Source of the DNA: Eledone cirrhosa
Taxonomy: Eukaryota
Assembly (NCBI GenBank): GCA_964016885.1
Contig: OZ024741.1
Span: forward strand, 307,644,001 to 307,708,000
DNA: 64,000 nucleotides
Reading direction: 5' to 3'
The notes below the pieces were generated by a model that was given only the letters and a program-made list of their open reading frames with translations, did not search any database and was not told the DNA's origin. Position 1 is the stretch's first letter; every line of letters begins with the position of its first letter. Shown piece by piece: positions 1 through 64,000 of this stretch. Made by a program: the position numbers and the translations under genes.

Positions 1-1
1 C

Positions 2-89
<88 letters not shown>

Positions 90-439
90 TGTATTGACTA
101 TATTCTACTGTTGTTTGCATATTTATGTATCATGATTTTGTCTTCGTCTTCTTTTTCCCCTCCACCGCCTTTCTTTTCTTTCCTTCCAATGTATCTCTTT
201 CTTTCGGCCTGCTTAACTGTTTATCGATTAATCTATATATTTATGAATATAAATGCAGGCGTATATATCTATCTGTATGCCTTTGATGCTTGATTATTTA
301 TATGTATCTATATATGTATATATGTGTGCATGTATGTATGTGTGTATGTATGTACATATATATGTGTATGTATGTATGTGTATATGTATTTATGTATGTA
401 TGTATGCATGTACGTATGTATGTGTGTATGTATGTATGT

Positions 440-745
440 GTTTGCGGTTAGGATATTTTGGATTACAATCGTAAGTTCGATTCCCAGCGGTGAGTTGTGT
501 CCTTGAGCAAGACACTTTGTTTAACGTTGCTCCTGTCCACTCACCTGGGAAAAATGAGTTGTACCTCTATTTCGAATGGCCAGCCCTGTCACAGTCTGTG
601 TCATGCTGAATCTTCCTGAGAACTACGTGAAGTGTAACCGTGTCTGTGGTATCCTCAGTCGCTTACACGTTAATTTCATGAGCAGGCCGTTCCGTTGATC
701 GCATCAACTGGAACACTCATCGTCGTAATCGACGGAGCGTCTCAT
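440..745 (+). mobile_element. tRNA-derived SINE with CORE-like central domain, (TATG)n tail
   Basis: B-box-like GTTCGATTCC, then GTGTCCTTGAGCAAGACACTT. Related copies at ~11570-11750, ~37620-37760 (-) and ~45650-46010. Confidence 0.7.
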
Positions 746-799
746 GTATGTATGTATGTATGTATGTATGTATGTATGTATGTATGTATGTATGTATGC

Positions 800-1560
800 G
801 TGAATGTATGTATGTGCACCGCGATAGTTTCTACCAACAATGCTTGCGCTCCATCCTCAAGATCTCATGGGCGTCTCATACAACCGATACTGTTAAGCAT
901 CAAGACCATCATCATGAAACATCGTCTCCGGTTGTCAGATTAGGTAGTACACCTAGAACACAGCACACTCTCAAAACAACGGTACGCAGAACTAATGCAA
1001 GGCAAAAGCCTGCAGTACAAGCCACAAAGGCTATCTAAAGACTGCCTGAAAGGTAACCTGAAGAAGGGTCAATACCAAAACCGAAACATGTGAAAATCTT
1101 GCAACAGACGGGGTCCAGTGGCGAAATCTGATTGCTACCAGTGATAAGGAATTTGAATATAAGCAGAGGGTCTATGCTGTAATAAAACGAGCAGAGAAAT
1201 ATATTTTGGGGAAGGTAGTTTGCTCGCAGAACAGGGTTCAAAAGAGACTCTTACCTGTGAGAAATACGGACGTGTATGTATGTCGAAACCTGGGCTACTA
1301 AGCCACAGTAGACGTGATACTCATGGAAACAACACCTTTGAGTATCCCATCCACCTTAGTTTTGTATCTGTACGAAAGTGTCACTCTTCATGTTGGCATA
1401 CACGGCCCCACAAAGCATGCCTTACAAATCAAACACAAGCAGACCGAAAACGTATCCGTACATTATGTAGTATGATATGTAAGTCACATTTTTGTTTGAT
1501 GGGGCATCTAAGGCGAGGTCAGCGACAACAACATCATAAACACGCTTTTGACAATGATAA
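800..1560 (+). pseudogene. Decayed 3' fragment of an RTE-like LINE
   Basis: HRDSFYQQCLRSILKISW resembles the post-RT region of RTE ORFs; downstream CxxxxxxC...SH zinc-finger-like remnant; frameshifted. Confidence 0.55.
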
Positions 1561-1776
1561 TTTTTTTTCCTTTTGTTCTAAGAAGTGACTGTATTCGGAT
1601 TCGAGTTGGCTTCCACTATATATGTATATATGCACGGATGAGTGTGGGGGTGTTTATGTGCAAATCTATTTATCGAGCTATTTACTAATTCACACACACA
1701 CTCACACCCACTAACAGACATATAAAAGACCATGAATTTTAGATTCAATAGTACTGGCAATTACAAAACACTAGTG

Positions 1777-2015
1777 TTATCACATCGTTTTGCAGTAAAA
1801 GCCGTCATGCATTTGTTTATTTGTATTCACGTTAGTATATATCTTAGACTATATCTTAAACTCTGATCTGTGAGAGATAGAGTATAGATAGTCTGACGAA
1901 ACCTCAAATCACTTGAGACAGAGCAGAGTTTAAGATATAGTCTAAGATATATGATAAAATGAATACACATGAAAAAAAAAAGCATGACGGCTTTTACTGC
2001 AAAACGGCTTGATAA
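1777..2015. repeat. Imperfect fold-back inverted repeat (~95 bp arms)
   Basis: CGTTTTGCAGTAAAAGCCGTCATGC...ATATCTTAGACTATATCTTAAACTCTG is mirrored by CAGAGTTTAAGATATAGTCTAAGATAT...GCATGACGGCTTTTACTGCAAAACG. Confidence 0.85.
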
Positions 2016-2140
2016 TTGTTTCTACGTTGGGCACAAGGCCAGCAAATTACCCAGTGTATTACTGGTACTTTATTTTATCGACCCCGTAAGGATGAAAGGC
2101 AAAGTTAACTTCGGCGGGATTTGAACTCAGAATGGCAAGG
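2012..2140 (-). mobile_element. Abundant tRNA-derived SINE (family A), partial
   Basis: On the minus strand: GAGTTCAAATCCCGCCGAAGTTAACTTTGCCTTTCATCCTTACGGGGTCGATAAAATAAAGTACCAG, a motif repeated more than 12 times in the window. Confidence 0.85.
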
Positions 2141-2247
2141 GCTTGATAATACTAGTGTTTTGTATCCATCGATACTATTGAATCTAAAATTCATGGGATT
2201 TTGTAACAGGATACATCTAGTCCATTCATAGATAGATAGATAGATAG

Positions 2248-2329
<82 letters not shown>

Positions 2330-2562
2330 CTCCACCCGAGTACTGACTCATAGCTTATTTTTCGACCTGGAATGGCTGAATAGGAGTGTTTATTACGGTG
2401 AGACCTCAAAGATGTGGAATAAATGCCGCAAAGCATTCCATCTAATGACCTAATGAATTTACCATGTAGCCTATACCTATATCTATCTATCTATCTATAC
2501 ATACATACATACATACGTACATACATACATACGTACATACATACATACGTACATACATACAT

Positions 2563-3843
<1,281 letters not shown>

Positions 3844-3899
3844 GACAGGGTAGAGAAGGCATACACAGTAGTGGAAGTTCTGCCCAGCAGATGCTAATA

Positions 3900-4325
3900 T
3901 AATATTAAACATAAGCGAAAAGGAGAATATTTATGCAGAACTATTGAGAAATCTGAAGTTACTCCACCCGGACTATACTTTCAGATTGTACCTGTGATTA
4001 TTGGGGCACTGGGGTATGTTAGTAACTGCCTCAATACAAATCTTGAGAAGCTAGGCTTCACAGAAACAGAAAAAAACACTAGTTAGGAAATTACAAGTAC
4101 AATCCATTAATGAAACAGTAAAAATATGTAAAACATTCAAAAAATTCTGCATCTAATAACTGCATATACACATGTACAGATACAAAGCATATACACATGC
4201 ACACATATAACTCAAAACATCCACATCCATACATACATTAACATCCATACCTACACATGCATGCATACATATCTACCTTGTTGATGTTGTGTAAATTCCA
4301 ATGAGAGAGTCTTGTGTCTATGTTA
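3900..4325 (+). mobile_element. Second, diverged R4/Dong-like 3' end fragment
   Basis: Translates to ...FQIVPVIIGALGYVSNCLNTNLEKLGF...VKICKTFKKFCI*, homologous to the C-terminus of the 2991-3503 ORF. Confidence 0.75.
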
Positions 4326-4346
4326 GAAACTGACCCTCTCTCTCTC

Positions 4347-4457
<111 letters not shown>

Positions 4458-4615
4458 TGTATATATGTACATATATATATATATATATTTATTAAAATAA
4501 CAGATTAAGTTTAAGCAAAGAATCGCTGCTTTCACCCTTAACATTACTATTATTACTATATATATATATATATACATACATACATACATACATATATATA
4601 TATATACATATATAT

Positions 4616-4706
<91 letters not shown>

Positions 4707-4731
4707 CATATATATATACATATATACATAT

Positions 4732-4908
<177 letters not shown>

Positions 4909-5099
4909 ACGAGACGAGCATTCATAAACAATTGCTGCCTTCACATACAAAGGCTTGCTCAAGCATGCTCGATATCGATTCTTTTTGCTTACAGATGAGA
5001 TGGAGTAGGTAAGACGTAAGTATCGAGTAGGTAAGATGAATGTAATCAGATACTTATGATTTTGTTTTCATACGTTTGCTGCAAGACTGTCAACAAGAT

Positions 5100-5285
5100 T
5101 GGATTGGCAGTATCGATAGAGAGTCGGACGCCATGCTTTGACGCATAGAGTTACGGCCCTTGCCATTCTGAGTTCAAATCCCGCCGAGTTTAACTTTGCC
5201 TTTCTTCCTTATGTGGTCGATAAAATAAAGTACCAGTAATGTACTGGGTATTTGCTGGCCTTGTGCCAAAAGTAGAAACAATTAT
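5100..5285 (+). mobile_element. SINE family A
   Basis: TGGCAGTATCGATAGAG head, GAGTTCAAATCCC B box, shared central domain, GGCCTTGTGCC...AGAAACAATTAT tail. Confidence 0.85.
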
Positions 5286-5611
5286 ATGGGAAATATGGAA
5301 AATGGAAACCACTGAACATATAAAGACAAATGTAGACTAATGGAAATAAAATTCACAACCAAAAAACTGACCTCGATCATATTATAGATTTAGGGGGCAT
5401 TGTAACGGTAAAGACCACATCTAGAATGTGAGAAAGAACGGTTAAATCACATGAAGATGTGACAATTCTCACCTAACATATGACATGGAATAGTCCACTA
5501 CTGCAACGGGTGGTCTTTACCACTATTATAAGAATATATAGCCTTGATCCGGCTGAATGATTAAGAAAGAAAACATGGAAGGTCCTGAAACTGGAGGTCT
5601 TATACACCGCC

Positions 5612-5822
5612 TATGATGATGATGAAGAAGAAGAAGAAGAAGAAGAAGAAGAAGAAGAAGAAGAAGAAGAAGAAGAAGAAGAAGAAGAAGGAGGAGGAGA
5701 AGAAGGAGGAAGAGGAGGAGGAGAGAGAGGGGAGGAGGAGAAGGAGAAGGAGGAGAAGGAAAAGGAGACGAAGAAGAAGGAAAAGGAGGACGAGAAGAAG
5801 AAGAAGAAGAGGGAGGAGGAGG

Positions 5823-5855
<33 letters not shown>

Positions 5856-5900
5856 AGAAGAAGAAGAAGAAGAAGAAGAAGAAGAAGAAGAAGAAGAAGA
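5612..5900. repeat. (GAA)n/(GGA)n polypurine microsatellite
   Basis: Direct reading. Confidence 0.95.
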
Positions 5901-6960
5901 ATGTCAAACATGAGGGTTAAATTGTCTATATATAGCTGTGGCCTTATGTACATAGGAGGAACAACGTCTGGAGTGGTCACTTGGCGAACAATATTTCCAA
6001 ACATTTAGAGGTACATAAATCCCATGTCTTACCCCTATTGTATATGATGTTAGTCTCAGTATCTTCTGGCTTAGTTTGAGACCCCACACCTGGGTGGTCA
6101 CAGCTCTTTAGTCTGCTATAGCTTTTTCGCTGCATTGTATCGGTGTGTACATCGCAGCGAGTCTTGAATGTATTGGGGGTCATCCCTAAATAAGCCTTCT
6201 TATTTCGACATTGCATTTATACACGGTCATCAGTTAGGTCAGAGATTCTCAAAGTGGGCACTAAACCCCCCCAAGCGGGAGGGGCCGCTGAGAAGGTCCA
6301 GGTAGGGGCGTGTTAGATATTATACAATAGGGGGTAGATATTATACAATAATATATTAAATATCAAATAATACATGTATATAAATTAACGATTTAATTTA
6401 TATTATTTACAATTAGGCAAGTCCCTCTTGAAATAGGATTGGGGGCGCTGAGGGTATTACGTAGCCGTGAGGGGCGGGAGTGGCCCAAAAAGTTTGAGAA
6501 CCTCTGAGTTAGGCACTGCGAGTTCCGTGGACAGATGTTCTAGTTAGGACAATTACATAATTTCCTCGAACAACTTTGGATGTTACGTGTTCTTTTTGTT
6601 ATATCTGAAATGGCTATATACTTAGCGATATTTGGTTGGGTAGAATACGATAGCATATTTGTATTTAATTAAGGATAGGGTATTATTTGTGTTGCGGGTA
6701 AGTGTTTTTTAAGTAATATAAAATCATGTTGCTATCTGGGTGGAGACAGCTATCTTGAAAGTAGGGGTTTGTACCACTGAATGTGTCTATATCGACTACA
6801 GTTAGGATTCGTAGGCCGAGTGTGAATATAAGTGACTTTTTTCTTTGAAACCGCTTCTGGTGAGGATTTCCTTGTAATAATATACAAATATGTTCTCGTT
6901 GGTTGATAGGGTAGAAATCCTGAGGGACATGTTTTATAACTAGGGTCATTGGAGTGGACG
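5900..6960 (-). pseudogene. Decayed Penelope-like element (GIY-YIG region), interrupted by a MITE
   Basis: Minus strand gives YLGMTPNTFKTR..H and NTYPQHK...LSYSTQPNIAKYI, matching the Penelope relic at 59.6-60.8 kb (FPSQHK...LSYST.MNMAQNI, YIGST..FKARF..H). Confidence 0.7.
6240..6506. mobile_element. hAT-type MITE, 267 bp
   Basis: TIRs CAGAGATTCTCAAA / TTTGAGAACCTCTG; 8-bp TSD AGTTAGGT (6232-6239) and AGTTAGGC (6507-6514). Confidence 0.85.
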
Positions 6961-7199
6961 CTACTGTATATTAGGGAGTGGTAAGGATTATGGAAGGAGT
7001 ACTAGAGAGTCAGCTAAGTCTAAAATTATATGGAGGACGTGTACTTGAGTTAGATTGGTTTGTACCGTTACTTTCAGGACAAGGTTATTAAAGAAAGAAT
7101 GGAAATTCTTTCTAAACATATATAGAGGCCAATAAAATCACTGATCTCTGCTGAGTCGCTCGCCAACTGACCAACCCCGAATGAACTTTAATAACGCTG

Positions 7200-7276
<77 letters not shown>

Positions 7277-8439
7277 AGAAAACACAGGTAAGCATTAAGA
7301 GAAGGATTTTATCCAGGTATTTACGACCGTTTCATTGGTATACTTTATACTCCAAGATTGAACGGAATTCTTACAAACTTGTGGAGTTACCCCTAACCGT
7401 ACGTTGAAACCATCCATGAAACTGGCTTTCTTAACCAAAAACTGGATCACAATAAGCAATGTTTTGCTTCTCTAACTATATATATATATGTGTGTGTGTG
7501 TGTGCGTGTTTCGTATATGTATGTGCTTGTATATGTATGTGCTTGTATATGTATGTGCATGGATATACACACATGTATACACACACACGCGCGCACATAC
7601 ACATACACACACACATATATATATATTGGTTTTTCTTACAATGGGATGAAGAGAGGAGCATCTCGAATATATACTCAATAGCATGTAGTTAAAATGTTCA
7701 TTTATTTGATATAATTTATTCTTACAAAATGATCGTCTCGTTTCGCTACTATGATCTGTTGATAGAGTTGAAATTATTATTCAAATGTTCGTAAATATAT
7801 AACATATCCCTTCCAAGCCATTTAATCTCCTTTTACGACACGCAGGGATACGATGAAGCTTTTCTAAACACAATTCTGAAAATAAATGGTATAATACGGT
7901 AATATTATCTATGTATATATTAAACAAACAATTACTCTCGTGTCTCGAATAGTCGTAGCTCGTCGCTTATTAATTTTTCAGACCCCCCCCCCCCTTCCTC
8001 CTGATCCGCTTATTAAATTTTGCCAATCTATCTCAGGCGAATTTTTATTTTAAGTGAGGGCATTCCTGTGGCAATTAATGTTCTTTAGACATTAAAAAAG
8101 AAATAACATCATACATGACAAAAAGTACATTATAAGCAATCTCAGACGTTATAAATTAAATAGAATGGGTTGCGCTTTCAATATATAGACTAAATGACCA
8201 ATTCTGGTTTTTAAAAACATCTACAGAGATAACCTAGAAACGTTACCGATTTTCCAGCCTCCCCGCTCATCCCTATCCTATTATTTGGGACCCAAGTGTA
8301 TATTTACATTGTTTTCGCAGTCATGGTAGTCATGATGTAAGCTTACGTTATTATTAATGTTTGTAACACAGCATAAGATAGATAAATTGATAGTAATAAT
8401 ACTATTAACAACAATCATAATAAAGTTCCTGAAAATTAT

Positions 8440-8620
8440 CTTTTCTGATTTAAGCACAAGGCCAACAATTCTCGGAAATGGGGAAGTCGATTAAAGTGAC
8501 CCAAGTGCATTACTAGTACTTTATTTTATCGACACTCGGCGAGATTTGGACTCAGAACACAAAGGGACGTAACTATATGACGCAAATCATGTTTCCAACG
8601 CTCCGATACTGCCAAAACAC
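8440..8620 (-). mobile_element. SINE family A, diverged
   Basis: GCACAAGGCC...TACTTTATTTTATCGAC...GATTTGGACTCAG on the + strand. Confidence 0.75.
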
Positions 8621-8922
8621 TAATAGTGATATTTCAAAGTTTACAGATTTATTTTAATACATATAAATGCACTTATACGAACACACATATGCATATTCCT
8701 ACATATATATATATACAAACATACACACACCACACACAGACACATTCAGACACAATTTTTGGAACGTTGAAGCTGTCATAATTTATTTTGAAAATTCGAA
8801 GACAGGACATATGCAACGTGACGACATCAAGAAACAAGATTTTCAGTATTATTTTACCAAATAAATTTCCATGTACGTATAAGTGTATTTAATGTTGTCA
8901 TGATGCATTTAGTAAACATATC

Positions 8923-9110
8923 TTTGTTTCTACTTTAGGCACAAGGCCACCAATTACCCAGTACATTACTGGTACTTTATTTTATCGACCCCGTAAGGAT
9001 GAAAGGCAAAGTTAACCTCGGCGGGATTTGAACTCAGACTGTAAAGGGGCGTAACTATGCTAGAAAGCATGGCGTCCAACCCTCTACCGATACTGCCAAT
9101 TCACCGCCCC
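8923..9110 (-). mobile_element. Full-length SINE family A with 13-bp TSD
   Basis: TSD TAGTAAACATATC at 8910-8922 and 9111-9123; complete head to tail. Confidence 0.9.
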
Positions 9111-9124
9111 TAGTAAACATATCG

Positions 9125-11190
9125 TCATTCTTCTTGTGACGCTAAACTACGCCAGTTGCAGTCTGCGCATTAACCTGTGATATCTGTCTCCACGAAGTTC
9201 AATCACCAGCAGCAGAGTTCAAAGAGCAAAGATCAAGTCCAGTCCATGAATTGATATTGTCAAGCCATCGTTTTGGCTGGCGGCCTCTGCTCCTTTACCA
9301 GCCAACCTTCCTTCCAGGCATAACTTACTCACACAACGAGTTGATCTTTTTATATGGCCGTATAGTTTGAGTACTCTTGACTTGACAATTGATGTAATTG
9401 GTCTAATTCTGGTAATGTTGAGCAGCTCACTGATACAGATATAGTCGCTGAGCCGCTTGCCAGTCATAAGTCTCATGATGAAGTTCTTGAATGTAGAGAG
9501 CTTCTGAAGTGACTTTGTCGTCCAATCAACACAGTCAAGACCATATAACACAACTGGTCGGATGTAAGTATCAAAGATCTTAGCCTTCAAATGATAGGAA
9601 ACTTGTTTTGATGTTAGTACTTCCTTGTTCTCGTTGAAAGCTGCCCAACCTAGAGCGATTTGATATTGCTCAGAAACCATTTCATTGTTGTTTGATGATA
9701 GTGTGTGACCGAGATATACAATCTCCGTAACTTGAGAAATTTACTGGTTGTAGATTGTGAGTTGGAGAATGGCATTGTTTTTATCAGTTGACATCCATTT
9801 TGTTTTGGAGATGTTGATGTATAAGCCAGCCTCCAGCGAATGTTTGGCCAGTACATTCAGAAAATCTTGAAGATCAATTCTAGAGTAACTCATGATGGCC
9901 AGATCGTCTGCATAGTTAAGATTTGATAGGATTTTACCTCCTATTTGATAGTCAGAGGAGCATTCTTTTTCAGTTTGGTAAATAAGTGCAGCTATAACTA
10001 TACAGAAAAGAAGTGCTGATAGTACATCCCCCTGCTTAACTCCCTTCAAGATGTCTATACAGCGTATAGTTCCCAAGTCTGTTTTGATATATGCTGCTGA
10101 GTTGGTGTAAGTTTCTTTCAATAGGTTGATGTATTTTTTGTTAATTGAGGTCTTGTTTAAGAGTTGCCACAAGCTGGGTAGTTTCACGTTGTCAAAAGCT
10201 TTTGTGGAATCAATGAAGGGCTGTTGAATTCTACTGATTTCTCAATGAGTTGTTCAATAGCTAGGATCTAAATGAGGCATAAAGGTCTGACTTCACTCGT
10301 GCTGCAATGATACTCATGAAAAGCTTGTAAACGTGACTCAGTAAGCTGATAGGACGATAGTTCCCTCAATCAAGTCGGCTACATCGTTTTGTAGAGTACA
10401 ACTATCAATGCTTTCTTGAACATGTCTGGGATTTTTCCTGTAGTAATAATACAGTTAAAGAGATGCAGTGCTTTGATAATTGGTTCACCTCCAGCTTTGA
10501 TCAATTCTGAGTATATGTTGTCCAGTCCAGAGCTTTTACCTCGCTTCAAACTTTTGATGGCATGAGACATCTCAGTAGTCAAGATAGATGAAATAGCATC
10601 TGATGTCGAATCATGAATGGTTGTTTGTTCTGAGTTGCTGAAGTACAGTTCATAGAATCTATCCCAGCGTTCAAGGATATCATATTTGGAAGTAAGTATA
10701 ATATCGTTTTAATCTTTAATGCCCCAGCTAAGATTTCTTGGTTTAGTCTTTAGTTTCTTCAGAATAGCATGATATAACCTGTTGGGTGGTAGGTTATTCA
10801 GCTCCTCGATATTGTTGTACATTTGCTTAAGTTTGTCTGATTTAACGAGTTTTTTTTATTATTAAGCCTTTGCTATTCTATATTGGGCTGATGTATGGCC
10901 AGATTCTTTTCTGATACTATGTTTTTCAGATATTGCTTTCATTGTTTGCTGTGACATCCATTGTGGGATGGAAAGGCTTTCTTTAGGTAAAATCTCTTCA
11001 GATACCTCTTTTATGTCTCTGCAGAATGTATCATAAATCTTGTCAAGGTCTTCATCAGATTGCAAAGCTGAAAAGTGATTTTGCAACTCGAGTTGTTTCG
11101 TTACATGAGAGTTAACTTTCGATAGTATTTTAGTATTTTGTTGTCAAACAAAGTTGATGCGAAATCTCGTGCGCACCATACGATTGTCAT
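9125..11190 (-). pseudogene. RTE-clade LINE, 5'-truncated, frameshifted RT
   Basis: KSSGLDNIYSELIK, YRPISLL, FIDSTKAFDNV, GVKQGDVLS, LNYADDL, INISKTKWM, YLGH, IRPVVLYG. Confidence 0.9.
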
Positions 11191-11214
11191 TACTTATTTT
11201 ATATAAAGCCGTTG

Positions 11215-11600
11215 GTGTATGAATGAGTGGTTAAGAAGTTCGCTTCGCAGTCATGAAGTCTCGCGTCTGACCACACTCCATGGTACCTTGTGCATGTGCC
11301 TTTACCATAGTCTCGTATCAATTGTGAGTGAAATTGGGTCGACTGAAACAGTTTGTACGCTCCTTAGACCGGCCGTCTTGCCATATATTATGATTTATGA
11401 TTTAGGCACAAGGCCAACAATTTGAGGAGGGGACGATTAAATCAACCCCAATGCATTATTAGTACTTTATTTTATCGACGACGTAGGGGGAAAGGCAAAA
11501 CAAACCTCAGCAGGATTTGAATTCAGAACGTAAAGAGCCGTAACTCACGAAGCATGGTATCCGACGATCTACCGATACGGCTAATTCCCCGCCCTTGCCA
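11215..11600. mobile_element. Nested SINE fragments (a + strand tRNA-head SINE and a - strand family A copy)
   Basis: GAGTGGTTAAGAAGTTCGCTT head at ~11225; family A at ~11395-11600. Confidence 0.65.
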
Positions 11601-11849
11601 TATATTATGTCACATGGAATCAGCTTGGTAACTATGTCAACATATGTTTGTGGGCTACTCTAGTAATTAAACGTTCATTCACGAGCCGGACGTTTAAATT
11701 GATGGAACAATTGAAAACTCATTGTCGAAACCGACAGAGGATCCATCATATTAAATTGACTCCCGAAAAAAAAAACTACACAATCTAATCTAATCTGGCC
11801 GAGTTTACACTCGCAAATAAGAAGAACCAGGGCCGCCCCTAGGAGTATT

Positions 11850-12216
11850 GGATTTGGTGTACTTCATATTTGTTTCGGTTGCTGAATACAATCAGGGGTC
11901 GCTGCTTCTCTTGAAGGTCAATAGTTCTCTTCTAACTCGAACGGGAGCGCCTTTCCATTGTCAATTTGCATTGATCATCTGCAAAGCCGCATTATTCTCA
12001 GAACCACCACACCAGTCTTTCAATGCGTGCCGCTGGAACTACTGCCAACCATTGATTTGGCAGGGTCACAACTCATTTCTACAGCTGAGTCAACTGGAGC
12101 AACGTGAAATAAAGTGTCTTGCTCAAGGACACAACACATCACCCGGCCCGAGAATCGAACTCACAACCTTTCGATTGCAAGCCCAATGCTCTAACCACTA
12201 AGCCATGAACCTTCAC
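11850..12216 (-). mobile_element. tRNA-derived CORE-like SINE
   Basis: Minus strand: TGGCTTAGTGGTTAGAGCA (A box), GAGTTCGATTCTC (B box), GTGTCCTTGAGCAAGACACTT. Confidence 0.8.
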
Positions 12217-12613
12217 TAAACACAAGGACGGTACAAATAAGTTATTTATTGTGCAATTCTATTGATGGCTCATTACAATGAGGTGAAACAATTAAAGGAC
12301 ATTGTAACTGAATTGATGTGATTCGGTTAATGATGAAAACAATTATTATCAACGATCTGTTTTAACACGACTTTAAAAACTGATACAGGTAGTAATATTT
12401 AATTATTGAATCTATACACCTAAGTGGTACAGGTAAAAGACAAAAGAAGTTAGATTAAGATATTTATTTTTTATTTTACGGTAAATTTTGAACTTCAAAT
12501 TAAATGCAAATAGTCCCTGAAAAGTATTTGTATGTCTCTCTCACCCTCTCACCTTCTCTCACTCTCTTTACACACACACACACACATATATATATATACA
12601 TACACACATACAT

Positions 12614-12678
<65 letters not shown>

Positions 12679-13372
12679 TATATATATATACGTGTGTGTG
12701 TATGTGCATGTATGATTGTGCGTATATATATATATATGCATGGCCTGACGTAACAGAACATATCGGTTGTTTGCTGTATTCGTGTTATGTCGTTGTTTAT
12801 TATCTCTGCCTTAGTATTAAGCCTTAGCGTTTATCCAAATCTCTTACAGTTATCATCTAAGGTCTATGGTCGCCTAGCAACCATCACAGACACCCCCCTC
12901 CCCTGGTCACCTTCATCTCCACCACTAGCTTCTCCTGTATCGCCAGCAATCGCTACTATAGCTATCATAACCACAATTACTAAACAACATCGATCCCCAT
13001 TCCCAATCATCATCATACACATCTCTACCACCATTCCCTCACCGCCACCATCAATAAAAAGGCTTCACCAGCACACCCTCATTAATAACCACAACAACCA
13101 TAATTAACTCATCCATCAGCCACAATAACAACTGCCATAACATTCCTACCCCCCCCCCCACACACACACACACACCACCACAATCAACATCACCACAGCC
13201 GCCATCACTGCCATATTCATCATAAAGCTTTACCTAACCACACCCGCTTCACTGCCAACAACATAACGATTATCTAATTATCTGTCTATCATTCTATATA
13301 TCTATCTACGCACCTGTTTATTTATATATTATATTTATCTATAAATGTAAGGGTTTATACATACATACATAA

Positions 13373-13435
<63 letters not shown>

Positions 13436-13547
13436 TATATATGTATATATATATATATGTGTGTGTGTAGAGAGAGAGAGAGAGAGATAGAGAGAGAGAA
13501 AGAGAGAGAGAGAGAGGGGGGGTGGATATACACACACATATATATGT

Positions 13548-13850
13548 AAAAATTTCGGCAAGGCCACCCGTAACTCGCTCGGTATGCAAGTGAGGCTACT
13601 CAGCCGATGTATACTTATGAAAATACTATATATTTTCAAACGTTCAACAGATTGCCAGAGGTATAGAGTCCTAATGAAGGGTAATAACCTAGAAACATGC
13701 TGATTGTTCCAAAATGCCAGTGTTGAACAAACGGATGACAAATCGTGGTCGGCACGGCACAGCTTTAATCGGGCCGTTTGTTTACAAACGAATAGAATAT
13801 TATTGTTAATATTCGATGTAACCCATTCGTACATATGTATATGTCGCCAA
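13548..13850 (+). mobile_element. Diverged copy of the non-coding hammerhead-bearing family U (see 24984-25412)
   Basis: Colinear blocks CTCG(G/A)TATGCAA..AGGCT.CTCAGCCG, ACGTTCAAC, CAGTGTTGAACAAA, TTTGTTTACAAAC; decayed hammerhead at 13666-13705. Confidence 0.75.
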
Positions 13851-14000
13851 TAAGCAAGAAACAGACTGTCGATCACTCTCCCTTTCTTTTTGCCGAAAAT
13901 AAGTAAGTGACATGGACACTACTTTAAAACTGTTAGCGAATAGTCTTCAAAACGTTTTTAATTAAACATGCAGTATATTGCCATATATACTATATATACA

Positions 14001-14099
<99 letters not shown>

Positions 14100-14195
14100 A
14101 TGTACGTATGCATACTTACATGTAAGTATGCATACGTACACCCCCCACACACACACACAGACACATATATATACATGTAAGTATGCATACGTACG

Positions 14196-14234
<39 letters not shown>

Positions 14235-14252
14235 ACACACACCCACACACAC

Positions 14253-14330
<78 letters not shown>

Positions 14331-14885
14331 AGGTGTACGTATGCATACTTACATATATACATGTATGTACATATATATAACTTGACTTTATATTCTTTTA
14401 TTCTTTTACCAGTTGTAGGGATTGGATTGCATTCATGCTGGGACCAGATCTTCAAGGATTTAATCAACCACTGCACCCAATTACCTATTTTGAAGGGACT
14501 TCTCTTATTGATCTCTATTGAAACGCTACGTTAGTAATTTTTAGACCGTAACGGTAAACGCAAGTATAATTGATATATATATATATTTGCACCTAGCAAG
14601 TTCCCCTCCGCAGGACAAGATCGGACATACCAGTCTCCCTTGGACAACATAGGTGGCGTGGAAAGGGGAAACAGATATGCATGAGCGGCAACTGTTCTTC
14701 CACATAAACACCTTGCCCAGGTTGTGCCTCAGAGAGGAAACTCTCAAGGTGCAAAACGCTTCGTCATTCGTGACCGAAGCGGATCTCAACGCTATATATA
14801 TTACACACACGCACACGCACACACATACACACACACGCACACTCACACACACACAGATATGTATATATATATATATATATATATT

Positions 14886-16090
14886 TTGAGTTGGGCATAT
14901 GATTTTGCCATTTTTCAAAAGGTGGTATTTTGATAGAGGTTTTCTGGAAATCTTGAATGATGTGCATACGATCATTTATGAGATGTGACGTTGGTTTTCC
15001 GTCATAGGGGAAGCAACATGGATCTATCGATATCGTTTATTCGTGGCTGTTTATTTTATGACTTCAAATCTGGTCTAAGCGAATCAGTATCGAGTCGTCA
15101 CATTAATAATGCATTCGGTTAACACACCATGTCTGAACGCTGTACCAGGTACTGTTTCTCGCGCTTCCATTCCAGTGATTACAGCCTTGAAGATTGACCT
15201 GGTGCAGGACGTCCTTCCGACTTTAATGACGAGCAACTGCGTGAGCTGGTGGAAGCCAACGCATGCCAGACATCACGTCAACTCTCCGAATTGCACGGGG
15301 TATCGAAAACAACCATCCCCAATCACTTGCATGCAATAGGGAAGTTGTCCAAGCTGGACCAATGGGTGCGCCACAGTCTGACTGACAATAATTGTGAATG
15401 TCGGGCAAACGCGGCAACTTCTCTGCTCTTTTACCATCGTACAACCAGCTGGTTACGTTCCATTGCCACCGATGGAAAATGGTGTCTCTACATTAATGTC
15501 ATGGGCCAGCGAATGTAGGTTGATAAAGAAGGTGTGCCACAACCGCAAGCAAAGGCTGGCCTCCATTCTCGCAAGACCTTACTGAGCGTCTGGTGGGATT
15601 GGAAATATGTTATCTACTACGAGTTGCTCACTCCGAACACCAGCATAACCTCTAGCATCTATTATAAAAAACTTGACATATTAACAGCAAAGGTCGCATA
15701 TGTGCGTCCGCACAATGATCCTGTTTGATTCTTTCATGATAACGTTGGAGCACTTATATTAATGATGACGCGTGAGAAACTGCTAGCGCTAAGCTGGGAA
15801 ATTCTGACCCACCCACCGTATTCACCCGATCTCACCTGTATAGACTATCACTTTTTTTTCTCTCACTGAACAATGCAATGTAGTCAAAGAGCCTCGCCAA
15901 TGAAGACCTGTTAAATCAGTGGCTGACTGAATTCTTTCCATCAAAACCAGAAGAATTCTAAAGAGATGGAAACATGATGGAAACGATAACAGATGGTAAT
16001 CGAAAATGATGGCAATTATTTTGACTTGTAAAATTTCCTAAACTTAAAAAACGTCAAAGTCAATAAAAATTTGAAAAACGGTAAAATCAA
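14886..16090 (+). pseudogene. Decayed mariner DNA transposon
   Basis: Transposase remnants from 15018: FYDFK.G, GKLSKLDQWVRHSL, TDGKW, LSVWWD, HDN, HPPYSPDL, DYHFF. TIR remnants TGATTTTGCCATTTTTCAAA / TTTGAAAAACGGTAAAATCA. Confidence 0.9.
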
Positions 16091-16273
16091 AATATGTATT
16101 TCTATGGCCTGGTTACATCATCATTCTGTCTTTGAAATATTTAACTCCGTTCCGGCACTAACCACGACATACCACGCCTACGAGGAATAATTTGCATAAC
16201 ATTGAGTACTTTAGTTTTTTGTAAATTGGTTTGCATCGTTTTCTAATCAGAACATAAATGGGATATATATATA

Positions 16274-17163
16274 CTAGCATTAAAACCCGGCGTTGCTCGG
16301 GGTCAGTAAGTTACCAAAGTTAGGTTGCACCACCCATTTTATGGCAGCACTTTTTTGTCTGCCAGGCACCGGGTGAATAAATTGCAAACCTGGACTGCCG
16401 AAGCAGGAGCTGCGCCAGCAGTGACAATTGTAGTTTCGCCTATGGATATTATCTCTGTGCAAAGAAGTGTTGAAATTTATTGTTTCACAGTACTTGCGCA
16501 ACACGCGCGTAGACGATGCCAGCGGAACAAGAACTGCGATGGAGTTGTTCTGCATGGTTGTCTAATGTGTGTTTTCTAAATTTAAGACAGTAGGGAGGGG
16601 TGTGATATGGGGGAGAGTTAGCTGCTGTTTCTAGCAGGTTTAGTGACCTCATAGAGGATTTCATTGTGTATAGTAAATGAACTGATACTTCTTTCTTTCA
16701 CGTTCGTTGATAGATGTTTTAAAAAAGATTTATCGCTATTTTCGTTGTTGTTTAATAAATTTATCTGTTGCTTTTGAATAATTGTTGTTTCGTATGAAAT
16801 GTAATAAGTTCTCTTTGTCATTGAAGTAAATAAATGTTTGACCGTTCCACACTCAAAAACAAACGTTCTCTCTCTCTCCCCCTCACTCTCTCACTCTCTT
16901 AAAGTTTAAGGTGAGTAGAGAGAGGGAATCTGATTGTATTAGAGGTTTAAAGCGTCATGTATTTAATGTTATCGATTATTTCAGCAATAGGGGGTCAGTG
17001 TGAATGAAATAAATAGTCGTTGACCTAAGTTAGACCATTTCCAATATTCTTACAAACTTTGTGTCGAATCAGATTGAAATTGTGCAAATGTATAAACATG
17101 GAACATGCACGCACACACACACTCACACAACAACAACAACAATCTGCCTTTTATAGATAATGA
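16274..17163 (-). mobile_element. Non-autonomous Helitron
   Basis: Minus strand begins TC(ATTATCTATAAAAG) and ends with hairpin CCCGAGCAACGCCGGG plus CTAG, between A and T. Same 3' end as 61332-62267. Confidence 0.75.
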
Positions 17164-17173
17164 TATATATACG

Positions 17174-17206
<33 letters not shown>

Positions 17207-18198
17207 TATGTTTGTTTGATAACTTCTAGTTGTGTGCTTAATTCGATTTGTGTAAGGGAATTTTTATTCCTTTGTTCCAAATTTTGAATTGACCGCCAAA
17301 ATCGGGGGTTACCTCCCTTTGGGAAAACCACGTGTTTGCTAACAGCGCTTACTCTAGCATAAAACACCCGAGCGGACCAGAACGAAAAACTTGTTGACGA
17401 AGTAAAATCCATTGTTCTATCTTCAAAAACCATTAACTTGCAGACCCCTGCAAGTGGATTTTGTTGATTTCGGATTTACAGAAACCTAGCGGAGATATTG
17501 TGGATTATATGTGATGTATATTATATGGTATATATTATATGTATTATGTGTTATGTATGATGTCGACGCGATGGTCCAGGTTAGTCAAATTTTTCCTGAG
17601 TTCAGTCTTTTTCGTGGCTATGGTCACTGTGGCCCTTCTATCGGTCGCTGTCTTTATTTTGCAAAGCTGTCTAAACGTAATGTTATAAATCTAGGGTTAG
17701 CTGCACACCGAAACTGCATTCGTGAGCTTGGCTGCAACCATGGCTTCGTTAGTGCTGTACTAAATTGTATTTTATATATATATATATATATGGTTATTAA
17801 ACTCCCAGTTGGTTAGTTTAATAACCGGATGGTTGTTTATTTCTTGAATGTCAAAGCTCTTTCGTGACACATTCTTTGACCTCCCCAATGACTTTATATG
17901 TATATGTATATCGATGGACTCTCCCATCGTTAACGGCAGACGAGTGTTATGAACTCTCAGGTGCATTTTCAAACCTTTTATAATTGTTGCGTTAAATATA
18001 AGCAGTTTTGATTGGTATAACAATCTTAGCAAATATTAAATACTTTTTAATGTTTTTTTTTTAATATTTAGTTTCTAATGCAAGTAAAGATTATTCATTG
18101 TGTCGGATTAAAAAAATCTGTAAATATACTTCTGCGCTTTTTCACCTTCCCTTTTTAATTATAACTTTTGCTTTGTTTGGAACTTTACCCACTTTTCC

Positions 18199-18262
<64 letters not shown>

Positions 18263-18914
18263 AATCCTGATCCCCCAAAATTAAATACGTTCAACGCTGT
18301 TGTAGTTATTATTGACATTACGGGTACACAATAAGAATAATATATTCTATTTTTGTCACAGAACAGCCTTTTTTGTTGAGGGGAAAGTCGAATTTATTGA
18401 CCCAATTACTCGATTAGTGCCATATTTTATCGATCTCGGAAAAATGAAAGTCAACGTTAACTTCGATGGGATTTGAAAATTTACCGCAACGCATTTGTCC
18501 ATCTCTCTAATCCACCGACTTTTGCATCAAGAAATAATGGAAACAAAGAAAAAAAAAGGAAGTTGTAAAGAAATAAGGAAAAACAGAAAGAATGAACGAA
18601 AGAAAGGTAGTATGAACAAAAAGAAAGAAATATGTAAAGAAATATAAAAACAAAAAAGAACGTAATTAAGAAAGAAACCCAGAAAAAGGAAAGAAAACAG
18701 AGTAAAGGAAAGGGAACGAAAGAATAGAGGAACAGATGAAACAGGAAAATATAATACACCAGAGACTTAGTCCCGACTATAATCCGTCTAATTACTGGCA
18801 CAGTACTACTTCATCATGGATAAATCTCTCTTTAATGACCATGTAGTACAAGCAGCAATTGTCAGCTAAGATCTTCTTAATCTCAATCTTAGTAACATTG
18901 TTGCTATTGTTATT

Positions 18915-20975
18915 ATTATTAGTCGGGGATGCACAAAGCTGTGCGATCCCTGGCAGATCTATCCATGACAACTTCCACCTTATGAGATATATTGTAGATC
19001 GGGTGAGAAGTAGATATAACTTTGATGGAGTTCTGGGCAGTTTGCATCAGTTCAAAGCGCGTGACAGAGTAACCATCGCTATCTTGAGGCTGTCTTGGGG
19101 AAAGCTGGTTTTGGCACTGATTTCAGATATTTCCTCCCATCTCCTCTGCTATGTGTTGGCTTTGGAGGCTCTTCTGCGGAGGATAGAAATCTTCAAAGGA
19201 ATTCTGCTTGAACCTGGTCGCAGGAAAGCCGTGTCTGATTACACAAATGTCATCACGAATAGTGTCGGACACAACATATAGAAGCAGTTGGTACTATGCT
19301 AGAATAATGCCAGCAGGTTAATAAAGTTTGCATAAGTTAGTAGGTTTGAAATTCGGAGCATGGGGATGAAAGCTCATGCTGGCGAGTGGAAATAACCGCT
19401 GCTGGACTACAGATGACCCCATTAAATTGCTTGGAATCTGGTCAGGGGAGGACCTTCAAGTAAACAAAAACTGGGAGGAAGTCGCGAACAAGGTAGCCAA
19501 TCTCACTCAGAAATGGACAAAGAGGAAACTGTCTCACAAAGGTCGGGCAGGGTTGATAAATACGTACATCGCTTCTGATGTATATTACTGCCTAACCGTT
19601 GTATCATCTGATGTTTTGTGGAAGAGGCAAGTAGCGTTGGTCAGACAATCTATCTGTTAAAAATATCAACCCCATGGTGGCCTCGTCATGCCATCTTTAT
19701 GTATGCACAGGCACGCGCTATGGCTGACGCAGCTGTGGAATTAGCTCAAGAACCGCAATGACGATAATAACGAAAGCGAGGCTTAACCTGGGTGGGCGCT
19801 TTTCGTGCGACATGTCTTTTCACAGATCGTCTCCATTGCTCGAGAGACGGTGCAAGGTCAAGCGCAGACCATGGCTGAGGGACTGGAATTAAAAGGCTGC
19901 CAGGGACTCACGGCACTTTACCAACTAAAAAAAGGGATGGGTGGCCTGAGAACAGCACTTACGTTCTATAGAGGGTTAGTGGAATGTATCAGGAACGATA
20001 ACCTGGGATCACCTATGGACGTCGATGGGGAAAGTCTGAAGAGGCTCTTCTGGAGAACTTTCAGGTCGGGTATTATGGATAATACCAAAAATACCTTGGC
20101 ATGGCAGTACAGCAGAGGCATACTATCAGTTTGAAACAAAGCCCTACAGGCACGGAAATGCCAACGACCGGATCTGTCGGAGATGCACGAAGGGTGACGA
20201 AACAGTCCTGCATACTATAAACCAGAGTTGTGGGACTATGTCGACAAAATGCTATCGCGTCTAGAACAGATAGAACCTGGTCTATAGTGAAAATTGAACT
20301 GCCACCTTCTTTTAGAAACGAGGCACGACACATATTTCTCTGTCTGGGAGCTATGGAGAAGGAAGCTTTATGGTTTAATCGTCTAAAAGGATTGAGGTCG
20401 GGAATCTTCCTGTTCAGTCAAGCTTTCATCAATTTCTTCAAGTTTCCCTTGAGGAGGAAGGTGGGTGTAGAGAGGGTGGTACTGCCTCATATGTGCTTTA
20501 TGAAAGATGGACGGACGGACTGGTAAAGTTGCTCGAGGTCGGGTTCGGACCAGACCTCCAGATGGATACGAATTGGTACGAGGTTACGAAGAAGGTAGCC
20601 TCTCGTAGATCGGGCAGAGGGGACCAGCGAGAACATTGCGTCTGTCATCTACTACCACCTGGCCGTCGTGCCATGCCTCCGTTCCTGCCTCACCAAATTG
20701 GTATGGCTTCTCTTCAACTTCTTGTGGAGGGGACAGGCTCCATTGGTGAGGTGGTTCATCTGCTGCCATTCCCCTCTATGTGGAAGGCTGAGCATGCCAT
20801 GGCCAATGGTGCGCAAACATGTGTTGAGGTTGCGGCATCTCCAGATATGTTGCCCAAACGGTGAACAGGTGTGATCGCCGTTTGTGAGATAGAACTATCT
20901 GCAGCTCGTCTCTTTGACTGAGCTGCAATCCTGGGTCAAGAAGAGACCGAGACTGGGTGCCTGGCACTTGCACTG
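18915..20975 (+). pseudogene. Old, heavily decayed Tx1-like LINE fragments (two partly overlapping segments)
   Basis: AQSCAIPGRSIHDNFHLMRYI, IKLLGIW, QKWTKRKLSHKGRA and LAWQYSRG match the younger copies; 20505-20975 repeats the KLL.V.FGPDLQ segment. Confidence 0.85.
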
Positions 20976-21415
20976 AAACAATAGGGATTTCTAGAATTTG
21001 ACTATCGAGAAGGGGCTTTTCGTTTATTCGCTGTCTTTTCCGTAGGCTTTGTCCTGTGCGCTCAACTCTTTTGGATTCACATGCAAAGAAAGTATAAAAA
21101 GAAAGTAAGAAAGAGAGAAGATTAAAGGAGAAAAAATAAGAAACAAAGCAAGAGCAAATATATCATAAACCAAACAGGCAGGTACAAGTAGGATGAAGAA
21201 AATGGAGTAGAAAAGCAAAGATAAATAATTCAATATAAAAACAATAGACACGGGGCAATAAAACTGGACAATAAACAATGACATGTCGACAAATCATTGG
21301 AGGAAATTTATATGATAGCAACAAGCTTTATGTATGAGTGCATATATATATATGTATATATATATAAATGTAAGTATACACACACACACACACATATATA
21401 TACATACATATATAC

Positions 21416-21493
<78 letters not shown>

Positions 21494-21695
21494 ATATATA
21501 TATATATGCGAGAAAAACCACAAACCCTCCATCTCAATTCTACTTTTGAAAACCATAAGAACTGTGAAATCGGTAAAGGAAACAAATAAATATTTTTAAA
21601 AAGACTCCAGTTTCATTTTAGATTTCATCGTTTTTCCTTATACTTTCACTCTTGTAGGACATCTCTTTTTTTCATAAAAAAAAACCCCTCATTTT

Positions 21696-21753
<58 letters not shown>

Positions 21754-21756
<3 letters not shown>

Positions 21757-22010
21757 GTTTGGAGTTGGAAGGCCAAGACAATGCACGTATGGATATAGAA
21801 TATAAATGCAAAGGCAAGCATAACTTGGCAAGCTAATTAGAACACTGGATTAACCCCTTTACTTCCCTCCGAAGAAGAGATTTTATCTCGAAAATTAAGG
21901 ATATTTAAATAAATTTAAGGTAAAAGACTAATTGTCAACATTATCTTTTGCATTTGAATTTATATTCTATATCCATACCTGCATTGTCTTGGCCTTACAA
22001 CTCCAAACGT
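21754..22010. repeat. Fold-back inverted repeat with a degenerate hammerhead-like motif in the loop
   Basis: ACGTTTGGAGTTGGAAGGCCAAGACAATGCACGTATGGATATAGAATATAAAT is mirrored at ~21957-22010. Loop contains CCGAAGA-A-GAGAT-TTT-ATCTC-GAAA. Confidence 0.8.
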
Positions 22011-22408
22011 GTATACCTCATTACGCAATGCTTCAAGTAAACTACAACTTTCTCCATATATATATATATATATTTGCAACACGAATTGGCGCGACATTTA
22101 TAGTACTCATTCACGTGACATTCAACAACCAACCAAATCATAATACCTCTGGAGCCACTTTTTTCACATAAAACAGGAAGAATTTCCAAAACTGATCAGA
22201 TTAGAGCAAACATCACGAGCGCTCTATCTCAAAATTATTTTTGAAAAGCATTAGAAATGCGCAACCGGTAAAAACTTAAAACTAAAACTGAATACTAACC
22301 AATACTTATTACTAATTTATACTTATTCCTAATTAAACTATTTTTCACTGGGAAAAATTTTCCACCATTTTCTTTTCCTTTTATATATATATATATACAT
22401 ATACATAT

Positions 22409-22478
<70 letters not shown>

Positions 22479-22481
22479 GAT

Positions 22482-22521
<40 letters not shown>

Positions 22522-23677
22522 ATCACTCCTATGTGGAAAAAGTACGTTGAGTGCTTGAATTGAATTGCATCAATATTTACGCTAAGAATTTAGCTCCAAT
22601 TAGTTGAGCGATCTATGATGTAACCGATATGGTGGAGAAGAGAGGAACCAACCATGAGCTACCCCTGGAAATACCCTCTACCATGGGGATGGAAACCCCT
22701 GACACTGGACGGACATAATAGTAACTTTCGGCAGGATAAATACGCGGAAACAAAAACTAAGATAAACCCATATTTTCCTGCACCAAGTCGCTTTTGAACA
22801 GAAGCCCCCTCAATTCAATCTATACATTGACAAATTGACAATCATATGGATCATTTTGCAGATATGTACTCTGTGTTTTTGCATTTATTCATTATTGGTT
22901 CTTTCCTTTTGTGAACTTTATATCTGTTTTTCTTTGGTTTTGTTCCATGTGATGTAAATTATGACTGTGTACCAGATTGACTACTACCTTGAATACTGTA
23001 GTTTACCCTCCGTTCTAATGTACGGCACTATCGTTCAATATGTGCATAGTGTAATTGTGACATTGGAACCCCTCTCACAAATTCTTACTTAAACATCTTT
23101 CTCCATATTATTTACTCACTTCAATCTATATGTTTTTTTACTCACCTCAATCCGGATTCACACTTGAAACATTTTTTTAATTTCTAATTGTTAATTTTTT
23201 AATTATTTAATTTCTGATTTTTTAATTGTTTAATTTCTGATTTTTGATTTAGGATTTTAATTTTTATTTCCAACTCTCACTCATAACTTCCAATGTAAAA
23301 CCATGATACCTAGAATTAAGTATATTTTCTCTTGGGAGTTGATGGTGAGAGGTAGTATTGTGACCTGTAAAAACTAACACTCTCCCATCCCCTCTGGTTT
23401 TCGGCTGGCTGCCACAGTCGGGATGGGTAGCAGTAAACTATGGTACAGGCCTAAATGGGTCATTGTTTGGCTGAGAGGGTGAACTGACTAAGCGAATTTC
23501 GTTGAAATCTGCGGTGGCTAATGGTCAACTTCCTTCGGACATGCGCCTGCGCAAACCGGTGGGGGTGAATTGGTACTCACAGGGGAACGGATGAAGAACC
23601 CAAAAGCACACACTTCGTCCGTTCCCATGTCGATTCAACTTGGATTGCCTCGGAAACATAACCTTATTATGTAACAA

Positions 23678-23751
23678 GCAGTCTGATGATGTCACGACAC
23701 TCGCACACAGAACAGTGTGGCCAGTGCCGTCATTGAAATATATATCACAGC
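23678..23751 (+). ncRNA. Type-I hammerhead ribozyme motif
   Basis: GCAGT-CTGATGA-[ACGACACT..CACAC/GTGTG..AGTGCCGT]-GAAA-TATATA-TC|ACAGC. Confidence 0.7.
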
Positions 23752-23840
23752 ATTATTATTAAAGACCTTGAACATCTGAAACTACTTCGCTTTTACTTAT
23801 TCTCTCTCTCTATATATATAGAAGTAGTTCTAAATCAGTT

Positions 23841-23903
23841 AGTTCACTATACCGAGAACAAATGTTTCACCTTATGCGGATCCTCAGCCCGGTATGGTGA
23901 ACT
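23841..23903 (-). ncRNA. Type-I hammerhead ribozyme motif with 16-bp stem I
   Basis: Minus strand: AGTTCACCATACCGGG-CTGAGGA-TCC-GCATAA-GGT-GAAA-CATTTG-TT|CTCGGTATAGTGAACT. Confidence 0.8.
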
Positions 23904-24062
23904 GAGTGTTGTGGAGGCTATATATATATATATATATGTATATATATTAATAAGAGGAATTCCAACTTTGTCTGATTTACTCGTTTTATTTACAATCCTT
24001 TAAAATATATAATGGTATTATAATGAAATAGTATGATAGAATATTAAATTCTAAGTGTTAAT

Positions 24063-24101
24063 TGAACAAGTACTTTCATGCTTTCGCAATCTTCAGGTTC
24101 A
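24063..24101 (-). ncRNA. Minimal hammerhead ribozyme (mirror copy)
   Basis: Exact reverse complement of 24179-24217. Confidence 0.85.
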
Positions 24102-24178
24102 TAATATGTGGTGACAGTCGAGTTTGCAATTTTCAACTGACAGTTGAAAATTGCAAACTCGACTGTCACCACATATTA

Positions 24179-24217
24179 TGAACCTGAAGATTGCGAAAGC
24201 ATGAAAGTACTTGTTCA
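24179..24217 (+). ncRNA. Minimal type-I hammerhead ribozyme
   Basis: TGAAC-CTGAAGA-T-TGC-GAAA-GCA-T-GAAA-GTAC-TT|GTTCA: intact core, GNRA-capped stem II, palindromic loop 3. Confidence 0.88.
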
Positions 24218-24373
24218 ATTAACACTTAGAATTTAATATTCTATCATACTATTTCATTATAATACCATTATATATTTTAAAGGATTGTAAATAAAACGAG
24301 TAAATCAGACAAAGTTTGAATTCCTCTTATTAATATAATCTTCTATACACAATCATACACACCCGTGTATATT

Positions 24374-24508
<135 letters not shown>

Positions 24509-24509
24509 T

Positions 24510-24570
<61 letters not shown>

Positions 24571-24576
<6 letters not shown>

Positions 24577-25412
24577 ACAGATGTACAGTAGTATATATAT
24601 ATATATATATATATACATACATGCACTCATATATATATATGTACGTATTGATTCAACGAACATTTATTATAATGCTCGGTGTGTTCGTACAGTGTCTAGC
24701 AACCATCGTTGCTCATTTGTTCAACACTGACAAAGGAACGCTGTACTAGTTTCAAGCTTATTAGCTACGTATACCTTCCTGCCAGATGGTTGAACGTCTG
24801 AAAGTATAAACTTTCCTTGTGCACATTAATGGCTGAGCAGCCTCATTTGCATATCGAGTGAGTTAATCGGCCGGGGTACCGAAAACGCTGTATACATATA
24901 TGTATGTACGTATACATACTTATATTTAAGTAACAGCCGTACTAAGAGTGAGAAATAAAATTTCGATTCATTTTTTCCGTTTATCGTTTTCGGTACCCCG
25001 GCCGATTAACTAACTCGATATGCAAATTAGGCTGCTCAGCCGTTAATGTGCATAAGGAAAGTTTATACTTTCAGACGTTCAACCATCTGGCAGGAAGGTA
25101 TACTTTGCTGACGATAGCTAATAAGCTTGAAACTAGTACAGCGTTCCTTTGTCAGTGTTGAACAAATGAGCAACGATGGTTGCTAGACACTGTACGGCTT
25201 AATTCGGGATGTTTGTTTACAAACACACCGAGCATTATAATAAATGTTCGGTGAATCCATACGTACATATATATAAGTGTGCATGTATGTATATATATAC
25301 ATACATACTACTGTACGTCTGTATACATATATGTATGTACGTATACATACTTATATTTAAGTAACAGCCGTACTAAGAGTGAGAAATGAAATTTCGTTTC
25401 ATTTTTTCCGTT
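24571..25412. mobile_element. Family U element: inverted copy + partial tandem of a ~431-bp non-coding unit
   Basis: 24571-24887 is the reverse complement of ~24985-25327; 24888-24983 repeats 25319-25412. Confidence 0.85.
25103..25143 (+). ncRNA. Minimal type-I hammerhead ribozyme
   Basis: CTTTG-CTGACGA-T-AGCT-AATA-AGCT-T-GAAA-CTAG-TA|CAGCG. Confidence 0.82.
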
Positions 25413-25444
<32 letters not shown>

Positions 25445-25806
25445 TGTACATGTATATATATATATATCTGTGCGCGCGCGCGCGTGTGTGTGTGTGTACA
25501 CATACAAATATATTATATTTTGTTTAGAATGTTTGTTCTTATTGTTGCTATAGTTTTTACTGTAATTCTTGGTATTGTTGCTGGTACGTGACGGGATGAA
25601 AATAAAAATAAAATTGCTATTGTCATGCATGAATACACCCTAAGGAAATAAAAATTAGGTGAATGGGAAAGTAGATCGACCGAGTTGAAACAAGAAAATG
25701 CTGAGACAGTCATACAGCTTATTAAATTTGTAAAGCAGTTATCTTTAATAAGTGGATAGGTAGGGTGTTTATTTATCTATCTATCTATCTCTCTATCTAT
25801 CTATCC

Positions 25807-28399
25807 CACGATTCGATCTTTGAAGGACCAAAACGGACGCGTGATACGTGAGCCGAAGCAGATGTGTGCGGCCTTTCAGCGGTACTTTGCTTAGCTGTTC
25901 GGGCAGGGCGGCGCTCCGGGCGGGGCTATGGTTTTCGGTCCATACCTCGACGGCCTACCGCGACTCTCGGACAGCGAGGCAAAGTTCTGCGAAAAGCCGA
26001 TTTCAGCCGCTGAGATAGGGGACGCGTTGAGCCAATGCGGCAAACGCAAATCTCCAGGTCTCGACGGTCTACCCTACGAATTTTACGTAGCAATGCCGGA
26101 CTTATTCTCCGGTCTCCTGGAAGCGGTCTACTGCAACTGGCAACAGAACGGGAGAATTCCCAGTTCTGTGACCGGGGGCGTAGTCACACTAGTCAGGAAG
26201 AACGAGAATAAGGGGGATGACAATAGGCAACTTCCGGCCCATAACTCTGCTAAACACAGAGTTACAGATTTTGGTCAAAGTGTTGGCAAAGAGGCTGGCG
26301 CTTGTCGTCGAGAACCTGGTGGGAGAAGCGCAGACATGCGCAATCCTGACCAGGTCCATACACGACAGCCTCCACCTTCTGCGATACATCATAGAGAGGG
26401 TAGGGTGTAAACCCGGCTTCGGTGGGGTCCTGATCAACTTGGATCAGTCTAAGGCTTTCGATAGGGTTGACCATCGTTACCTGGATGCGGTGCTCGAGGC
26501 GGCAGGCTTCGGACCCGTGTTCAGGGGCTGGATTGCTGCAATGCATAACGACAACATCTGCTCAAGGGTTAAGGTGAACGGCTACCTCTCGGAGCCGTTC
26601 CATATCACGCGATCCATTCGACAGGGATGCCCTCTCTCCTCCCTTCTGTACGTATTGACTCTCGAGCCACTACTGCAGAGGTTGGAGCTATTGCGAGGCA
26701 TCCCTCTGGAGCCGGGACTGCGGAAAGCGGCGTCGGCCTACGCCGACGACGTGACAGTAATGGTGTCGAGCGCCTCGCAAATCGAGGAGGTCGGCCCCTT
26801 ACTGAAGGAATACGAAAGGTTCACAGGAGCGAAGCTAAACCGGGACAAGTCCATCGGTTTGCAACTCGGATCATGGAGAGGCAAGCCGATGCCTTCCGAT
26901 GGCGTCGTCTGACGCTGGACGGAAGGACCAGTAAAGCTGCTCGGGGTCTGGTTTGGTCCGGACCTCCAGGTGGAGAAGAACTGGAACGAAGTGTCGGCCA
27001 AGGTGTTTGCACTCACCCAGAAGTGGGCCGAGTGCAAACTATCATTGAAAGGTCGAGCGGAGGTGGCGAATACTTTTATATCGTCCCCCAACTACTACCG
27101 CTTGACCGTCGTGCCTTGTCCAGCCACAACGTTCGCCAAAATGGAGCGCGCGCTCTTCCAATTCCTTTGGAAGAGGCGGGCTCCTTTGGTGAGAAGATCC
27201 ATCTGCTGCCAACGCCCTTCCAACGGAGGGCTGGGGATGCCGTGGCTGACGATGCGCAAACACGCACTCAGGCTGCGGCATCTCTACGTATTCCTCACCG
27301 GACAACCGGTGTGGGCACCATTCGTGAGGCGAGCCTTCCCACGACTCGTCTAGCTGACCGAGCTGCAGTCCTGGGTCAAGCAAAGACCGAGAAAAATGGG
27401 TGACTGGTACATCGAATGTGCTCAGTCGCTCACAGCCCTCTGGCAGGCGGACCCGGCGATCAGTGGAGACTCCACTTCGTCATTCTATAGAAGTTTGATC
27501 CGCAGCAAGTGCGACGACGTCCTCGGTGAAACTCTGGGCGTAGAGGAAGATGAACTGGCCAGTCTGTTCGGTAGGACCTTCCGCCCGGGACCGATGGACA
27601 ACTTCCAAAAGTCCCTGGCCTGGCAGTGCTACCGAGGAGCTCTACCAGTTCGAGACAAGCTCTACAGACATGGGCACCCGGGCAGGGACCCTGCAAAAAA
27701 ATTCTGTCCGAGGTACGTACGAGACGAAGAAACCGTCGCGCACGCATTCATACACTGCCTGGGCGTCACCGACATGTGGGGCTATGTGGAACGACTATTG
27801 TCGCGGGTGGGACCAATCCAGTTGACCACCGAGTCCATTGTCATGATCAAACCGCCACCCTCCTTCAAAAAGGAAGGAGAGGCGGTTTTCCTTTGTGTGA
27901 TAGCTATGGCGAAAGAGGTTGTATGGTGAACAAGGTTGAAAGGGCTGAAGTCAGACACCTTTCTCTCCGGCCAACAACTGATTCTTTTTTTCAAATACCA
28001 CTTTTGAAGAAGAATCAGGATGGAGAGAGAGGTTCTGTACCCCAGCAAGTTTTATGAACGGTGGGTGAAAGTGGCGAGAATGGCCCGAGTGAATGGGCCT
28101 TCTCTCTATATCAGCCTGTAGGTTGAGGAAAAAGAGGAGGAGAGGAAAGGAGTACAAACTCTTCGTACTCCTGGAGATGACGGTTGCACATTTTTTTTCG
28201 GGGGTATGTGTTACCCATATGTAATGTCTTCCCCTATTGGGGAAAATCGATTAATTTTTAAATTGCATTTGTGATAATATTTTACACGTTTTTATTGTAT
28301 GTAAACTTCCCCCTTGTATTTTTCCCCTTCCTTTGTGCCCCTGTGGCTAATAAAGAAACATATCTATCTATATATCTATCTAACTATCTACCTATCTAT
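25807..28399 (+). mobile_element. Tx1/L1-clade LINE copy 1, 5'-truncated, (TCTA)n tail
   Basis: KSPGLDGLPYEFY, NFRPITLLNT, LDQSKAFDRVDH, IRQGCPLS, YADD, GGLGMP, C-terminal CP..ETVAH..HC, AATAAA then (TCTA)n; stops and frameshifts. Confidence 0.92.
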
Positions 28400-29984
28400 C
28401 GGGGCAATCGGCATCCTATTACAGGAATACGAAACGTTGACAGGAGCAAGACTAAACCCAAACAAGTCTGTCGGTTTGCAACTCGGCACATGGAGGGGAA
28501 AACCCATGCCTTCCGACAGTGTTGTTGGACGCTGGACGGAAAGACCGGTGAAATTGCTCGGGGTCTGGTTTGGTCCAGACCTCCAGGTGGACAAGAACAG
28601 GAACGAGGTCACGGTGAAAGTGTTTGCACTCACCCAGAAATGGGCTGAGTGCAAACTCTCCTTGAATGGTCGAGCGGAGGTGGCGAACACTTAAATAACG
28701 TTCGTCATCTACTACCGCTTGACAGTCGTGCCTTGTCCCCGCGAATACCTCACCAAAACAGAACGCCTATTCTTCAAGTTCCTCTGGAAGAAACAGGCTC
28801 CATTGGTGAGGTGATCCATCTGCTGTCAAACCCTTCTAACGGAGGGCTGGGCATGCCTTGGCTGAAGATGCGCAAACGCGCGCTGAGGCTACGCCATCTG
28901 CAGGTATTCCTGACTGGTGAACCGGTGTGGCTGTCGTTTGTGAGACAAGCTCTTCCACAACTCGTCTCACTAACAGAGCTGCAGTCCTGGCTCAAGCGAA
29001 GACCGAAAATGGGTGCCTGGCACGTCGAGTGCCTTCAGGCGCACACAGCCAAGCGCAAACGGCAATCAGAGGAGACTTCACTTCGACATTCTATAGGGGA
29101 TTAGTGGAGGATAAGTGTGACGACGTTCTCGGGGAAATTCTTGGCATCGAGGAGGACGAACTGACCAGTCTGTTCGGGAGGACTTTCCATCCAGGGCCTA
29201 TGGATAACTTCCAGAGGTCTCTGGCCTGGCAGTGCTACCGAGGAGCTCTACCAGTTCGAGACAAAATCTACTGGCACGGACGCCCTGGCAGAGATCCTGC
29301 CAAAATGACCTGTCCAAGATGCGAGCAGAACATTGAAACTGTTCTGCACACAATTGTTCAGTGCCCAGGGGTGACCGACCTGTGGAATTATGTCGAACAG
29401 CTACTGTCACGTGTGGGAAGCATGCAGTTGTCAGCCGAGTCCATCGTGGGGATCAACACGCCGCCTTCATTTAAGAATGAAGGAGAGGCGGTCTTCCTCT
29501 GTCTGGGGGCTATGGGGAAAGAGTTAATATGATGGACGAGGTTAAAAGGACTAAGGGAAAACACCTTTCTCTCCGGAAGTCAACTCATCCTCTTCTTATA
29601 ATTACCACTTCAGAAGGAAGGTGAGAGTGGAGAGAGAGGTGCTACACCACAGTAAATTAGTTCAAAGGTGAGTGAATGTGGCGAAAATGGCCCGAGTGAA
29701 TGGGCCTTCTCTGTATATAAACCTCTAGGTTGAGGAAGATAAACAGAGGGAAGACGAGGACACCTACAAAACGTGTTCCTGGTGTTGAGGGTTGTTCTAT
29801 CCACGGGGTGTAAAACAACCCCCTCCCTATTGGGGATTTCAATTGCTATTTTATTATATATAGCTTATTGTTATTTATTAATGTTAAAGTTATTTTTATA
29901 TAAAACTCCAGCCGTCACGTCTTGTAATGTCCCATTTTGTACGCCCCTGTGGCAAATAAAGAAAGATATCTATCTATCCGTCTG

Positions 29985-30047
<63 letters not shown>

Positions 30048-30107
30048 GTATGTCTGTTTGTTTATCTATCTATCCGTCTGTCTGTCTATCTACCTATCTA
30101 TCTATCT
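28400..30107 (+). mobile_element. Tx1/L1-clade LINE copy 2, strongly 5'-truncated, (TCTA)n tail
   Basis: YETLTGARLN, KLLGVWFGPDL, CPRCEQNIETVLHTIVQC; AATAAA at ~29955 then (TCTA)n. Confidence 0.92.
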
Positions 30108-30541
30108 CGGATAGTGTTGATGTGTGCCACCTCGCTGGTAAGTTTTTTGTTAATTTTGTATGCAAAAAACAGGAACTTTTTGTTTCAAAATATATTGTTT
30201 CGTAGATTAACCCCCGGCTGAATTGTAAGCTGGGTGGTAATCTCAAAATGCAACTTACAAGATGGACCACACAGCTTGAAACAGACATCAGACAAAATGA
30301 AACAATTTACACAACTACAAGCTAAAAAAGTGACAACCACAACCACAACAACAACACCAAAAAAATAATATTTGCACAAACAGTTATAAACAGAATCTTG
30401 CTATCTCCAATGCTAGGCAAATACTTTCTGAAGCAAAATAATTTGTAATTGTCGAGGAAAAAGGTGGGTTTAAGATAAACTCAACCCCAGAAATTCGACT
30501 TGAAACACTTCGAAGGACGGTTACCTTCAGAACTGTTTCAA

Positions 30542-31915
30542 ATGAGACAAGAAAGCCGGCATTCCTCAGTCATGGGGAAATAGAAACAACGTTGAAGGAG
30601 GTTTTGCCGGATATAGACTTTATGCAGAGGGCCAGACAATATGGAAGCATTTCGGTGCTCATCAAAAGCGAGACCCTCGCACAGAAATATTCAGTAATGT
30701 CAATAAGTTCCACCTTTTCCCTACTTACCTGGGAAAAAGGACCCAAAAAATCAAAATTTCGAACATTACCGCCAAATATTAATATTTGGTGGATTTTGGC
30801 AGGATGTTTAGAGGAGGGAGAGGACACCATCCTCTCCATCAAAAATTCAACAAGACACTCGTGGTCTGGTACAAATTTGGAGATTCTGGTGCAAATGAGG
30901 CCGGAGAGAATCTCCAAAATACCTGAAAGAGTACTGGTGGATAATAACAGCCGCATAAACATTTCAACGGAAGCTGGGAGGCCACACTGCTTTCGATGTA
31001 ACAGTACATCACATTTAAAGGGCTCCTGCCCTTTACAGACAAACTTAAAAAAACAATTTAAAAAAATACTCTTACCAACACCAGCACCAAAACCACCACC
31101 ACCACAACAACAACAACAACATCACCACACAAAACAAGCAAACACACCTAAACAACCAGCGACTCAACCAACATCAAAAGAAAAAACAAAGACAACTCCC
31201 CTGAAGAAGACAGTCCCACCCCTTCCCACACCACCCAACACTGCTACAAACACACACACGAAAAGACCATCACCACACAATATACCCCTACCGCACGCTC
31301 CTGATGACGATTCATCGTCAGACGAGGCTACTTCTCCATCCCCAAGTGAAGATGAAGGAGAACCTCGGAAATAAAAAAAAAACAAAAAAAGAGACACCGC
31401 AAAGCCACAAAAACACCAATCACCAACACAAGCACCACCACAATCAACCAGCAAAACAAACACCAACACCACCCCAAACACAAATGCCTACCATAAAAAG
31501 AAAACTACAAAATGAACAACAAACCAAAAGAACACAAAAAAAACAAAAATACATATACATTAACACAAACAACAAAAACCTAACGGAGGTCATCTCCCAA
31601 GACCTTAAAGTAGAAACTGAGGGGAAAACTTTTGTCAAATCAGACTCTCAACCACACCTAAAACTGATTAGGGTTTCGATGGAATCCTACCAGAAATTAA
31701 AAGAACAATTTTCGCAAGACGTTGGCAACCCCTATCAAAAACCTATTAACCGCGTCCTATTAAAACGTTTCCCCACCCCACTCAACACCCCCACCAGCAC
31801 CCAAATGGAGATTGAAAAATCCGATCTCCAGGAAACGAAAAGTAAGTACATCTTTTCGTCCATTTTCGCCAAATCTTCTCCACCAACATGGCTAATTTAC
31901 GAGTTGGAAGTGTGA
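30542..31915 (+). pseudogene. Tx1 ORF1 (gag-like, zinc knuckle), frameshifted
   Basis: CFRCNSTSHLKGSCP, followed by a Pro/Thr/Lys-rich low-complexity region; broken near 31370. Confidence 0.75.
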
Positions 31916-34900
31916 ATGTGCATGGCCTAGGGATGCCCTGGAAACAGGACCAACATTTAAACGACCTTAGGTCACACGGTAAAGATGTGATAGCCATCAC
32001 CGAGTCCAGGATCCACAACAGACAGCAACTAACCCCCATCTTCAATGACTTTGAGATCTACGCATCTCTCTGTCAGCTATGAGGTGGAGGGGGAGTGGCT
32101 GTCATGTTTCGGAAAAACCTGGACCTCGAAATACAGCAAGTACACTTGGACCGTGAGGGTAGACTGGTAGTTCTAGACATGAACAGCGTTGGAGGTGGAG
32201 TCTTCAGACTGGTGGCCGTTTATGCCCCGACCGGGCAATCGCGGCCAGACTTCTTTAAGCGTCTAGAGTCTTTTCTGGGAACGTCTCGCTCCTTGCTTCT
32301 AGTGGGGGACTGGAATGGTATCATAGACGCACGATGGGACTATGTAGGAACATGTCCCAGAAGAGGGGGCTGCAACAGCCTCAACAATTTAATCAGCCAA
32401 TTCCAACTGGCTGATAGGTATCGACTAGATTTCCTGACTGCACCACAGTAGACGTGGACAAACCGCAGCGGAATATCTAGATCGTATTTAGATAGGTTCT
32501 TTATTAGAAAGATAGAGACAAGAAGATGTTAAGCTGTCCCCAAATGTACATGGTTGCCTATTCAGACCACAAACTAGTCATCTGTATAGTCAACCATGGT
32601 AGAACACATAGACAAGGACCCGGATACTGGAAGCTGAACATGTCGTTACCGACCCGTAAAGCCTACAGTGAACAGATAAGTAGATTAGTGAAGCAACAGT
32701 TGACGGGAGCTAACGTCAACAACAGATGGTGGTACTCTCTCAAGAGAGCAATTAGAGTAGAGTCGATAGCTTTTAGCAAAGAACTAGCCTTAGAGAAAAA
32801 CAAAACAGAAACAGAACTAGTAGCCAGGGTAGAGGAGGCACTTAGGAGTGGCAACGCAGCTAGAGTGCTAGCAACGAGAACGGCACTAGACCAGTTCTTC
32901 GATGCGAAACACGAAGGCAGTGTTTTCAGAAGTAGATCACGTGCTCTAGGAAACGAGGGAGCAAAAGCTGTTAGCTGGGCCCGAGTGGTAGAAGCGAAAA
33001 GTGGCAACAAGTCCAGGATTCGGTCTTTGAAAGACCAAAGCGGACGCGTGCCACTTGACTCCAAGCGGATGTGCACGGCCTTTCAGCGGCACTTTGCGCA
33101 ACTGTTCGAGCAGAGCGGCGGTGCGCCGAACGGGACAATTGACTTCGGTTCATACCTCGACGGCCTGCCGCGTCTCTCGAGCATGGATGCCGAGTTCTGC
33201 GAAAGACCGATCACAGCCACTGAGATACGGGACGCTCTGGGCCGCTGCGGGAAACGCAAGTCACCCAGTCTAGATGGTCTACCCTATGAGTTTTACATAG
33301 GCATGCCGGACTTGTTCTCTGGCGTCCTCGAAACCGTCTACTGCAACTGGCAGCAGAACGGGAGAATTCCCAGTTCTGCAGGCAGGGGCGTAGTAACGCT
33401 GATCAGGAAAGACGAGAACAAGAGGGACGAACTAAGCAACTTTAGGCCCATAATTCTCCTAAACACAGAGTTAAAGATTTTGGCCATGGTATTAGCAACG
33501 AGGCTGGCGCTTGTCGTCGAGAACCTGGTGGGAAAAGCTCAATGTGTGTAATTCCAACCAGGTCCATACATGACAACCTCCACCTCATGCGATATATCAT
33601 AGAGAGGGTGGGGTGTAAACCCGGCTTCGGTGGGGCTCTGATCAATTTAGATCAGTCTAAGGCGTTCGATAAGGTGGATCATCGATACTTGGAAGCGGTT
33701 CTCAAGGCAGCCGGTTTCGGACCCGTCTTCAGAGGCTGGAACAAAGCAATGCACACCAACATCTGTACGACGACCAAGGTGAACGGCTACCTATCGGAGC
33801 CGTTTGCAATCACGCGTTCCATCCGACAGGGATGCCCTCTCTCCTCTATTCTGTACGTACTGAATCTTGAGCCACTACTGCGGAAGTTGGAGCTGCTGAA
33901 GCTATCTCGTTGGAACCGGGACTGCGGAAAGCGGTGTCGGCTTATGCCGACGACTTTACAGTAATGTTGCCGAAAACCTCAAAAATCGGGGTGATCGGTA
34001 ACTCACTGCATGAATACGAAAGGCTCACAGGAGCAAAACTGAACCCGGACAAGTCTGTCGGTTTGCAACTCGGAACGTGGGGAGGCAAACCAATGCCGTC
34101 CGACAGCGTCGTCGGATGCTGGACGGAAGGACCGGTGAAATTGCTCGGGGTCTGGTTCGATCCGAACCTCCAGGTGGAGAAAAACTGGAATGAGGTCACG
34201 GCCAAGGTATTTGCGCTCACCCAGAAGTGGCCAGAGTGCAAACTCTCCTTGAAAAGTCGAGCGGAGGTGGCGAACACTTTCATAGTGTCCGTCATCTACT
34301 ACCGCTTGACCGGCGTGCCTTGTCCCCGTGAACACCTCACCAAGATGGAACGCATGCTCTTCCAGTTCCTTTCGAAGAAGCAGGCTCCACTGGTAAGGAG
34401 ATCAGTCTGCTGTCAGCACCCTTCTAACGGAACGCTGGGCATGCCGTCGCTGATGATGCGCAAACACGCGCTAAGGCAAATGGCATCTCCAGGTATTCCT
34501 CACCGAACAACCGGTGTGGGCCCCGTTTGTGAGACAGGTCTTCCCGCAACTCGTCTCGCTAACAGAACTGCAGTCTTGGGTCAAGCGGAGACCGAAGAAA
34601 ATGGGCGCCTGGCACATTGAATGCGCTCAGGCGCTCACAGTCCTCTGGCAAGCGGGCACAGCAATCAGTGGAGACTCCACTTCGACATTCTATAAAGGAT
34701 TAGAACGTCACAAGTGCGACGACGTGCTTGAAGAAACTTTGGGCGTCGAAGACGACGAGCTCAACAGTCTGTTCGGTAGGACTTTCCGCCCGGGACCTAT
34801 GGACAACTTACAGAGGTCCCTGGCTTGGTAGTTCTACCGAGGAGGTCTACCAGTTCGATATAATATCTACAGGCACGGACGCCCCGTCAGAGATCCTCCA

Positions 34901-35325
34901 AGAGGACGTGTCCAAGATGCGAGCAGAACATTGAAACCGTCCTGCACGCAATTGTACACTGCCCGGGCGTAACTGACCTGTCGAACTACGCAGAACAACT
35001 GCTGTCGCGTATGGGACAAATCCAGTTGACTGCCGAGTCCATAGTAAGGATCAAACCGCCAACTTCTTTCGAAAATGAAAGAGAGGCGGTTTTCCTCTGT
35101 ATAGTGGCTATGGGGAAAGAGGTTATATGGTGGCCGAGATTGAGAGGACTGAGGACAGATGCCTTTCTCTCCGGACAACATCTCATTCCCTTCTTTAGGT
35201 ACCACTTTAGAAGGAGAATCAGAGTGGAGAGAGAGGCACTGCGCCCCAGTAAATTTACTGAAAGGTGGGTGAATGTAGCAAAAATGGCCCGAGTAATTAG
35301 GTCTTCTCTGTATATAAACCTGTAG
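31888..35325 (+). pseudogene. Tx1 ORF2 (APE endonuclease + RT), several stops and frameshifts
   Basis: SVNVHGL, ITES, VYAP, VGDWN, SYLDRF, SDH, GYWKLN, LDQSKAFD, RQGCPLS, YADD. Confidence 0.92.
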
Positions 35326-35637
35326 GTTGAAGAAGAGAGCAAAAGGAAGAAAGGAGCACTTGCACAACACGCTCCTGGAGTTGAGGGTTGTTCTATTGAC
35401 GGGATATTAAACAACCCATTTGTAACGCCTCTCTCCTATTGGGGATTTCGATTGTTAAATTTGTTTGTTTTAATAATATTTTTACACGACTGTATGTAAA
35501 ATCACCGGCATGTGTCTTTGTATTGTTCCCTTTTCTTGTGCACCCTTGTGGCAAATAAAGAAATATATCTATCTTTCTATCTATCTGTCCTATCTATCTA
35601 TCTATCTATCTATCTATCTGTCTATCCTATCCTATCA

Positions 35638-35695
<58 letters not shown>

Positions 35696-35929
35696 CCTCT
35701 CTATCTATCTATATATCGATCTATCTATTCTGTCTATTTATATCTACCCTCTTCTCCCCCCCCCCCAATAATTTCAATGGTTTACATTTTTTAACACCAT
35801 ATCTTACTTTCTTGATTTTTTCTTTCCTTTTTTCTTTTTTCTTTTTTTCTTTTATTTCAATCTCACGAAACTTTCGTTGCTATCACACGCACAATACCTT
35901 ATCCTAGTTGTCACATAACAGTCTATATA

Positions 35930-36105
35930 TACATCGGTAGAGGGTCGGACGCCATGCTTTGAAGCATAGAGTTACCTCCCTTTATGATCTGAGTTCAAAT
36001 CCCGCCGAGGTTACCTTTGCCTTTCATCCTTACGGGGTCGATAAAATAAAGTATCAGTAAGGCACTGGGATAATTGCTGGCCTTGTGCCAAACGTAGAAA
36101 CAATT
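35930..36105 (+). mobile_element. SINE family A
   Basis: GAGTTCAAATCCCGCCGAGG...GGGGTCGATAAAATAAAG...GGCCTTGTGCC. Confidence 0.85.
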
Positions 36106-38049
36106 GTTATACGTTATTGTTTCGTCTTGTCTGTTACTTCACAAACAGCCTTTTGGCTTGTGTCAGACGCTGTGACCCCGTGTGAACCAACAGTACCTTC
36201 GGCAGGAGCCGAGCCTTCCAGAAGTCCATCTCAACGACGAAAGTCATTCGAGTTCTGTGCTTTTCGTTTGTATTTTTATTTTCAAAAACATTTTTTTTCA
36301 TATTGCCCTGCTTTCGTCCGTTGTTTTTCTTCGATAAACTTCCTAAGTATATATATATATACACACACACATATATATGTGTGTGTGTGTGTGTGTGTGC
36401 GTGCGTGTGTGAGTCCGTCTGTCTGCCTGTCTGTCAATATCTTTCTCTCTCAATCTCTCTCTCTTTCTGTATATATATATATATATATATATTGAGTTCT
36501 GCCGTCGGGATCATACTTTCTCCTATTCCCCACTCTACTACCATAAGTATTGAGTACTCTGGTGCGTTATGGTCCATCTGGTTCCTTACCACAACTCCTC
36601 CGTTATATATATATATTTACATATATATATATATATATGTATACAGAAACCTTAATATAACTATATGTGACACAAATGAATGTAAAAAGTAATGAAGTCG
36701 CTAAAATATTCGATTTGTATATAATGGTACTTGTAAGGACAAACATTGGTCGACCATAAAACAGGATACTAGAAGACTGCACACAAAAGCAGACGATGCA
36801 TATCTGGCTTTGTGTTGCTATTGTTTAGCACAGGTTTATCCGTAAAGGATCGGACCTATGATCAAAAGGTATGGCAGCTTTGACCATTCCAGCGTTTTGT
36901 ATATCTAATACTAGAGATGTACTTCATTTATGAAAACGACAGCCTATGATTTGGGACTGATGTAGCATGTATTTCTAGCAAATAGAACGATCTCGAATAA
37001 GCTCCTTGATTAGTTCACAACCTGACTTATAGATAACATACGAGAGGAGGAATATAAAACATTAGATAAGTAAGCAGAAGGCAAATGGAGAGGAAACTGA
37101 AGTCTAGGGAACCATATACTGTAAGTCATATCGAACTGGCAGGACCATGGGGGCATCAGATTAACTGCCTTGCTATATTTTTTCTAGATCTGAGTTCAAG
37201 TTGCTTTGAGGTGAGCACTGATTTTATATCCTTTCCAGGTTGGGTCTCCAACACCACCGCAGCTGCTCCTACAACCAATGCCGCCACCACTGTCAAATTG
37301 GTCTCTTCAGCCGCTGCCTAGTCCCCCCCCCCCCCCACACACAACCACAACTCCACCACCACCACCAACAACAACAATACCTACACCACCACTACCGCTG
37401 GTCAGCAACTCAAGCAAACCAACATCACCAATACCACCATCATCACTATCACCACAACCGCCGCCTCCACAGCTGCCGACACCACCAACACTAACACCAT
37501 CACCACCACTGTAGAGGTGAAACTTTGAGACAAAAAATAGTCAACGACTTAACAGTCAGGCAATCTGGAATGAACCGCCGTCACTTTCGACGAGGAGTGA
37601 TCTAATTGTTCGATGAATGAAACTACCTGCTCCTGAAATTAGCATGTATGTAGTTGAGCATTCTACAGACACGTGAACCATGAATGTAGTCCTCAGGGAG
37701 ATTCAGCGTCACACAGTATGTGACACAGTGTGTGAATCGACTGGCTTTTCGAATTATAGTTACAGTTCATCTAACGGGCATCTAAACAGTTTCTGCCTAC
37801 CCAGTTTCACTCACAAGGCATGGATCGACCCGAGGTTGTGGTAAATGACATATGCCAAAGATGCCATGGTGTGGAATCGAAAGCGGGATCTAATAATTGC
37901 GAAACAAACTTCTTAACCATTCGACCATGCTGCATCAGCCGTCTGCACCAGCCACATAGACAGCCATCTCCTCCTCCCCTGACTTACCGTCAAATAATCA
38001 ATACCGACATTGACACGAGCTACGTACTCCGCCCCTTTATAATCAGTTG

Positions 38050-38610
38050 TACCATCACTACTACCTTCACCATATCCAACACCGTAATCACACGACCACC
38101 ACGACATCTCCACTACTACCACCACCATATCCAACATCGTCACCACACCACCACCACTACATCTCCACTACTACCTTCAGATAATCCAACACCGTAATCA
38201 CACGACCACCACGACATCTCCACTACTACCACCACCATATCCAACACCGTCACCACACCACCACCACTACATCTCCACTACTACCTTCACCATATCCAAC
38301 ACCGTAATCACACGACCACCACTACATCTCCACTACTACCACCACCATATCCAACACCGTCACCACACCACCACCACTACATCTCCACTACTACCACCAC
38401 CATATCCAACACCGTCACCACACCACACCACCACATCTCCACTACTACCACTACCATATCCAACACCGTCACCACACCACCACCATTATATCCCCACTAT
38501 AAACACCACCATATCCACCACCACCATCACCACACCACCACCACTAACCTCCACTACTAACACCACCACCACCACATCCACTCTACTACCACCATCATAT
38601 TCAACACCAT
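38050..38610. repeat. 55-bp minisatellite (~9-10 copies, partly alternating variants)
   Basis: Unit CCATATCCAACACCGTCACCACACCACCACCACTACATCTCCACTACTACCACCA. Confidence 0.9.
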
Positions 38611-38671
38611 CGCCACACGACTACCACAACACCCCCCTCCTTCCATTGTCACAACAAACATTACCATCATT

Positions 38672-41600
38672 ATTAACATCACCATCGCACCACAACCAAT
38701 ACCACTACTAACATCACCATCGCACCACAACCAATACCACTACTAACATCACCATCGCACCACAACCATACCACTGCTAACATCACCATCGCACCACAAC
38801 CAATACCACTACTCACATCACCATCGCACCACAACCATACCACTACTAACATCATCATCGCACTACAACCAATACCACTACTAACATCATCATCGCACTA
38901 CAACCAATACCACTACTAACATCACCATCGTACTACAACCAATACCACTACTAATATCACCATCGCACTACAACCAATACCACTACTAACATCACCATCG
39001 TACTACAACCAATACCACTACTAACATCATCATCGCACCACAACCAATACCACTACTAACATCATCATCGCACTACAACCAATACCACTACTAACATCAC
39101 CATCGTACTACAACCAATACCACTACTAACATCATCATCGCACTACAACCAATACCACTACTAACATCACCATCGTACTACAACCAATACCACTACTAAC
39201 ATCATCATCGCACCACAACCAATACCACTACTAACATCACCATCGTACTACAACCAATACCACTACTAACATCACCATCGCACTACAACCAATACCACTA
39301 CTAACATCACAATCGCACCCCAACCAATACCACTACTAACGATCACAATCGCACCACAACCAATACCACTACTAACAATCACCATCGCACTACAACCAAT
39401 ACCACTACTAACATCACCATCGCACTACAACCAATACCACTACTAACATCACAATCGCACCCCAACCAATACCACTACTAACGATCACAATCGCACCACA
39501 ACCAATAGCCACTACTAACAATCACCATCGCACTACAACCAATACCACTACTAACATCGCCATCGCGCTACAACCAATACCACTACTAACAATCACCATC
39601 GCACTACAACCAATACCACTACTAACATCACCATCGCACTACAACCAATACCACTACTAACATCACCTTCGCACTACAACCAATACCACTACTAACAATC
39701 ACCATCGCACTACAACCAATACCACTACTAACATCACCATCGCACTACAACCAATACCACTACTAACAATCACAATCGCACCACAACCAATACCACTACT
39801 AACAATCACCATCGTACTACAACCAATACCACTACTAACAATCACCATCGCACCACAACCAATACCACTACTAACATCACCTTCGCACTACAACCAATAC
39901 CACTACTAACAATCACCATCGTACTACAACCAATACCACTACTAACAATCACTATCGCACTACAACCAATACCACTACTAATATCACCATCGCACTACAA
40001 CCAATACCACTACTAATATCACCATCGCACTACAACCAATACCACTACTAACATCACCATCGCACCACAACCAATACCACTACTAACATCATCATCGCAC
40101 CACAACCAATACCACTACTAACATCACCATCGCACGACAACCAATACCACTACTAACATCACCATCGCACCACAACCAATACCACTACTCACATCACCAT
40201 CGCACCACAACCAATACCACTACTAACATCACCATCGCACTACAACCAATACCACTACTAACATCACCATCGCACTACAACCAATACCACTACTAACATC
40301 ACCATCGCACCACAACCATACCACTACTAACATCACCATCGCACTACAACCAATACCACTACTAACATCACCATCGCACTACAACCAATACCACTACTAA
40401 CATCACCATCGCACTACAACCAATACCACTACTAACATCACCATCGCACTACAACCAATACCACTACTAACATCACCATCGCACTACAACCAATACCACT
40501 ACTAACATCACCATCGCACTACAACCAATACCACTACTAACATCACCATCGCACCACAACCAATACCACTACTAACATCACCATCGCACTACAACCAATA
40601 CCACTACTAACATCACCATCGCACTACAACCAATGCCACTACTAACATAATCGCACTACAACCAATACCACTACTAACATCACCATCGCACTACAACCAA
40701 TACCACTACTAACATCACCATCGCACCACAACCAATACCACTACTAACATCACCATCGCACTACAACCAATACCACTACTAACATCACCATCGCACTACA
40801 ACCAATGCCACTACTAACATAATCGCACTACAACCAATACCACTACTAACATCACCATCGCACTACAAACAATACCACTACTGACATCACCATCGCACCA
40901 CAACCAATACCACTACTAACATCACCATCGCACTACAACCAATACCACTACTAACATCACCATCGCACTACAACCAATACCACTACTAACATCACCATCG
41001 CACCACAACCAATACCACTACTAACATCACCATCGCACTACAACCAATACCACTACTAACATCACCATCGCACTACAACCAATACCATTACTAACAATCA
41101 CCATCGTACTACAACCAATACCACTAATAACAATCACCATCGCACTACAACCAATACCAATACTAACAATAACCATCGCACGACAACCAATACCACTACT
41201 AACAATCACCATCGCACTACAACGAATACCACTACTAACATCACCATCGCACTACAACCAATACCACTACTAACAATCACCATCGCACCACAACCAATAC
41301 CACTACTAACAATCACCATCGCACTACAACCAATACCACTACTAACAATCACCATCGTACTACAACCAATACCACTACTAACAATCACCATCGTACTACA
41401 ACCAATACCACTACTAACAATCACCATCGTACTACAACCAATACCACTACTAACAATCACCATCGTACTACAACCAATACCACTACTAACAATCACCATC
41501 GTACTACAACCAATACCACTACTAACAATCACCATCGTACTACAACCAATACCACTACTAACATCACCAACGCACCACAACCAATAGCACTACTAACAAT

Positions 41601-43445
41601 CACCATCGTACTACAACCAATACCACTACTAACAATCACCATCGTACTACAACCAATACCACTACTAACATCACCAACGCACCACAACCAATACCACTAC
41701 TAACAATCACCATCGTACTACAACCAATACCACTACTAACAATCACCATCGTACTACAACCAATACCACTACTAACATCACCAACGCACCACAACCAATA
41801 CCACTACTAACAATCACCATCGTACTACAACCAATACCACTACTAACAATCACCATCGTACTACAACCAATACCACTACTAACATCACCATCGCACCACA
41901 ACCAATACCACTACTAACAATCACCATCGTACTACAACCAATACCACTACTAACAATCACCATCGTACTACAACCAATACCACTACTAACAATCACCATC
42001 GTACTACAACCAATACCACTACTAACAATCACCATCGTACTACAACCAATACCACTACTAACAATCACCATCGCACTACAACCAATACCACTACTAACAT
42101 CACCATCGTACTACAACCAATACCACTACTAACATCACCATCGCACCACAACCAATACCACTACTAACAATCACCATCGTACTACAACCAATACCACTAC
42201 TAACAATCACCATCGTACTACAACCAATACCACTACTAACAATCACCATCGCACTACAACCAATACCACTACTAACATCACCATCGTACTACAACCAATA
42301 CCACTACTAACATCACCATCGTACTACAACCAATACCACTACTAACAATCACCATCGTACTACAACCAATACCACTACTAACATCATCAACGCACCACAA
42401 CCAATACCACTACTAACAATCACCATCGTACTACAACCAATACCACTACTAACAATCACCATCGTACTACAACCAATACCACTACTAACAATCACCATCG
42501 TACTACAACCAATACCACTACTAACAATCACCATCGTACTACAACCAATACCACTACTAACAATCACCATATTCCCCACTACAACCAATACCACTACTAA
42601 CATAATCGCACTACAACCAATACCACTACTAACAATCACCATCGCACTACAACCAATACCACTACTAACAATCACCATCGCACCACAACCAATACCACTA
42701 CTAACAATCACCATCGCACCACAACCAATACCACTACTAACAATCACCATCGTACTACAACCAATACCACTACTAACAATCACCATCGTACTACAACCAA
42801 TACCACTACTAACAATCACCATCGCACTACAACCAATACCACTACTAACAATCACCATCGCACCACAACCAATACCACTACTAACAATCACCATCGCACC
42901 ACAACCAATACCACTACTAACAATCACCATCGCACCACAACCAATACCACAACTAACAATCACCATCGCACCACAACCAATACCACTACTAACAATCACC
43001 ATCGTACTACAACCAATACCACTACTAACAATCACCATCGCACCACAACCAATACCACTACTAACAATCACCATCGCACCACAACCAATACCACTACTAA
43101 CAATCACCATCGCACCACAACCAATACCACTACTAACAATCACCATCGTACTACAACCAATACCACTACTAACAATCACCATCGTACTACAACCAATACC
43201 ACTACTAACAATCACCATCGTACTACAACCAATACCACTACTAACAATCACCATCGCACCACAACCAATACCACTACTAACAATCACCATCGCACTACAA
43301 CCAATACCACTACTAACATCACCATCGTACTACAACCAATACCACTACTAACAATCACCATCGTACTACAACCAATACCACTACTAACAATCACCATCGT
43401 ACTACAACCAATACCACTACTAACAATCACCATATTCCCCACTAT
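38672..43445. repeat. 35/36-bp tandem satellite, ~4.8 kb (~135 copies)
   Basis: Unit AAC(A)ATCACCATCG(C/T)AC(T/C)ACAACCAATACCACTACT. Confidence 0.97.
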
Positions 43446-43614
43446 CACATAACTGGCACCATCATCACCTCAACCATCAATACTCCCATACTGACACCAT
43501 CCATCGCTTCCTCACCATCCTCATCATCATCATCGTTGTCGTCATTGTCGTCGACGTAGTCGTCGTCATGGTCACTGCCGTCGCCGTCGTCGTCGTCATC
43601 ATCGTCATCATTAT

Positions 43615-43646
<32 letters not shown>

Positions 43647-44039
43647 TCATCACCACCATCATCATCATTTTCAACTTCAAACAGCGTCATCCACCTCGAA
43701 ACTTTGTTCCAACACACTGTGGCATCATAGACAGTGTGGACTGTAGGCGGCAGTGGTGATTGTAGTGATGGTGGTGGTGATGGTGATGATGTTGTTAGTG
43801 ATATTGGTGCTGGTAGTGCTGATGTTGGTTGTGGCGTCGGTGGTGATGGCGATGGCGGCGTTGGTGCTACTCGTTACCCCCCCCCCCCCCCCCAAAAAAA
43901 AAGTGAAACAAAAAACACAAAAAAATAAGAACAACAACATCAATGAAAAGAAGAACAACAATAACTTAGGTCAGTCAACTCGATCAGGGTTGACTGGCGC
44001 TACTCAACCACAACAACTAAAAGAAACTAATAAATACTC

Positions 44040-44560
44040 CCACCAACATCACCTCCATTACCACCACGACGACCACTACCACTAACGCCACCACTACGCC
44101 ACCATCACCACCACCACCACTACCGCCACCACCACCACTACCGCCACCACCACCACTACCACTACCACCACCACCACCACCGCCGCCGCCGCCACAACAA
44201 CCACCACCACCACCACCACCACCATCACCAACACCAACACCAAGACGACGACCACCACCACCACCACCACTACCACCACCACCAACACGACGACGACCAC
44301 CACCACCACCACCACCACTACCACCACCACCAACACGACGACGACGACGACGACGACGACGGCCACCACCACCACCACCACCACTACCACCACCACTACC
44401 ATCACCAACACCACCACCACGACCACCACCACTACCACCACCACTACCACCACCAACACCACTACCACCATCACCACCACCACCAACAACAACAACAACA
44501 AGACTGCCGACGTCACCGCTATCAATACAACAACCACAACAACATCAATAACAACAACAG
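44040..44560. repeat. (ACC)/(ACG)/(AAC) trinucleotide low-complexity tract
   Basis: Direct reading. Confidence 0.9.
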
Positions 44561-45061
44561 TAGCATTTCAACGTCGGCACCACCAACACCATCGAAAATA
44601 ATTAGAAGGAAAATAGAAAAAAACAGAATAAACGGTAATAATGACCCCAAAAAAACCCATCAAAACAAGAATAAGAAGGATGAGATCAAGAACAAGTTGC
44701 ATTTTATAGCGAAGACAGCAACCGCCGCCATTTTAGAAGAACAAAGAAAATGGCCGACATGTTGGATCGGCAATAAAGAAGATCATAAACACTTTAGGCG
44801 AACATCGATATAACGGAGTGTTTGGAGATATTGTTGTTGTTTTTGTTTTTATTTTTGCCGTTGTTGTTGTTGTTGTTATTATTATTATTGTTGTTGTTGT
44901 TGTTGTTGTTATTGTTGATAATGTCCTTGTTGTTACTGTTGTCGTTATTACTGTTGCGGTTGTTTTATTGTTTCTGTATTTATTATATTTGTATTGTTTT
45001 GTTTGATTTATTTATTTTTCCAACTTTTTGTCGTAGTTCTTACGACTGCTTTTAGTTTTAA

Positions 45062-45212
<151 letters not shown>

Positions 45213-45649
45213 AAGAATGTTTTTTGAAAGAGCGAGCGAGTTTGAAATTAGAAATAGAAACTTTCGCCGTAATTTTGACTAAAGTTATTTTAGCCTCACA
45301 TTGGGGTTTAGAAACCTCTAAGAAATGGAAAAGATGAGTATATGTCGCCTTAACCAGGTTCCAGAATAAAAATTAACTATAGACAAGCGTAGGAGACCCT
45401 TCTTTCCACGTTTTTCTTCTATCAATGTTCAAGGCAATCCAGTTAGAAATAGACCCAGACGTACTGCTACTGACAATATCTGTAGATTGGGTGAGGATAC
45501 AGTGTTTCTGCAAGTTTGTGTTATAGTGACAGGAATGAATCTCTAATGTTTCTTCAGTCATAGAAGTAGGAACCATTTAAGGGTATTTCGCTCTATGGTA
45601 ATAAAGAAGAATGCACGGTATTCCTCTTCTTCTTCATGCAATAGTGGAC

Positions 45650-46010
45650 ACAGCATGGCAGAATGGTTAAGGAAAGTTCGCTTTGCAATCATTGGTCCCC
45701 GTGTTCGAATCTACTGCGTCGCATCTAGGGCAAGTACCACGTATCATAGATTCGGGTCAATCCATACATTTTGAGTGAAATTGGGTTAACAGAAACTATT
45801 GGGAAATCCGTTGCATGAACTGGACTTGTAATTCAGAGGGCCAGCCGTGTAACACATAGTGTCACGCTTAGTCATTTTGCGAATTGTGTGAAGTGTATAA
45901 GAGTCTGTGAAATGTTAAGCTACTTCATGTTAATTTAACGAGCAGGCTATTGCGTTGATAGAACATTTGAAACACTCATTGTCGAAGCCGACGGAGATCC
46001 ATCGATCAAC
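45650..46010 (+). mobile_element. tRNA-derived SINE(s), chimeric
   Basis: TGGCAGAATGGTTAAG A box, GTTCGAATC B box; 3' half matches 570-740. Confidence 0.7.
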
Positions 46011-46429
46011 AGCCTGCACTCGTTACACAAAAAACAGCAACAAGAGCAACTGCAACAGGAGAAGCACATTTACGATAACCAGCAACGTGAGCAATGACAA
46101 ACTTTACCTCAAACACTGCAGCAATAGCTACAACAAATACATCTACAGCCATCATTAGCAATTACACTACATTCATCACTACTAACACTGCGACTAGGAA
46201 CACTATTATGACAATAGTAACAACTATGAGCATCAGTAAAACCGCCGCTACAAGCCCCTTCCCCCCACCACCACCACTACCAACACCACCAGGGCCACGA
46301 AACTGTTCTGCACAGAAGCAACTAGTGCCTGAGCATTGCTGATTCGTGGAGATATGTCAAAGTCTTTAATCACACAGCCACCAGAAAGTTTAAATATACG
46401 CGTTCCTGCTTGAATCTTTGTCTTTGTTG

Positions 46430-47260
46430 ATTGCCAGTATCGGTAAAGCGTCAGACATCATGCTTGCAGCATAGGAGTTATGGCCCTTTATGTTCTGAGT
46501 TCAAATCCCACCGAGGTTAACTTTACCTTTCCTCCTTACGGGATCGATAAAATAAAATACCAGTAATTCACTGGGATAATTGTTGGCCATGTGCCAAAAG
46601 AAGAAACAATTATTAATGATGATATACAGGGTGGTGGATTGGCAGTATCGGTAGAATGTCGGACGACATGCTTCGCAGCATAGAGTTACGGCCCTTTACG
46701 TGTGTGTCTATGTGTCTGTGTGTGGTGTGTGTGTGTGTGTTTGTATATATATGTAGGAGTATGCATATTTGTGTTCGTATAAGTGCATTTATATGTAATA
46801 AAATGAATATGTTAACTTTTAACTATCACTAGTGTTTTGGCAGTATCGGTAGAGCATCGGAAACATGACTTGCGTTATAGAGTTACGCCTCTTTCCGTTT
46901 TGAGTTCGAATCCCACTGGGGTTAGCTTCGCCTTTCATCAATGCGGGGTCGATAAAGTATAATACCAGTAACACATTGGGTTAGATTTCATTAACTTTCC
47001 CCCCCAAAAGATTTCTGGCCTTGTGCCTAAATCAGAAACCATTTATAATGATGTTATGGGTGACGGGTAACAGACTCGGTAGAGCGTCGAATAAGAGATA
47101 CGGTTTTTTATGTTCTGAGTTCAAATCGCACCAGGGTCAACTTTGCCTTTCATTCTCTCGGGGTCGATAAAATAAACTATCACACAATTTGTTGGTGTCA
47201 ATTTAAACGACTTGTCATTCCTCCCCAAATTGCTGACCTTGTGCCTAATGTTGAAATCAC
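46430..47260 (+). mobile_element. Cluster of 3-4 family A SINEs
   Basis: GAGTTC(A/G)AATC..TCGATAA..GCC(A/T)TGTGCC repeated at ~46430-46612, 46630-46700 (head only), 46835-47045 and 47060-47260. Confidence 0.85.
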
Positions 47261-47601
47261 TATTGTTGTTTGTTGTTGCTCTCTGTTATATTCTTTATAC
47301 ATTCATCTATTTATTTATTTATATATTTATTCTTCTTTCTTTTGTTATGTTGTGTCTATTCATTCATAGTTGTTGATTTTCACTTACTACGTCCGTCGAG
47401 TTGTTTCTATTTCTTTTACTCTATATATGTTGTGAATGTGTGAGTATCAGTGAGTGTGCGAGTGAGTGAATGTATGTGTATGGGGTGGCGTGTGTGTATG
47501 TGTGTCTGTATATGATTTAGTTTTGGTTTCATTTCCAAAGTTTATTTTTTTAAATGACAAACACGATCATCCCTCCTGCTGCTATGGTGACGATGTTCCA
47601 T

Positions 47602-47685
<84 letters not shown>

Positions 47686-47730
47686 CACACACACACATAT
47701 ATATATATTTGTTTTGCAAGCTTTTTGATA

Positions 47731-47794
<64 letters not shown>

Positions 47795-48017
47795 TATGTA
47801 TACAGAAACATATACATATATATATGTATACACACATACCACACACACACATATATATATGTATATATATGTGTGTGTGCGCGCGCGTTTGTGTGTGTTT
47901 GTGTTTGTATGTATGCATGAATGTGTATGTATATTGACGCGACATTGATTTATGCTCGTGTCTCACTCTCTGTGTTTATATATTCTATGCATATGTTTTA
48001 TGTATGATATATGAATG

Positions 48018-48081
<64 letters not shown>

Positions 48082-48223
48082 GGTGTGTGTGTGAGTGTGT
48101 GTGTTTATTTACACACTTAAATGCATTACCTATCAACCTACGTATCTTTTAAGAGACGCAACAGGGAAGGAAAAGAAGTATAAACAATATACAAAGACGA
48201 TAAAGAAGAAAACTCAAACAAAA

Positions 48224-48315
<92 letters not shown>

Positions 48316-48714
48316 TTTTGTATAATAACAAATATAATAACAAATATAAAAAAAAATAATAACGTCAAACAATAAACATGAAAATAAATACATTAAGAAA
48401 ATGCGTAACCTCAAAACGAAAAAAAGAAAACAAGAGCTCACACACCAATACACACCCTCATACACAGCTACGAGAAAAAAATACATAAAAGTATAATCAA
48501 ATCGCCTAGAAATCGATCCAGAAGTACGTCTTAAAGCAAGTGTTAATACAATATTGTTTAAATAGTTGGCTCTCACTGATTGGATTTGTCAATGCTTAAG
48601 GTATTAAGTCAATCAATAATTCATCACTTACTGCTAGCGAGTGTGACGTGGAGCAATTAGAAACCATTGGCAAGTGAAAACAAAGATCATATCAGACAGA
48701 CGTTAAAGATTGAC

Positions 48715-48972
48715 CGACTGGCGAGGAGGTGGTGAGCTGGCTGGAGGTTGGCTTGACTGGCTGAGCGGTTAGCTGGCTGCATGTTGACTGACTGGCTGGC
48801 TGGGTTAGTTAGTTGGCTTGCTGGCTGACTGGCTAGCTTGCTGTCTGGTTGGCTGGCTGGCTGACTGACTGGCTGGCTGCCTGGCTGGTAAGCTTGCTGA
48901 CTGACTGGCTGGCTGGCTGGGTGGGTGTGTCTGGTTCGCTGGCTAGCTGGGGGCTGGCTGGTTTGCTGACTG
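48715..48972. repeat. Degenerate (TGGC)n microsatellite
   Basis: Direct reading. Confidence 0.85.
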
Positions 48973-49084
48973 AAATAGCAGATGATATAGGTAGATCAGA
49001 TCAGCGTAGCAGACGATTCAACTTAAGAGAGAGAGAGATAGATAGATATATAGATAGACAGATAGATAGATAGATAGATAGGGG

Positions 49085-49174
<90 letters not shown>

Positions 49175-50204
49175 AATAGAGAGGAGGAAGGTGTAAAGAC
49201 AAACAAATCAACATATGCAGAATTGAAGATATGCAGATGTGCAGACTTTAAGACTACCAAACACCTTTGCTTCCAGTATTGTCTCCATCGATTCTATCAA
49301 TATACTCCACAGCCATTATTAACTGTCCTATCATCGTTAATATCATTAGTATAATGAATACCACTACAATCAGTCCAGCACCTACTTCTATGAACTACCT
49401 CTACCCACAGCAGCTCTCTTCATACCATCAACAACTCTCATCATACCCTCAACACGAAAACCAGGACCATTTACTTGACCTTTAGTACCACTACCTCAAC
49501 CATCAGCTCCTCTGCTCTTCTTTCAACACTATCACCAGCAGTGTCACCATTAATACAACCAAAATTTACAACACCACTACCAGTGACATCATCATCAATT
49601 TTACCTCTATTACTAGCTGTAATGTAACGATTACTACCCAGAGTACTGCCACCAACGTTACTAACAACATGTCCAGCAACACCACAAGCAAGACATCTAT
49701 TCCTACTACTACCACACATACAATACACCCCTCATTACATCGACAACACCTCAATGTCCAGCATCTAAACAACATACAAAACTAATTTCAACATGACCAC
49801 CATCGACACTACATCAACAACAGCAACACCAAGACAGACATCTGCACATCATATCTACCAAATATGACAAAGTGTCACCAAAGCCACAAATACACCACCA
49901 CCACCAGGATGTTCACCATCACCGTAGCCTCCAATTTACTCACCCTCACCAACACTACTAACAACGTTATCACCGTGACTCCACCAACACTACTATCATC
50001 ACCAACTACTATCCACAGCATTATAAAACACACAACACATACCAGACAACACCAACACAACTATCGATATCACAACTATTATCAACTTAAGTAACAAGAA
50101 CAAATGAAGCACCATATCAACAACAACTACCAGAAAAACATACCATCACCAGCAGAACAACAACAACCTCACCACTAGTACTACTACGTCATTGACCAGA
50201 ACAA

Positions 50205-51060
50205 TAACGATTTCTACTATAGGCACAAGGTCAGCAATTTACGGGGGGTGAAAAGTCGATTAAATTCACCCCAGTGCCTTACTGGTGCTTATTTTATCGA
50301 CCCTGTAAAAAATGAAAGGCAAAGCTAACTTCGGGTGGATTTGAACTCAGAGCGTAAAGGGCCATAACTCTTTGCTGCAAAGCATGGTTTCTGACGCCCT
50401 ACCGATACTGCCAACCCACCACCCTATTAACAAGAACCATAATGGTTTCTTATATAAGCACAAGGCCAGCAATTTTTTTTTGGGGGGGGAAGTCGATTAA
50501 TCGACTCCAGTGTGTGACTGGTGCTTTATTTTATCGATCCCGTAAGGATGAAAGTTAACTTCGGTGGAATTTGAAATCAGAACGTAAAGGGCCATAACTC
50601 TATACTGCAAAGCATGGTTTCTGACGCCCTACCAATACTGCCAACCCACCTCCCTATTAACAAGAACAATAGTAATAACATTGTCTTAACAACTACAATT
50701 TAAATACTATCACAACATTAACAATCAGAACGTACTAAGACCGTCACAACAAAGAGTAAACCATCACTCTATCAACAACATCACAACACTGCTGGCACAA
50801 CATCACTGACAATAAAACCCCTAAACCATTACCAAACCAACATCATCATCAACAACACAACTACTACTACACCAGTCAGAAAACTAAAACACTACCATGC
50901 AAATACCAAAATACAACATCATAAACCATAATAATGGTTTCTTATACAGACACAAGGCCAGCAATTTTGGGGGAGGGGAAAGTCGATTAAATCGACCCCA
51001 GTGCATTACTGGTGCTTTATTTTATCGACCCCGTAAGGATGAAAGGCGGGATTTGAACTC
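50205..51060 (-). mobile_element. Three family A SINEs (first two are a local tandem duplication)
   Basis: 50205-50440 and 50440-50670 share flank CCTATTAACAAGAAC; third copy at ~50935-51060 is truncated. Confidence 0.85.
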
Positions 51061-51647
51061 ACATCACCACCATCGCAATGAGAACAGCAAGAGCTACAAC
51101 AATTATCAACCCGAACACCGTTACGAAAACAACTCCATCAACTCAAACACAAACACCAGCATCACCGCCTTCAACGTGAACAACACCCAACATTTTAACT
51201 CGGAAGAAGAAAGCCGTACAATGATAGCCAACGGCAGAACGTATCTGTCGGTACAATCATCATTATTATGAATTAATATCGTATTACACTTGATTTAAAA
51301 TTGCCTTTTCCGCCATATTGGCTTTCCCAAATATTACTTCTTCAAGATTACTGACTCACCCAATTATGTTCAGATTAACTTACTTAGTATCGATTCTTGG
51401 GTTAACATGGTGTTTATGTATGTATGTATGTGTTCATGCGCGTGCACACACACACATATATGTCTATGTGTGCGCGCGCATGAACACATACATACATATA
51501 TATACACATACATATATATGTGTGTGTGTATATATATGTATTCATGTGCATATATACATACATTTGCATGTATGTATATATGCATATATATATATATATT
51601 TCTGTCTCTTTCCTTCTCTCACTCTCTCTAAATATATATATGTATAA

Positions 51648-51696
<49 letters not shown>

Positions 51697-52465
51697 GTGT
51701 GTTTGTGGGTGTGGCGGGTGTGAGTGTATATATACATACATACATATAAACAGGAGAGACAGAGACATTTGTGTGTTTGTGTTTGTATGTAGATTTGCGC
51801 GCGCACACACAAATCTTATATATATTATATTTGCATATACATTTTTATACATAACGGCGAGGTTTTTGATATGAAATCGTGTGTCGAAACAAATATTGTT
51901 ATACTTTAGGAGGAACATAATAGTACCACTGATGATGTTGCAGATGTGCAACGAAAGAACTTTATTAGACTATATATATGTGTTTATATCTATATTATAT
52001 CTGTATTTTTGACCATTGGTCAGTCAATGATAAACATTGAGGACCGGATAAGTTAACTGTGGAGATATAATAGATACAGAAGCGAAAACCAACCAAACAG
52101 TGAGTGTGTTCTGTTATTAATTCGGCAATATTATTACAACAATACGACTCTCCCCAAGTATAACAATATTTATATATATATATGTGTAGATACACGCACA
52201 TATATGAATATATATATATATATATATATTCATATATGTACGTGTCTCTACACATATTTGTGTGTTTTGAATGCGTGTGCATATATGTATTTATATCATC
52301 TGTACATAAATGTATATGGGCATATTATGTATATGTCTAGGTCTACAACTACATATATCTACGGGTTGGGGGTAAGGCTGCAAAATCAATGTTTGAAATC
52401 CATGTGCGGATACCAGTGATATACTGAGGTAGGAGATAGATAATGTGTCTAGTGGGTATATGTGT

Positions 52466-52539
<74 letters not shown>

Positions 52540-52634
52540 ATATGTAGAAGTTATATTTAATTTGTTGGGATACAACAAGCAAATATTTTTATAACTGATA
52601 TAAAGCACACAACAAATTATTGGAGTAAAAATAC

Positions 52635-52878
52635 AATATATTAACAAATGGAAACTATATTTATAAAACCATATTTATTTCATTATACATATTTCAAGGA
52701 CACCAAAGCAAATTATGGTGCGCTTTCATCAGATAATATTATATTTTATCTATATTATATTGATCTATATTATATTTTATCTGATGAAAGCGCACCATAA
52801 TTTGCTTTGGTGTCCTTGAAATATGTATAATGAAATAAATATGGTTTTATAAATATAGTTTCCATTTGTTAATATATT
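52635..52878. repeat. Fold-back with ~102-bp near-identical arms, hammerhead on both strands
   Basis: Arms 52635-52736 and 52777-52878; 40-bp AT-rich spacer. Confidence 0.95.
52774..52836 (+). ncRNA. Type-I hammerhead ribozyme motif (mirror copy on - strand ~52677-52739)
   Basis: ATTTTAT-CTGATGA-AAG.GCACCA..TGGTGT.CTT-GAAA-TATGTA-TA|ATGAAAT. Confidence 0.8.
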
Positions 52879-52958
52879 ATATATGTATATATATATATGT
52901 ATATATATATATGTGTGTATACATATATATATGTATGTATATATGTACATATATACAT

Positions 52959-53052
<94 letters not shown>

Positions 53053-53055
<3 letters not shown>

Positions 53056-53415
53056 GTATTTTGCAATACACTGTATGCTTAATTAAAAGCATTTTGAAGA
53101 CCTTGCACTATTGTTTTAAAGTAGTGAAAAAGTCACTTACTTCTATTTTCAGCAAACAAGGGGAGATAAGCTGACAGAGCTCTCTTTCGTGCTCGTTGGT
53201 ACTTCTCAAAGCTCAGCACTGGGATTCTATAAGAATCCAACATTCATAATTTTCAGCAAACAGGAGGAGTACCAACAAGTACGAAACAGAACTCTATCAG
53301 CTTATCTCCCTTTGTTTGCTGAAAATAGAAGTAAGTGACATTGTCACTACTTTAAAACAATAGCGCAAGGTCTCCAAAATGCTTTTAATTAAGTATACAG
53401 TGTATTGCAAAATAC
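53053..53415. repeat. Older fold-back (~150-bp arms) carrying decayed hammerheads
   Basis: Arms ~53056-53207 and ~53265-53415. Minus strand 53168-53214 reads GAGCT-TTGAGAA-GTAC-CAACGA-GCAC-GAAA-GAG-AGCT-CTG-TC|AGCTT. Confidence 0.85.
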
Positions 53416-53502
53416 GATATACATTCATATATATATCGTATTTCAGAGCACCAATTCTAATATATATATATATATACATACACACACAGACACACACACA
53501 CA

Positions 53503-53654
<152 letters not shown>

Positions 53655-54081
53655 AAGACAGTTACTTAATTCATTGTTTAATGATCGTTTATATATGTAT
53701 ATATAGTTGCATGATATGGACAAACTGTAAACGTAAACGGATACACGGAAACACAGACACACAAACAGACACACAGACACACAGACACACACACACACAT
53801 ACACACACACCCACACACCTACAGACACACGCACTCACACACACACACACTCACACACACACAAACACACATACTAGCCTGTAAGTTTTAAAATTAACAT
53901 GAATGTGTATCTATGGGTATAGTTCATATGTATTTCTCTAATTTATGTATCCTAAGCATCTCATTCTAGATAAGCATGTTGAATGTAATATCTATAGAGA
54001 CTTCTTTATAAATTGATTGCATATATATATAATATATACATATATATAGATATAGATATATATATATAAATGTGTGTGTGT

Positions 54082-54136
<55 letters not shown>

Positions 54137-54534
54137 TTTGTGTCTGTACACATTTTTTTTTTCACAGACATACATATAGGTATATAAATACATACATAGA
54201 TGTATGATAACTTGGAAGCATATGCAAATTATATTTTCCAGCATGTAAGATCGTATGTTAAGTCTATTAATCTTAGAAGCCGAAGCCACACACCACATAC
54301 AATAAAGTAATCCAGACTGAGCGAAGCCAATTGAGCAATGTCATATTGGTTCGTATTTAGTCTCAATATTAACCTTAAGTTAACCTCCTCTTCTCTCCGT
54401 CATATTTCTTCTACTTCTTATTCCGAGACTTGCATGAATATTTCATTTGCATATTCCTAGTCGATTAAATTATAGTTAGCGTTCCGCAGTTATATAAAGA
54501 TGTGAGTGGATTTGTTTCACATGTAAATATATAC

Positions 54535-54612
<78 letters not shown>

Positions 54613-54766
54613 TAATATTATCCTCATCTTCCTTTCACATCATTTTTGCAATGCTTACATGGATACGCACACAAAACACATACACACACACACTCACACA
54701 CACACACACATATGTATACATACATACATATATTAATATACATATATATATAGATGTGTGCATGTG

Positions 54767-54805
<39 letters not shown>

Positions 54806-54822
54806 ACATGTATATATGGATG

Positions 54823-54862
<40 letters not shown>

Positions 54863-54877
54863 CATCCATATATACAT

Positions 54878-54915
<38 letters not shown>

Positions 54916-54928
54916 ACACACACACACA

Positions 54929-54993
<65 letters not shown>

Positions 54994-55234
54994 GTATATA
55001 TATACATATATAAATACATATTTACATCTCGATGTCTCTTAGTAATAGCAGTTTAGTATTCGTGAATTCATTTGAGGAAGAAACATGGAATGTGGGCAGC
55101 CATTTACATGTTGGCCTGTATTGGACGGGTCGGGTCGGGTCGGGGTAGTCGGCTACGGTAATTACTTTCGTGTCGGCGCTTCTGGTCTCACAAGACATAA
55201 CATTGTATTCATATGTGGAGTATACCATTTTTTT

Positions 55235-57865
55235 ACCACCACCACCACCACCACCACCACCACCACCACCACCACCACCTCCACCACTACCACCACCACC
55301 AACAGCAACAGCAACAACCACCACCAACATCACCACCACCAACAACACCACCACCACCTCCACCACTACCACCACCACCACCACCACCTTCACCACTACC
55401 ACCACCACCACCAACAGCAACAACCACCACCAACATCACCACCACCACCAGCACCACCACCACCACCACCACCAACACCAACACCACCTCCACCACTACC
55501 ACCACCACCACCAACAGCAACAATCACCACCAACATCACCACCACCACCAGCACTAGCACCACCACCAACAGCAACACCACCACCACCTCCACCACTACC
55601 ACCACCACTACCAAAAACAACCACCACCAACATCACCACCGCCACCAACAACACCACCACCACCTCCACCACTACCACCACCACCACCAACAACAACCAC
55701 CACCAACATCACCACTACCACCAGCACCACCACCACCACCAACAACACCACCACCACCTCCACCACTACCACCACCACCACCAACAACAACCACCACCAA
55801 CATCACCACCACCACCAGCACCAGCACCACCACCAACATCACCACCACCACCAGCACCAGCACCACCACCAACCGCACCACCACCACCTCCACCACCATC
55901 ACCATCACCATCACCACAAACATCAGCAACAATATCACCATCACCACCACCACCATCATCACCACGACAACTATCACCGCCACCACCTCAACAACCACCG
56001 CCACCGCCACCCACGCAATCACCAGCACTACCATCACCACCACCATCATCATCACCACGATAACTACCACCGCCACCACCACAACAACCACTGCCACCTC
56101 CACCCACGCAATCACCACCACCATCATCATCACGACAATCACCACATCCATTACCACCACCACGGCCACGGCCTCTATCACCATCACCACTACCATCACC
56201 ACTACCATTACCACTATCATCACCACTACCATCACCACTACCATTACCACTACCATTACCACAACCATCACCACTACCATCACCACTACCATCACCACTA
56301 CCAACACCACTACCATTACCACTACCATCACCACTATCATCACCACTACCATCACCACTACCATCACCACTATCATCACCACTATCATCACCACTACCAT
56401 TACCACTACCATCACCACTACCATCACCACTAACATCACCACTACCATCACCACTACCAACACCACTACCATCACCACTATCATCACCACTACCAACACC
56501 ACTACCATCACCACTATCATCACCACTACCAACACCACTACCATCACCACTACCATCACCACTACCAACACCACTACCATTACCACTACCATCACCACTA
56601 TCATCACCACTACCATCACCACTACCATCACCACTATCATCACCACTATCATCACCACTACCATTACCACTATCATCACCACTACCATCACCACTACTAT
56701 CACCACTACCAACACCACTACCAACACCACTACCATCACCACTACCATTACCACTATCATCACCACTATCATCACCACTAACATAACCACTACCATCACC
56801 ACTACCATCACCACTACCAACACCACTACCATTACCACTATCATCACCACTATCATCACCACTACCATCACCACTACCATCACCATACCATCACCACTAC
56901 CATCACCACTATCATCACCACTACCATTACCACTATCATCACCACTACCATCGCCACTACCAACACCACTACCATCACCACTATCATCACCACTAACATC
57001 ACCACTACCATCACCACTACCATCACCACTACCATCACCACTACCATCACCACTATCATCACCACTACCATCACCACTACCATCACCACTACCATTACCA
57101 CTACCATTACCACAACCATCACCACTACCAACACCACTACCATAACCACTACCATTACCACACCATCACCACTACCATCACCACTACCATCACCACTACC
57201 AACACCACTACCATCACCACTACCATCACCACTACCATCACCACTACCATCACCGCTACCATCACCATTACCATCACCACCATCACCACGATAACCAGAG
57301 CACCAACACCACCACCACCACTACCTCCACACACACAACCCCCACCACCATATCACCACGACAACCACAACCACCACCATCACCACCACCATCATCATCA
57401 CCACGACAACTACCACCGCCACGACAACCACCGCCACCCACGCACTCACCACTACCATCATCATCACCACCACCATCATCATCACCACGACAACTACCAC
57501 CACCACCACAACAACCACTGCCACCGCCACCCACGCAATCACCACCACCATCATCATCACGACAATCACCACCTCCATTACCACCACCACGGCCACGGCC
57601 TCTACCACATGACCTCTACCACTATCACCACCACCACCACTATCGCCGCCACTACAACCACCACTACTGCCACCACCACAACTAGCACCACCACCTTTAC
57701 CATCATCGCTACCACCACCTTTACCATCATCGCTACCACCACCACCACCACCACCACCAACCTCTACCACTATCACTAACACCACCAGCGCCGCCGCCGC
57801 CGACACCACAACTTCAACCACCATGGCCACCGCCACCTCTACCGCTATCACCTCTACCACCACCA
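55235..57865. repeat. (ACC)n-derived low-complexity region containing a 12-bp ACCACTACCATC tandem array (~56175-57285)
   Basis: Direct reading; the 686-aa Thr-rich ORF is a by-product of the repeat. Confidence 0.9.
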
Positions 57866-57941
57866 AACTTTGGATGTTGTAATCCATGATTCTGGGCCCT
57901 AATGGCATCAACACGTATTTTCTAGAAATTGGGGCACGAGG

Positions 57942-58480
57942 AACTGTGCCTCACTGTATCGCACGTGCCTCACTGTACCTCACTGTGCCTCACTGTACTT
58001 CACTGTGCCCCACTGTGCCTCACTCTGCCCCACTGTGCCTCACTCTGCCCCACTGTGCCTCACTATGTCTCACTGTGCATCACTGTGTCTCACTGTGTCT
58101 CACTGTGCCCCACTCTATCGCACGTGCCTCACTGAGCCCCACTGTACCTCACTGTCCCCCACTGTACCCCACTGTACCTCCCTGTGCTCCCCTGCACCTC
58201 ACTGTGCTCCACTGTGTCTCACTGTGCTCCACTGCACCTCACTGTGCTCCACTGTACCTCCCTGTGCTCCACTGCACCTCACTGTGCCCCACTGTGCCTC
58301 ACTGAGCTCCACTGTACCTCCCTGTGCTCCCCTGCACCTCACTGTGCTCCACTGTGCCTCACTGAGCTCCACTGTACCTCCCTGTGCTCCCCTGCACCTC
58401 ACTGTGCTCCACTGTGCCTCACTGAGCTCCACTGTACCTCCCTGTGCTCCACTGCACCTCACTGTGCTCCACTGTGCCTC
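57942..58480. repeat. 10-bp minisatellite (CACTGTGCCT-like) with a 60-bp higher-order repeat
   Basis: 58321-58380 and 58381-58440 are identical 60-mers. Confidence 0.92.
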
Positions 58481-58786
58481 CTTCTTCTTCTTCTTCTTCT
58501 TCTTCTTCTTCTTCTTCTCCTCCTTCTTCTTCTTCTTCGTCTTCTTCTTCTTCTTCTTCTTCTTCTTCTTCTTCTTCTTCTTCTTCTTCTTCTTCTTCTT
58601 CTTCTTCTTCTTCATCATCCGCTTCTTCACCATCATCATCAAGAGTAGCGGCAGCAACAGCAGCAGCACCAGTTCTCCGCCCCTTCTTACACCTCTTCCT
58701 TCCCCCCTCATCATCATCACCATCTTACCCACCATCATCATAGTCCACCTCCTCCCCTCCTCCTCCGCCTCCTCCTACATCATCAT

Positions 58787-58818
<32 letters not shown>

Positions 58819-58930
58819 CCATCATCATAGTCCTCCTCCCCTTCCTCCTCCTCATCATCATAACCGTCATCATCATCATCATGACCATCATCACAGTCAT
58901 TATCATCATCATCATCATCATCATTATTTA
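58480..58930. repeat. (TTC)n and (ATC)n microsatellites
   Basis: Direct reading. Confidence 0.9.
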
Positions 58931-59208
58931 ACGCCAGTACCCAGCAGTAGTGTTGTCATATCCATTATCATGACCGATAATTAAAACACATCATATAGGT
59001 GTGTGAGTGTGTGTATGAGTGTGTGTGTGTAAGTGTATGTATGAGTGTGTGTGTGTGTGTGTGTATGTGTGTGTGTCTATGTGTGTGTGTGTGTGTCTAT
59101 GTGTGTGCGTGCGTCTATGTGTGTGTGTGTGTCTATGTATGTGTATGTCTATATGTGTGTGTGTATGTGTGTATGTGTGTGTATGTGTGTGTATGTGTGT
59201 GTGTGTGT

Positions 59209-59245
<37 letters not shown>

Positions 59246-59546
59246 GTCGTCTGTTGCTAGTCTGGCTTTACTGCATGAGTAATAGTGCGAGGTGTAGTAA
59301 GACGTAGAAGAGGGGCGGTGGAGTTGGATAAATAATAGAGGGGGAAGATGAAAAATCAAATCAAATGACATAGTTAGATAGAGAGGGGCAGGGAGAGAGA
59401 CAGCGACTGGAAACTGTGTAGTCGTAGGATGATACGAATTCGTGGTGGTGTTTATGTCGGTGGTGTAGCAAGCTTCTACATACATATATATATATATAAT
59501 CATTATCGAGCCCTCTTCGGATTTTAGTCTTAACATTTATTATTAT

Positions 59547-59614
<68 letters not shown>

Positions 59615-59616
<2 letters not shown>

Positions 59617-60850
59617 GACGACATTTTATTTACGGTGGTCAAACACAACAATATTGAACTAAATAGAGTAAAGAAAAGTATAATTGAATTCGTTAAAATG
59701 TATGACCTTAAGTTAGAAGTAGAAAGTGGTACCAAAATAGTTAATTTCCTTGATGTTATGTTTAACTTAAACTCTGGCTTTTATTACCCATTCATAAGCC
59801 CAATGAAAATTTAAACTATGTTAGTTATTACTCCAATCACTCTAAATCTGTAAAAAAAAGCAATTGTAAATAGTGTGCAAAAACGAATTAATAGAATATC
59901 AGCCAATAAAGCAATATTTGATGAAAATGCAGGACACTACAATGAAGCGTTAAAAAGAGCAGGATATGAGAATAATATAGAATATGTAGATAATAATTGT
60001 TTCTACTTTAGGCACAAGGCCAGCAATTACCCAGTGCAGTAGATAATAATAATCCAAGTTTTAATCCTGATAAAAATAATGGCATATATAAACGAAATTC
60101 TAATAATTATAATTCAAACACTCATACGGTGAACAAATCGAGGAAAAGAACCAGAATTAAATCAGTTATATGGTTTCCTCCCCCCCCCCGCTTCCGTAGC
60201 AGTAACAACACCAATAGCAAACCTATTCTTTAAAGCTTTGGACAGCTCTTTCCCTAGTCAACATAAATACCATTCCATTTTTAATAGACACACTATTAAA
60301 TTATCTTATTCTACAACTATGAATATGGCCCAAAACATTGCTAAAATAAACAGTAAAATTCTAAAGCAGAATCAGCATAATGATTTTAATAATAGTGTTA
60401 ACATAAATAATAATAAATCAAAATGTAATTGTAGAAATAAACCAGATTGCCCTCTGCAAAATAATTGTTTGGACAGTAATTTGGTGTATAAATGTACCGT
60501 AAAAACTGATTACAACACATACAACTACATAGGATCGACTTCTTCTACATTTAAGGCTAGATTTGCGAATCATAAATGCTCATTTTCGAATTCTAATAGG
60601 AAATCATCGACTTCTTTGTCACAGCTTATATGATCATTAAAAGACAAAAAATTAAAATACTCCATCTTTTGGACGAAACTTTGTAATAATGGAGTTTATC
60701 GCAACTCAAGTATATCAAGTACAATGGAGACCCTTTTGATTATTAATAATTATGAAAACTTAATTAACAAAAAAAGTGAATTATTCTCAAACTGCCTTCA
60801 TAAAGCTTTGTCTACATTCCAAGCCTCGCATAAGATCAGGAAAAAACAGT
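59615..60850 (+). pseudogene. Penelope-like element relic: RT thumb + Cys-rich linker + GIY-YIG endonuclease
   Basis: VNFLDV, NYVSYYSNH, KRINRIS, YNEALKRAGY, IWF.PP, IKLSYST, CNCR..DCPL...C, VYKC...YIGST..FKARF..H. Confidence 0.9.
59998..60038 (-). mobile_element. 41-bp 3' tip of SINE family A with 12-bp TSD, inside the Penelope ORF
   Basis: TSD GTAGATAATAAT at 59986-59997 and 60039-60050. Confidence 0.85.
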
Positions 60851-61331
60851 AAGCAACCAAGTCTGGTTTTTAGACGTACATCATGATCTGTTGAAAATAA
60901 TGGTTTATAAAACTTTAATAATGCTTTATAATGGTTCATAAAACTTTAATAATGCTTTATCTTCTAATCATCTATAAAGGAAATAACGTTTGAATGAATG
61001 ACATTTGTTTAATAACATGCTGGCAGGTTGATATACATAACCTATGACTTTTGGGATATTATTAACTTTGATCCAGACCTTTATTTTTTTATTTTTCTAT
61101 CTCTGTTTTAAATATAGTTTAAATATCTAACCTGTAAATTGTTACGACCTTATTTTGAACTGTAGATCATTCATGCGTTTACATTTTTATATATATGTAT
61201 GTATTTTATAGTTATGCATGTATGAATCTATTATATAAGTGTATAATCGTTATCCTTTACCAAAAGTATACTGTCTCATTAATACTTAGTATATCTCTAT
61301 ATGTAGTTTGTGCAAATATGTTTATAATGTA

Positions 61332-62267
61332 CTAGCAGTAAAGCCCGGCGTTGCTCGGGGTCGCTCAGTAGCTGTGTTAAAGTTACAATGTTAAGTTTCT
61401 TTCTTGGCTTAAAAACTGTAGTGTCTACTGTGCAGACTTGCATGTGGTGTTTTTGATTAATATTCCCTCAACCAACAATATGCCTTATGAAGTTAAGAAA
61501 ACATAACGATAACCCGAATGTTATAACAAAAGAGGATGCTGGGGATAGAAACTGCACTGGTTATTTATTAACAAAGATCGAAAATGTAAACACTGCAACG
61601 CAGAGAAAAACATTAGCGTAACCAAATTATCAGTTATGTCTGTCTGCACGCCTATATCACCTCTCTGCACGACTGTCTGTCTGCACGCCTATATCACCTC
61701 TCTGCACGACTGGCTGTCTGCACGCGTATATCACCTCTCTGCACGACTGTCTGTCTGCACGCCTATATCACCTCTCTGCACGACTGGCTGTCTGCACGCG
61801 TATATCACCTCACTGCACGACTGTCTGTCTGCACGCCTAACGACGAAATATTTGCTTGTTTTACGTAGTCTTTAAATAGACTTGTTTTCAAGTAAAAATA
61901 TTGTTTTAAAATGCTTTTAAATGGAAATGAAGCAAAACGGAAGCTTAGTGTTCGAACTGATGAATTTTGCAGGTCAATATTTTGCTGGCTCGACAACTGT
62001 TAAAGCCAGCGTAATTTTTTACGTAAGACGCTCAATGTAAACAGAACAAAGGGAAATAACTGATAATTTACGCTCAAAAATCGATACATTATATTCGATT
62101 TCGTCACATAGGGTGGGTCAATTTGAAATTATTTTTTTTCCGATGTCTTCGTTAGGGCTCAATGTACAAGTATAGCAATTTCGGTGCAATTCCGTGAGAG
62201 ATTCTAAGAGGAGATGTGTGCCAAAAATCGATAGACAGACAGACAACCACAGTTTTATATATATAGA
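61332..62267 (-). mobile_element. Non-autonomous Helitron with an internal 37-bp minisatellite
   Basis: Minus strand 5' TCTATATATATAAAACTGTGGTTGTCTGTCTGTC; 3' hairpin CCCGAGCAACGCCGGG + CTAG; A|T insertion site. Minisatellite CTGCACGCCTATATCACCTCTCTGCACGACTGTCTGT x~5 at 61636-61838. Confidence 0.88.
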
Positions 62268-62466
62268 TAATAACATAATCATAATTATAGTTCGGTATAA
62301 CGCTATATATAGTTTGTGCAAATATATGTATATTGTATAATAACATAATCATAATTTAGAGTTCGTTCTTCCCTTGAAGGTAGAACTAATATAATGATTC
62401 AATATATAATACATGAACAAATAATAAAAAAAATAATAATTTATAGTCCTATTATTATGATCAATG

Positions 62467-62541
<75 letters not shown>

Positions 62542-63228
62542 CTGAAAACTCTGCGTTAATTATTATACTTTAGACACTATAACTATTTAACAATAAATTC
62601 CTTGATAGTTATAACAGTAAGTACTTCATAAATTATACATACTGAAAATGTTGACACTGTTACAAGTAATTTTGTTAAAGATTACCTTTGTGTGAATATT
62701 GAGCAGTATATATTTTTCTTTCTCGGGCCTAGTAAATCCTTTAAATTTGTTTTCATAAAACTTCGAATTTTAGAAATGTAACACATTTATAAAATTAATA
62801 CAAATAACCATCAACTTTTAAAACCTAAAATTTTGATTCTTCACCCTAAAATAACATAAATTAAATATTTTGAAATTTAACTGCCAAGGCTATATGGGTC
62901 CGATGAAAATTTGTGCATAAATTACTCCCCTTTATCTCTCCCTCTCTTTAATTATCTATCTGTTGCTTTCTCAAGCTAAAAACTAAAAAAATTATAACTC
63001 CAGATACGTCTTCCTCTATAATCCTACTGTAGTATCCCAGATTTTAAAAACTCTATAACTGTTACATTAAAGCAATGTTTTTCTTACTCACACCTTCTCT
63101 ATTGATTCTATTACGTTTTCGCATGTTCTCTTTATTAGGGTATAAATATTGTGTTTTCTCATAAGTTAATCACTACCTTGATTAAATCTTGACCATCTAA
63201 CATGTCAGGGTATGTCATGTATCATTTT

Positions 63229-63294
63229 ATTTTATCTGATGAGGACGTACTGTTGAACCTGATTCAAGTACCTCTGAAATATGTACAATAAAAT
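63229..63294 (+). ncRNA. Type-I hammerhead motif (U16.1 changed to C, probably impaired)
   Basis: ATTTTAT-CTGATGA-GGACGTAC..TTGAA/TTCAA..GTACCTCT-GAAA-TATGTA-CA|ATAAAAT. Confidence 0.72.
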
Positions 63295-63429
63295 TTAATT
63301 GATCACAAGAACATCTATTTTGTTAATATTTGAATTTAATATTAATAACTCTGGAAAATATTTTTCTGTAGAGTGCTTCCAATCTACTGTAAAACTCATT
63401 CTTTGATGTACTCATTGAATCTTGTTTAA

Positions 63430-63498
<69 letters not shown>

Positions 63499-63523
63499 GT
63501 TAAACAAGATTCAATGAGTACAT

Positions 63524-63705
63524 CACCGAGCATTATAATAAATGTTCGGTGAATCCATACGTACATATATATATGTGTGTATGTATGTATATATATATAC
63601 ATACTACTGTACGTCTGTATACATATATGTACGTATACATACTTATATTTAAGTAACAGCCGTACTAAGAGTGAGAAATGAAATTTCGTTTCATTTTTTC
63701 CGTTT
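63524..63705 (+). mobile_element. 3' part of family U element
   Basis: Near-identical to 25226-25412 (CACCGAGCATTATAATAAATGTTCGGTG...TTTTTTCCGTTT). Confidence 0.88.
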
Positions 63706-64000
63706 ATATATATATATATAGTAATAATAATAAATATATATATAATATATATATATGAAATCAATTTAATTTAATTAAATTGAGGGAGTCACGTCCGAGA
63801 CATGCGCCATAGCCACCGTAGAATAAGCTCAAAGATCTCAATGAATAGATCCGAGCATTTTATATCAACTAGAAATTGATTGACATATATATATATTTAA
63901 AATAAACACATGAAACAATCACAGGGGATAATTTGTAAAGTGTGTAATCACACATAGTTATGTAGGTAACTAATTAAAGTTAAACTAGAGCTTCAAATAT

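What the first reader, a model, noticed from the sequence alone, without database searches (positions are those of the whole stretch)
24571..25412. Family U: a ~431-nt ORF-less unit with retrozyme-like partial tandem and a core-deleted inverted copy
Seen: the unit's last ~95 bp (24888-24983) directly precede a full unit, giving a head-to-tail junction with period 431. An inverted copy lies upstream, and it has lost the CTGA core (AGCTA-CGT-ATACC vs AGCTATCGTCAGCAAAGTATACC). Further family members lie at 13548-13850 and 63524-63705. The unit contains an octamer motif ATGCAAAT upstream of the ribozyme. Inference: a permuted tandem is what reverse transcription of a circular or tandem RNA would leave; it also matches Penelope pLTR architecture.
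Basis: partly seen in the sequence, partly recalled or inferred. Interest (0 to 1): 0.75.

Follow-up and report, generated by a model that had tools for sequence, protein, structure and literature searches.

The report
Ribozyme retroposon carrying an snRNA-type promoter
This is one dead-end insertion of a 431-base non-coding repeat with over 10,000 copies in the genome; each unit carries a predicted self-cutting RNA behind DNA signals that match the host's small-nuclear-RNA promoters, so the family likely transcribes itself and likely borrows Penelope-type retrotransposon enzymes to spread.

Summary
The locus is one insertion with two head-to-head arms set in (TA)n. The family has at least 10,046 exact hammerhead cores genome-wide. 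In 80 loci taken in genome order, 25 of 26 intact arm pairs have one arm ending at unit ~370 and the other at 431. Coding Neptune-like elements in this genome show the same one-sided tail. No arm continues into a Penelope ORF. It is therefore a non-LTR retrozyme (known kind), likely moved by Penelope-type enzymes.

The octamer is part of a 12-bp box at -77 to -79 in 5 of 6 host U6-type genes tested (RNase P lacks it) and in 0 of 9 U1/U2 promoters. The unit also carries the U1/U2-type TCAG core and a TATA-like box. Predicted +1 is near 25092, at the ribozyme's 5' strand. Several other hammerhead families share this layout; hammerheads of coding Neptunes do not.

Transcription, cleavage and circles were not tested, and the polymerase is unresolved. 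This locus has only one intact ribozyme and cannot release a monomer. The scan noted this system before on other DNA of this genome.

The parts
24418..24567 (.). (TA)n target microsatellite, left flank
   Evidence: sequence
24568..24887 (-). Short arm: unit 2 to ~348, ends in (TA)n without the tail; 10-nt deletion of the CTGACGA core and a 25-nt deletion
   Evidence: shares variants 12A, 65G, 80T, 184T with the + arm; 7/239 differences
24842..24853 (-). 12-bp promoter-like box of the short arm (TGAG variant)
24888..24983 (+). 5'-truncated first unit of the long arm (unit 336-431), the pseudo-LTR-like partial tandem
   Evidence: 94/96 identical
24984..25414 (+). Full 431-nt unit of family A, 36.7% GC, no Met-ORF over 68 aa even when tripled in silico
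25019..25030 (+). Box TATGCAAATTAG, identical to the box at -78 of a host U6 gene
25036..25040 (+). TCAGC, resembling the TCAGT/TCAAT core at -56 to -58 of host U1/U2 genes; 56 nt before the predicted +1
25061..25068 (+). TATA-like element; this locus has the rarer GTTTATAC, family majority GTATATAC
25077..25083 (+). 5' strand of the extended stem, predicted to pair with 25157-25163; lies upstream of the predicted +1
25092..25148 (+). Type I hammerhead: predicted +1 at 25092; CUGACGA 25108-25114; stem II 25116-25127 over a U.U mismatch; GAAA 25129-25132; palindrome ACUAGU 25132-25137; predicted cleavage after 25138
   Evidence: sequence; stems covary in families B-E
25354..25414 (+). ~60-nt tail present at the end of long arms only; holds a hairpin (~25380-25407) and a T6 run (25402-25407)
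25415..25432 (.). (TA)n target microsatellite, right flank
   Evidence: sequence
13548..13843 (+). Copy of the older sister family B (about 70% to A); same box, TCAG core and TATA; its core reads CTAATGA
63524..63706 (+). 5'-truncated long arm of family A (unit 243-431), no ribozyme

Best explanation
The locus is a single head-to-head insertion, in (TA)n, of a high-copy non-coding hammerhead repeat (non-LTR retrozyme) that is likely copied by Neptune-type Penelope enzymes from a circular or multimeric RNA and that likely carries its own snRNA-type promoter. Proposed cycle. (1, inferred) Box + TCAG core + TATA in one unit start transcription near unit 109. (2, inferred) In arrays the RNA runs through the unit end into the next unit and so copies that unit's promoter. 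(3, inferred from anatomy and known chemistry) Two hammerheads pair through the ACUAGU palindrome and cut at GUA, releasing a 431-nt monomer. The extended stem would hold its ends together for ligation into a circle. (4, inferred from the shown end pattern) A Penelope RT/GIY-YIG enzyme cuts (TA)n and makes two cDNA arms from one template lineage, primed at unit ~370 and 431 and truncated at random 5' points. Shown: copy number, arm geometry, targets, shared origin of both arms, promoter-like motifs, and no coding partner upstream in the sample. This copy is a dead end, with one intact ribozyme.
For: 10,046 exact cores. In 80 loci taken in genome order, 3' ends fall at ~370 (56 arms) or 431 (57 arms) of 128, and 25 of 26 intact head-to-head pairs are one of each. 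42 of 56 non-junction long-end matches are followed by (TA)n. A coding RT+GIY-YIG family has the same short/long asymmetry with a ~45-nt tail, matching the anatomy described in PMC8557442. Opposite arms differ by 3.9% and tandem neighbours by 3.3%, against 8.3% between loci. 13 of 40 arm pairs share a rare variant, against 202 of 10,611 unrelated pairs. 5' ends are scattered, with no pile-up at the cleavage site. The box lies at -77 to -79 with TATA at -30 in three U6 loci, U6atac and RNase MRP (the last two examined after the idea was noted), and in 0 of 9 U1/U2 promoters. TCAGT/TCAAT lies at -56 to -58 in 9 of 9 U1/U2 and 0 of 5 U6-type promoters. A U1/U2 model places +1 at box+73/74 in families A, B and C as its best site in the region (shuffle P 0.025, 0.0035, 0.033). 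Four other hammerhead families (C, D, E, I) met incidentally carry the box 95-106 nt before CUGA, and coding-Neptune hammerheads do not.
Against: No RNA, cleavage or circle data. RNase P, a held-out gene expected by recall to be U6-type, lacks the box. Box-to-TATA distance is 43-46 nt in families A-D against 47-49 in host genes, and this spacing is tightly kept in insects (PMC1761439). The U1/U2 model is weak: leave-one-out scores run from -13 to +17, A scores -10, and 7 of 11 heads were not significant. About a third of A copies have TTGG in place of TTAG in the box. A-versus-B identity at the box (11/12) is not far above other conserved stretches. TATA-like strings are common in this genome. 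A T6 and a T4 at the unit end would stop Pol III before it copied the next promoter. No coding partner with a homologous end was found among 50 GIY-YIG loci. Only 9 of 80 loci have two intact cores in one arm.
Confidence: 0.7

Rival explanations
1. Same element and mobiliser, but the octamer is an ordinary POU-factor site or part of an RNA hairpin, and the RNA comes by read-through from flanking promoters.
For: The spacing differs from host U6-type genes. The box lies in a predicted hairpin of the RNA. The extended stem begins at box+50 to +59, upstream of the predicted +1, so this region is also under RNA-level selection. The families may share one ancestor, so they are not independent tests.
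Against: The box matches host U6-type promoters over 12 letters and has a background of about 10 unrelated hits in 944 kb, three of which were further hammerhead families. It keeps one orientation and distance to a TATA, with a TCAG core at U1/U2 spacing. Family E has full U6 spacing (offset 48).
Confidence: 0.25
2. The template is a linear multimeric transcript of tandem source arrays. The ribozyme trims ends or cuts rarely, and no circle is needed.
For: Arms cross both the cleavage site and the 431|1 junction, which a linear multimer explains as well as a circle. Hammerheads with short stem III cut poorly, and 8 of 9 Xenopus dimers gave no cleavage in 10.64898/2026.07.22.740005.
Against: Stems I, II and the stem III palindrome are kept by compensating changes across families. 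The extended stem joins what would be the two ends of a monomer. Circles are shown for coral, mussel and axolotl retrozymes (PMC7229834). This rival differs from the best reading only in step 3.
Confidence: 0.3
3. The unit is only the pseudo-LTR/3' end of a coding Penelope-like element, seen as truncated copies.
For: Identical insertion anatomy. The 194-bp palindrome 250 bp upstream is exactly such a truncated end of a coding family. Xenopus retrozymes resemble pLTRs.
Against: All 63 unit starts follow the unit's own 3' end (59 clearly, 4 by a short piece). 0 of 128 arms have a hit to the 23 coding ORFs upstream. The 3 of 50 GIY-YIG loci holding the unit have it as a separate insertion where inspected (2 read).
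Confidence: 0.06
4. A DNA-level satellite or fold-back element spread by recombination.
For: Family D forms long arrays (at least 29 units at C1:5.74 Mb).
Against: Family A is dispersed, with at most 5 units per arm in 80 loci, fixed 3' ends and random 5' truncation. That pattern is typical of target-primed reverse transcription.
Confidence: 0.02

Closest known systems
Metazoan non-LTR retrozymes (Cervera and de la Pena 2020, PMC7229834; Li, Clavereau and Pollet, bioRxiv 10.64898/2026.07.22.740005)
   Same: Short non-coding low-GC unit with a type I hammerhead, monomers to multimers, co-existing with Penelope-like elements proposed as mobilisers. The U.U at the base of stem II recalls axolotl HHR_Amex2.
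   Different: The parts read describe no internal promoter and no head-to-head arms with a one-sided tail. RNA circles are shown for those species and not here. No homologous coding pLTR was found here, unlike Xenopus.
Endonuclease-bearing Penelope-like elements, Neptune type (PMC8557442; hammerheads in PMC4209133)
   Same: Partial tandem, inverted 5'-truncated arm, tail at one end only, (TA)n targets, hammerhead with palindromic stem III expected to work as a dimer.
   Different: No RT or GIY-YIG ORF. The tail is ~60 nt, not 30-40. The hammerhead follows a promoter-like module that coding-Neptune hammerheads here lack.
Newt satellite 2 (snRNA-type Pol II promoter) and schistosome satellite (Pol III promoter), known here only as cited in PMC2220036; the original papers were not held
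   Same: Hammerhead repeat with a promoter inside the unit.
   Different: Here the module combines the host's U6-type box with a U1/U2-type core, recurs in several families, and goes with clear Penelope-type insertion marks. That the newt promoter has an octamer is recalled, not checked.

Membership tests
Non-LTR retrozyme | Type I hammerhead in the unit | tested here: met
   Core letters and stems I-III in sequence; compensating changes across families. Below Rfam detection.
Non-LTR retrozyme | Short (150-450 bp), low-GC, non-coding unit in tandem copies | tested here: met
   431 nt, 36.7% GC, longest Met-ORF 68 aa; 58 of 128 arms span two or more units, up to 5.
Non-LTR retrozyme | Two consecutive units with complete hammerheads ('active' by Li et al.) | tested here: met
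   Met for the family in 9 of 80 loci; not met at this locus, which has one intact core.
Non-LTR retrozyme | Self-cleavage and circular RNA in vivo | not testable with these tools
   Needs bench work or raw RNA reads.
Autonomous Penelope-like element | RT + GIY-YIG ORF | tested here: not met
   No ORF in the unit; 0 of 128 arms with a hit upstream.
Penelope-mobilised insertion | Partial tandem, inverted truncated arm, one-sided tail, microsatellite target | tested here: met
   25 of 26 intact pairs short+long; (TA)n flanks; same pattern in a coding family.
Penelope-mobilised insertion | Homology to the end of an identified coding partner | tested here: inconclusive
   None among 50 GIY-YIG loci out of 10,596 candidates.
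U6-type (type 3 Pol III) promoter | Host upstream box plus TATA | tested here: met
   12/12 match to a host U6 box; TATA-like element present.
U6-type (type 3 Pol III) promoter | Host box-to-TATA spacing and G at +1 | tested here: not met
   43-45 nt in A against 47-49, predicted +1 is A. Family E has offset 48 and a G at box+78.
U6-type (type 3 Pol III) promoter | No T4 in the transcribed part, T-run at the end | tested here: inconclusive
   Pattern present in A, B and D, but chance is 0.07-0.35 for A.
U1/U2-type (Pol II snRNA) promoter | TCAGT-like core at -56 to -58, TATA-like at about -30, A at +1 | tested here: inconclusive
   TCAGC at -56 from A109; shuffle P 0.025 for this copy, 0.115 for an older A copy; weak model from 9 promoters.
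snRNA-type promoter | Drives transcription from the predicted start | not testable with these tools
   Needs 5'-end mapping and mutants.

The most novel reading that the evidence does not exclude
A clade of animal retrozymes has captured a host snRNA promoter that sits upstream of its own start site and would normally be lost on retrotransposition. It keeps that promoter by reading through into the next unit and cutting out a promoter-carrying RNA circle with a dimeric hammerhead, which Neptune-type enzymes paste back as tandems. Ribozyme, tandem and promoter are then one self-renewing device. The U6-box/U1-core hybrid may be what lets the polymerase pass the T-run.
Probability: 0.45. Interest if true: 0.7.

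Novelty: new variant of a known kind. Interest (0 to 1): 0.52.

Why it matters
Two questions are left open in the retrozyme papers read: which enzyme moves animal retrozymes, and how they are transcribed so widely. This family gives sequence-level answers that can be tested directly: Penelope-type insertion marks at 25 of 26 intact pairs, and a defined promoter module with a predicted start site. It also gives the hammerhead a clear job, namely to keep an upstream promoter in the copied unit. The element class is known, promoter-bearing hammerhead satellites have a precedent in newt and schistosome, and this particular copy is an ordinary decayed insertion.

Tried and rejected
Rfam: no hammerhead model matched; only sub-threshold hairpin hits. 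Sequencing runs: no RNA holder listed. Laying contigs of four coded runs showed only family variants and says nothing on expression. RNA-editing scars, a lead from note e1-8803865 on another family: not reproduced in family A (rare A>G 42 vs T>C 39, P=1.0; mid-frequency sites 8 vs 1, P=0.04, one of 12 tests). 5' ends do not pile up at the cleavage site (156) or clearly at the predicted +1; ends scored as '1' run on into the previous tail. The sample was chosen for an intact core, which biases this. Partner search: no end homology in 50 GIY-YIG loci. A second tblastn with 16 added ORFs was spoiled by junk queries that include the unit's own antisense frame; it showed only scattered RT fragments at varied distances and strands. 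The motif-based end counts and the short-end 'other' class were spoiled by loose patterns and are not used. Genome-wide box + CTGANGA counts (8,589 at ~73-101 nt excluding A/B, against 258 at 130-158 nt) count copies, not independent families. Families F, G and H were fetched with that pattern and are not independent support. RNase P lacks the box. The other 14 U6 and 7 U6atac hits examined lack the box; I read them as pseudogenes, which is untested. The fold-back check at 63.4 kb used wrong coordinates; that item is read by eye. Not-in-print claim: searches listed no paper on an snRNA-type promoter in invertebrate retrozymes (listing level, open-licence library only). The preprint's supplements were not seen and may list related families.

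Full report
Observation. The window is G000:C2:307644001-307708000 of a 3.0-Gb animal genome. All stated pieces are present. 24984-25414 is a 431-nt unit. 24888-24983 repeats unit 336-431 directly before it. An inverted copy covers unit 2 to ~348 from 24887 down to about 24568, with a 10-nt deletion of the catalytic core and a 25-nt deletion. 63524-63706 is unit 243-431, and 13571-13844 is a 70% relative. Both ends of the locus lie in (TA)n. The unit is 36.7% GC and has no Met-ORF over 68 aa.

Ribozyme. The unit holds CUGACGA (25108-25114), a 4-bp stem II over a U.U mismatch, GAAA, the palindrome ACUAGU and GUA ending at 25138, closed by a stem I with an internal loop. Stem III has two pairs and a 2-nt loop, and two copies can pair through the palindrome (-6.8 kcal/mol). 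PMC4209133 (passages) states that such hammerheads work as dimers. Rfam does not detect the motif. Family B keeps the stems with other letters (stem II GGGU/ACCC, palindrome ACAUGU), and so do families C and D; E keeps stem II. Cleavage was not tested.

Family and insertion anatomy. The 31-nt core occurs exactly 10,046 times, control 0. I fetched 80 loci covering the first 100 listed matches on C1; they are chosen for an intact core and not otherwise. They hold 128 arms. 56 arms end at unit ~370, 57 at 431 and 15 elsewhere. Of 35 head-to-head pairs, 9 have a damaged end; of the other 26, 25 join a short and a long arm and 1 joins two short arms. 42 of 56 non-junction long-end matches run into (TA)n. 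5' ends are scattered. 58 arms span two or more units, up to 5. Arms of one locus are closer (3.9%; tandem neighbours 3.3%) than copies at different loci (8.3%), and they share rare variants in 13 of 40 pairs against 202 of 10,611. The two arms in the window differ at 7 of 239 sites and share the rare variants 65G and 80T, so this is one insertion. Its short arm lost the core and only one intact core remains.

Mobiliser. The genome has 10,596 GIY-YIG candidates, including long RT + GIY-YIG ORFs whose cysteine linker I recall as Neptune-type. One coding family shows the same short and long ends in (TA)n with a ~45-nt tail; a truncated head-to-head pair of it is the palindrome at 23946-24334. 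PMC8557442 (passages) lists partial tandems, an inverted truncated arm, a one-sided tail and (TA)n bias as Penelope-like features. Family A is not the end of such an element in the sample. 59 of 63 unit starts follow the unit's tail and the other 4 a short piece of it, and 0 of 128 arms have a hit to 23 coding ORFs within 1.5 kb upstream. No homologous partner was found in 50 GIY-YIG loci, so the enzyme assignment is by anatomy only.

Promoter module. Three independent host U6 loci carry TATGC(A/T)AAT(G/T)AG at -77 to -79 and TATA at -30. After noting the idea I examined U6atac and RNase MRP, which both have it (one mismatch in U6atac), and RNase P, which does not. 0 of 9 U1/U2 promoters have it; the best match within -120 was 9/12 in those scored. 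The unit has the box at 36-47 and a TATA-like element 43-45 nt after the box start, against 47-49 in host genes. In insects this spacing is tightly kept (PMC1761439, passages), so the unit is not a plain U6 promoter. All 9 U1/U2 promoters, and none of the 5 U6-type ones, have TCAGT/TCAAT at -56 to -58. Families A, B and C have TCAGC, TCAGT and TCACC at box+17. A U1/U2 model puts its best site at box+73/74, an A after C, with shuffle P 0.025, 0.0035 and 0.033; 7 of 11 heads were not significant and the model is weak. For A this start is unit 109 (25092), the first base of hammerhead stem I. Outside A/B and the snRNA genes the box class occurred at about 10 independent places in 944 kb, three of them ahead of other hammerheads. 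Of 19 hammerhead-like clusters in the DNA held, 7 have the box 87-106 nt upstream and 12 do not, among them the coding-Neptune one. C, D, E and I were first met without a box-based search. Family E has full U6 spacing. Against the reading: 28 of about 90 scored A copies have TTGG in the box, and these families may share one ancestor.

Mechanism. A promoter upstream of +1 would be lost on retrotransposition, yet copies keep it, so the template must contain unit 1-108. The extended stem also begins at box+50 to +59, before the predicted +1, in all five families examined. Both points fit read-through into the next unit and release of a unit-length RNA by two hammerheads. The monomer folds as a circle with 71% of bases paired and its two ends held together; the linear unit has z -8.45, partly from its TA-rich hairpins. 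7 of 80 loci have a box-plus-ribozyme unit followed by a second ribozyme region and could be sources. A T6 and a T4 at the unit end would hinder Pol III, so Pol II of the snRNA type is at least as likely. Circle versus linear multimer cannot be told from DNA. A test for A-to-G editing scars was negative.

Comparison and novelty. PMC7229834 (parts 2-4 of 6 and passages) defines non-LTR retrozymes, shows circles in coral, mussel and axolotl, and proposes Penelope-like elements as mobilisers. bioRxiv 10.64898/2026.07.22.740005 (parts 1-3 of 5, supplements not seen) ties them to pLTRs. The family meets the sequence-level criteria. Internal promoters are reported for newt satellite 2 (snRNA type, Pol II) and a schistosome satellite (Pol III), seen only as cited in PMC2220036. 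My literature searches listed no report of this module in invertebrate retrozymes. Earlier AI notes of this scan reached the same reading on other DNA of this genome; they are not independent evidence. Verdict: a real element, a new variant of a known kind. About 0.9 for a Penelope-moved retrozyme, about 0.65 that the module is a working promoter, interest 0.52.

Noticed in passing
window 23946-24334: Palindrome of 194-bp arms (1 mismatch): two head-to-head truncated 3' ends of a coding Neptune-like family, each with a hammerhead (+ core at 24184), one short end and one with a ~45-nt tail.
   Followed up: yes
window ~23683-23755: Another hammerhead-like motif with a long stem II, probably the end of a further Penelope-like family.
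   Followed up: no
window 63404-63525: The truncated copy at 63524 is preceded by a 29-bp inverted duplicate of the flank around a (TA)n tract, as if the cut target folded back and was copied; read by eye. The flank itself ends a hammerhead-bearing repeat (core near 63236).
   Followed up: partly
G000:C1:5738350-5751969 and C1:14044559-14050763 (L246-L268): Family D (466-469 nt, box + hammerhead + 3' hairpin like A) forms arrays of at least 29 and 14 units.
   Followed up: partly
L093:4386; L271; L272: Family E: hammerhead behind a box with full U6 spacing (TATA offset 48, G at box+78).
   Followed up: partly
L299 (G000:C24:12936134): The RNase P RNA gene lacks the U6-type box but has the U1/U2-type TCAGT upstream and a T-run after it; its polymerase is unclear.
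   Followed up: no
L146-L163, L289-L298: Host U1/U2 promoters carry a TATA-like element at about -30, and U6 and U2 share a CTCCCTT-like motif near -265 (seen by eye) that the unit lacks.
   Followed up: partly
L237, L019 and C1:357812644: A repeat with the box only 24 nt before the TATA-like element and a degenerate hammerhead start.
   Followed up: no
window ~25800-27900 and 59617-60837: Broken LINE-type RT region downstream of the locus, and a Penelope-like ORF remnant near 60 kb.
   Followed up: no
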